64,000 nt of DNA, from NCBI GenBank assembly GCA_001938485.1, contig MQRK01220259.1, positions 20,077 to 84,076 on the forward strand. Reading direction: 5' to 3'. A program made the translations under genes and the position numbers. This DNA comes from Girardia tigrina. Lineage: Eukaryota. Of this stretch, positions 1 to 64,000 are shown one piece after another. Position 1 is the stretch's first letter. Every line of letters begins with the position of its first letter. The notes below the pieces were generated by a model. The model had not been told where the DNA came from. It worked only from the letters and a program-made list of their open reading frames with translations, and searched no databases.

Positions 1-113
1 AGAAGGACACTGACCCCGTAGGAGGCCTATCGGGGGGCCCTTAAGGACTTTAGTTTGGGTGGACCCTCTAAAGAGCCTTAGGCTCAATACCATTGAAAGA
101 GATGGGAGGCCCA
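1..113 (+). repeat. GC-rich repeat, diverged inverted copy of 35604-35716
   Basis: The reverse complement aligns to 35604-35716; the last 33 nt (GGCTCAATACCATTGAAAGAGATGGGAGGCCCA) are identical. Confidence 0.9.
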
Positions 114-2080
114 TTGAGTCTAGAAAGAATTTCTTAACTCCAATGGCTCACTCTGATTGGTCGACGAATCAGAACAAGTTTCTTGGTCTACAGGGATTTT
201 AAAACATCACAATTACAAAATGTTTTTGTTGATGCTCGAAAACGAAAATTTTAATCATTTGTAAATTTGTTTTTTGAATCGAGCAAATTTATCGAGTGTA
301 AATTTATTTGAATCAAACGAATCAATTGAATATTAGATTTTATACGAATCCAATTGAATTTAACGAATTAATGAAAAGTTATTTTCATTTACGAATTTGA
401 ATATTCGATTGAATTTTATTTAAATTTGAATACAAATTTATTCAAATATAATTAGTTTTTGTTGAATCTTGATTTATATGAATTGAAAATTAATAAAATA
501 TGAATGATAATCGGTGTAAATGATAAATTTAAATGGACCCAGGCCATTCATGAAATGATCACGCATCAAAGCTGCTGCTTCTATGCTACCATTGGTAAGT
601 CTTTGGGAAACCTAAGTATCGAAAACAGGTGATAAATTCGATGTAAATTTATATTGTAATAATTTAGTTTTTTTTAAAAATAATCAAATCATTGTATCCG
701 TGATATATATTTGGAGACAAAATTTTGTAAGGCGTGGTCACCATGTAAAGAGGCACACAAGTCATTTTCAAAGATTTATTTATATCCACAATTATACCAT
801 ATTATTTAAACAACAATTCAGGAGAACTAATAAAAATATTGTGAATCCTTTTTAAATATAAATATCAATATGTATTTAATATAATATAGATTGTTTATAA
901 TTAGTCATCCCTACAGTCGAAACGTCTTTGATGTGAAAAAAATTATTGAAACATAATCGCTTAATGTCTCCTTAATGTAGTGACAACCATATAACACTTA
1001 TCCAATCAGTTAAATATTTCTCCCAAAATTTAATTCATAAAAACATTAAATCATATTTTTTTTAATAAATTTTAATATTAAACAAAATTTTCACGTTTGA
1101 AAATTTCTCAAAGTTAATAAGAAATTTAAAGAATTTTTTCATCAATAAAATTTCTTTTATACAACAGAATGTAAAGTGAAAAGTGAACCGAAAACGAGAG
1201 AACAAAAAAATTTAGTTTAATTTTTAAAAAATGAAAAATATGTCGGATGCAAATAATTTTTGTTTTAATAATCACAATAAAATTTACAGTAATTTGATTT
1301 CCTCGTTTAATCATTACTCAATTTACACATTTTCAAATAAAATTCACATATTTGATTTTATATTTGATGTCACATATTTGATAAACACAGTCAACATAAT
1401 TCTCTGGTCGGTGTTTTGAAAACTCCGCTCAATAAATTCCCAGTGGTCACATTACTCGACGATACGACGATCAAGGGCAAACTTGTCTTCTACAACGCTA
1501 TATGAATACCGATTTGGCACAGTGTCCATTACGCCAATGCAACAAAGGCAAATCGATCAAATATTCGAAACAATCCTAAATTACATTATTGAATGACAGC
1601 ACACACGAGCATTCATGTGGCCATCGGAGTTCGTCCTCAAAACGCGCGAGAACGAATACAAATGAATTAGATCTGCACAAGCGGCACTCTGAATGAACCA
1701 CAAGTATACATCGGCAAAGATGAAATATTCGCGATACTCACCAAACACCTAATTGACGGATATAGAGCTGACTGGCAAGATGTCGTCCACTTTGATGTTC
1801 AAACGCTATCATGCACCGGTAATTAATTATTATTACTGGACCGTTGTTCCCGATCCAAGTCTCATCATCCGTTGTCGGTTATCGGACCGTTTATGTTTCA
1901 CCCATAACAGTAATAAATGAAAAGTTTAACCAATTTAAGAAGTTATTTGTCCAAAAAATCCATTGATGGAAACAATTCATCTTTTTGTTGAATAAATGCG
2001 GATTTGTCTTTTTGTGGAAAACTTAATAAAAGTCTCAAACCATTATTATTATTAATAACTCATTTGATTAAAGTTTTATA

Positions 2081-2710
2081 TTAATATAAATTATAAAGTG
2101 TATTTTCAATAAATCTGTAAATATTTTCATAACATTGTGTTCTTATGTTTCCTTTTTTATTGCAATGATTACATGTCACATTTTTACAATCTCTTCTAAC
2201 ATGTCCTTCTTCATGATATGCCCAACAAGTAATTTTCCTGACTCTAAAATTTCTTCTTGTATCTTCTGGAATTTCTCTATTCCGCGGTCTTGTTGTTCTC
2301 TTTTTATTTTCCACTGTTTTCCATTCATTTTCTCTTTTTATATTATATGCTGCCACTGGTGCATTTCTTTTTCTCATGTGCGAACATTCTTGTTGTATTT
2401 CTTCAATCTCATCAGATTTCGTGATACCTAGAATGGCTATTTGTTTTTGTACATCATCATCATTTATCAAGTTAGCGTATACTAAATTCGATAGTTCTTT
2501 CTTACCTAGCTTTTTCTCTACCAATTTCTCTATTAGTTCGTCTGTCTTTCTAAATATTATTGTAGGATCGCTGGAGCCAATTCTCAAATCTAACATTTCT
2601 TTCATTATATCTAGTACGGTTTTTTCCTTGGAGAACGTTGCTCTTAATTTTTCTTCACATGTTTCACCGGGTGCTGTTTCATACTTGATCATTGCCTCCG
2701 GTGTCATGTA
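2081..2710 (-). mobile_element. LTR-retrotransposon Gag fragment with two degenerate zinc knuckles
   Basis: CWAYHEEGHVRRDC and CNHCNKKGNIRTQC are CX2CX4HX4C knuckles, each with one substituted ligand, preceded by a basic linker. Confidence 0.75.
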
Positions 2711-2855
2711 TTTGAAATTAAAAATAAATTTAAACATAACATATTTTTAGATAATAAGAATTCAAACATTAATCATCCATCTGGGTATGAGAGACAATTC
2801 AAAATCAATATACACATTCAAACACAAAACATCAAACATTCAAATATTCCTCACA
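2708..2855 (-). mobile_element. 5' part of TGTGAGGAATAT-family LTR, fused to the Gag fragment
   Basis: Reverse complement closely matches 28466-28610 (TGTGAGGAATATTTG...ACCCAGATGGATGATTAAT...AAAAATATGTTATGTTTAAATTT). Confidence 0.8.
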
Positions 2856-3306
2856 ATAGTAAAATTTGAACGTAACCGATAAACCGTGATTCAGATGATA
2901 GCGAAATTTAAGTTTTTTAATATAAATACGAAAATTTGCAAATTGATACTAAATTGATTTTTAGCAATATAATTAGAAAATAAGTGACAGAAAACGTCAT
3001 TTATCAATTGAATTAATATTTTATTAGTATTTTTATAATTGATTCCAAATATAATTCCATATCAACATTATTAAAAATCGGTGTTGATTAAACAAATGGT
3101 GTACCAGAACAGTTTTCGGTTGATTTCGACGGCTTCCTGGCGTCTTTTAACGAGGACGCTGCACTAATAGAACCGTCTTGTTGCGGGTTATCTAGATAGA
3201 ATTTGAAGTTTTATTTCGGTTCCCCATAATTTTGCATTTTAATGATAGGGGGACCGACAAAAAAACAAACAAACAAAAATATTAGACAAATATATTATAT
3301 ATAGGA
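2856..3306 (-). mobile_element. Non-autonomous Helitron, 5' portion (copy 3)
   Basis: Reverse complement starts TCCTATATATAATATATTTGTCTAA..(TTTG)n..GTCGGTC and is colinear with 46762-47630; interrupted by the LTR at 2855. Confidence 0.75.
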
Positions 3307-4064
3307 ATAAATTCTCGTATCGCAGTCTGATAACTGAACATAGAGAATAATCTTCTAAAAAATTATTGAGAAATTATTTTACTACCTGAAAAGCAGAATT
3401 ATACGTCTAAACTAAAAGCATTTTACAATCATATTCGAAACATTGACCCCATTTATTTAAATAAAATGAATTTCTTTTTTATTTTATTTGTATTAAATTT
3501 TATGTTGTTCATTCTTCCTATTTCTCTTCAAATCCTAGAAATAAATAATGTGGATTAGGGAAATAATTAATTGAAATTATAGAAATGAATAACTCTAACA
3601 AGTTTTATTAATCTTGCTAATTATGTATAAATTACTTTTACTCATCAGTTTTATTAATTTATTTGCCTGATTCTTATTACAACAATTTTATTATATTCTA
3701 ATAATGTAGAAAACTATTTTTTTCATCTTAAAAATTTGATAAATTTTGATAAAAGATCATTAGTTTTCTAATTAAATTAGAAAATTTGAATAAGTTTCAG
3801 CTACATTAATTATAATTTATAATTAAGTAAAATATTGTAAAAATATAAACAGAGCTGTAAGGAAAACCTTTCTTTTAAGAAGTAAAGAATTAAAAACATT
3901 TAAACTATGTTTGATCCGCTTGTCCGTAGAAATAAAAATAATGCTTTCAAAAGTCAAAGAACTTATTTATAAAGCTATACAATTAAAATCCAAAGTAATC
4001 ATTAATAAAGTAATACAACAAATAAATAAAGAAGTTTATAAAAACTGACTTTATAAATACAATA

Positions 4065-4750
4065 TGTTAGGAACGTTTATAAAATATAAAATTTTTGAAT
4101 CTTATCAAATTATTAAATAAACAATTACATTCCGTAAAATATTGTTATAAATATGTTAAAATAAGATTTTCAGAAATTTAATGTAAAAATATTAATTTAA
4201 TTAAGAAATAAAATAAATTTTACGGTAGGGTTGTTAAAAGATTTATGTAAAGATTTATTATAAAGTAAAAAAAAGTTAATTTCAAATTTGATAAAAATAT
4301 TTATTTGAAATAGAATAAAAAGTAATTTAAGTGTGATATTTAATTTACGAAATAAAAGTAAACTAAACCATTTTGGTAACTTTTAAATAAAAGTAAATTT
4401 AAAATGTGGTTATAATTTGTTTTGGAAAATGTAATTATAATTTTAAGGAAATTAAAATTGGAATTAAAAAATAATTGTAGAACCATTAATTCGACTTAAA
4501 TAAAAAATGCGATTTTAATTTTTTTTGGAAAATGTAATTTGAGAAACAGGAAAATTTAAATGTACCATAAAATTGAAAAATTAATAAAAGACGCAACAAA
4601 ATCTTTGACAAAATTTTAATTCACTATAATTTTTTATTAAAGAAAATATAGAATTTTAATTTGTAAAAAAATAAACTAACTATATTTTTATTTATATCTA
4701 TTTTTATTTACATTGGTTGTGTAAAAAAGAAAGTACAAAAGTTCCTCAAA
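4065..4750 (+). mobile_element. Possible solo LTR
   Basis: Imperfect inverted termini TGTTAGGAAC...GTTCCTCAAA; flanks CAATA/AAATA (4 of 5 match). Confidence 0.35.
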
Positions 4751-4887
4751 AAATATTTGCTTAAAAAATTCAAATTGTTATAGAAATAAATTTTTGTGTT
4801 CATGATAATGTCTTTTGATCAAGAACCCAATACAATACATTTGCTTTTTTTCGATTTAACACATCTTAAAAAAGACACGAAATAATA

Positions 4888-5950
4888 TTAGGTTGTAAAG
4901 TGAAATAGTTATAATTCGACAATGAATTAAAATTTTTTGCTCAGTTTTTTATTGGCTATTGAACACATCAATAAAAATTAATTAAAATTATTGATAAATA
5001 TTTCAATAATCATTACTTTAAAACAGAAAAATGCAGAAATTCGAACTATTATGAAGTACACGTTCCTACGTGGAACCTCAGTCCAATAAACCATGCGAAA
5101 CAACAATTAAGTATTTGGATGCAATGCTGTTGAATAGCGGACAGTCGGACATTGGTCCAGAAAATTCTTGAAAGGTAATTTTAACCTAATGAGTCTCGGG
5201 GTCGAGCAGGAACGCAAGTAGATAATGACAAACTAAAGATAAACTTTGAGTTAGTTGAATCAAAAAGTTATCATCATTAATCACTAACGTCTGTTGTTAC
5301 AAAGTAAACAATATTGAATCATTTTGCTGAAATTGGCAGTGATAAAGTTAGATAAATGGATTCCATAAGATTTAAATGAAAAGCAGTTTACTTGAATGTT
5401 TACTTGATTTTCGTTATAAATGTAATCATTTTTTTAGTAGAATCGCAACTTGTGATAAAAAGAAAATCTAATATTAAAATCGTAATGTATAAATTTTTGA
5501 GCAATCTGGGTGGACACAAACGAAACACCAAAATACAGTTCATCAAAAACAACTAAAGGTGAATGTTAGGTAGAGTTCCGCAGGTGTAATCCATTATGAC
5601 TTTATTAAAACTAGTTCGTCGATCACAACAGAAGATATGATGTGGAATTTCAAAGAAAACAACCGTGTTTGGTAAACAGGTTCCTCGACAATGCAAAACC
5701 CAATACTGCTTTTAAGACTTTTAAAGCAATAATGAATTCTCTTTAAAAAAACTAGCCCCTACTGACTACCATGTCATCTTTAATTTTAATTATTAAATAA
5801 TTTAAACAACTTTTTTATTGGAAAAAATTCAATTCTGAAGATGCTGTAAAAGATTCTCGCCCATCAAATTCTTATTCAAATAGCTTCAACAAACTGCCGC
5901 TCAAATGGCAAAAGTGTGTCGATAATATGATTGTATACTTTGATGAATGA
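4888..5950 (+). mobile_element. Decayed mariner transposon
   Basis: TA+TTAGGTTG TIR-like start, N-terminal EIRTIMKYTFLRG, C-terminal KLPLKWQKCVDNMIVYFDE*; many stops and frameshifts. Confidence 0.75.
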
Positions 5951-6830
5951 CATAAATATTTGCATTGGTAAATTATCAATAAACTTTGACTTTAGTTCTA
6001 AAAATATCACACTTGACGATTTAACAGTTAATCAAGTTACAATAAAATTCTTTAAATGTTTCAAAATTAGAGTCCGTTAACATAAAAATTATTTTACAGA
6101 ACCAATGTTATTGTCCTAGTTGTACCCACATTCTCTGAAGCGTCTTTTCACAATTTCTTAACTGGGAAAAAGACCCATTCAATTAGAGATGTTAATTAAA
6201 AATAAATAAATACTTATGATTAAACATTAAATGTAATATGGTGATAATTTTATTAAAATATTTTAAATAAAGGGGAAGCAAAATAAAAACGAATGTATAA
6301 CGATCAAATGATTTTAAATATTTGAATAAAAAATCATTCAACTAGAAATTAATAATTGTCAGTATTAATTATCAAATATTAATATCAATTTAATAAAATT
6401 ATTTCAAAGAAAATCAAATGAATTTTAGCAATTTATTGCAATACGATGTAAATTCTTAAATATTATTTATAATTATTAAAAATTATTAAATAAATTATTT
6501 TAACAAACATTATGTTACTAGAAAATATTTTCCCGAAAATTATTATATTGTTTTATTATTTATATTTATTTAATAATAATGTTTAAATAATGTCATTTGC
6601 AAAAAAATGTGAGCACTGTAAATATTTACAGTTATTTTTTAAATTATTTTTGTTTGTTAAGGATTTGAAACATTTAATTTGTATGAGTAACAAAAAAAAC
6701 TAATAGCGAAATTTATCATTTGAAAGTCAGTTTAAATTAAAAAATACCCTTAAATTACAATATTAAAATAATTGAAGAGTTATTTTATTATAGGCGCGCT
6801 GAAAACAGTTTTTTCAAAAAGAAATATATA

Positions 6831-7219
6831 CAGGGTAGCCCATTGGGTACGCAGCCTCTAATTTTTGCATATTCTAAATCTACTCGTCAAGACGAGTATT
6901 TTGATATATAACATGTGAGGTGTAAAAATTCCAGAACTTGACCTTTTTGCACAATAAAGGTCAAATTTTGAAACTCAGAATTTTGTTATAAAAATGGATT
7001 CATTTTGTGGATTAAAAAAAATTTTTTTTGTAGATCATGAATATTTTTTTTAATCCACAAAATGAGTCCATTTTTATAACAAAATTTGACCTTTATTGCG
7101 CAAAAAGGTCAAGTTCTGGAATTTTTACACCTCACATGTTATATATCAAAATACTCGTCTTGACGAGTATATTTAGAATATGCAAAAATTAGAGGCTGCT
7201 TACTTATTGGGCCACCCTG
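6831..7219. mobile_element. Foldback MITE, Tc1/mariner type
   Basis: TA|CAGGGT...ACCCTG|TA; the two arms (about 180 bp each) are near-perfect reverse complements around a short spacer. Confidence 0.92.
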
Positions 7220-7339
7220 TATTTAAAAAAGGAAGAATGAGTCAAAATGGATACAAATATTTACGACCAGATCATATTGTAGGCGGGTTATCTGCCGGCC
7301 AATCTTGTTACGGGTTCACTCAGCCAAGAACATTTGCAC

Positions 7340-7680
7340 TTGTTCAACTGAAATAAACGTTAGTTATCTCCTCGTGGATTCCATGTTCCATAATATATAG
7401 ATTCCTGTCAGGTGAATAAAGTGGTTGCAGAATACATATAATTGCATTTTGCTTTAAGACATTTTCTGCATGTGGTCAAACTTTTTCCTGCTCTATGGTA
7501 AGATTTCTATGATGTCGAATTCGCTTCATATCGTCTACAAATTTAACGTATCTTTCAGCGTTCATAATTCTCCTATGTTCCACCACTTAAAAATAATGAT
7601 TCCCACGAAAGTTCATGACTACTTTTATACGCCATTTCTTATCTGCAATGATTCTTCGAGTTTGTTTGGATCTCTTATTT
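7340..7680 (-). mobile_element. Tc1/mariner transposase C-terminal relic
   Basis: Translates to MNAERYVKF...QEKV*PH...QPLYSPDRNL, resembling the DNARPH and PYSPDLN motifs. Confidence 0.5.
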
Positions 7681-8479
7681 AAAATGCGGTTATTAAAAAT
7701 GCAGTTTTTTGACCTCCTAATTTTATTTTCAAAGGTTAATACAATGAAAGATCATTATTAATTTTAAATTACCAACTGAATTATTTGGAAAGCTCATGAT
7801 GAAGAGACTTTATCATTCAGGATTATTTATTTCCAGTAATAAAATTATGTTTTTAGATTTTTAAGCATTTTTTAAAACTTTTATTGGTTATTTATTTACT
7901 TATTAGTCCTTTATTAAATGAAAGCGCAAACGGTTTATAAGAAAGACAACTGAAAGAGGTTTGTATAATATTTCGTATTCGTTATTATTGTTGTAATATA
8001 ATTACAAGTATTATTTTGGGCTAAAATCCAATGGGAAATACGATGAAGCATTACATTTTATTTGCAAACGTTGAAAAAGGAAAAAAATAACATTATAATC
8101 TTACGTTATTTATACTCACTGAATATACAAAGCAGAAAGTTTTAAAGATTGTCTTGAGACTCGGGGACATTCGTTTCAATGACGACCAAAACAAAAGGAA
8201 TCCTGCTTAGGAGACATTGTTGCTCGAGTGTTTGTAAATATTCGAGTGATTATCGATTAATTTGGATTAAATGGATTGCATTATTTTATACATTTCTTTT
8301 TCTCATTCTTTAAAATATTTAAAATAAATTCTCGGGTAAAAAATAAATTCAGCTATACGAAGCTAGATATCTGAAGATGTGTCTGTTGCTTTTCCATTTA
8401 CAATTTCTCTATACTGATAAATCGAAGATCAGCGTCAAATTTAAAGGCAAAACGAAAACTCTTTTCAATGATGTTAATT

Positions 8480-8745
8480 ATAATGAAAGAAATCGTTGAG
8501 GTGTATGGGCAAAACTATTAAAACGCGGCGTTTGCAATTCTGGCAAATTTCAACGATACTCAGAGACAAACCACAAAAGATGACCATGATCTCAATGGGT
8601 TGAATATGATGCGGAAAATAAACAAACCAGCAGTGAAGAGAACCTTTCAAATTGGAATACAATTATTTGTACAGAAAATCAAAAATGAAACACTCGTGTA
8701 ATGAATGTAACATCAAATACATAAAAGAGATTTTCTGTCATTCTG
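8480..8745 (+). mobile_element. Possible piggyBac transposase C-terminal relic
   Basis: With frameshifts reads VCNS(W)QISTIL...MTM followed by KMKHSCNECNI, a cysteine-rich-domain-like segment. Confidence 0.3.
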
Positions 8746-9109
8746 TAGTGAACCCAAGGACACAGCATAGGGGATGGCCGTATACGTTCAAGTCATTAAC
8801 CGTGTCTCCTTTTTCTTTATGGATGACCTAAAAGAAATTCCAATTTTTGGAACCGTAAATACTTTAATTTTCACGACATCTGATTTATTGATCTGTTTTA
8901 TCTTGTTACCAAACAAATTTACAATATTGAAATAAATCAGATTGACTAAATGTAAGAACTCAATGACTTTCGAAGGGCGACATTCTAGAGACATGGGTCG
9001 ATCTAAAGAAATTTCTAGACAGTTCTTTTGACTCCTCATGACTTACTAGTATAACAATTCAATATTTAACACAAATTAAAAATCCCAAAATACCCTCTAA
9101 ACGAATTAG

Positions 9110-9148
<39 letters not shown>

Positions 9149-9926
9149 TTTTTTTTAATTTTAATTTTACTAAGATATTTTTTAATTAGGATTCATTTGA
9201 ATATTGTAAATATTAAAATATTTTAAATAAATAATATGTATCCAATATTTATGTATCCAAGAGATTTGGTATTATAACTTATGATCATCTAAAACATTGT
9301 AAAAGGGACATAAAATTTCAAAAGATTTAACTTTTGTGGTTTGAATGTTTCGGTGTAAACTTCTTTGAACTTTGAATAAGACTGTTTAAAATATTCAATT
9401 TTACTTATAAATATTTATTCAATACTCAACAAGGTGTTGGTTAAACATAAATTTCGGGTAACATGTAGGATATTATATTTAAACTATTATCACTAGTACG
9501 AATTTTATATTGTAATGGCATAAATTCATATGAATTTGATATGATAGTCATCAATTGATGACATCTTTCTCCTATATATTTTTTATAGAATAAAAGAGGC
9601 ATCTTCCTTGTTGTTTTGTTTTTTATTTTACCAGAACCTAATTCTTAAGTTTCTTTCTTAAGTTTTTTTATTTATTTGATTATTTGTTTTGAAAGAAATA
9701 AATTCATTTAAGAAGGATGAGCAATTAATTCTGAATCATCGATTTCCATTTCTTTCTTTCAGTCATTCAACGTAAGGTGACCTTTATCTAAAGTGTGACA
9801 CCAGTTGGAAGAATGTACTTCAATAGTTTTTCTCGAAATTATAATAATATAAAAATATAAAAAATATAAAAAAGAAAATATAAAAATATAATATATAAAT
9901 AGAATGAATAAATTCTTTTTTTTGCT

Positions 9927-10345
9927 AATAGTTTAAAAGCCGTTGGTTCTCAACCAGCTAAACTGTATGGACTTCCAAAAGTTCACAAAGATGGCATTCC
10001 TTTGCGTCCCGTATTATCTATGGTAAAAACATCTCAATATGAAGTAGCGAAATATCTTGATGGTAAATTAAAGCCACTTCTGAAAAAGGGTTTTAATTGT
10101 TTAGACAGTTTTGAATTTGTTGACTTTATTTCAAAATATAAGATTAGTAACAAAAATGAAATTATGGTTTCTTTTGATGTGGTTAGTCTTTTCACCAATG
10201 TTCCTCTGAGGGAAACGATTGATTTATGTTGCAATCTTTGGAAAGATAATGTTGGTGAACACCATCTTATCGATGAAGTTGCATTTCGTGAATTGTTATG
10301 TTTTGCCACTTCTAATATTTATTTTCTTTTTAATAATGAGTGGTA
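9927..10345 (+). mobile_element. Penelope-like element reverse transcriptase fragment
   Basis: PAKLYGLPKVHKDGIPLRPVLS...MVSFDVVSLFTNVP...YFLFNNEWY; truncated at the Mutator junction. Confidence 0.92.
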
Positions 10346-11970
10346 TCCCGACAGACCAAAAACCCGACAGGCCAAAATCCGACAGTCGAAATTCCCGACA
10401 GACCAAAATCCCGACAGGCCAAAATCCCGACGGCCAAAAATCCCGACAAAATTTTATCGAGCATTTGATTGAAAATTTTTTGAAAGTCTATTTAAAATTT
10501 GTTACCGTTTAGTTGCTGTTTTCTAATTTTTTGTCGAAAAAACGGTTTTTTAAAACTTTTGTCAAGGAAGAGCTACAACAACATTTTTTGATGGGAAGCA
10601 TATCCTGAAAAACTTTGTTTTCCATAGTCATGCTCCACAAACTAGTTCTGCTGCCATCGCAAACGTCCTCAATCAGATGAAGGAAAATGTGAAGCAAAAT
10701 CAAGATTTGCCATGCCAGATTTTTCAGAAGACTTTAGTGACAATTAATTTTGAGAATGCACCATACATGCCATCCAAAAATTCATTATGAAAAAGAATTG
10801 CTTATGTTCGGAAAACAGAGAGACTACCAGAACCACAATCACTTGAAGATCTAATCATCCCAGAAGCGTTTCGTCGTACTTTGAACAACGAACTCTTTCT
10901 TGTAAGAGACTCTAAGGTGGTACAAGAAAGAATTATTCTTTATACAACGAAATTAAATGTTCATCGTCTCTCTTGCGCTCCGTATTGGTTAATGGACGGA
11001 ACATTTAAAACTGTACCTACTATTTTCTTTCAGTTATATACAATTCACGCCCAAGTTGGTGGCGATAACTATCGAATTCTCCCACTAGTTTATGCTTTAA
11101 TAACAAGCAAGCGCTAAGATAACTACAAAAGATTATTCTAAGATCTAATTGATTTTGCCCAGGAAAATGACATTGACATAAAACCACAAGTGATTTTGAT
11201 AGATCTCGAACTTTCGGTCATTAATGCATTGAAAAGCAAATTTCCTGCAGCTCGTAATAAAGTGTGTTCTTTTCATCTTGGACAGTATTTCTGGAGGAAA
11301 GCCCAAGGTAGTGGACTGGCTTCCTCCGGATGAGATAACAAAAGCGTTTGATATTTTGAAACAACATTTACCACAACAAACTAAGGATGTCTTGGATTGG
11401 TTTCAAAATAATTATATACATGGAAGAATTAGAAGACATATGCGTGATGACACAGTTTTTCGTGAATCACATTTATTTCCACCAACAGTATGGATGGTTC
11501 ATGATTATATTAAACAAGGCATTCCACGTACTCAGAATGTCGTAGAAGTTTGGCATCGAAGATGGGAATGCCTTATTGTACGAGCACATGTTAGATTTTA
11601 CAGGTTAATTACAGAATTTCAGAAAGAACAACAGCAAGTCAATATTCAAGCAGAATGTATACCTCGAGGAGAGCCTACTACAATTTTAATCATACCTACT
11701 ATTTTAATCATATACTGATAATTAATATTCTAAGTTATACGATATCTATAAACATTTTTTTGGGTTTGTGGGATTCATTTAGAATTTTGGACTGTCGGGA
11801 TTTTGGGCAGTCGGGATTTTGGCTGTCGGGATTTTGGCTGTCGGGATTTTGGCTTGTCTGGATTTTGGCCTGTCGGGATTTTGGACTGTCGGGATTTTGG
11901 TCTGTCGGGATTTTGACTGTCGGGATTTCGGCTGTCGGGATTTTGGCTGTCAGGATTTTGACCCGTTCCC
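10346..11970 (+). mobile_element. Mutator-like (MULE) DNA transposon with dead transposase and arrayed TIRs
   Basis: WLMDGTFKTVPTIFFQLYTIH, PLVYALIT, CSFHLGQYFWRK and RTQNVVEVWHRR motifs with internal stops; inverted arrays of a 15-bp unit CCCGACAGNCCAAAA at about 10347-10450 and 11785-11960. Confidence 0.92.
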
Positions 11971-12568
11971 ATAAAGTAAGCTAATAAAAAGAATGGAAAA
12001 AATATTATTATTTAATTGAATATAAAAGAATAAAAAAATAATTATGTTTTCATGTTTGATGTAACAATGAAAACGATTTTTTTAGTTGTGATTATTTTGG
12101 AAATTTAGAGCCTTGTTGTTCGTGACTTTAATAATTTTTATGAATGAAATTTTATGACGAGAATTTTAATTGAAATTGTTGATTGTAAAGACATTTTGTG
12201 GGAACGTAACTTAGCGAATATTTTTGTGAGAGAATTTTGAAACGATTAAAATTTTAGTAAAAAAAGTTTTGTTCGAAAATTCAAATTAGAAATGAATTTC
12301 GAACGGAAATACAAAAGTTAATTGTTGACGGATAATTTATTAGAGTCAATGATGAATCGCAACATTAAAAATGCATATTCATTTTGCATTATCAATTTCA
12401 TCGAGTATAATTTGGTACAGCTTTTTATCAGCGAAATAAAACAGAAAAATGTTCAATTCTTAAATGAAAAGTTTAGTAAACATAAACAAATTATTTGAAA
12501 TGCATATGATCTAAATTCTCAATCAATTATTGATATAATTTCCGAACGTCATCAGCGTGTCAATTAAG

Positions 12569-12683
12569 TCAATTTCAAGAGTAAAAAATCAAAAATTGTC
12601 CCTAATTCGCGAATTAATATTGTTGGTCGAAAAATCTCTTCAATTCCGAAATATGTATTTTAACTAAATTGTCTTTTGCAGAG
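12569..12683 (+). repeat. 115-bp segment duplicated in inverted orientation at 16615-16729
   Basis: Direct reverse-complement match with one mismatch seen. Confidence 0.9.
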
Positions 12684-14397
12684 TAAGTCAATTGAATTAA
12701 GTGCATTCAGTCTCAACGATTCTAATTTGAAACATCTCAGTCCAATGACACCAAAAACTCGTTCATGGTGGCTTATGAGTATATAACTCTTTATGTAGTG
12801 GCTTGGATTCCAATTTAATTTTAACTTCAACCACGATGAGAATAGATTTTCAGTAATTCCCTCGCGACCTTAGAACCAGGTTTTGCGATAACCTTTTATT
12901 CGTTTTTAGTCTTTGTAAAGATCTTCTGTTGATATTTCGCAAGATTCGTTATTCGATTTTTTTATTGCAATTTAATTCTCTTTAACTTGATTTTTTAGGT
13001 CTCTTGATTGTAATGATCTTTAAGCCATTAAATTATTTAAATTATTTTTGTAAATTAGGATCATACTTAAAATTATGTGATCATATAGATAAAATAAAGA
13101 TTATAAATCTCTTATTCATTTCCTTTTAATCTTTAATTCATTCTCTTTGTTTTTTTATTAAAACTTATAGTTTTTAAACATTCTTGATTTAAATAGTTAT
13201 TTACAGATAACAGACTCCAACGTGAGTTATAAGTGTATTTTCTATAAGGAATAATCAAGTGGTATAAGTTTATTTTGTCATCTGATAAGCTGTTGAGAAA
13301 CAACATTCTTCTGACTTGAATACTAAATTGAATAATATTTAGAATATTTTATGAATAAAAACATGTATATTTGTAGATTTCGCATAAAATAATTTCATTA
13401 ACAGTCTCATAATAACAAATATCCCTGCTATTCATCCAAATAAGCACTTTGTAAAAATATTTATCGAACAAAATAAATAAAAATAATACTACTAGAGATT
13501 TTATATTATAATTTGAATTTTCAAAGGGATTATAGTACACATCCAAAACATTTTTAATCAGGATTACCATATATAAGGGGTTAGTTTAAATTTAAGTTTC
13601 GCCAAAATAGTTTATTAATTTTTAATTTGAAAATTTAAAAGAAATAAATTAAAAAACTAAAATGTAGAGTAAAAATATGATAAAATAAATAATGACAATA
13701 AGTAATAACAATTGATATATTTTAATAAAATTTAAGAAATAAGTTTGAATAAATTTAAAAATAAATAATTAACGGATTAATATTTTAAGAAATAATTTTT
13801 TTAATAAAAGGGTTTATTGTAAATTTAAATTAATTAGTTTTTATGATGAAATTTTCGAAAAAAATCTAAAATAATTTAAGTTTTAAATTTCGTAAAATTT
13901 CAAAATTTAATCGAAAAAATTTAATGAATTAATTTTGGGTGAAATTTGTTTAAATATGTGAATTGTTGATATTAATAAATTTTGTGGTATTAAATTATGA
14001 TTTCGGAATTCGATAATACTGAAAGTGGCATAAACGCTGCTTACACCATAAATATTCATTAAATATTAATTACAACTTTTATTGCATAAAATTTTAAAAC
14101 TTTTCTTTTCGATATTTATTGTTTATATATAATTTTATCAGCCCCACTTACAATGCTAAATGCTTTATGTTATTATACGTTATGTCATATAAAAGTATGT
14201 TATTATAAATGTATGTTAGAAAAAATAAATTATTTGAAAATTTTACAAATAGACTTATATCAGTATTTGATGCGTCTTTCTTGATTTGAAAATAAAATAA
14301 ATAATTTGTTTTAATTTCAAGATACTTACTATTCAGATATTTGTATATCGTCAGAGTTTCCTGAATTGCAAGACACAAACCTGACAATTTATTGATG

Positions 14398-14431
<34 letters not shown>

Positions 14432-15440
14432 CACCTAGGTTGTGGCGGCAGGTACCACCACGGTCTAACCATGAACAATGTTTTTACTTTCTGGTATATA
14501 GCTGTAAAAGAGCTACTTCTCATCAATAGCAACAGGGCTTCCGTTTTGCTCATTCAAAATGTTCTGGGAAACCTTCTACTCGTGCTCTCTAAGGACTTTT
14601 ATTAAAGGTATGAGGAACAGATTAAAATCAAAAATTTCGATGTTCTAAAAATTTCATTTTTTGGACCCCTCAATATAATATATCTTTTAATTGACAAAGT
14701 ATATCTATTACGTCGGTTCTCTTTTTCAAATATATTTTAGACTGTTTAAAACTTCGTAAGAAAAAACATCAAAATATCAAAGACGTAAATCTTATTTTTA
14801 AATCTCTAAAAACAAGAAATTTTCAACATTTAAGGTCTGGAAAAGTGTTGTTCATCCGTCGGTCTGATCGACATATTTCCCCATTATTTCAGATTTTAAG
14901 GACAAACATTTTTACAAACAGATGGATTCGTCATATGTCGTTGTGTTTATTTTATTTAAAATTAATTAATTTCAAACAAAAATATAAAACTTCAACAAAT
15001 CACGAATATAATGTATAAAATAAAATATTTGATATTTATAAAAAAGACATGAAAAAGAAAGTTTTAATTATTTTAATTATTGTTTTTCATATTTTAATTA
15101 ATAAAAAGTTAACATATTATTTTTCCTGATTATTTAAACAATGAGATAAAAGAAAAGTAAACGTAAAATTGATTTTGTTTCATGACACATTAAAACAATA
15201 AAATTGATTAATAAAACAAATTATGTTTTAGAAAAACTATTTATCAAAGATCATGGTCATGTATTCCTAATAAAATTTTGTTTGATTTGTATAATTCCCA
15301 TTTCTGTTAGATGTACTTTTTTTAATTTTTAAAAATGCTTTGACCAAAAAATATTAATTAAAGTTTATTAATTTATTATTGAAGAGCATAATTTTAATTA
15401 AACAAATGTTTAATCTTTTTGAAATTGAAATTTATAATTT

Positions 15441-15660
15441 ATATATCCATGGAATTTAGAAACCTATTTTTGAAGGACATTTACTGAACCAATTTTCTCC
15501 AATCTTCGCTCACTTCCTTTCGATGACAATAAATGATTATGTGGAAATTTGATCAAAAAAACATTTTAAGGTCTCAAAATAGAAAAAAACGGAAAATTCG
15601 GAGTTCCAGAACAATATTAATTGAAAAAGATCTGCTTATAAATTATAAGTAGTTAATATT
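15441..15660 (+). repeat. Dispersed repeat with an inverted copy at about 58750-58990 (possibly a second Helitron-like family)
   Basis: Shared ATGGAATTTAGAAACCTATTTTTGAAGG...AAAACGGAARATTCGGAGTTCC...TTATAAATTATAAGTAG. Confidence 0.75.
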
Positions 15661-17328
15661 ATGGTTTCACGATAATTCGTCATGAAAACAATTTAACTAA
15701 ATTAACTATAATTGATAAGAAATATAAAATGAATTTATTACGAAATATTACAGAAAATTCATAAAGTTTTGACAAATATAAAAAAAACTTTTAATCATCT
15801 TAATGGGCAATCGCAATTTTTTATCAAAAAAATGACTAATTAATCATGTAGATAGTAAAGTTCCTAATTGATTCGTGTATTATCATCAGATTTACAGGAT
15901 GCTATTTAGTATGGCATTTTACAAAATTTATTGATAATTTTCTTCTATTTTTTTATAAAATATGGATTTTAAGTAATTTTACGCCATTGACCATTTTAAA
16001 TGATTTTTTATCCGTTGATAGAGATCGGGGGAAGTCTCACCAATGTATGTGGCGTTACCTTTATTATAATAAAAAGATTATAAAGTTTGATTCTTTTAAC
16101 AGAGATCACTACTCAAATGGGATAAAGATCTTTAAGGGATCTCTACTACAAACTGATTGTTTGATCCTAAGTGAGGGAGGGGGGTAGCGGAGACAATGGC
16201 TTGCCGGATGCCAAGCTCGCTCATCAAGGTCAAGGTGCTCAAGAAGTTCATTCCGGTGACAACACAACGATGAGGAAAGAGAGAATGTTGGCAATCATCA
16301 ATTCAGAGAGTCTAGGGAAATTAATCGAATCAACCAACAAAGACTTATCAGATAAAATCAAGAAGTCACCCGAAAATTTACTCTTCAAAACCAGATTTAA
16401 ATCAGTCTTAAAAATGATTCTTTGAGAGAAGAGCTTGAACGAATCGATCATACAATCAAAGAACCTATTCGTCAAACCTATTAAAAGCATAGCATATTCT
16501 AATTACTACTATAAAAAGTTACCAAACTTTGCATGATGAGTACGGTCAAGATATAGAAAATCTAAAGAATGTAATTGAGAGCTCTGAAGGAATTCTATAG
16601 CTCAATGGAAATTCCTCTGCAAAAGACAATTTAGTTAAAATACATATTTCGGAATTGAAGAGATTTTTCGACCAACAATATTAATTCGCAAATTAGGGAC
16701 AATTTTTGATTTTTTACTCTTGAAATTGATATTTTAATTATCTCTCAATGACAGATATAATTATCATTTAGCAGGTTCATTTCTGACTTTATCTTCCATT
16801 ATATATTAATAGACATTTTAATGAGAATATGTTGTGTTGTTAATTGTCGTATGTGCTTTAATTTTCATTTATTGCTGAAAAAAATGTAAAGTTTTTTATC
16901 TACAATAAATGTAGGATAATTACATTTTTGAAAGTGTTCAAAATAAATAAAATAATAAAAAAAGAAAGATCAAAAAAATGTTGCCAAAAAATATCGTTTA
17001 AAAGGCACAAATTAAAAATAAAATACTACGACGTAAAACGTGGTTTTAAAAAATGAAAATGTTTTGTTTGTGACGGCGATTTTTTATGATTGCTTTTGTG
17101 TATGTGATCATTGTTTAATGAATTGTTTTAATGAATCAAATTTATAAAAAAAATGTTGGCAAAAATTTAAAAATTGTTTGAATAATTGTTATTGGGAAAA
17201 AAGATGGTTGTGAGATTGTGAAAATAAATTGTTTAATGGGTTTATTGTTAATAAAAGAAAAATAAAGGAATTAAAGCAAGATTTATTCTTTTTTTTGACA
17301 AAATATATATTCGAGAATGTCGATAAAT

Positions 17329-18041
17329 ATGAATCCATTTGAAATACTTGAATTATTGAATAGTAGTGGTATAATAAATCCTCGAGACCAAAGTGTTTGT
17401 ACTCCATTAAACAGGCAGATTTCCCAAATCAATGCGAATGGTGTAAGTTTTTCTAAAAGTTGTCACGATATGAATATCGAATTTTTACCGACTCAAAATT
17501 ACCGTATCTGGATAGCTATTTTTTTGATTGTTTTCTTCACGGTCTGGAGAAATACACTTCAAGCCAGACCTACATTAATCAGGGGTTTTCATCAGCCAGT
17601 ATTAATTTTGAAATCTCTTCAAAGGATCTCGGAAGACATTTATTTAAATGTTTTGTCAATGATGTTGGGTGTGACAATGGGGAAATGCACTGTCTCAAAG
17701 CCTTATTCAAAGAATTTAAAAGCGAATTTCGGAATGACGATGTGTTGAATTGCTAATATTTTGTTGATTCTTTCCAGAATTTTCCTTCTCAAACATTCAT
17801 CGGAAATGAGTTGGCTAGCGATGAGTTTTCTTGGAGCTTGATATACGTTTTGATTGATATTGTCAATCCATTGATTGAATGTCCGTTTGGAAAAAAATTT
17901 TCTATTCAACTCAGATTTGGCGAACGCAAAGAATTTCAAGAAACCTTATTGGCAGAATTGGTATATGATTACTTAAACAATGAGAATTTGTTGTGTTCCG
18001 TGAACCCTCATCCCGGAAACACCGAGCGCCCCATCTCGTGA
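17329..18041 (+). pseudogene. Orphan coding region in three consecutive frames, function unknown
   Basis: ORFs 17317, 17460 and 17811 chain together through frame changes and one stop; composition is coding-like. Confidence 0.45.
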
Positions 18042-18869
18042 CCCCACGACCGCGCTGCGCCCACTCTCATACCAACATTGATTATATTTTATAATTAATT
18101 TTTAATTATTTTTCACATTTATTTCGACTGGTTATTACAAATTTTCAATAGAGAACAATAATATAGAAATAATAGAACAATTTTAAGGCAACAAATATAA
18201 ATTATTACAAAATTATTTATCTATTTTTAACCGAATATTTACTTGCAAGTTTTCGCCTTTATTTATATATCAATAGAAATAATATCGGTGTGAAATAAAA
18301 CCCGTGACGGATGTCTTGAACAAGCGTTTGATTCTATTATTTGTGTTTTAATATAATTATATTACATTGAAGGACTTGATTCTAAAATGAGATAATTCAT
18401 TTATATGTTATATAACTTGAATTAAACAAATAAAAATAATAAATCTTATTCCGAAAAATAATATTTTATGTTTAAAAAGATATTTACGAAAAGATTATTA
18501 ATTTTATAATTAGAGTTTTTATTTCGAAAGATTTCTAATTAATACTTATTTTGAGGGACCATTTGCTTTGCGGAATATCGAATGACTTTTTGGGTCATAT
18601 TTGAGTATGATACTCTCATTGTGTAATGTATTATGTTGTTGCAAAAGTAATGTGGTTTTTCAAAAAATATTTTTTAATTGTTTGAGAATAACTGATAGAA
18701 AACCATTGACGATTTCAAACACGTTCATTTTTAAATTTCTTTTTTATTGTTTTTCAAGCAAGATATTTTTATTCAAGATAAAAATGGTAGCTAAATTGTC
18801 AGATGATCAACCTTTACGTAAGGTGCATAAACAGAGAAAATTTGTTTAGTATTTGTAAGGAAAATTTAA

Positions 18870-19595
18870 TCACCTCAGTGAAGCGAATATTAGAGCCGAA
18901 GTATTTGATGGACCACTGTTCCGGAGTGTATTAAAAGATGATGGATTTACCTAAACACTACTTCCTAAGGAGAAAGCCACGTGGATTTGATTCAAACATG
19001 TTGTCAAAAATTTCCTTGAAAAGAATAAAGCAGTAGACTTTAAGAAACACATATCCAGCTTCCTGTAAAACTACAAGCCTTAGGTGACCGCATGTCATTG
19101 AAAATTAACCTTCTAGATTCTCACCCTGACTTTTTCTTGAAAATTTAGATGATGTTGATGATGAACAGGTAATATATATTAATTAACATGTATAACATAG
19201 CTCTTCCTCTTTTTCTCTTTATGGAACAAGGAAAAAGATTTCACCAAGGTATTGTAGTGACGGAAGAACGATTTAAGGACAAGCACACTCCAGCTGTGCT
19301 GGAAAATTTTGTTTGCTTTTCCAAGGAGACAATTCTTCTCCTCATAACAGAGAATCTTATGCCAGTCCCTTCTCATAATATAAAGAAGCTATTGTTCTTT
19401 CAGAACGGTTTTTGTTAGATTTTCAATGGTTGTATTTATATATATTATTAGTCATTTTTTGAAAAATTGAATACCAAAATTTCTTGCCCGACGGAAATAA
19501 ATAACCTTCTTTTTCGGAGTCAACATATTAAAATTGACCTAAAATTTTTCTGGTACGTCTGTGGAAAGAAAACAGTAAAATTTTGGTGCATAGTG
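18870..19595 (+). mobile_element. Chapaev3-like (CMC) DNA transposon, 3' half, decayed
   Basis: LSEANIRAEVFDGP...FKHVVKNFL...MSLKINLLDSHPDFF...DDEQ(G)KRFHQ; terminus ...GGTGCATAGTG followed by TAA. Confidence 0.7.
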
Positions 19596-20764
19596 TAATT
19601 TATGCGTCACTTAAAACTTGTGAAGAGTATGTTTAATAAATAAATGCAAAATTTCGATATAAATTTTTAATTTTCGTAAAAGACAAAAAAACTTTTGACA
19701 CAGTCAAAACAATAATCAGTCACAATATACTTCAACTTTTCGAATCAAATAATCAGTTTTTTAGACCAATCAGAGCGAGCCAATCGACTCATGATTTTTA
19801 AAATTTTCAGTTATTGCACGATGACTCAGCAATAGACACACACCAGCACACTCAGTCAATCATCAAATCCAGACAAACAATTTTTGAAATCAATTGATAA
19901 CAACTTAAATTATTGTGATAATTACTTTTAATTTATGTCATATTTTAAATCCTTTTTAATTATTTTCTTTAATTTTATTTTGATTTATTTATTTAATTTC
20001 CTTACAAATTGTTTATATTTACACATTTATATACATAATTAAACAAAAACAATTTAAAGCATCACGAAATGAATCAAGTCTTTAAAAATTCTAAACTGAT
20101 TTAAATGAATCGTAAAAGAGAGAAAGATCATTTTTGGGCGAAGAGAGGAAACATCCAAAATATAAATAATTATTTTAATTCACAAATCTGAAATAATGTG
20201 TATTTCTTTATTTCCTAGATTTTGACACATGTGATTCTCATTGACCTCTTGTGAGCCCACCCTGAGTTTCTACGTTTTAAAATGAAATCTTATGATCAAA
20301 CCTTGAAGGAGTTGCATTTAAATGAACATTATTTAAAATTAGTGATGTATAACTTCTTTGAAAGAAAAGCAACACATCAAAAATATGTCGCTGAAACATT
20401 AAAAGATGAATTTTTCAAAGAAAATTTATAAAACCCAGAAAACTCTTTTTATTAATTATGTATGATCCACTTAGTCGAATTTGTCCAAAGGAGAGCACGC
20501 GACTTTTTGAAAGATTAACGTTTGTTTAAATAATTAATAAAATCTCGTCTGACGGTTCCATTTATTTTATTTACTAATTATTTTATTTTAAAATATGAAC
20601 TTTACTAGCTATTTATTTTGATATTTATTTACTTTACGTCGGTATTTAGACAAAAAGAAGAACATTATATATAGATTTTATTCTCAAATTATTTTTATAA
20701 TGAATTAATTACCTTTTTGACATCAAAAAACAAATTTATTTTAAAATAAAGTTCTATGTTTTGT

Positions 20765-21383
20765 ATACTTAGTGGGGTTTCATCTTCCGAAAAAATATTT
20801 TCCTGGAAAGTCCAACCATGATGGTCTCCCAGGTAAAGTTTTTCTGACTGCACTCTAAGCGGTTTCGCAATATTTCATCAGTTAAGAAGCGTTAGACTAA
20901 TATGGAGCACGGTTTTCTTGTACCCATGAGTTTCAATTTAACGTGGACTATACCGTTACTGATGTTGAGCTTCGTTAAGAGCCTTTTCATCTTAAAACGA
21001 CACTCTGCTTGGACTATCTTCCCCAATTTTTCATCAACTATGCCGAAAATTTCTTGTGGCCAATATGATTTTTCTAGATCGAAAATGGTGGTTCGACAAC
21101 CTTTGAACTCTGAAACATTATTTAACAGTTGTCACAGATGAGGAGTTATGTAGGTTGACTGAAAAATATAGTCTTCTTCTGTAACACAAAGAACTTGATA
21201 ATGCTGCATTATTCGACGTCTAAAATCATCACACTGACGAAAATTCAAAACTTTAATGCGTTTAATAAAATAAAACAATTACTGAAATTAAAATGTATAA
21301 AAATTTGTTTAATCACGCAACAAAACTGAAATTTGCTATTACAATTTTTTACCTTTGATCTGGTACTTATTGAACGCACCACG
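20765..21383 (-). mobile_element. Decayed mariner, 5' half
   Basis: TA+CGTGGTGCGTTCAATAAGT TIR; EFKGCRTTIFDLEKS, RFLTDEILRNRLECS and NIFSEDET motifs. Confidence 0.65.
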
Positions 21384-21564
21384 TACTAAAGCAATGAATT
21401 TGTGAAGGTAAAACATGCCAAGCTTCCTGAATCCCACAAAAACTATTTTTCTCCTCCTTAAATACATTTAAAGTTTGTTTTACAAGAAATTAACTGTATA
21501 TTTTGTTGGGGTTACAATTTTATTTAAATATAATAATAAAAATAATAAAAAAAAATGATGATTT

Positions 21565-21879
21565 ACCCACTCCTGGGGTATCCTCGGGAATGGAGCATAA
21601 TCGATGCTCCATTCCTCCGGACATTCCCGGAGTCGGGCATATTCTTACGTTTTTTAAAAAATCAAAAATCAAAAATGGAAATAAAATTATGGGGCTTTTA
21701 GCCCATTAACAATTTTCGGGGATTAATCCCCTGATGTTGCCAGTTAATCTGACGTTAATGGGCATTGGNNNNNNNNNNNNNNNNNNNNNNNNNNNNNNNN
21801 NNNNNNNNNNNNNNNNNNGTTAATGGGCATTGGTCTCCCATTAACGTCAGCTGGCCTAGTGATTAATGGGCTTTTGCCC
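21565..21879. repeat. GC-rich palindromic elements: hairpin at 21565-21638 and inverted-repeat unit at 21690-21879
   Basis: GGAATGGAGCAT-aatcg-ATGCTCCATTCC is a perfect 12-bp stem; GCCCATTAA/TTAATGGGC inverted motifs surround an N gap. Confidence 0.7.
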
Positions 21880-22474
21880 GATTTTGGAAGGAAGAAATAT
21901 AATTAAAAAATAATCTTTAAAAATAAATAATTTTTTTTAAATTTAATATATAAATTTATATATTTTTTTTTTAATTATAATATGTTATATTTTATATATG
22001 TAGCTCTAGTATAAATAGAGCGATATTTTTATTTATAAAACAAGAAATAAAGCGGAAAAATTTAGGAAAATCCAAGCACGAATTATTTCCTGTATAGGAA
22101 TTTTAGAATAATCTTATGCTGTATGGCGTTTAATATTCTCGCCTCCAATTACTCAAGTTGTATAAACCTTTGTGCAAGATTGTAATTGTATTTTGAAATA
22201 AAGAATTATTGAAGAAGTTTTGTTATTTACTGGAGTCAAGAGTTCATCGTGAATAAACGTTGGGTCAGTTAATTGAGCGTCGAACACCCAATAAAAATCC
22301 TTCTGATCTTTGTGTTCAGATTCAATTCGAACTAAATACCCAACAATTTTAACTAGATATTTAGTTGCTAAATAAATGAATTTTAATAATCATGTTTCTT
22401 TACTGATTTATACATTCTAGAAAGATGTTTCAAATGTCAAAAATATTTTTTAATTATATCCAAAGCTCTTTTGT

Positions 22475-22770
22475 GTATTAATTCAAATCTAGTTTATCAA
22501 TTCAAATGTCACAAGGGCAAAGCCTCGCCCATTGACGAGGCAAGTCGTCATCTTTGTTTTGAATCACTGAAAATATTTAAAGAAGTAGTTAAAATGAGAT
22601 TTGGACTTATATCAAAATGTCAAGGTATACATGGTAATGGTCATAATAAAGATTTTAAAGGGATATGAATTCATTTTACACACGATTGTTTCTGAAGCAT
22701 TGTTAATCAATCATTATAAATCATTAAGCATGCAAGTTGATTCATCCAATCACATTAAAGTATTTAAAAA
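22475..22770 (+). mobile_element. Penelope-like GIY-YIG endonuclease relic
   Basis: SNLVYQFKCHKGKASPIDEASRHL and SEALLINHYK motifs. Confidence 0.75.
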
Positions 22771-25347
22771 TATGTTTTAAGAGACTCACGATGTAGCAGT
22801 TTCACTGTTTGCTAAATAAATTAATGATTGAAATTAAGTTGTGATTAAAATAAATTAATGATTAATCGCTAAAGATATTTTGTAATTGAATTTTGTACTT
22901 GAATTCCTTTTTATATTGAAATTTTAATTAATAATCTATCCATCCCTTAAAACTTGCTACTATTTATTTCCAATAAATATAATTTTGAAAGATAATTTGA
23001 AGTGGGAATTATTAGAAATGATAAAATATTTTTTATTTTAAGTTTTCACAAAACAAGGTTGTGAAAGATACATAAAAGTTTTCGAGTATTTTTGTGTTTT
23101 TTATTATTATAAAATTATATTTTACTAGGATTTATTTTAATATTAAACCTCTAAAATAGCTTTTAATTTAATTACGAAGACATAAAGTTATTTAGTTTCT
23201 TTTTCGTCTAGAATTAATTCCTCATCGTGCCCCACCCCGGTAATTGACAGACTGAAACTCTGTTAAATATTAAAATATTTATTTTTTATTAAATAATAAA
23301 TGAAAAATATTTTTTCTCATTTTAAATGAATTTTAAATATTGATTTTTTTTAAAAAACAGTAAAACCAATCTTTAATTTTGTGTTGACGAAATTTATAAA
23401 AAATAAAATAATTATTTTATTTTTATTGTGAAGATTTTTCTACATCTTCGGCATTGATTATAGTTATAATTGGACGCTATAATTGAATGTTAATTTTAAT
23501 TATTATTTTTTTTTTGATTTTTTAATAATTTTTGTTGCAATTAGATTTTTTTATAATTTATTAAAAGATAGAAAAGTTTTTTTTAAAAAGAATTCAGTCT
23601 ATTTTAAGCGTTACTGGCTGTAAAATATCTTTATTCGTGATTAAAGAAAAAAGAAGGATTACCTCCTAGACAGAAATACTAAATTTTCAAAAAATATTAT
23701 GTTTATTGCTTATTCTTTTTAAAGAAAAATTAAGAAAATGAGAAAAGAAATATAATATTCACTATAAAATCTCAAAAATGAAATAGTTAAATGTAGGTAG
23801 ACTATAGTCAAACGCAAGAATAAAAATTATATTCTTGGTTACAAAAAGAGTCTTCTATTGTAATTTTTTAGCATCTTGAATTTCGATTTTTTTGACCAAG
23901 GTTCATCGATAACTTCTTTTTTATTACTTGTACCCAGTTTGCTGTATCTTTTCTGGGTTAATTTTCGGTTTTTGCTTTGTGATGGCCTTTATTTGCTTGT
24001 TATTTGAGTTTAGTAGCACATTTAAAAATTTTAAATAATAAAAGGACTTTTTCATTTCATCTTCTGTTGGTACGAGAGCGTGCGCAGCGTGGTCGCAGCC
24101 AAAATGCTTTGGTGAAGGGGATATGGAGACTCTGGGACGAGGGGAGGGAGAAAAAAATCTGACCCAATCGATCATCGTTATTTTGCTCGTCGCTCCATCT
24201 TTTTCGCTTGTTCCACTGTGAATAATATCCGCTGTCCCGGCCGAGAACAACCCAAACTGACTCGGTCATGCACTCGGTTACTGGACTTCTTGAACAAGTC
24301 CAGCGCCATGTTTGTGATTGGGCAAACACACAGCGGCCGTTCACACCGCCCTTTACCATTATATCACTCTATCATTTTATTACTGCAAATTGGCAATCTC
24401 TTGTAGGGATTCAAGACTGCAAATAAAAATCCCGAAAAGGCATATATCGAATTGATAGTTTCATTAATTTCAATTTCAGACTCTTCACAATTCTTAATCA
24501 TACAGAGAGCTTCAGTATCCCTGGAGATTACTAAATCAAATTTCACTGAATTATTTTGGTTACCAAAATCATTAATGTTTAGAAAATCTTCAGAACATGC
24601 GAACATATAATTGAATTCATTCATTGAATTATTATGGTCACGATAATTATTACTGTTTTTAAAAAAATCCAATGTAAATTTTTTAGAAAAATCGAATTAG
24701 AATCGACAGACATTGTGCACAAATATTTACTCTGCAATCGTCGATTGAATGACGTGATTTAAATAGTCCATTAGATCCTGAAAAAGTCTTGAATAATTTC
24801 GGCGAAATTAACGTGAGATTGATTTTCTTATTAGTTTCCAAGTTTAATTACGATTAATCGATTGAAATAGTTTTTCATTGATAACTAGACCGAAATCGTC
24901 TTCAACTGACTAACCAATTTGTTTGATCGACTTCAATAGTTCCCCAGGCGGATCGGACATCTTCTATTTTGTTTTCATAATTATTTTTTACATGTCGATT
25001 TATAATTGTTTCGGAAAATTGAATTTTTTTATATTTATTATCTTTATTTATTTTTCAAAATATTCCCTCTCCTTACGTAAAGGACAATTATGTTTGAATT
25101 TGAATCTTTCTTTTGCATTTTGTACTCCGGACTGTTTATTCCTTGATTTATTATGCATTGTTTAATTATATATATATATATATATATANNNNNNNNNNNN
25201 NNNNNNNNNNNNNNNNNNNNNNNNNNNNNNNNNNNNNNNNNNNNNNNNNNNNNNNNNNNNNNNNNNNNNNNNNNNNNNNNNNNNNNNNNNNNNNNNNNNN
25301 NNNNNNNNNNNNNNNNNNNNNTTTCATAATTTGTGTCAAAATTATTT

Positions 25348-25397
<50 letters not shown>

Positions 25398-25399
<2 letters not shown>

Positions 25400-25880
25400 C
25401 ATCGGCAGTTCTGTTATAAAATAAATCACTGTTGTATTTATAGTCTGAAGACCATTACGTCGCCATGTATTACATCAGAATACTCCAATATAATTGGACG
25501 AATAACTTTGCACGTTTAAACAAGGTATTTTGAAACTTAATTAACAGTGTTTCAGTAATAATTCTTTCATAGTTACAGTCAAAATTACCAATCAAAACCC
25601 GAAATTCTGTCTCATTTACGCTCCTGTGAGTTACAAGACAGCTCATAATGTGATCTAAAATAGAGCTTTTTCTACTTGATTGGGTATGTTCAGCAATTCT
25701 AGTACGGAGGTGACAACTTGTCTCTCTAATGTACAAGGATTCACACTTGTGACATATAAACTAGTAGACTAAATTTGCTTTCATACCTAATTGTGTTTTT
25801 GATTTATTGAAAAAGTAATTAGAGATTTCGTTGGTGAGGAAAACCAATTTAGTTTTAACGCTATTTGTCAAGAATGTTTA
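25398..25880 (-). mobile_element. Penelope-like GIY-YIG 3' fragment with pLTR remnant
   Basis: CHKCESLYIRETSCHLRTRIAEH...ETLLIK; ends in a degenerate CTGCCGATGCC core that abuts (TA)n. Confidence 0.85.
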
Positions 25881-26151
25881 TTAATTGATTGTATTGTCGT
25901 ATTAATAATGAAATATATTATTGCAGTTTCGTATTAATAATGCATTATATTATTGAACCATCATTAATACGAAACTAAAACACATTATTAAACAATTCAA
26001 AATGGACAAAGTAAAGCCGTTTAAAATCCTCAAATCTTTAATTTAATTTCTTTAACATTTTGCCTTATTATCAAATATCTTAAATATATAAATTGAATGA
26101 AAATGTTGCACCCATTTAAAAAACCTTATACAATAGAGAACTTACTTTTAT

Positions 26152-26613
26152 TGTTAAGAGAACTCACACATTTGACATAAGATTTATTACATTCACATTT
26201 CTTATCATCTTTATGATGATCAATAGTATTGCTTTCACTTAAATCCCTCCCTCAATTTTCAATATCTCTCATTATAATCTGAACTATACTTGAGAAAATT
26301 ATTTTATGTAAAAATATTTAATTTAAATTTTATTGGTTAAAATAAAATATTTTATAGTCATTTTTAAACATAAATTGGATTTTAATTATTTAAAAATTTA
26401 CAAAAATAAAATGAATAAAATTATTTAAAAGTTGCAATAATAAAAATTAAAAATTTGAATATTAAATCTAAATTTAAATAAATTAGTTTCAGATTATAAG
26501 AATTAAAATATTAATCACTCATCTGATTAGGAGAGTCACAATCCCAAATCAACACACAACATTTAAACATGCAAACACTACAAAAAACAATTACACGCCG
26601 CATATTCCTCACA
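26152..26613 (-). mobile_element. Diverged TGTGAGGAATAT-family solo LTR
   Basis: The 5' end TGTGAGGAATATG and a CTCTCCTAATCAGATG box are present; the 3' end is uncertain and no TSD is seen. Confidence 0.55.
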
Positions 26614-27011
26614 AGTAACTTTAACATAGCTAATGATGGAGAATATTCCGAATGTAATGGATTTATTAAAAAAAAGCTTCAATAAAATTATTTTTTAACA
26701 ATATTAAATTAGCATTCACAAAACTCAGCATTATATATATACATAACTTATGTGTTTAAAAAAATATATTTATATTAAAAATTAAAATTATTTTAAAAAA
26801 ATAATAATAATTTAAATTATTTATTATTAAAATCCAGAAAAGTCTTTTGTCCGACTTGAGTTATACCAGTAAGCTTAGTTTCACAAATTAGCTTTTAAAC
26901 GTTTATGACATTGATACTCTTAAATTAGTCTTCTGGCTCGTGGTTTACTCAATTCAATTGAAGGATTCATGTTAGAAATTTTGTTTATTCAAGACTTTCT
27001 GAGCACATATT

Positions 27012-27196
27012 ATTATATTTCATTATTAATACGACAATACAATCAATTAATTAACATTCTTGACAAATAGCGTTAAAACTAAATTGGTTTTCCTCACCAA
27101 CGAAATCTCTAATTACTTTTTCAATAAATCAAAAACACAATTAGGTATGAAAGCAAATTTAGTCTACTAGTTTATATGTCACAAGTGTGAATCCTT
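27012..27196 (+). repeat. Inverted duplicate of about 25736-25920 (Penelope sequence plus flank)
   Basis: About 185 bp near-perfect reverse-complement match with a 1.1-kb spacer. Confidence 0.9.
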
Positions 27197-27656
27197 TAAA
27201 TTATCATGAAAAGCAGTAAATTGAGTCATGCCTTTTTTGTAGTCGTCAAGCACTCACTCTCGTTGAAAATTATCGGTAATATTTGATAAAAAAACCTTGA
27301 AATAACAATTAAAAAAAATACAATTAATAAAAATTAAAACGTCAAAATTAACTAAATTCAACAATTAGAGATGACTTTTGTGTTAGATTTATTAGCCATT
27401 TTATCGTTTTATTTACTTGCTATCAATTTGTTTGGGATCAAAGATAAACAAAAGCTTTGATGGCAATTTAGGCTGGTTTCTTTCATATTGACACTGCTCG
27501 CAGGCCTTTTTTGTAATACTGTCGAACATTTGGACTGATAACAACGCAAAATGTCATTAAATTATGGCAAATTTTGTGAATAGGGTAATATATTTTTAAT
27601 ACAATCATAAAAACTTTCAGCTTATCGTCCTTTTTAAAATTTTTTTATTGTGTATC

Positions 27657-28187
27657 TGTGAGGAATATTTTAAATTTGGTATGTTGAAATTGGTTTATTG
27701 AATTTTGTATGTTGAGTTTAGTATTTGGAAATGTGTTTCTCCCACCCAGATGGAAAATTGATATTGTGGATGTACACGATAAATAATTATTCGAGTATAA
27801 TTTGCATTTTAAAGTACAACATAAGATATTTAAAAAACTTTAAAAATATTAGATCGTTTCAAATTTTCATATTAAAATTTAAATAAAGTAAATAGTTTTA
27901 ACTAAGTTTTCAATTAAATAAATGTTATTTCTTTACATAAAATCATTTTTTAAATAAATTAATATGAAAATAAAATTATTACTAAAATTACAAAATTTGA
28001 ACTTTAAAAATAAAATCAGAAAATAATGAAAAATTTGTTCGAATAATTGTTTATTAAAAAACAATTACTAAAAATTATCAATTTAGAACGATGTTGAATT
28101 ACGAAAGTTTTGCTGAGAGTTGTCCAAAAGACAATTCTAATTGTATTGAAAATAAAAGTTCGAAAACCCATGTTGGTGTTCTTAATA
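27657..28187 (+). mobile_element. Solo LTR-like element, TG...TA ends
   Basis: TGTGAGGAATAT...TGTTCTTAATA flanked by a perfect 5-bp TSD GTATC. Confidence 0.88.
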
Positions 28188-28465
28188 GTATCAAAATAAC
28201 TTTAAGAATTTATTTTAATATTCTAAAAACAAATCATTTATAAAAACATCGAATCTAAAAAACTAAATAACCAAGATCGGTTTTGGTACTTGAATTCGCT
28301 CTACCATATGACGAAAATGGGACTTAATGGGTTAAATTTATTTTATCTGGTCACACTATCGTTCAGTTTACTTTTATAAGAATGTAAAAGGAATATTTTA
28401 TTTAACGAATTACTTCTATTCATCAGTTTTTTAATGTAAAAAAACTCATTGTCAAAATTTATCAT

Positions 28466-28881
28466 TGTGAGGAATATTTGGAATGTTTGATGTTTTGTGT
28501 TTGAATGTTGATTTGGAATTGTGTCTCTCCTACCCAGATGGATGATTAATATTTTAATTCTTATTATCTAAAAATATGTTATGTTTAAATTTATTTCTAA
28601 TTTAAAATAATTGTAAAATTTTAAGTAAGTTTATTAATTTTTACAAATTTTAATAAATAAATCGAATTAATGTTTTTTTTAAATAATTAATAATCATTTT
28701 AATTTTTATCCAATAAGTTTTAAGTAAATATTAAAATCAATTATTTATTTCTCCATTTGCTAAACAATAATAAGAATTAAGTCATTAATCAATTTAGTTA
28801 GAATGCACTCGTACGGCAAACAAAGACAATCAAACTTGTGTGTTAAGAAAAATATGAAAACTCAAATTAGCGTTCTTAATA
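28466..28881 (+). mobile_element. Solo LTR-like element, TG...TA ends
   Basis: TGTGAGGAATAT...CGTTCTTAATA flanked by a perfect TSD ATCAT. Confidence 0.88.
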
Positions 28882-29059
28882 ATCATAATTTAAATTGGAA
28901 ATTAATATCTCTAAAATAGAAGAAACTAATATTATTATTAATTAATTAATTATTATTAAACGATAATATTATACTAAACAACTAAAGAACTTCTAATAAA
29001 TAACTTCTAATAAACCTTTTAGTAAGTTTTGGAAAGTATTCTGAATAAAGTTCTTGAAG

Positions 29060-29640
29060 ACAACATAAGTAAGTCCTCCTGGAAGAACGTATAGAGTCAC
29101 CTACAATTTAAGCCCATCTTTAAACGTCATTGATGAATAACTTGAATGATACCTTGAAGACTTTCATATGATCATATATTTTAAATGTGTAAATTTGTTA
29201 CTTCATCTCTTCTAAACACTGCCTCGTCTAAAAGCAATACAGAAGGAACAAACAAGAGATCAAAAGTTTTTGAAGTGACTCATAGCAAAAGGTCTCCATT
29301 TTTGAGTCAAAAAAGAATAAAAATGTATGAACACTTTATATATGATATATTTACATGGATTCCTCTTAGAAGTATCCTCCATTCAGAACTCCGGTATGTA
29401 ACAATTTTCTTGTTCTGATATGTATATCTTTTTATATTTGTTGAAAGCATTCTATTTGTCAATGTGAACAAGCAATTCTTGATCATTCTCATGCATCTTG
29501 TCTCCGACACACGACGAACAAGAGCACCAAAGGTTATTTGACTTGCTTCCTTCTGTTTGGAAACATCATATTATGCTACTGCGCAGCCTTACGTGTATTA
29601 CCATTTGCGTGACTCATGCCAACTCATGTCAATCTGGTTA
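29060..29640 (-). mobile_element. Tc1-like (DUF4817 HTH-type) transposase relic
   Basis: HANGNTRKAAQ*HNMMFPNRRK, TFGALVRRVSET, SSEWRILL and VLLLDEAVFRRDEVTNLH motifs. Confidence 0.6.
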
Positions 29641-30302
29641 AAAAATTTATATAGAAACATAAATGAAGAGAGCACATTTACTAAATCCTTAATTGCGAAA
29701 TATATTTAGTGGAAACTTTGAAGACAGAATTATGAAAACATACCATATCATCTGATACCAAGATACAAAGCCAAGTACATGAATGATACCAGGTTCGATG
29801 GTATGAGTCTAAGTCGAATAAATGTGCACCCGAAAACTTTTAACCCATTTATTAAAAAACATAAATGTTGGAAATGGAATTTCAGTGTTATTATTAATAA
29901 TAAACAAAAAATCTTAAAAAATTGAATAGGTTTACAGCTTGAAGCGTATATATAATTGGATTACGTAGACGTGATGTACATTACATGATTCATATCTAAA
30001 TTATAAAAAGTTGTATTTTTATTAGAAATACTCAAAACGTAATATTATGCGAAAAAACTTCCAAGAATATCTGTTGAAAAATTTGTCTTAATAGTAGACA
30101 CCAGTTAGACAGTGGTAAAATCGTTTGTGGAAAAAGAATACGTGGGATAAATGTTTGACATTTATTTTATAAACATAATTAATTTTAACCATAGAATAAA
30201 TTTAAAGATTTCAAAAATAATAAATATTTTTTGATAAACATTGCAATATTTAAAAAATTTATAAATAATATGATGAAATATTTGAACTCCGCCCATAATT
30301 TT

Positions 30303-30344
<42 letters not shown>

Positions 30345-30769
30345 TGATTTAAAGAAAATTGAAGGATGTATGATACAAATAAAAGTTCTGAAATATAATT
30401 AACTCATTTAAGAAACATTAGTTTCGGTTGTTGCACAATGTTTTAATAAATATATTTTTTAATCTCATTTCATTTTTTTTTCAATTTTTATAACGGTTTT
30501 CAATTAGAACAGTTTAAAACTTAATTTCTAATAATATTAATAATGTTTATTTCTTTTGAAATAATCATTATTTACTTATATTGATATTTATGATATATTA
30601 TTATTTATATTTTAGAACTAACATCTTTTTTTAAATTTTTTTGAGCCGCTTTTAAACTTTAATTTCTTTTAAATTCGTAAAATATTTGTTGAAATTTATT
30701 TTCCTTCCTAATTTCTTTAAAATCTATTTTTGTAATGTTTTAACATTGTGAAGTAGGTACCATTATGGA

Positions 30770-31390
30770 CGGTTCAACCGTCATCTTCAGAACAAATGAA
30801 TTTCCAAACAAAAGTTACGTATTTAGTGCAGTTAGTGATTGTATAATCAATACATCAGTACATCATTTAAAAACATCCAACAAAATTATAGAGAATGTAG
30901 TTTGAATATTGATTTTGTGAAGCAAAGATCTTATATGTAACTCTTCACATGTCACTCTTTCCAAATAATTCTTAAATTGAGTGCTCAGAATTTTACTATC
31001 GTAAATTTATATCTCCTTTATAATGTCTTCTATGACCTGCCATGTTACTTTTCCCTTAATTGCGACTGAATTCATGGATTCTCCTACAGAGATGACACGA
31101 AGTTTCGTCAATGTATGTTGCGTTCCACTCATTACATGTATATTGGTAAATGAGATCCGAAGACAATCCTAACGGCGTTGTAGATTTATTGTCGAATATG
31201 TTCTTCATTTTTTGGGTACGGGATATTACTTTTAAACTTTTAGCATTATCTAAGGCTTTCACAATAGAATTTTTAAAAATTTTAAACCCCTCTGAATATT
31301 GTACAGTAAGAACATATCCAATATCTAAACTTTTATCATTGGTGTTGCAAGATCGCTCTTGATCTCGAACATCTGTAATTATAGTATTAT
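30770..31390 (-). mobile_element. Penelope-like GIY-YIG 3' fragment
   Basis: SDLIYQYTCNEWNATYIDETSCHLCRRIHE; ends in a truncated hammerhead CTGAAGA-T-GACGG-ttgaa-CCGTC. Confidence 0.85.
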
Positions 31391-31675
31391 TATTTTTGTC
31401 AATTAATTTACCAATAGTTTCTTTTTATTTTTTTCTCCACTATTGATTTTGAATATCCGCCATCATGTGATAATTTGTTTAATTTATTAAGGCTGTCATT
31501 TCATCCTTTTTATGCAGATGAAAGAGCACATGAACGAAAAGTAAGACCTTTAATCATACTTGAAAGATCTTTGGATTTTTTTATGTGTGATGGTAACAAA
31601 TTGCTCTGTAACCAAAGTATGAATTTCAAATGACAACAATGATCATAAAATATTTGACTGATCAAAACCAAAAGT

Positions 31676-31723
<48 letters not shown>

Positions 31724-33115
31724 NNNNNNNNNNNNNNNNNNNNNNNNNNNNNNNNNNNNNNNNNNNNNNNNNNTATATATATATATATATATATATATGT
31801 ATTATTGAGTCTTGTGAAAGCGAATTTTATATTTTTGAACAATAATTTTGTCAAAGTTTTTTTTACGAAATGAATTATTGAATATCTTTCGAAGTTTAAC
31901 ACTCCATTGTAAAAAAATATAATTTTAATGTTAGTTTTCATGAAAGATTGTGATAATAATAACAAAATATTTTTATAATTTAATTAAAAATTTTAGGATT
32001 CCAGGCGGCTTTACTTTATAAATTTCGAATATTAATTAATGAGTTTTAAATGTATGATTAATAATGATTCACAGAACTGCCGCTGAAAATATTAATCAAA
32101 TTCCTTCAGTAAAGCAGAAATCTCATTCTTAGACATAGAAAGGTTTTATTTTTAGAATCTTACTCGATTGACTCAATTATCAAAAGTTACAAAAGCAAAC
32201 ACCATGTCCCACAATGTGATGAATAAAATCTTTTCTAATTATTCCATTTTAGCATCGGCAACTAAAAATATATTTTGTATTAATAAAGATGAGAATATTA
32301 TCGATAGTCGAAAGAAAATCAAAGAATATTTGGAGTTGTGCATATGGCCCCAACTACCCCGTTCCATCATCAATTATGATTTCTCTTTTCATACAATTTT
32401 GTTTTTCCATCAAATCATTAATCCTTGAGCTAATAAATAATGAATGGTCCTCAGAGTTAGTTTTGTGGTAGGAACATTATTTCGATATTAGACTGTTTTC
32501 CATCAATAATAAACAACACATACAACAGTACTAGCATAAATAATAAATAATATTCTATATATAGAAAAAATTTAAATTTATGTATCTCAGTTTTGTAATT
32601 TTCATGCATTTATTCGTAAATATCTCGTTTTAATGATTATTTGTTTTGTCTGATGGTGATGGGTAGTCAGTCTAAGTAAATCAAGTTTTTAGCAATCAAT
32701 ATTTATAATATCGTTTAATTATTTTAATTTTAAAGTTGTTATTTAAAATTTTCAGAAAAAACCGTCGGTTCAAAATATTAAAATAACAATCTTCAATCTG
32801 AGTGGGAGAAACACGATCCTAAAAACAACATACCAAACACAACATACAATAAACATCATTCAATAAGCATAATCATACCAAAAAAATTTTTGGTGTACAA
32901 GCTTATATAATTTGTCATATGTTTGCGGTTCTGTATCTATTTCACCCACTTCCCACATTTTTGACTGAATTATCAAAGTCTACTAGGCGAAAACCCGCTT
33001 TCTATTTTCATTTAGATGTAGCAAATTTCAAAATCTACTACTGAGGAAAACATGAGAACGACAATTTAATTACTTTTTGCGGCCAAACTAAAGGCGGTAG
33101 ATGAGCAGTGACAGT

Positions 33116-33614
33116 TGTGAGGAATATTTTAAATTGTTTGAATGTGTAAATGTATGGATGCTGTATGTTGATTTAGGTATGTTGAATTTAGAATGGTGAT
33201 TCTCCCACCCAGATGGAAATTGGTTTTTTTATTAAATTTAAAGTGATTGACTTTTCGAACATAATTAAAATAATCATTTGATAAGTTCATATCTTTAATT
33301 TCAGAATTAAAATTAAGTTTAATATTTTTTAGTAAAATTTAAATTAAATGCATTTTTAATAATTTGATGTCATTTTTATTATTTTTGGATTTATTGAAAA
33401 ATGGTAAAAGTTAATATTTTTAATTAATATTTTTAGAGGTTAAATATTTTAAAAAATAACTTAGAAAAATAGTTCGATTAATCATGATTAAAAACAGAAA
33501 TAAGAAAACCAATTAGAACGATGGCAAACGATGAAAGACGTTCTGAGAGTTGTAATGACTCTAAATGTAATTGCAATAAAGATTCAAACGAGACTTGTTT
33601 AAATGTTCTTAATA
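33116..33614 (+). mobile_element. Solo LTR-like element, TG...TA ends
   Basis: TGTGAGGAATAT...TGTTCTTAATA flanked by a perfect TSD ACAGT. Confidence 0.88.
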
Positions 33615-33892
33615 ACAGTGAAAAAGTGTATTGTCACCTAGAATACATCAGCCCTGAAAGTTTCATGTCGCTCGGTGAACGGGAAGTGGGTGAATTTTCG
33701 ATCGAAAGATTTGATGCATCCAGGTAGGCAAACCAATGAAACGTAATAAAAGCTTGTAAAAATATTCATCAGAATAGCAATGAAAAGAAAAACAAAATAA
33801 ATAAATGATTATACATAATTTTAAAATTTTCGAAATTTTTATTTAAAATCTTAATAAAATTAAAATATAAAAAAATGATTTCGACTGATTGG

Positions 33893-33924
<32 letters not shown>

Positions 33925-35603
33925 CGTTTATGTAATATTAAACATTTATGTTAAATAAATCTGAGACATTTTTCCTATGTTTTTGTTTTTTAAATTATCA
34001 CAAAATAAAAAAATTGGTTTATTTTTAGTAATGAAAGAACAAAAAATTAATCTTTTACTTTATTAATTTTGACAGTCGCAATTTGATTTAGATTTATTCC
34101 TAAATTACGGTTGAACAAAGTGAGCGTCCTCAATTTTCATTATTATTTTTATTAAAAATTGAAAATTTTCTAATAAAATTAATTATTACTATTTCAATTT
34201 TTGATATAAAAGAATATTAATGAGATTAGTTGATTCGATATTGATATTTAGAAAATTATATATAATTAATTTTATTATTATATAGAATTTTAAAAATAAT
34301 TTTTAAACTATTAGAAACATAAATATAAATTGGAAACACATATTCATTGATAAAAGTTTTTTTCAACTTTTTACAAATAAAGATTATAATTTTTCACAAA
34401 ATTCAATCAGCTTTTTTATAACTCGAGTGATTAAACAAAATTAAGAATATTTATCGACTTTATTATCGCAGAATACCAATACTAAAACTACTTGAGTTAA
34501 CAAAATAAACTTAGAAATTTGAAAATTAAATATCCTATTTTATTTATTTTTTTCTAGGCGTGATTAACATCTTTTAAATATATTTTCTTTTTCAGGAGCC
34601 CAAATAAAAGTCTGAAGGTGAAAGATTGGGTCTAGAAGATGAATGTCCAAAGAGTCTAAAACCACTGTCTTGGTAAATCGAAACAACTACATAAATGAGT
34701 AACCTAATTGGTGATTTACTTTCTTTCTTCTCCTTTTTCTGCATTATTTTAACATACCTTCATAAATTGTACCTGTAATAAAATATATCAGAGGCATGTA
34801 CTAATTATGCATAACATATCTTTAAGCCAAGATCACATGAAGTACCAGAATCTATAAATCTGGATTTTAATTTCAACGGAAGATTTTCATCAAACTTTCT
34901 CACTCCCCTGATTCATATTTGTTCTCTGATAAAGAAAGAAAGAAAAATTCATCCTCAGTCGTAATCTTTGAAATGAACTGAATGACCAACCTGTAAAAAT
35001 GGTCTAAGTTGATAGTGGCGCATTGCTCACGTCGCTCTCTAATTTCTGGTGTAAGTGATTTCGGTACACGTTTTGAGAGTATAACTTCCGATAACCTAAG
35101 TTGAAAGTGATTCAGTGATGTGAGCCTATAGAAATATATAGCTATTTCAATCAACTCTGAAACTTAAATACACCTGTGCTGTCGAAATATTAACTTACAT
35201 TTATAAAGATATTCATAAAAATCACCCATGACCTACCATGATTTGAAAAGTTATAATCAATAGATTGGTTATCTTTTTTGTATCCTGAGATTAATTTGCA
35301 TATTTTTGATCTCAAATGAAAATTGTCTTGATAAGCATATGTAATATCAGAAAATATTTTTTCATTGTTTTTAATCAACAACAAAAAAGCTTGTTCTGGA
35401 AAACAAATCAAAAGAATTATTTGCACTTCCAAAAATTTATTTTCACCAAAAACTGACGATTAGGACAACTCGATTTAAATAAATGAAATCAATCTTCACA
35501 CACATAAATCGATCTTCGATGAATTTTTGAATGGTTAAATTTGAATGTTTTCCATAAAAATAGTTCATAAAATCAGTTATCAGTAATAATAGATCAAATT
35601 TAG

Positions 35604-36247
35604 TGGGCCTCCCATCTCTTTCAATGGTATTGAGCCGTAGGCTCTTTAGATGGTCCATCCAAACTAATAAGCACTAGCAGCCCCCCGACAGGCCTACTAC
35701 GAGGTTGTCAGCTTTCCGCTTACGATGCCTCTTCGGACCCCCAGTAAAAAACGACCAACCATGCTCGGATGTTCCATGATTTAGCATTCATTTGACCGTT
35801 CCTGCGGACTTTGAACAGCCAACAAAAGGACAATTTAAATTTCCTTTTTCAAATAAATTCATTAAAAGGAAATTTAACACTTCTAAGGAGATCGTTTCCG
35901 AGAGATTGGTTGAAACATTCATATTGGCGGTCCGTACCTGAATACAGCTTGTAATTGTTGGATTGTCTTCCTTCTTACTGGTATCGCTGATCAAATTTAC
36001 CAAACCACACAACAGTCCTCTGCTTTTTTTCTTTGATGCTTCTGTTTGATTTGATTTGCTTCTTCCGTGTGATCTGTCTTGTAGTGTCTGGACAGCCACC
36101 CCATTGATGCATAGCTCCTAGAGCAGTACTGACATGGATAAGGTTTTTCTTGTCCGATGCCGTTTCATGATCCATTTTAATATGTCTATTGAGCTCCTTT
36201 TGTTCTGCAAAGGCCTTTTTGCAAAGCGCGTATTGACATTGGATTCA
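35604..36247 (-). pseudogene. Triple C2H2 zinc-finger coding relic (possibly the N-terminus of an R2/NeSL-like retroelement)
   Basis: CQYALCKKAFAEQKELNRHIKMDH, PYPCQYCSRSYASMGWLSRHYKTDH and CPFVGCSKSAGTVK*MLNHGTSEH across frameshifts, followed by KRHRKRK. Confidence 0.75.
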
Positions 36248-36339
36248 GTAATATATTTACTATTATTTTGCTAAAAATCGATTTTGTAAAAATTACAAAT
36301 TTTCGTTATTAAGAAATAGTATCAACAAATATAAACAAA

Positions 36340-37180
36340 TAAAATGCAAAATTGCGGAGTAACTGGAGTGAATCCATTTAAGAATGTGATCAATCTGGAT
36401 ACCCCGCATCAATACAATTCTGTCGGTAAAGTGCCCTAGCCAAATGACGCCCGGAAGTCGATTGAATCGATCGAAAACCGTACAAGTTATTAAATGGTTA
36501 AATTAACACTAATTTAGAATAATGACGATTTTAACGATTCCTACACGGAATTTCGCGAAAATTTTTATGAAAATTTCAATAAAATACTAATTTATTTGAT
36601 AAATGACCATTTTTATCACTTATTTACTAATTATATTTCTTAAAATCAATTTAGGTTAAATTTGCAAAATTTCGTTATCATTTGATTCACGGTTTGTCGA
36701 TCAAGCACAAATTCCATAAAAAAACATAACCTAGTAGGAGGGAGGGGGACAGAATATAATGACGACGTGTTACTTGGGGGGAGGGGGGTTTAGGAAATGT
36801 AACGTCAAATCGAAATGCTGAAGCATTTAGAGAAAGAATTCTGTGACGAAATTTGACGAGGGAAAGAAGGGATTGGAAATCTGCTAAAATTGCGAGATGT
36901 CATTTTTGTACAGCCCCTAAATGTAAAATAGTGGAGGAACAGTGATTGAATCCATATAAAATTGAGATAACTCTGCATAGTCCGCATCGAGATGGTTCTA
37001 TTTGTATGGCTCCTTTGCCGAAAGGCTCCGGGAGCCGATTTAACTGACTGACTGTTAAATCAACACAGAATTCGAAACAATAAATAATAAATTATAATAA
37101 TTACGATTTAAAAATTAAAACAGAAACTTTCAAAGTTGAAAATTCAGCTCCACCGTCAAATATGACGCGTCTTTTTCTAG
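36340..37180 (+). mobile_element. Non-autonomous Helitron (copy 1, 5'-truncated)
   Basis: Colinear with 46820-47912; 3' hairpin CGTCA-aata-TGACG then CTAG|T; carries an unrelated G-rich insert at about 36730-36920. Confidence 0.85.
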
Positions 37181-37623
37181 TATAAAAATGTCTTATCAAC
37201 AAAAAAAAGTGTCTTATCTATTCAAAAAAATTCTTTTGTCTTATATTAAAACATATCAATCGTAAAAAAACGAAATTCTAACTAATAAGGATCAAAGAAT
37301 AAATTTCTGATGAAATATTACAAAACATGTTTTCGATCGACAAGTTTGAGCAGACTCCAAGTTTCGAGCAGATTCGATCGGGCGATATCTTCGTAATCAA
37401 ATTATGAGCGGTTAATTTAAATTTCCATCTCGCCAGAACAATTTATTATTTTTTTTTATTTAAAAGGTAAAATATTTTAATGTTAATATGCTTATTAAAT
37501 ATTTTAAAATTAAAAATGATATAATAAAACAACTATTAAAAAATCAAATACGTATTTAAAAATAAAATATGTTTTTAATGTTTTTTTAAATATTTTAAAT
37601 ATTGTTAAAATGTTTGTGAAATT

Positions 37624-38188
37624 ATGGTAAAGTTAACAAAGAAGGTGCTGTATCACATTTTGAAGAGTGCAGAAATAACAGAAGAAGAACTTAACACAGC
37701 GGTGGTGCAAGCAGAGGGAATATTAAACTCTACGCCTATTTGTCAAAATAGTAGCGACCCAAAGAACGAAAGTGCGCTGACACCAAATTCCTTTCTGCGA
37801 GTCGGAGACGAGCACGTGGAGTTAAGTTTTGAAACGAAAGATGCTCCCAGTCTACGAAGTAGGTGGCGGAGGATACGAGAGCTGATGGATCACTTCTGGA
37901 AACGATGGAGGCAAGAAGTAGTTATTGCGTGGAGAACGAGATTGAGATGGAGATTGGGAAAGGTGTCTTCACAAAGAGGGGAGCTAGTATGGATACTGGA
38001 CAAACGAGATGCCTTTGGAAAATGGAAACTCGGACGGGTCTTGAAAACATTTGAAGGATCGGATGGGAAGGTCAGAGTCGTTGAAGTCATGATCGATGGT
38101 AAAAAGGCGATGAAGAGCATCACAAAGATTGCACCGTTGGAGCTTCAGGAGAACGTTGATCCTCCCGGGTCGAATCAAAGGGGGAGGA
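37624..38188 (+). mobile_element. BEL/Pao LTR-retrotransposon integrase C-terminus with polypurine tract; the 3' LTR starts at 38189
   Basis: EELNTAVVQAEGILNSTP, LTPNSFL, FWKRWRQE, WKLGRV and GSDGKVRVVEV motifs; AAAGGGGGAGGA|TGTT. Confidence 0.93.
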
Positions 38189-38638
38189 TGTTTCAGAATG
38201 AATTAAAAATTTTATTAATTGAATTCGAAAATAAAAAATTAGATATAACATATATATAAATATGTATATTTGGTTTTTAAAATAATTCGTTAATTAAATT
38301 TGTTTGTTTAATAGGACCTAAAATTAATTTATTATTATTGTTAAATTGAGATCAAAATAAAAAAATTCGTTAGCAATATCAATTTTCTTTTCATTAATTG
38401 AAATTGAAGGTCTAATTTAAAAGAACAAATAACTTTGCCGTTTGGTTATATTTTTAATGTGGATTATTTTATAGACATTTGAAGATAATCATGTAAGGAT
38501 TCCTTAAGGAATTTCTAATTCCTAAGGATTTTCATGTTAAGGAAATTGTGTATCAAAGCAACTGACGAGATTTCAGCACCTACTAAAATTTGTGAAGACA
38601 TTCATGATCAATGGTATGAATTAATGAGAATATTTCAA

Positions 38639-38925
38639 AGTTGTGGAAACTATATTGGAACGAATTTTTAGAAAATAATCACCAATGAACACGGAATCAA
38701 AACGACGACTGGTGTTTACGAAGGCGACAGTGATTTGCAATTACAGAGAATTTATGTTTACTTTTCTTCTGGAATTCGTGGAAAGTGTGTGCCGATCAGC
38801 GTCATGGTTGAATTGAATAGTACCACTCTCGATTACGTACTGAATTCGAATCTTGAGAAATTGTTTCAACCAGATTATTTCATTGGTGGTTCCTCAAGTG
38901 CTTCTAATAATTGCGAAAGACATAC
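38639..38925 (+). pseudogene. Divergent beta-tubulin N-terminal fragment
   Basis: CGNYIGTNF*KIITNEHGI..TGVYEGDSDLQLQRIYVYF..GKCVP..LFQPDYFIGGSSSASNN; TAG at the conserved Trp (38669-38671). Confidence 0.88.
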
Positions 38926-39450
38926 GGCCCTCTTCAGGGCCAAAATTCGTGATTGGGAATTCGTGATAGTGATGTCATTCATTTACTTATGATTGCTTAC
39001 TGATTCTTAATAGTTACATAATTTTTTGGTCCTACTTTTCTATATAAAAAAATTAAGTTGTAGTTTTATAAATGTATTTTTAATATTTGTTTCAACAATT
39101 AAATATTCTTAAAAATATTTATTAGAATAAAATAATATTCTTTTAAAGCAAAATAAATTCTATGGAATTTGGAATAAAATTTATTCTTCTTAGAACAATT
39201 AAATATTCTTAAGTGAACCACTAACCAGTCAGAAGCGTTTCTGACTAGGCTAGGGTGATCGCGACCGTTGCTGCCTAGGCTAAGGACATATGAACCATCT
39301 GATTTTTTCCAATTTTTATTGATTTTGCACATTTTGTCATATTGACTTGCACATTTGGAACTTGATTTTGATTGGCTTAGCACATTTGCATTGCTCGGAA
39401 AGAGGGAATCAATCAGAAACATTTCTGTCTATACTAAGGTGAACGGAACC

Positions 39451-39537
39451 GTTGCTAGGGACTCAGGAATCAATCAGAAACGTTGTCAAGTGAACCGGAA
39501 CCGTTGCTATGGTAACCGCGGCCGTTGCTATGGTAAC
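39451..39537. promoter_or_regulatory. Cluster of RFX X-box-like motifs
   Basis: GTTGCTATGGTAAC at 39503-39516 and 39524-39537, and a half-site GTTGCTAGGG at 39451. The motif match is direct; function is unproven. Confidence 0.45.
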
Positions 39538-39671
39538 GGGTGACCCCAGGGGGTTTGTGGGTCGAATGCCCATTTTTCCCCTAATAATATAGTTTAATTT
39601 TTAATATAAGTAATATTTTTAAAAAAATTAAAATAATCATATTAAATATTTTAATTAAAGACATTTTATAA

Positions 39672-40256
39672 CAGCGGTTCTCAAAGGGGGTCGGCTGTCC
39701 CCTAGGGAACCGCGACAAACCCACAAGCTGTTGCACGCGGTTAATTTGCAGTTGACGTTCAATGGGTTGCCTTTAGTTCAATTTAGTCCAGGAACAATTT
39801 ATTGATTTAATAAATGATAGGGGTGCAAAACATGTTTTCCGTGGAACTTGCTGTAGTGACTTTTGGATTGAAATGGCACAGTCCTATCCTGATGTTGCAA
39901 AGATGGCTCTAAGAGTCATCATTCCATTTGCAACCACCTATGAGTGTGAGTCGGCTTTTTCTACACTACTTACAATTAAAAAAAAGGAAGAAATAGATTA
40001 GGCGCGACAAATGATATGCGGATTGCACTGGCCAAGACAAAGCCAAACCTAGAAGCTCTAGTTCTGGAAAAACGCCTGCAGCCGTCGCATTAAAATTGTT
40101 ATTTAATTTTTACGATGTAATATTTTCTCAATATATATGTTTTATTCGCTATACCTTTTTTATTCTTTATTTTTTATTAATAGGGGTCCGCGAGCTATTG
40201 AACAATTTTTAAAGGGACCGCCTCGCAGAAAATATCAAATAATTTGAGAAACGCTA
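39672..40256 (+). mobile_element. hAT (Buster/Charlie) internal-deletion derivative
   Basis: TIRs CAGCGGTTCTCAAA...TTTGAGAAACGCTA; flanks TTTTATAA/TTTTAGAG; DFWIEMAQSYPDVAKMALRVIIPFATTYECESAFS...RLQPSH*. Confidence 0.92.
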
Positions 40257-41269
40257 TTTTAGAGGTTTGAATGATTTTAAAATTAGTTAATTATTTTTTA
40301 TATTTTCTTTGAAATATTTTATATTTAAAATAATAATAAATGTAACGAAATTTGTTCGAATAGACTTTATTAAAAACTACAGAAATTTACACTAAATAAA
40401 ATAATGACAAATGGTGAAAGAACTTTTGAGAGTTGTAATGACTCAAATGTTTACAAAGTAAATGTGTGGGTGCTCATAACAGCGGTCAAAAATAAAGCAA
40501 CACGGTTTCATTCAAGCATAGCTTTCAATTAAGTTGATCTGTTAACAATGAAAAAGGAATAAGAAGGAGTCTCGCGAAATGGCAATTATTTGCTTCGAGG
40601 GGCCGCGACCCTATGGGTTCTTGTTTACCTGAACTTTTATCCGAAAACTAAAAAGAACATCACCAATAATCAAATTTAACCATTCATGGATGATATACAA
40701 CGGCAAAAACTGACCACCGAAGATGCCAATTTCATTTTTTTTGATGTATTAGCTTATTTATGTGTATGAAAATATGCAGTTATTGAGAATGTTTATATAA
40801 TACGTAGATTGCAAGTTTAACAATTGTTGAAAACTTATCTTCATGAATAGTAATTTCATAAAAAAGATATGAAAAAGTATATTATATATTAATTATAAAA
40901 TTATTAATATAAAAGCATTCATCAAATAAATGGTGTTTGATCCTATGTGAAAGGGGAAATGTTCGATCCTCTCAGGGAGAGCGATAGGAACGGGCCATGC
41001 TTTGTTTATCAAGAGTGAAAGAAAAGAGAAAAATAATTTGGATTTTTTATTTATTTTGTTAGAGAGAATTGTTAATTTTTGTGTGTTTTGATATTTTTCT
41101 GTTAAAAATGTAAGTAAAAAAGGTTTGTTTTAATGAATTGAATGCATGGAAATAAATTATAATATATAGATATTAAGAATTTGTTAATAATAATATATTG
41201 AATAAAAATTATTGATCGATTTTGTGTTGGATTAATTTAATTTGGAATTGCATGGAATTTCAATTACAA

Positions 41270-42050
41270 CAATGTCACAGTTGAACCCGTCAGTAATTGT
41301 GAAAAATGCCAATCGAATAACATTGGATCGACAAAATTTAACGAGCTGTCCAATGTTGGACGATGAGCACGTCAGATTACTGAACTACCAGTATAATTAC
41401 ATCCATCAAATACAGCATCTTGAAAAGTAACGCAAAATAATACTTCTTGATTTGTACGACAACAGAAGTGAAAATATATCCGGACTTGATTCTCTTAAGT
41501 CATTACGAGTATTAATGTTAGGCAGAAATAGAATTTATAAGACTGAAGCACTTGATTCACTGACACGCCTTGATGTGTTGGATCTTCGCGCATATTGTTT
41601 ACAAGTTATAGAAAACATTGATCATCTTTGTGATTTACGGGTTATCAATCTCACCGGAGACCAACCTAAAGGGTATTTATTCTCTCACAAATAAATGTGC
41701 GTAAAAACTTTATAGATTCAGTTGTTGATGTCAATTCGAATAACTGTACGAATTTACAGAGAATCTTTCTCAGTTTTAATCAATTAAGAAAAATTTTCAA
41801 CTTTTCCTGTCTAATTAATCTTTTGTCCCTAAATGGGCTGTCCATAGACAATAATCCCTTTTCAACTTAAGTAATTTTCTTTCAGCTATGATCTTCAACT
41901 TTGCTCAATTGGAACTATTGAATTCAAAAGCCATAACTGAATACTACTACAAAATCAAAACCATCTAAAGTCATTTGATTTGCACGTCTCACTGAAGTCT
42001 CAGACAAATCGAAACGTATCTCAAAGTTGCAAATAATTTCGAAAGAGTAT
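41270..42050 (+). pseudogene. LRRC49: Leucine-rich repeat protein 49-like pseudogene (N-terminal LRR region)
   Basis: RITLDRQNLTSCP..VRLLNYQYNYI..LDLYDN..LRVLMLGRNRI..LDVLDL..IENIDHLCDLRVINL..LQRIFLSFN..DNNPF..QLELLNSKAITE; stop at 41428-41430 and frameshifts; no introns apparent. Confidence 0.8.
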
Positions 42051-42187
42051 TGAATGAATGTTTGGCGCTGATGGAATGGTATAAATCTGGTGATCAAAAC
42101 TACAACAAAATGACAAAAAGAAATCTCGCGAGCGTCTAAACCGTCCAACCAGTCGCTCTAAGTGATGACGGCAAAACCATCGAGAAA

Positions 42188-42356
42188 GGATTCTTAATCA
42201 ATCTAATCGATTCCCCGGGTCGCGTAGATTTTAGCGGTGAAGTAACAGAAGCCTCAAGAGTGACCGACGAAGCGCTGTTTGTTATCGATTGTGTGTTGGA
42301 CGTGTGGGTACAGGCAGATACCATGCTGTACTAGGCGATCACCGAGAGAATCAAAT
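42188..42356 (+). pseudogene. EEF2: Elongation factor 2 GTPase-domain fragment
   Basis: [51 protein letters not shown]. Confidence 0.88.
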
Positions 42357-42712
42357 GCCCAACACCGGAACTCCGCAACTGCGCCGCATCCATCCTCTTG
42401 CCATAGACAAATGGACAGACAAAAAAACAGCAAAAAATAAACAGGGAACAATAATTATTTCTTTTTATCTGAAAAAAAGAAAAATATGATAAAGGGCTTC
42501 TATAACTAAAAAACATTTTTAATGAATTAAACTATTTGGTTCGTGATTGAAATCAAAAGTCATTATTCGCAAACTTTATTTCTAATACAACTTTCATTAT
42601 TCAAACAAATTATGAAGAACAATTTTTCAATTACATAAACCAGATTTTAAAATTCTAAACATAAATAATGATATCAATAATATAATTTGATTTAAGCTTT
42701 TTTTATACAACT

Positions 42713-42748
42713 ATTGGACATGTTTCGATGTTTATCATCATCAGCAAT
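42713..42748 (-). ncRNA. Minimal type I hammerhead ribozyme in a Penelope pLTR
   Basis: ATTG-CTGATGA-T-GAT-aaac-ATC-GAAAC-at-GTC-CAAT: intact core, stems I, II and III, GUC cleavage triplet. Confidence 0.8.
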
Positions 42749-42878
42749 TTTCTATTGAATTGTTTGAATAATACAATTTTTCACAATTTTATTAAATATA
42801 ATTTACTTTAAAAGGTAAAGAAAAAATTAAACATTTTTATTTATGAAAATATTATTGGGTAATAATGAAAAAAATATT

Positions 42879-43035
42879 TTAATTAAAAATTTTAAGTATT
42901 GAAATAACCTTACTTTGCCCATTCTGAATGTTAATTGATGGGTTGTGGTGTCTTATTAGTAGAGATTCACAAAACTGTCGTTCGTAATGTGAATCAAAAC
43001 CCTTTTGTAGAACAGAAAACTCATCTCTTGAAATG
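42879..43035 (-). mobile_element. Penelope-like GIY-YIG C-terminal fragment
   Basis: DEFSVLQKGFDSHYERQFCESLLIRHHNPSINIQ. Confidence 0.8.
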
Positions 43036-43044
43036 GATGAAAAA

Positions 43045-44007
43045 ATGAAAACTTTGAAGATGCTGTGAACAACGACAATTTGAGGACAATGGTGGAAACA
43101 GATCCCCGTACAACAATCAGAGAACTTGCAGATGGGTTGGGCATTAGTCATTCAACAGTCCTGGATCATTTAAAACAACTTGGAAAAATCAAGAAACTTG
43201 ATAAATGGGTTCCGCATGATTTGAATGAAAATCAAGAGAATCGACGCTATGAAATTTGTTCTGCCAATCATCTTCGCAATAAAAACGATCCATTTCTTGA
43301 TCGTATTGTTACCTGTGATGAGAAATGGATCCTGTATGATAACCGACGTCGATCTNNNNNNNNNNNNNNNNNNNNNNNNNNNNNNNNNNNNNNNNNNNNN
43401 NNNNNNNNNNNACCCCGTAAGGTTATGGTGACAGTTTGGTGGTGTGATGCTGGAATCATCCACTATAGTTTCTTGAATCCAGGTGAAACACTCACAGCGG
43501 AGAGGTACTGTCATGAAATTGATGAAATGCCTAAAAAATTGAAAACCCTTTGTCCTGGATTGGTCAATCGAAAAAGTCCCATCCTTCTTCATGATAACGC
43601 TATACCTCATATTTCAAAAGTGACTCTTCAAAAGCTTAATTTGGGCTATGAAACCTTGCTTCATCCACCATATTCACCAGACCTCTCGCCAACGGACTTC
43701 TACTTTTTCAGGCATTTGTATAACTTCCTACGTGAAAAAATGTGCAAAAACCAAAATGATGCTCAAAATGCCTTCCAAGAATTCGTCACTTCGAGAACCG
43801 ATGCATTTTATGCTGATGGAATTAAACAACTTGTTTCTCGTTGGCAAAAATATATTGATGCCAACGGTTCATACTTTGATTAATCAACTTTTGTTTCTGT
43901 GAATTTGCACGTCTTTGAAGTTTGTGTCCTAAAACCGNNNNNNNNNNNNNNNNNNNNNNNNNNNNNNNNNNNNNNNNNNNNNNNNNNGCCATTATTTTTC
44001 GACCAAC

Positions 44008-44011
<4 letters not shown>
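43045..44011 (+). mobile_element. Mariner (DD34D) element, 5'-truncated
   Basis: WVPHDL, IVTCDEKWILYDN, LLHDNA and HPPYSPDLSPTDF motifs; the 3' TIR ...TTTTCGACCAACCTAA runs into (TA)n. Confidence 0.95.
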
Positions 44012-44063
<52 letters not shown>

Positions 44064-45543
44064 CGTGCGTGTGTGTTATTTTATTCAATTTTGGATAAAT
44101 CATATTTTGTTTTTGTTTTATTAATTTTTACAATGTTGATTAATTGAAATATAAATTTAGATCTTTAAAAATATTTTAATGGATATGTCCTGTAAAAATT
44201 CAATTCCTAAATAATTTTTTCATTAATTTTAAAAATTCAATTATAAATTATTTTTTAATAAGACTTTCCGTTAACAATTAAATTCAATAAAACATTATGA
44301 TTTTTATTTTAGAACTTGATTTTAAAATATTCAATAAATTATTTTTTTAATAAAACTTTCCATTGACAATTAAATTCAATAAGCATTATGATTTTTTTAA
44401 ATAGTGGTACAAGATATATCAAAATCTTCTTCACAATATTCTTTAACTCCGAAGCTGTTATTTTAACTGATTTTTTAAAACTTAATTTTTATAAAAAGTT
44501 ATTTCATTTTAATTAGTAGAACATTATTTTTAATTTATCTCAAATATAAATATTATTTTTAATTTAAAAATATCAAAAAATTTACAGTTCACCAAAAGGA
44601 CCCCAAACAAAAACAAAACAAATTTATTTGTAAATATATTTAGAGTGATGTAAAGCTCGTTGTAGAAAACTTAAATCAATTATGAACTTTTAATAGAATT
44701 TAATAATAAATTTTGATAAAAGTAATTATAATAATAAGTAATTATAAAATAATTATATTATTTATTATTAGAACAATCGCTACTCAAGTAAAAATAGTTT
44801 TTATCTTAAAAAAAGAAAAATATGATGAAAGGCTTCTATAACTAAAAAACATTTTTAATGAATTAAAACAAAATAAATTTATTTGTATTAAAAAAACATT
44901 TAATTTGAGTTTCTCAAGTTGATAAAACTTGTTATAATTTCACATGAAAACTCTGAAATTCAACACTGTTATTTCAATTAATTTTTGAGAAAAAATATAT
45001 CATTACATAAGTTCATTATTATATTATATTATTTTCAATTAAAACTACAAATAAATATTCTTTATTAATTTTAAATATAAGATGAAAATCTAACCGGAAT
45101 TTGTTGGGAATATTATTTACATTTAAATGATAAATCAAAATTTTAATTTAAATATTATATAAAAAGATAATGAATATTAAAACTTACAGAAAGAAAATTT
45201 GATTTTTAGATTTCTTTTACTAATTTATTAAATTAATTTTATTCTTTAATTATTTTCATTTTTTCTAAAAAACTTATTAAATAAAATAAATATTTTGGGT
45301 TTAATTTTAAATAAAATAATTAATTAATATATTTTTTCTATTTATTTTTTTAATTAAAAGAAAACCCAAAAAACTGTCAAGACGGAGTTTGAGAGAGATT
45401 TTAAGTGAATATTAAATTCTATTTATTTTTCTTTTTAATAATATTTATTAATTTCAAAATTTTTTTATTAAATTACTTTTACTTCACAATACCTTGTCAC
45501 TATACATTATTTTTGTTATAACTTATTTGTATATAGTGGGACC

Positions 45544-46020
45544 CAGTGGCGTAGCCAGGAATTTTAAAAAGGGGGGTTTAACAACGAAAATCAAAGAACG
45601 ACCATATTTTATATTGTAAATTACAATATTACAATTTGTAATAATTTTTGCCAACCATGCACTAAACGTCAAAAACTTCACCCACCCATTTTAGGTAGCA
45701 ACTTTAAATGAGGATAATAATCACATCATGACATGTTCAAGTCCATTAATACTCAAGTCAAATCAAACGGAGATTTAGTCGACGAGATTTTAGTGAAAGA
45801 TTGTATAATACGCCTGTAAAACTTGGGGTGAGGTCCCGATGGTTGTACAGCAGTGCTAATCCATTCATCCGCGTTTCTGCTGTAGTGTTCCGAAGGTAGT
45901 TTTGAGACGACGGAGAGATGAGAAGGATCGCTCGTAGGAACAAGTAGACACTGGAAGAGTGGTTACTATTAGCAACAGTGTGTAAATATTCGGAAGTATT
46001 TCCGCATGGCACGCAGAGGA
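45544..46020 (-). mobile_element. hAT (Tip100/Blackjack-like) 3' fragment
   Basis: TIR CAGTGGCGTAGCCAGG at 45544; YLRNTTAETRMNGLALLYNHRD dimerization-domain motif. Confidence 0.8.
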
Positions 46021-46761
46021 ATCTAGGTATAACAATGTTTTGTTAATTTTTGCTATTTTATGACTTTGTTTTTCATATTTTATTTATTTATAAATAATTT
46101 GAGAAAGAAAATTTAAAAAATCAATTAAATTCAACAAATTTTGTAAATGGAGTTATATTTATGTAAAGTATATTGGTAATTTTCAAATATTTTAAATTAT
46201 TTTTGATTATTACTTCTTATTAATTATAAATCCGTAATAATATTTACTTTTTAAATTGTACAGAATGTAAAATATTTAAGCAGAGACATGACCACTGGCT
46301 TTTCCTTGACCAAAGAGAATTTAAAAGCTCTTTCTTAGGTGTATTAACGAGAACAGTTGTATGACAAATTAGGAACAAATAATTTCCTTTCTCCCCTCAT
46401 TTTCATGCCAAAAATAAAATCTATTTAATCGACGAAAATGCTCAAAATGTAAATTTCTTTGATAAATTTTACTATAATATTATTATTATAGATAGAAGAA
46501 AATAATTTTGTCAATATTTTGCTGTTATCTATTATGAAATAAAAAATCTAAATCTAATATATTAGAGTAAAATAACTGAAAAAAATATTTAATTATAAAA
46601 ATAAATGAATTTAAAAAAATCTATTAAAATTTAAAAAGAGAATTTTCAAGTAAAAATGAAAAAAGATAATAATTATACGGAATTTATTTTTTATAAATAT
46701 GAAAAGAAAATTTGTGTTTAAATTAAAAAAATGATAAATAGATAAAAAGAATTATAAATAA

Positions 46762-47912
46762 TCATGTATATAATATTTGTCTAAAAAGTGTGTTTGTTTG
46801 TTTGTCGGTCACGCTTTTCAATGTGAAATTGCGGACGAACAATGTGAATCCATTTAAGATCGTGGTCAATCTGGATACCCCGCATCCATACAATTCTGTT
46901 GGTGCAGGGCCTTTGCCAAATGACGCCTGCAAGCCGATGAAATCGACCAAAAACCGTACAAGTCGTTAAATGGTTATATTAACACCGATTTCGAATAATG
47001 ACGATTTTGACGATTCCTACACGGAATTTCGTGAAAATTTTTATGAAAATATCAATAAAATACAAATTTATTTGATAAATGACGATTTCTATCACTTATT
47101 TACTTTTTAAGCTTTCTCAATTATTTAGAAGCTTCGTTTGAAATTAATCTTTTATTTATCCTTTTCTTCTGCTTTCTTAGGTAGCAAAGCACTTTAAATA
47201 TTCGGCATCATTCCACCTTGAGAAATAGTAACACCACCTAACAACTTGTTCAATTCCTCGTCATTACGAATTGTTAATTGCAAGTGTCTTGGAATGATAC
47301 GAGTTTTCTTATCTCTGCCAGTGTTACCTGCTAATTCGAGCACTTTAGCAGTCAAATATTCCAGAACTCCAGCAAGATAAACTGAGCACCTTCTCCGACT
47401 CTTTCTGCGAAATTACCTTTTCGTAATTTACGATGCATTTTTCCTACTGGAAATTGAAGACCAGCTCTTGAACTACGACTCTTGGATTGAGTTTTGTAAG
47501 CTTTATCAGATTTTCCGGCTTTTCCGGACATTTGAAAACTTCTTTATTTCTAAAAATCAATTTAGGTTAAATTTGCCAAATTTCGTTATCCTCTGATTTA
47601 CGATTTGTCGGTCAATCTCAAATTTTACTATGATTATATATATGCTGATAAAATGAGAAATATTGGAGGAAAGGTGAGTGAATCCGCATAAAGTTGAGAT
47701 AGCTCTGCATAGTCCGTATCGAGACGATTTTGTCTGTACAGCGCCTTTGCCAAAAGGCCCTGGGAGCCGATTTATTTGACTGACTGTTAAATTAACACTA
47801 AATTCAAAACAATTAATAATAAAGTATAATAATTACGATTTAAAAATTAAAACAGAATCTTTCAAAGTCGAAAATTCAGCTCATCCGTCATATATGACGG
47901 GTCTTTATCTAG
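46762..47912 (+). mobile_element. Complete non-autonomous Helitron carrying H2A (copy 2)
   Basis: A|TC start, (TTTG)n near the 5' end, 3' hairpin CCGTCA-tata-TGACGG, CTAG|T end, no TSD. Confidence 0.88.
47152..47531 (-). pseudogene. H2A: Histone H2A full-length pseudogene
   Basis: [84 protein letters not shown]; frameshift near 47384 and stop at 47194-47196. Absent from the ORF track. Confidence 0.95.
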
Positions 47913-48214
47913 TAGAATAATGTTTGTTGAGAACATATACAATTATATTTCCAATATATTTATTTATTAAAATTATCTATTTTTCAAAGGATTTTTACAA
48001 AAAAATATTTTTTGTCTTTTATTTTTTATATAATTAATTTAAAAATTTCAGATAGTTTTCTATAATTAACATTTACTAATTAAAATAATTTTTTATAAAA
48101 AAATTCTAATTTATATTTTGATTAAATAAAAATTTATAATAAATGTTTTCTATCAACCAGTTTTACAATTCGCTTTTTAAAATTAATCAAATTGCATAAT
48201 TTAAAGTATTTTCA

Positions 48215-48440
48215 ATTCGATATGTCACGGATGTCACAATTCGTTGCTTGAAGAGACACAATGTCACCTCCGTACTCATATTAGTGAGCACACACAACCA
48301 AGTCGGACAAATAAATGTGATCATTTGAATTCGTGTCAGAATAAAGAATCAGTTGATTTAAAGGATGAACTCTCAATTCTGATTTCGATTTTCGTCACTC
48401 ATTTTGAAAGACAATTTGGCGAGTCTTTATTGATCATAGC
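48215..48440 (+). mobile_element. Penelope-like GIY-YIG relic
   Basis: CHGCH..EETQCHLRTHISEH..ERQFGESLLI. Confidence 0.75.
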
Positions 48441-49767
48441 TTTTAAAAAAACAATTATTTTTATTTCACATTGTGATAAGCAAATCATGTTTACATTATT
48501 AAATTTAATTACATAATTCTTTCATATTTATATATTTTTCGTTTTTCATCATCTTAGGTTTTAGTTTTTTAATAAAAGAAGTGGTTTCTTTGAAATATAT
48601 GTTTTAAGAGACTCATAGTTTATTATTACTATTTTTATAATTATTATAATTTAGATCATCGGTACTAAGTTTATGTTTGCAAATAACCCTTAACAATCGT
48701 TCTATTTTTTGAATAGTGCTGATCGTGGTTATTCCCATACTGCTTTGTTCCTCAAAAACAAAAATCTTATGTTAAAATCAGGGAATTCGGTACGTTAAGC
48801 TTGATGTACCTCAATAATAAAATCCATAATTACTGTATTTGGATTAAATTCGGGCCTTGTATTTTTAATCATTTAGAAAAGCTTTTAGTGCGTTGATCGT
48901 AATTTGTTTCGAAGGAAACAAATATGAATTGATAATACTTTTTTAATGTGATAAATGATAAATAATTTTACTTTTTTTGAACTGTTACTCAACTTCTCTA
49001 TATAATTTTAAAAACGTATAGTGCTGAGTTTTTCGAGGCCGAGTTGTTCGTTTTCCACATAATCAAGTGTATTTTTTAAATATTCACAGGTCCTCTCGTA
49101 TAAAACATACACTCTCACCATCTCAAACAAGTACTACTTTATTGATTTGAATTTTATTTAATTTAATTAATTAATATTAATACTTTTTTTAAAATTTCAT
49201 TTTTATTTGAAAATGTTTTTTAAAAATACTTAAAAATTATTATTCATTCATTTAATTTTATCTTTGATGTTAACTCAAATTAATGATAATCTGTTAAAAA
49301 TTTGTTATGAAAAATTCTTTTTTTACTAACGAAATGAACCCTTCTGTCTCTATCGCTTCATCGGCATCGATGTTATCATTTTCAAATGGTTTAGGTTCAT
49401 TTTTTGGAAATTTGATTTCCAGCCATGATGAAATAAGGTCTTAAAAAATAAGGATTGATCTTTAAGTGACATTTGATTGTCCGAATTCCTTTTTTTGATT
49501 TTTTGAATTTGATATAGAAGGAGGAAAATTCCTTTTCCTTTCGGTTTGCAAATGATCGGTCAATCCACAATTTCACTATTTTACGCTCTAATTTGAATTG
49601 TTAGTTCTTAGTGCCATTTATCCAATGTTAAAGCAATTTTGCATCAACTATTCCAAAATATTGCAATTAGTATGCGTGTTTGAAAAAATGTATAATTTAC
49701 ATCGATTTGTGTTATTAATTCAATTGTTATTTCATGGAAATCGAAGGGTTAACTTTAAAGATATATA

Positions 49768-50964
49768 CAGGGTGCGGCAGCTATTTGAGAACACGTAATA
49801 TAGACACCATATCTTTTTGTGTGTTATAATTACATAATTTTATTTTTGCTGGTATACATTGCAGAAGCTACTCTTACGAATGAAATGAAAAGGCATGCAG
49901 TTATTGTGTCATTAGCTGCAGGACACACCGATTCAGAAATTGCTACATTTTTGAAAGTCGCCCGGTCGTTTGTTNNNNNNNNNNNNNNNNNNNNNNNNNN
50001 NNNNNNNNNNNNNNNNNNNNNNNNNNNNNNNNNNNNNNNNNNNNNNNNNNNNNNNNNNNNNNNNNNNNNNNNNNNNNNNNNNNNNNNNNNNNNNNNNNNN
50101 NNNNNNNNNNNNNNNNNNNNNNNNNNNNNNNNNNNNNNNNNNNNNNNNNNNNNNNNNNNNNNNNNNNNNNNNNNNNNNNNNNNNNNNNNNNNNNNNNNNN
50201 NNNNNNNNNNNNNNNNNNNNNNNNNNNNNNNNNNNNNNNNNNNNNNNNNNNNNNNNNNNNNNNNNNNNNNNNNNNNNNNNNNNNNNNNNNNNNNNNNNNN
50301 NNNNNNNNNNNNNNNNNNNNNNNNNNNNNNNNNNNNNNNNNNNNNNNNNNNNNNNNNNNNNNNNNNNNNNNNNNNNNNNNNNNNNNNNNNNNNNNNNNNN
50401 NNNNNNNNNNNNNNNNNNNNNNNNNNNNNNNNNNNNNNNNNNNNNNNNNNNNNNNNNNNNNNNNNNNNNNNNNNNNNNNNNNNNNNNNNNNNNNNNNNNN
50501 NNNNNNNNNNNNNNNNNNNNNNNNNNNNNNNNNNNNNNNNNNNNNNNNNNNNNNNNNNNNNNNNNNNNNNNNNNNNNNNNNNNNNNNNNNNNNNNNNNNN
50601 NNNNNNNNNNNNNNNNNNNNNNNNNNNNNNNNNNNNNNNNNNNNNNNNNNNNNNNNNNNNNNNNNNNNNNNNNNNNNNNNNNNNNNNNNNNNNNNNNNNN
50701 NNNNNNNNNNNNNNNNNNNNNNNNNNNNNNNNNNNNNNNNNNNNNNNNNNNNNNNNNNNNNNNNNNNNNNNNNNNNNNNNNNNNNNNNNNNNNNNNNNNN
50801 NNNNNNNNNNNNNNNNNNNNNNNNNNNNNNNNNNNNNNNNNNNNNNNNNNNNNGTACGTGTTAATATATGTAAAATTTTAAATTGTAATAAATGTTATTT
50901 TTCTGTTGTATATTCATTTTTTGAACTTTATGTCATTTTGTTCTCAAATAGCTGCCGCACCCTG
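49768..50964 (+). mobile_element. Tc1/mariner-superfamily element, interior N-masked
   Basis: Perfect 26-bp TIRs CAGGGTGCGGCAGCTATTTGAGAACA, TA TSD, and HTH start MKRHAVIVSLAAGHTDSEIATFLKVARSFV. Confidence 0.92.
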
Positions 50965-51035
50965 TACAGGGTCAAGGTAGGTAGGAAGTGCTAACAGAAG
51001 ATAACGTTCTGATTCAAAATTCTTCAGTGTATCCA

Positions 51036-51383
51036 CAGACCCGTAGTGAGGGCGGTACGAGCGGTGCGGCCGCACCGCCAAAATCTGAAGGGGCGTCAAA
51101 ATCGCAAAATGACCAATTTTGACTGATCAGATCTCTGTAGGCTAATCACTTTATAATAATAATTATAGTAGTCTTTTTTGTTTAATGGCAAAGCATCCAT
51201 GAATTTATCCGAATAAATTGATGTTTTCTTATAGCTAGGCTTAAGCATAAATGCTGCGTCATAGAGCATGTGAATACGAACGTCCAAAGTCAATTTAATT
51301 CTTTTAAGGCATAATTTGTAGTAGTGAATCTTTTTCAGATTTGAACTTCGCACAGGGCGCAATTTTTCCTTACTATGACTCTG
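51036..51383. mobile_element. hAT-type MITE
   Basis: TIRs CAGACCCGTAGTGAGG / CCTTACTATGACTCTG; perfect 8-bp TSD TGTATCCA. Confidence 0.92.
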
Positions 51384-53046
51384 TGTATCCAAAACCTTAG
51401 TTAATATGTTCCAATTAAACATTTATGTTTATTATTTATTATTTTTATGAAATTATAACTGAAATTATAAGATGTAAGTGAAAATTCAGAAGAATTATGA
51501 AAATAAATATACATTTTGTGAATAATTTAATATATCATCTAATATGTGAAATGTTTTTTTTTAATTTTACTGCTTTTCATTCAAAAAATATTTTCATTTT
51601 ATTTATAATTAATAATCAATTAATACTCTTTATTCGCAGAATGTAATTATAAATTATAAATTAAAAAATAAATTTGACATATTTTTCATCAGACGTTTTG
51701 ATTCTATTTTGGATTAATCAATTCCTGTGGAATTTTATAGTTTCAGAATTATGAATTTATGTATAAATATTATTATTATTCAGAAAAATAAAGAATAATG
51801 ACAATTTATGTTTAAAAACAGAAACACGCTATTTGTAAAATAAACATTTATTTTTTACGACAATTAATTTCGACGGTATAACCGTAATCGTCCGGTTTCA
51901 AGAAATATGAGTTTTAAATCTGCCTATATATACAAAAACACGCTCAAAAGGATTGTCGAGAGACCCGTTTGCACATTAATCTTAGGATCTAAAGATCTGA
52001 TATAAAGTGATTCACAGGCCACCCTCTCCCATTTTTTTTAAAACGAGTACACTGAATTTTAAAATGATTTATGTTTATATTTTCGTTAGAATTACAACCC
52101 TTTATTATTATTATTGTTCTAAAACTTTGCGTTCTATCCGGTTATTTGAAAATTTTAATAACTAAAGCAACGAATTCCCGCTGTTTACCAACTTTGGGTC
52201 ACGGATAATTTATAGCACAATGCAATACACGATGTATAAAATGCCTACTTGATTAATACGTAAAAAAACTCGACTTAGTTTAATTTTATAGAATTTTTGT
52301 TATAATTATTGTTATTACTATTATTATTACGGTTGATATAATAATAAAAACAATTATTATTATTATTATTAGTAGTAGTATAATTACTATTATTATTATT
52401 ATTACTATTACTACTACTACTACTTTTAGTTTTAGTTATGTTAATCGTATCATTTAAGTTAATCTTTTTTATCTTTATGAAGCAAATAAAACTGACGTCT
52501 GAGCCTTATAGGAATTAATGTACTTAATTTAAATTTTCTAATACATTACAAAGTTTTCATTTGTAAACTTTTATGTGTTTCTCAAGGGACAACTTTGGTA
52601 TAAATAATGATAGTATTGTTACTGGGAGATTGGGGATTGTTTGCTGGGATATTATTTCTGGTTTATCATTTATTATCTCCTCATTGTTACTTATTCATTA
52701 AATTTAACTTTGTTTGTTTATTGCCAGAATGCCTTTATATTTATTGGTAAATAATTTGAAATATGAAAAGAATAAAGTTATAACAATCAAAATAGAAATT
52801 ATAATAAAACTTATAAATAAATTAGAAAATATTAAATAAATAAATTGTTTAGTATTAAGACTCCAACTCCTTTGAGTTTTTGTTCCAATCTTGTTTATTA
52901 TTTTTTGTAATGGGTGAGAGACTTTTGTCATCTCTGTAAGCGGATGCAGTAGCACAAACGATCGGGTATTGATCGCAATATTACAGGACATATGGAAGAA
53001 GATCAGATGTGACGATTTATAAAGGAATATGCAACGACGACTAAAT

Positions 53047-53390
53047 CAGTGATACGCAACACCCTACCCGCGGGTAATGCAATTACCCGCAACCATATAT
53101 TCAATTACCAAATCGTTTGCATTTTTTTAATATTTATTTTTATAAGAGTGCAAAATTCAGATGCATACATCAGATTAAAAACAACAACATATCAACCTAA
53201 TTTAGAAAAATTGTGCAACGAATTTCAGCATCAAGGAAGTCATTAATTACAAATATTTTAAAATGTGTGTAATATGTAAAATAAATGTTTTATACACTTA
53301 GAAATATGAGTTAATTTTTTACCCAGTTACCCAGTAGAAATTGAAAAATATTATAATTTACCCGATCTTGAAAAAGGTTGCCTATCACTG
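53047..53390. mobile_element. hAT-type MITE
   Basis: TIRs CAGTGATACGCAAC / GTTGCCTATCACTG; TSD GACTAAAT/GACTAAAC. Confidence 0.9.
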
Positions 53391-54599
53391 GACTAAACCA
53401 TTGGAGCAGCTGTGTGGATTGAACATAAATAAGTTGTTATGGACAGATTCATGTGACTTATGGTTCATAAGATGGAAAAGGACACGAGTTCAAAGATCGG
53501 GTACTAACAGATACTTCATTACAACGTCAAAAACCTCTAAAGCAGATTCAATTTCTTTCAGAAACAGAAGAAAATTTATGATGATAATATTAAATGTTAA
53601 ATGTTGCCGAATTACTATTCTTTGTCAAATTAAAATTAAGGTACATTTTTAAATTAAATTTCTTCCATCTTAAAAAAAACTTGAAAGAAATTATCTAACA
53701 AAACAAATGTTAAAAAAAATTTACAAAAATTTTAATTGTCAAACGATAATTATGTGCAATTATTAATTTTTATATTTACATTCACAAAGAAATATGTTTC
53801 ATAAAACTGTATTTTGTTAAATAATTTACATTTTGCAAAAATATGAAAAAAATCAATTATTTATTTAATAAGAAATTTATTTTTAGCTCGTTTGGTTTAT
53901 TTTGGTAAAAGTTATTTTGTGAAAAAAATGTGTTGCAATTTGCTTCAAAAAAATTCATTAAATATTTTGTAAAAATAAATATTTGACTATTAACTTTAGT
54001 GAATAAAATTCTACAGAATTAAATTTTTATTAATTATCAATTTAATTAATAAATTAATTAATATCAATTACTAAAATCAGTTTTAATTTATTTATTAAAT
54101 TATTAAAATAATTTATTTAAAGATTTTTTTATTTATTTTTATAATATAAAACGGAAAATATAGAACCATATTTCCTATCAATTAAAAAATTCTTTAAAAA
54201 ATGGAATTTATAAAAATATTTCTACTTTAAATTTTAGAGTATATTTTTAAAAAGTTATTTATATTGTTTCAATATCAAGAATCAATTAATTAAATGTTTT
54301 ATTTGATTTAATTTTATTTTTCCATTTCTAAAAACAGCTCAACGTTTATACTTTTTGCAGAAAATATTTGGTTCGATTGAAAAAATAAAGTAGGTTATTC
54401 TAGTTTTATGTTTTTTTTTATTTTTACATTTAATTAACTTTTAATATTCTACTTTATTTAATCTTTGACTTTAATATCAATTTCTTTTAATTTGAGTAGA
54501 TATATTAATAAATTCACTTAAATTATAATTATTGATTAAAATGTCAAAAATATTTTCTTTATATTTATATATCGTCACTGACGATTAGCTGTGTATACA

Positions 54600-56690
54600 T
54601 AGTAAAGTTTGATATTCAGAATTGATGCACAAGTTAGCAAGAGAGCGAGTCTTTAATGTATGGGCTCATTTCTGTTTGCATCTCCCAAAGGACCAATCAT
54701 GATCTCTTTTATCATAGTTTTGAAGGACTTTTGTTGTATAAGCACATTTTAATGTAATGAAGAAAGAGACATTCAAAGATTTCTCTATTCGTTATATTAT
54801 TCAGCCTAAAAACGAAAACTCTATTCTTGATCGCTCCTTGATCTCTCTTGTTAGCAGTACTAACAGACATCAATATTTTCAATCAGATTCAAAATATCTG
54901 TAAGTCTTTCATGTGAGATGTAGCGGGCTTAGTACCATTAACATTTATTCGATGTTCAGCTGAAACATACCTTTGCAAACATCCTTTGGTTTATAACTTT
55001 TGAGGCAGTTCTCCATTGGATATAATGTAAGACCCACCACCTCTGTCGCTTTGATGTAATGTGCATTGTTTATATGTCTTCTTAATTCCTTTGATCAGCC
55101 AATTCTTTTCGCCAAGAAAAATGTACATGTTACTCCCTTGGTACACAAAAGAAGCATTTTCTGATATTCATTTCCTTGTTTAATAGTTTCTTTCAGTTTT
55201 TTGGTTACATGTCTTAAAGCAGGTGTTCGATTTCTTGATTGTTGTGAGGGAACCTCTCAAATTTAAGAACTCGATATTCTGCTAAGTCATCTTTGTTGAC
55301 GAAGATCTAGCGTATTTCACGAGCTACACGCTCTCTCATCCTCTACTTTTTACGGTAACTTATTTTGTAGTTTTTCGAAACCAGTTCAGAGTTTAAAACT
55401 CTGTAGACTTCGTTCACACTTTATTCTTATTGTACTCATATAAGACAATACACCTCGTGGTCAGAATAAGTCTGGCCTGAGTAAAACAAATATAGAAAAA
55501 TTAAGATGAAAATAATGATCGACTTGCATTTCAACAGAATTATCGTAAATGAGAGTTACTTAGACTGCAAAACCTTTTTCTAAAGCCATTTTAATGACTT
55601 CATAGAAAACCATATTAAATAAACACAAATGAAAAATAAACCCAAGTCCTATCACAAATACCTATTGGACTTCACTTTCCATTAAAAAATCACTACTCCA
55701 AACAAAGGTCACAAAATTCTAATGACATTCTTTTACCCATTTACGCTTGCCGTCCTCGTTTGAGAACATTTGAGAATAAACATTGAGTGACTTGATAAGA
55801 ATGTTTATGAAATTTTTCAAGTTTTATCACGTCTATATAAACAAAGTAATGAGTCAATGACTTTACGTTGCTTTAAATATGACTGGTTGAGATTTTACAG
55901 TCGCTACAATATCATATCTTAGTGCAGACGAGTGCAGACATTATACCCCCTCTACTTCTAGTTTAGATGTTAATGAGTTGATCAGAAAAAGAATGTTGTC
56001 GGTTAGACTGAATATTTTCATGTAAGCGGATGTTATATGCTTTCTGGTTTCTATATCGATTTTCCTTCCGTATTTTTGTGAGTGTAATTATGTCCTGTCT
56101 AATACTTCCTTTAGGGCGGAAATCGAATTGTCAAGAAAATGAATTTATTCTTTCTTCAACGATTGACATATTTACTAAAAAACGTGTATTAACCTTGCCA
56201 GTAACGTCCGAACGAAACTTTAATTTTTCGAATCAGATCTCGAACCATTTCCCTTGATATATTTTATTACTTTTGCTCTACTCTATTCGGCCGGGAACTG
56301 TTTATGATCTCTGTTGCATATCATCTTAAAATTATACATCAGAGTTTCAATGAGTTACTGCCCTCTCTACTTTCAAACATCCACAATCAGTCATTTCGAT
56401 GTGGGTGCATTTTTATTAATAGTTGAGATATGGTGAGCGATGTTTCATTCTTGTTTGCATGATCTATGTTGATGCAGTTTACAGTGATATATCAATTAGT
56501 AGGGGAGCTTTAAAAAGCTTTTAATGATCATTTTAGATCAAGGTCATAGATATAAAACCAATCGTCCACCTCACGCAGGATAATACCAGTCCAATACCCA
56601 CATAGCCCCAGATCATATTGTATTGAAATCGACCTAAGTTTCCTCAATGTATTTTTGTGATTCTTTGCAAGATAATTTTAAGTGACTGCT
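54600..56690 (-). mobile_element. Possible highly decayed Gypsy gag-pol relic
   Basis: A 2-kb block with raised GC and only weak motif hints (VDDWFYIYD near the 5' end); no continuous frame. Confidence 0.25.
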
Positions 56691-59600
56691 CATGGATTAT
56701 AAGGCCTGGTTGAGAGGCAGACCCTCTCGATTTGATTGGTTATCCAAGACTGCGACGAGAATGTATCGAGAGGGCGGAAATATTCACCCATTAAAACGCA
56801 TTTTAGGATAGTAGAATCATCACTTTAAAACAACATAAATGTACAAAATACAGAATGCACAGCATTGGAATTATATTTCATTTAACAATTTATTTTTTAA
56901 TTTTCCAAATAATTTAAGATAAAATTAATACATTAATTTTCGTAACACATTCCAATGAATAATAAAAGAAACTATATAAGTGAAAATGTAATAAATAATG
57001 AGTCAAATTTAAGGTAGCATTGTCAGCATGGAGTTTCGATGAATAAATCCTCTAATTAATACACTTTTTCTACGACAAAATGTCATCTTTCTTGAAATAA
57101 TTATAGAAAATCTGTAACAATTTGTTACCTTCACCAATGTAGTTACATGAAGTCGGAAACAAATCTAAGTTTTTCAATTTTTCTTACAAAATCCATTCTT
57201 AAATCTCGAAATAAATGATTTTCTATTAAAAATTATTTGTTTCTGAAATTTAATTAAATTACAAATTAAGATTAAAGATTAAATTGGTTTTCATTATGTT
57301 TTGAAGGTTTCATTTAATTAAGGAAATGTGAAAAAATTCTTAGTATAACTTTCATGAAGCAAAATAATATTTATTCTTATTTCCATAAAAGAAACAAAAA
57401 CTTTTACTTTATCTGTACAAAGAATACGAAGATATTATTCAAATATAAATAAATACAATGACCCAAATTTATTGCCATATTATAATTAATTTGTTTATAC
57501 GGTAGTTTCCTTTTCATTTTAAATCTAGTTTGCAATGTTGAGTTTTAATAAAGTCTTTGGAATATGAGATTTGTCATCAAACTCTACTAGCAAGGAGAAC
57601 GACTCAAGGTAAACCAAGGATTAGGATGAAACTACATGCACTCCATAGATTTCGATACGTTGATTCTGATTGTGTACATGTATCATGTTTAAATGCAATT
57701 TTATCATACAAAAATATTTTTTTTCAAAATCTGATTTCAGATTTGATTTCTGCGTCACAAAGTCAATAAAACAACATATTACAACAGAACTCATTTCTTA
57801 ATTTCAAACTTTGAGGGGCTGTAACGGTGCTCTTGTTCAAAAAACTGATTTTCATATTCGGAATCAGCGTATGGAAATCTATGAAATGCATATAGTTTCA
57901 TCAGAATCCTTTGGTTTTCCCTTGTAAGAAATACTTAACAATATTTGTTTTATATATTATATTACATACAAAGATTTTCCTCGATAATTCTTTTCACGTA
58001 AATTTAGAGTCATTTAATTCTGTTAAATGAACAATAAAGTTAAACATAAAACATATATTTTTAACTAAAACATATTAAAGTTATTTTCCAATTAATGAAA
58101 AATTACAATCATGACATTTTTGCGATTTGTTCAAAGTTAATCAATCTAATCATGAAATATTTAATTAGTAGTGATTTAAAATAGGAATCAACACTGATTC
58201 TCAGTTAATCCTTTGAGATGAAATGAGTTCCACGAAAAACTTATTTTAAATAGTAAACAAATAAAATTATGATGGTACTAGATCTGAGCTGTCAAGAGGA
58301 TAAATGGTAAAAGAACTTCCGAGAGTTATAATGACTCTAAATTTATTAGCAATTGTAAAAACAAACTTACAAGCAAGTGATTATAATTTAAATTAAATTT
58401 TTACAACTCCATTTTGCAATTAAATAGTTACTAATAACATAACAAAGTTTATTGTAAAACGTGGAAGGATAAAAACAAAACATTTTTATTTAATACAGTT
58501 TAAACATTTGTGGATAATCATTACACATTTTTTGTCAAAAAAGTTTTCTCGATTTCCTAGTTTGATCAAATTTTCACATAATCATTTATTGTCGTTGAAA
58601 ATGAATAAATGTACAAAGTTTGAAGAAAAGTGATTGAGTAACTAGTAAATTAAAAATTTAATTTTTTGTATCCATTTTTTATGCAGACAGAACTCTACTT
58701 TGCTAACAAAGTTTTAATTAAAAAAATAATTTCAAAAAACACAATAAAAATTAATATAAACTACTTATAATTTATAAATAGATATTTTTCAATTAATGTT
58801 GTTCGGGAACTCCGAATCTTCCGTTTTTTCCTATTTAGGGACCTTATACTGTTTTTTTATAAAATTTTTTTCCATATTATGGATGGTTAAATCATGTATT
58901 GTCATCGAGAATGAGTAAGTGTACAAAGTTTGAAAAAAATTGATTGAGTAAAAAGCCTTCAAAAATAGGTTTCTAAATTCCATTGATACATATATACCTA
59001 TGTAGAACGCAGGTTAATATAAATCATAGAAAAATAAATAGTTTTAGTGACTAAGAAGAATAAAGTTCAACCAACAGGTTCGCTAATTTTAATCTTTATT
59101 AATCTATTTTAGTCAGTTTGACACATATAATATCGACTAAAACATTAATTGAGTTTTTTTAAAAAAAATTTTCAATGATTTTGCGGCAACGATTCCGCGA
59201 TTTAGAGGTTCTAGGCGAGGCCGTGAGTGAAAGAGCCTCAGTGAGTCGTTATTTGAGTGCAGATGTGTTCTTTGATAAAAAACAATAGTTCAAATTTTGA
59301 TCTTTAGCTTAATCTTAATAGATGAACCAAATATTAGTTTCGTGAAAAGTAAAATTATGAATTATTAATATCTTCACTTGCGGGTATACCAAATTTGGTC
59401 ATGTTGTATACTTCTATACATTGCTTCGGTATGATTTATCATTTTATTATTAAAACAAATATATAAAAATACATTTTGGATTTGCTAATTTCAACCCTCG
59501 GACACTTAGAACTCTCTAGAGCTCTTTCAAAGTAGTAAAGGGACATAAATTTCCATAGACTTAGTGTTCCACCATCCCCTTTAATTGATTTTTTCCGTGT

Positions 59601-60335
59601 TTTAATATTTTCATGAGGTTTACATTTTTTGTAGTTTTCTTAACCGTCCTCAATTAATAAAGTACATTATTTTTATGGTACTTGAACAGGTTTGATTTCT
59701 TTTGTAATAAATCCGACGAAGAGAGGATTAACATTTCCATATCATTTATTTTTTCAATTCCTAAATACTCCATTTATTATTCGCACAAAGCTTAAGTAAT
59801 AATACAATACCATATTCTATAGTATAATAAAAATAATTATATAATTAAATTTATGTCGTTACAATATAATAAAATATATCTTAAAATTCAAATTATTCTG
59901 TAAATTAAAGGAGTAAATATAAATTTAAAAACCATTTTGATATTCTTTTCCAAATATAAAATTAAGAACACAAAACTTTGCCAAAGTTTTCTTGTAAATT
60001 AAAACAAGAAATTATTTGACAAGTTCATTTGAAATCATAAGAACAATGATGTTCTTGGATCTTTCAAATGAGTCCGATTCCTTTCACATAAAGCAAAAAA
60101 AGAATTATGTAAATTCCATGAAAACAATTTATAAAAAAGTGAATTATAAATAAATAAATGAAATTTTATGAGTTGTATTCATCTTTTTGTTGTTTATGAC
60201 GGTCAAACAGGAAATTTACTTCTTTTATGTAAAAAATTGGATTGATGAATTAGAAAATTTCTTTTTTGAAATTGTGCCTTTTTTATTTTATTTGTTATTT
60301 AATGTTCAGCAATTTAATATGTATTTCCTAACGAC

Positions 60336-60774
60336 TATTAGCAACATCTCAATTTGAGTGTAAACATTTATTAACAACACAAACATTTTCAGTGGCAATT
60401 TCTGCGGGAAGCATCATTCTTGATTAATATGCTTTTGTAGCCATATTAAAATCTTTAAATTAATTAATGGGATAAGAATGATATTAAGTTTTAATTTCTC
60501 AAAATTTGATTGGATAAAAAGGTAATTTTTAAAATAAACATTAGATTTAAAGTATATTAAATTTAATAATTTAAATCCTTTACTAAAAATATTACTAAAA
60601 TTTATAATTATTAAACTTTTAATTAATTCGTATTTAAATATTATTCTCATTAAATTAATTTCATTAGATTTAAGTAGTTAATCAATAACATATCAACCCC
60701 AACTGAGAAGGAGAGTCACCAATCCAAACAGCATACAAATAACAAACTTACAACATTCCGAATTTTCTGTCACA
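60336..60774 (-). mobile_element. Diverged solo LTR-like element, TG...TA ends
   Basis: TGTGACAGAAAAT...TGTTGCTAATA; flanks ACGAC/ATGAC (4 of 5 match). Confidence 0.7.
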
Positions 60775-60789
60775 ATGACAAACTTATGG

Positions 60790-61230
60790 TTGGACCTTCC
60801 AATGTACATTGGAGAGAGAAGTCGTCATCTCCGCACTAGAATTGCTGAACATACTCAATCGAGTAGAAATAGTTCGGTATTGAGCCATATTAAAAGATAT
60901 AAAGGTAATCTTATGGATTACAATAAATATTTTAAAGTGATTTTAAATAATTTTGACACAAATTATGAAAGGATTATTGCCGAAGCATTGTTAATAAAGC
61001 ATCATAAACCATGCTTAAACGTACAAGGTGATTCATCTAATCATATTAAAGTTTTTTTAAAATATCATTAAAAATACTTTTCTTTTTTTTTAAAGAAAAG
61101 AAAAAAAGCATGATTTTGAGACGTATGATGTAATAGTTTTTCAACTATATAAATAGCAATTAATCACTTTCTTTCATTGCACTGAAGATGCCGAAATGGT
61201 GAAACGCGTTTGTATTGGGAATAAATTTAA
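60790..61230 (+). mobile_element. Penelope-like GIY-YIG 3' end with pLTR
   Basis: YIGERSRHLRTRIAEH...EALLIKHHKPCLNVQ. Confidence 0.88.
61176..61215 (+). ncRNA. Minimal hammerhead-like motif
   Basis: TGCA-CTGAAGA-T-GCC-gaaat-GGT-GAAAC-gc-GTT-TGTA. Confidence 0.6.
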
Positions 61231-61254
61231 TATTAAAAAATGGCCTTTCTTTTC

Positions 61255-61290
<36 letters not shown>

Positions 61291-61340
61291 NNNNNNNNNN
61301 NNNNNNNNNNNNNNNNNNNNNNNNNNNNNNNNNNNNNNNN

Positions 61341-61371
<31 letters not shown>

Positions 61372-62951
61372 TACAATAATACTAATAATAATATCATAAT
61401 AATATCAATTGTAAGTTTTTTAAATTCCAAAACACAAGAATTGGTATTTTTGAAAACAAAAAAAATAATAAATGAATAAAATTGAATTTAAAGAAAAATT
61501 CGGAATTCTAAGGGAGAAGTTATTCTTCTTTAAAGGATGTATAAAATCGATTGTAGATTTGAAATAGAGACTGTCGTTCTAGACAAAGATGTGTTAGACA
61601 GTAAATTATAACTAATTTAATTAAAACATAATATTATAATTAAAATAATTGACTAGAACATCGACTTCTTTCCAAAACAATTGCTTAAAGGGACAAAACT
61701 TTAAATAGAAACTGTTGAATGAATTATCGAAATTTCAATAAATATATTCGAAAGGATTACTAAAAGAGACATACGGAAAATAAACAAATATTTCCAGAAA
61801 TAATTAACAATATTATTTATTTTGTTTGGATAATAAATGTCATCAATAGAGTGTTTATTATTACTATTATTTTTCATATCATTACTAAATGAATAATTGA
61901 TTCATTCTCCAGTTTTGTATATTTTTTACGTTTTGGCGAATGTATTTATTTATTTGTTTTAAAACTATCTGTTCATATTGTCTCAATTAATTATTTGTTA
62001 ATTTCATATTGTCAAAAAATAAATTTATTTGTCTAGTTAAAGTAATTTAGATTATCTTTCATTAAATATTATTGGAAAATAAAAATATCATTTATGAAAA
62101 ATCTGCTTGCTAATAGGGTCGGGTTATCGGAGGGGCATATAAGACAAATATATGGGTCGGTCAAACTTCTAACCTGAAAAGATTAGTTAATAATATTTTT
62201 GGATAAATGCGCAAGAAAACGAATAAACAAAAATATATAAATGAAAAGAACAATGATAAATTTTTAAAATCATGTTTAATAACGCTGTTGATAAAATAAA
62301 TTTTTATATTCATTATCATTTTAGCAATTTTCAATGAAAGCTATTAAATCAAAAAATTAATATATATATATATTAAAATAAAAAGTTAAAAAATATAATT
62401 TTGAATATATGGATTTGTATTTTATTTTGTTTAAAATTGTTTTTAAAAACAATTATTCTGGAAAAAATACTTATAGGAGTTGTTTAAATAATTGGAATAA
62501 AGAGTGCGGTTTTGGTTATTATTTATCGCTATATCGGTTGTGAGTTTGATTTGGGTGAAAAATTTGAATCAGTGTTGTGATTGAATATTTAATTGCCGAA
62601 TCGTTATGTTGGCATTTGGATCACTGGAACGGAATTTCCACGTCAAGGCCGCTTTTAAAGATAGACTTCGTGGTTTCGTGGTGGCCATCATCCGTAAGTT
62701 CCCTGTTTGGTATATTATAGTTTCGAAAATAGAAGGTGAATCGTGAGTGTATAAAGATTCTATACGCTTCTATTTTCTGCCAGGGAAATAGTATTGATTT
62801 GGTTATTTTTTNNNNNNNNNNNNNNNNNNNNNNNNNNNNNNNNNNNNNNNNNNNNNNNNNNNNNNNNNNNNNNNNNNNNNNNNNNNNNNNNNNNNNNNNN
62901 NNNNNNNNNNNNNNNNNNNNNNNNNNNNNNNNNNNNNNNNNNNNNNNNNNT

Positions 62952-64000
62952 CATAAGAGGAGTTGATAAATATCCACATTTGGCTGGGTTAAACTTCATA
63001 GAAGTCCATTCAACCATGTCACATGCAGATGAAACCATGGCTTGTAAACAAGAGTTGCTGGTTGCAACTAATGCAATATCATCTGCATATGCCAGACAAG
63101 TGATCTTACCAGCCTCGGTGTCGATACCAAAAGCATCATTATCTTGTAGTGCAGCTAAAATTGGATCAATTCCAACGCTGAACAGCAGCATTGAAAGAGG
63201 ACATCCTTGTCTAACCCCCCTCCTGATGGATATGTCTTCAGTCGTACAATCATTGCAGGTATATGTTGATGAACAATNCGAGTACAGATTTGCAATGAGA
63301 GAGCAGGAGAATGAATCTAGACCTTTTCTTCTGAGAACTTCTAATATATGATTAATTGGAATGCTGCCAAATGCATCAGTTAGATCGAGGAATGCAATAT
63401 GAAGATGTACATATTCCTCCAGTAAAATTCTCACGTTATTGTGTTCAGCGCACCCGTCCGATGGTCCGATGCCTTTTTGGAACTTTGAAATTAAATTGTT
63501 CTTCACCAGCCATTGTTCTAGTTGAGTACATAGGCAAGATGTGAACAACTTGGCAATGCATTCCATCAGGGCTATTGGTCTCCATGATCCTATATCTTTG
63601 TAATTTCCTGACTTACCTGGTTTAGGGATCATTACCGTTANNNNNNNNNNNNNNNNNNNNNNNNNNNNNNNNNNNNNNNNNNNNNNNNNNNNNNNNNNNN
63701 NNNNNNNNNNNNNNNNNNNNNNNNNNNNNNNNNNNNNNNNNNNNNNAATGTTTGATATACCGGGACTAGTATTTTTGGTGTTCTTGAGTATGTTGGCAAT
63801 CTCTTCTGGAGTGACATGCTGAAATTGAAATTTTGGGCCAGGTTTGATGTTTGGCGCATTGCTCCAGTATGTTTCAGGAGGATAGTCGCTTTTTGATTTG
63901 GCGTAATTTGTAAGAGATTCCAAAGATAGCTCTCCATCAACAGTAGTGTCACTTAGAATTATTTCCATGGCCTTTTTCGGTTTCATTTGAAAGTAATGTC
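62952..64000 (-). mobile_element. Non-LTR retrotransposon RT, RLE clade (NeSL/Utopia/R2-like)
   Basis: WRPIAL, QKGIGPSDGCAEHN, AFLDLTDAFGSIP, GVRQGCPLSMLLF, LAYADDIAL and FNPAKC motifs; the frame is open across the sequenced parts. Confidence 0.92.

Follow-up and report, generated by a model that had tools for sequence, protein, structure and literature searches.

The window, a 64,000-nt stretch of the Girardia tigrina genome, contains a complete non-autonomous Helitron that is interrupted by a copy of a histone H2A gene in antisense orientation, together with two other members of the same Helitron family that lack the histone sequence. The features concerned are as follows.

46762..47912, plus strand: non-autonomous Helitron, complete but interrupted by the H2A insert; termini seen directly
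46762..47104, plus strand: 5' arm of the Helitron, containing GTTT repeats; identity to the arms of near-complete sisters 83-93%
47105..47544, minus strand: H2A insert, 440 bp, in place of the 5-bp target AATTA, delimited by the empty sites in the sisters
47106..47538, minus strand: templated part of the insert, with 7 nt of 5' UTR, the CDS and 46 nt of 3' UTR; 93.8% identical over 433 aligned nt to L002
47152..47531, minus strand: H2A pseudogene CDS, full span but broken, from comparison with three stem-loop genes
47539..47544, no strand: 6-nt filler at the mRNA 5' junction, unlike the target and unlike the sampled source leaders
47545..47912, plus strand: 3' arm of the Helitron, ending in a hairpin (47885-47900) and CTAG (47909-47912); identity to sisters 91-94%
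36343..37180, plus strand: empty sister copy, without the 5' ~60 bp and with a ~200-bp insertion inside
2856..3301, minus strand: diverged empty copy that lacks the 3' end; 68% identity across the 5' arm

The Helitron and its family

The ends of the Helitron are those described in the first-pass annotation, with the 5' boundary A/TC at 46761/46762, a terminal hairpin (fold z -4.8 against 200 shuffles) and the 3' boundary CTAG/T at 47909-47912/47913. A 3' hairpin followed by CTAG is a CTRR-type end, as expected of a Helitron, and the element sits between A 46761 and T 47913 with no duplication of its flanks, i.e. without a target site duplication (TSD). The family has 5530 candidate sites in the assembly (40 scored), and CTAG/T was present in 23 of the 24 sister loci that show the 3' end. 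Among the sister 5' ends printed, TC is found in the window copy only; the others begin with a TA-rich run, mostly TAATATAT. By description, the element shares with the lepidopteran Hel-2 a 3' hairpin, a CTAG end, an A/T target, the lack of a TSD and a short tetranucleotide repeat near the 5' end (PMC4344730), although most sisters start TA-rich and not with TC. The family is tied to Helitrons by locus L270, a decayed Rep/Hel element whose start is 82% identical to the 5' 224 bp of the window Helitron; this link comes from one of the seven Rep/Hel regions fetched, and the 3' end of L270 differs from that of the family. An open 1518-aa Helitron Rep/Helicase frame is present elsewhere (L264:4948-9501, minus strand; G000:C238346), in an element whose ends do not match the window family. 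At L272:2528-6444, Rep/Helicase remnants are directly followed by a short member of the family. The arms of the window Helitron contain a 69-bp direct repeat of 75% identity (46870-46938 and 47704-47771), and the insertion in the empty sister, at 36714-36918, is probably another small repeat.

Limits and state of the H2A insert

The junctions of the insert were read directly against the empty sister copies. Both window sisters have the empty site, i.e. the Helitron without H2A, as do 16 of the 24 further loci examined (L007-L030); the window sisters had been annotated as reading straight through the site, which they do, but neither is complete, the first being truncated and the second having no 3' end. 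In contigs from two DNA runs, X1 and X3, the sequence ending at 47104 is joined to that beginning at 47545 with AATTA between them, and the insert is therefore 47105-47544, with five base pairs replaced and nothing duplicated. The nesting proposed previously thus stands, and its limits (about 47105-47543) are corrected to 47105-47544, with the filler and one extra base inside them and AATTA replaced. Neither a TSD nor poly(A) was found at the ends of the insert. Its leader and trailer, given earlier as about 10 and 45 nt, were found to be 7 and 46 nt. On the 5' side of the gene copy, the templated sequence begins 7 nt upstream of the ATG, just inside the transcription start inferred for the source genes, and is preceded by the filler; on the 3' side it stops 1 nt short of the source genes' stem-loop and is followed by one extra A. 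The closest of the source genes, L002, is a stem-loop-bearing H2A gene, and the source genes overall are about 93% identical to the insert.

The H2A copy was described as a full-length antisense CDS. It is antisense and spans the whole frame, but the frame is not intact: it carries a 1-bp deletion at CDS position 148 (~47384) that shifts the frame, a 3-bp deletion at ~47309 and a premature stop (Q114 to TAA, 47194-47196). A contig of run X2, from a second study, crosses the frameshift with 0 differences. Relative to three stem-loop genes, the insert shows 12-15 replacement and 8-9 silent changes (pN/pS 0.40-0.57), and comparison of these genes with one another gives 3-5 silent and 0-1 replacement codon differences. 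The H2A in the Helitron is a dead pseudogene. The X2 contig (depth 2.8) was also considered as evidence of transcription and was rejected, as the RNA nature of the run is a guess and the strand is unknowable; run X21, which comes from another organism, yielded no match. Divergence from the commonest letter is 4.6-5.8% for the insert, an upper bound because the true source may be unsampled, and 2.1-4.9% for the Helitron arms; the values for the insert are not below those for the arms and so do not establish the Helitron as the older of the two.

The composite locus occurs once

Searches of the 1.43-Gb assembly with 71 bp over each junction returned one full-length match apiece (24 of 24 and 1 of 1 candidates scored), and exact gapped patterns also matched once per junction; very common words do not enter into the DNA search and there are 255,254 contigs in the assembly, so that diverged or unassembled copies could escape. 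No other H2A copy was more than 93% identical to the insert among the 40 scored of 90 candidates. Four partial junction matches (86%, query 1-56) proved to belong to another Helitron subfamily, which has a local duplication and no histone sequence. An X1 contig matches 47079-47178 exactly across one junction, with 26 letters on the Helitron side, and an X2 contig matches 47337-47567 exactly across the other, with 23; misassembly of the locus is therefore unlikely. In run X1, where contig depth is not a copy number, the junction contig has a depth of 81, nearby unique flank 48-89 and source-gene contigs 370-530. The first-pass annotation had suggested that a multicopy composite would be a histone-mobilising element, and had itself named single-copy junctions as the finding that would reduce it to a one-off insertion; both junctions are single-copy, and a one-off insertion is what the locus represents.

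Stem-loop histone genes

The source H2A genes have a TATA-like motif, a putative leader of ~15 nt (transcription starts being placed from TATA/initiator-like motifs), a 47-nt 3' UTR, a stem-loop and a downstream element; the last two, seen directly in the source genes, are features of replication-dependent histone genes. Exact matches to the stem-loop number 121 in the assembly, compared with 0 for the reversed control. Rfam at its gathering score gave no match in L004, L262 and L247. Of 12 proteins looked up by exact match only one, the universal H4, was present, and the closest full-length matches of a homologue search were at 87-90%. Almost all stem-loops, whether of the four core histones or at non-histone sites, are preceded at ~6-14 nt by a conserved GAGAA motif, with examples in the 3' UTRs of the stem-loop histone genes L004, L077, L105 and L098. 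Six loci (L075, L078, L081, L094, L095 and L096) have histone-type stem-loops behind sequence without a clear histone frame, most with a motif resembling the downstream element and one, L096, with a weak H2B match; these are possibly non-histone stem-loop transcripts or remnants. The source histone genes are intronless and the usual proof of retroposition, the loss of introns, is therefore unavailable.

Histone copies ending at the foot of the stem-loop

A census of histone copies across the assembly drew on 40 scored matches of 90 candidates for H2A, with extras from the junction search, on 110 stretches out of 150 scored, of 883 Pfam candidates, for H3 and H2B, on the 30 best of 150 scored plus 20 weaker ones for H4, and on 30 of the 121 stem-loop sites. 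It yielded 187 distinct copies and is partial and biased towards conserved ones. With the H4 transposon copies and one duplicate locus set aside, 101 copies had no stem-loop, and 46 of these were dropped before counting (42 below 89% identity to any stem-loop gene, which are variants and old copies, 1 short copy and 3 ending at a gap). The remaining 55 copies represent 51 insertions, or perhaps 50, as L150 and L154 share their 5' flank.

The 3' ends of these insertions fall between -15 and +1 of the stem in 40 of 51, and between -3 and +1 in 29 of these, the other 11 of the 40 breaking at -15 to -4; 10 lie further upstream, 1 lies far downstream and none lies inside the stem. This pattern is unchanged at identity cut-offs from 0.80 to 0.95, and ends at the foot of the stem occur in all four core histones (H2A 12/17, H2B 4/4, H3 22/28, H4 2/2). 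The breaks lie 20-55 nt past the stop codon; it is the stem, rather than the stop, that they follow. The selection itself accounts in part for the lack of ends beyond the stem. Copies with a stem-loop were therefore checked on their own: the downstream element is retained in 63 of 67, and the remaining 4 have more than 140 nt of downstream flank in common, so that none of the copies sampled stops at the mature 3' terminus. The 5' ends lie within 30 nt of the ATG in 33 of 40 tailless copies, as against 6 of 44 comparisons between stem-loop genes. A TSD of at least 8 nt is present in 3 of 40, compared with 1.7% of shuffled pairs; the window copy has none. The window Helitron family was found within 400 nt of only one of the 44 tailless copies tested, the window copy itself. 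At 7 of 29 breaks the sequence goes on with at least 3 letters that match the mRNA tail after the stem (control mean 2.4, P about 0.005, post hoc), and at 12 of 29 no tail letter matched. An open frame is kept in 12 of 40 tailless copies (L005, L053, L057, L106, L111, L119, L134, L147, L187, L192, L228 and L234). Two fold-back copies (L006 and L168) are directly followed by an inverted copy of their own 3' part.

A transposon family carrying H4 sequence

The true multicopy histone-carrying element of this genome is a dispersed, non-autonomous, 2.9-kb terminal inverted repeat (TIR) element that bears H4 sequence (L247:1119-3997, G000:C195901; also L244, L245, L258 and more among L242-L259). It has 8-bp TSDs, a length on which its putative hAT label is based. 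There are 148 candidates, and all 40 scored are at least 90% identical, which gives at least 40 copies. Both ends were found in four loci, with TSD matches of 8/8 in L247 and L258, 7/8 in L245 and an offset of 2 nt in L244. The cargo comprises ~170 nt from the start of an H4 gene (83% identical to L240), the 3' UTR motif, the stem-loop and the downstream element; the H4 sequence is decayed and internally deleted, with frames broken in the copies translated. As the element keeps sequence beyond the mRNA end, it looks like a capture of DNA, in contrast to the window insert. It resembles the Pack-TIRs in its captured gene DNA, its TIRs and its distinct TSDs, a likeness that does not extend to the window insert, and its at least 40 copies compare with 4 multicopy cases in the reference-genome set of a survey (PMC8277862).

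Discussion

The results allow us to propose that this dead, single-copy H2A insert was probably reverse-transcribed from a non-polyadenylated histone mRNA and probably patched into a break in a resident Helitron. Its processed-pseudogene features are ends at transcript landmarks (the start a putative one), the lack of a promoter and a decayed frame, and it has in addition those of a tailless retropseudogene, namely no oligo(A) tail and a 3' end at an internal, A-rich, single-stranded site. The mRNA-sized retrocopy suggested by the first-pass annotation is supported by these ends, which recur in 39 insertions outside the Helitron family. This genome-wide recurrence of mRNA-like ends likely reflects an RNA-copying route and not a transposon that spreads histones.

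For the mechanism, we infer that the template was RNA, that synthesis was primed beside the stem and that end-joining completed the 5' side. A genomic 3' end at a break would anneal to an A-rich, single-stranded stretch of the mRNA immediately 5' of the stem-loop, where priming may occur because the hairpin and its binding protein, which we assume to cover the histone mRNA 3' end in this species, would hide the true end. A retroelement reverse transcriptase or a repair polymerase could then copy the mRNA towards its 5' end, and end-joining would close the other side. The Helitron would have served as the landing site only, without spreading the insert, and the H2A copy would have decayed after insertion. 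A Penelope-like enzyme was considered as the source of the reverse transcriptase and was rejected, the one candidate being a sub-threshold GIY-YIG match at 60682-61068 (E 0.003).

The copy may instead be RNA-derived with its 3' end set in another way, by decay of the mRNA or by a polymerase that was primed on the genuine 3' tail and skipped the hairpin; this overlaps with our reading, and we regard it as a real if unlikely alternative. The 11 breaks at -15 to -4 are in line with this account. The excess of tail matches, at 7 of 29 breaks, suggests that skipping may explain some copies, or that A-rich targets, which would mimic a tail, may do so; against it, 12 of 29 breaks match no tail letter at all.

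It is improbable that the retrocopy entered a donor Helitron and that the composite then transposed at least once, the other copies having been lost, collapsed or left unassembled. The window Helitron keeps both ends, the genome has the intact 1518-aa Rep/Hel frame, insert and arms are diverged to a similar degree, the assembly is highly divided and the same route is known in bats (PMC4224331). Nevertheless, each junction matched once in every search (two per junction), the X1 junction contig has the depth of unique flank and less than that of the source genes, and the intact Rep/Hel element does not have the window family's ends.

Capture at the DNA level, in which Helitron template switching or gap repair would have copied part of a genomic H2A gene, is the other origin that had been put forward for the insert, and we consider it highly improbable. 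The lack of a TSD, the small target deletion and the filler would also fit the DNA-templated gap filling of the Pack-TIR model (PMC8277862). However, both ends of the insert coincide with mRNA landmarks, and the 39 other insertions with such 3' ends lie outside the window Helitron family. Comparisons between genes run past these landmarks, 38 of 44 by more than 30 nt upstream and 44 of 44 beyond the stem, and the only clear case of DNA capture found, the H4 element, retains the stem-loop and the downstream element. An assembly chimera that joined a histone pseudogene to a repeat is the least credible account: no contig reaches 31 letters both to the left and to the right of a junction and run X1 may be the assembly's own sample, but exact-match contigs cross each junction and the two arms, put together, give the family's empty site minus 5 bp.

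A copy of an mRNA patched into a break has parallels in known systems. Tailless retropseudogenes are copied from RNA, have no A tail and end at defined internal positions that are A-rich and single-stranded, and internal priming there is the model for their origin; histone mRNAs are among their sources, the human histone cases comprising 51 5'-truncated and no 5'-full-length copies (PMC5322556). The window insert is alike in its lack of an A tail and its A-rich internal 3' end, and it works like a tailless retropseudogene. We do not file it as the LINE1 type, as the PMC5322556 set requires TSDs and is ascribed to therian LINE1, whereas the insert has a 5-bp deletion instead and its class has TSDs of at least 8 nt in only 3 of 40. 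In addition, 33 of 40 copies here reach the 5' UTR, unlike the truncated human ones, and for each of the four core histones a single 3' landmark, the foot of the stem-loop, predominates. Class 2 templated sequence insertions (TSIPs), for which an RNA or cDNA patch at a break is proposed, lack both a TSD and poly(A) and show a microdeletion and bases without a template; they are described as short fragments from seemingly random sources (PMC5110952). The window insert has all four features and an intact donor, but the copies here cover almost the entire mRNA, come from a single class and share a constant 3' end. Bat Helitrons carry nested retrogenes with poly(A) and TSDs, amplified to 118 copies in four cases (PMC4224331; the word histone is absent from its main text). 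They resemble the window locus in that an mRNA copy lies within a non-autonomous Helitron and is recognised through empty sister elements, and differ in that the window H2A has no poly(A), no TSD and a single copy; gene capture amplified by a Helitron would place the same junctions at several loci, which is not what was found here. In the literature covered, which is incomplete and mostly without subscription papers, we found no description of full-length, TSD-less, stem-loop-bounded histone retrocopies.

The Helitron/H2A locus taken alone is a dead one-off, and the significance of our results rests on the genome-wide class. Tentatively, and with somewhat less than even confidence, we suggest that the copying of entire non-polyadenylated histone mRNAs into DNA breaks, without TSDs, is routine in this animal, and that the shared 3' breakpoint is the footprint of the stem-loop and its binding protein. 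If so, the window insert would be one fossil of this route, and the 12 of 40 copies with open frames could seed stem-loop-free histone genes or sources of histone small RNAs. The class would indicate that the lack of poly(A) does not prevent an mRNA from being copied almost in full, and it offers ~40 natural junctions at which tail-less priming of reverse transcription, and the enzyme responsible, could be tested. Such copies would inflate histone gene counts and would be missed by retrocopy screens that rely on intron loss.

Other features of the window

Remnants of other elements lie in the window, namely a Mariner-type transposase at 43041-43883 and a DUF5641 retrotransposon at 37609-38259, and the sub-threshold GIY-YIG match spans 60682-61071 in a second listing. 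At 24367-24696, 22 kb from the insert and on the strand of the H2A copy (minus), sequence that weakly matches the start of a myosin motor domain (E 1.4e-4) is possibly an exon of a divergent myosin gene.
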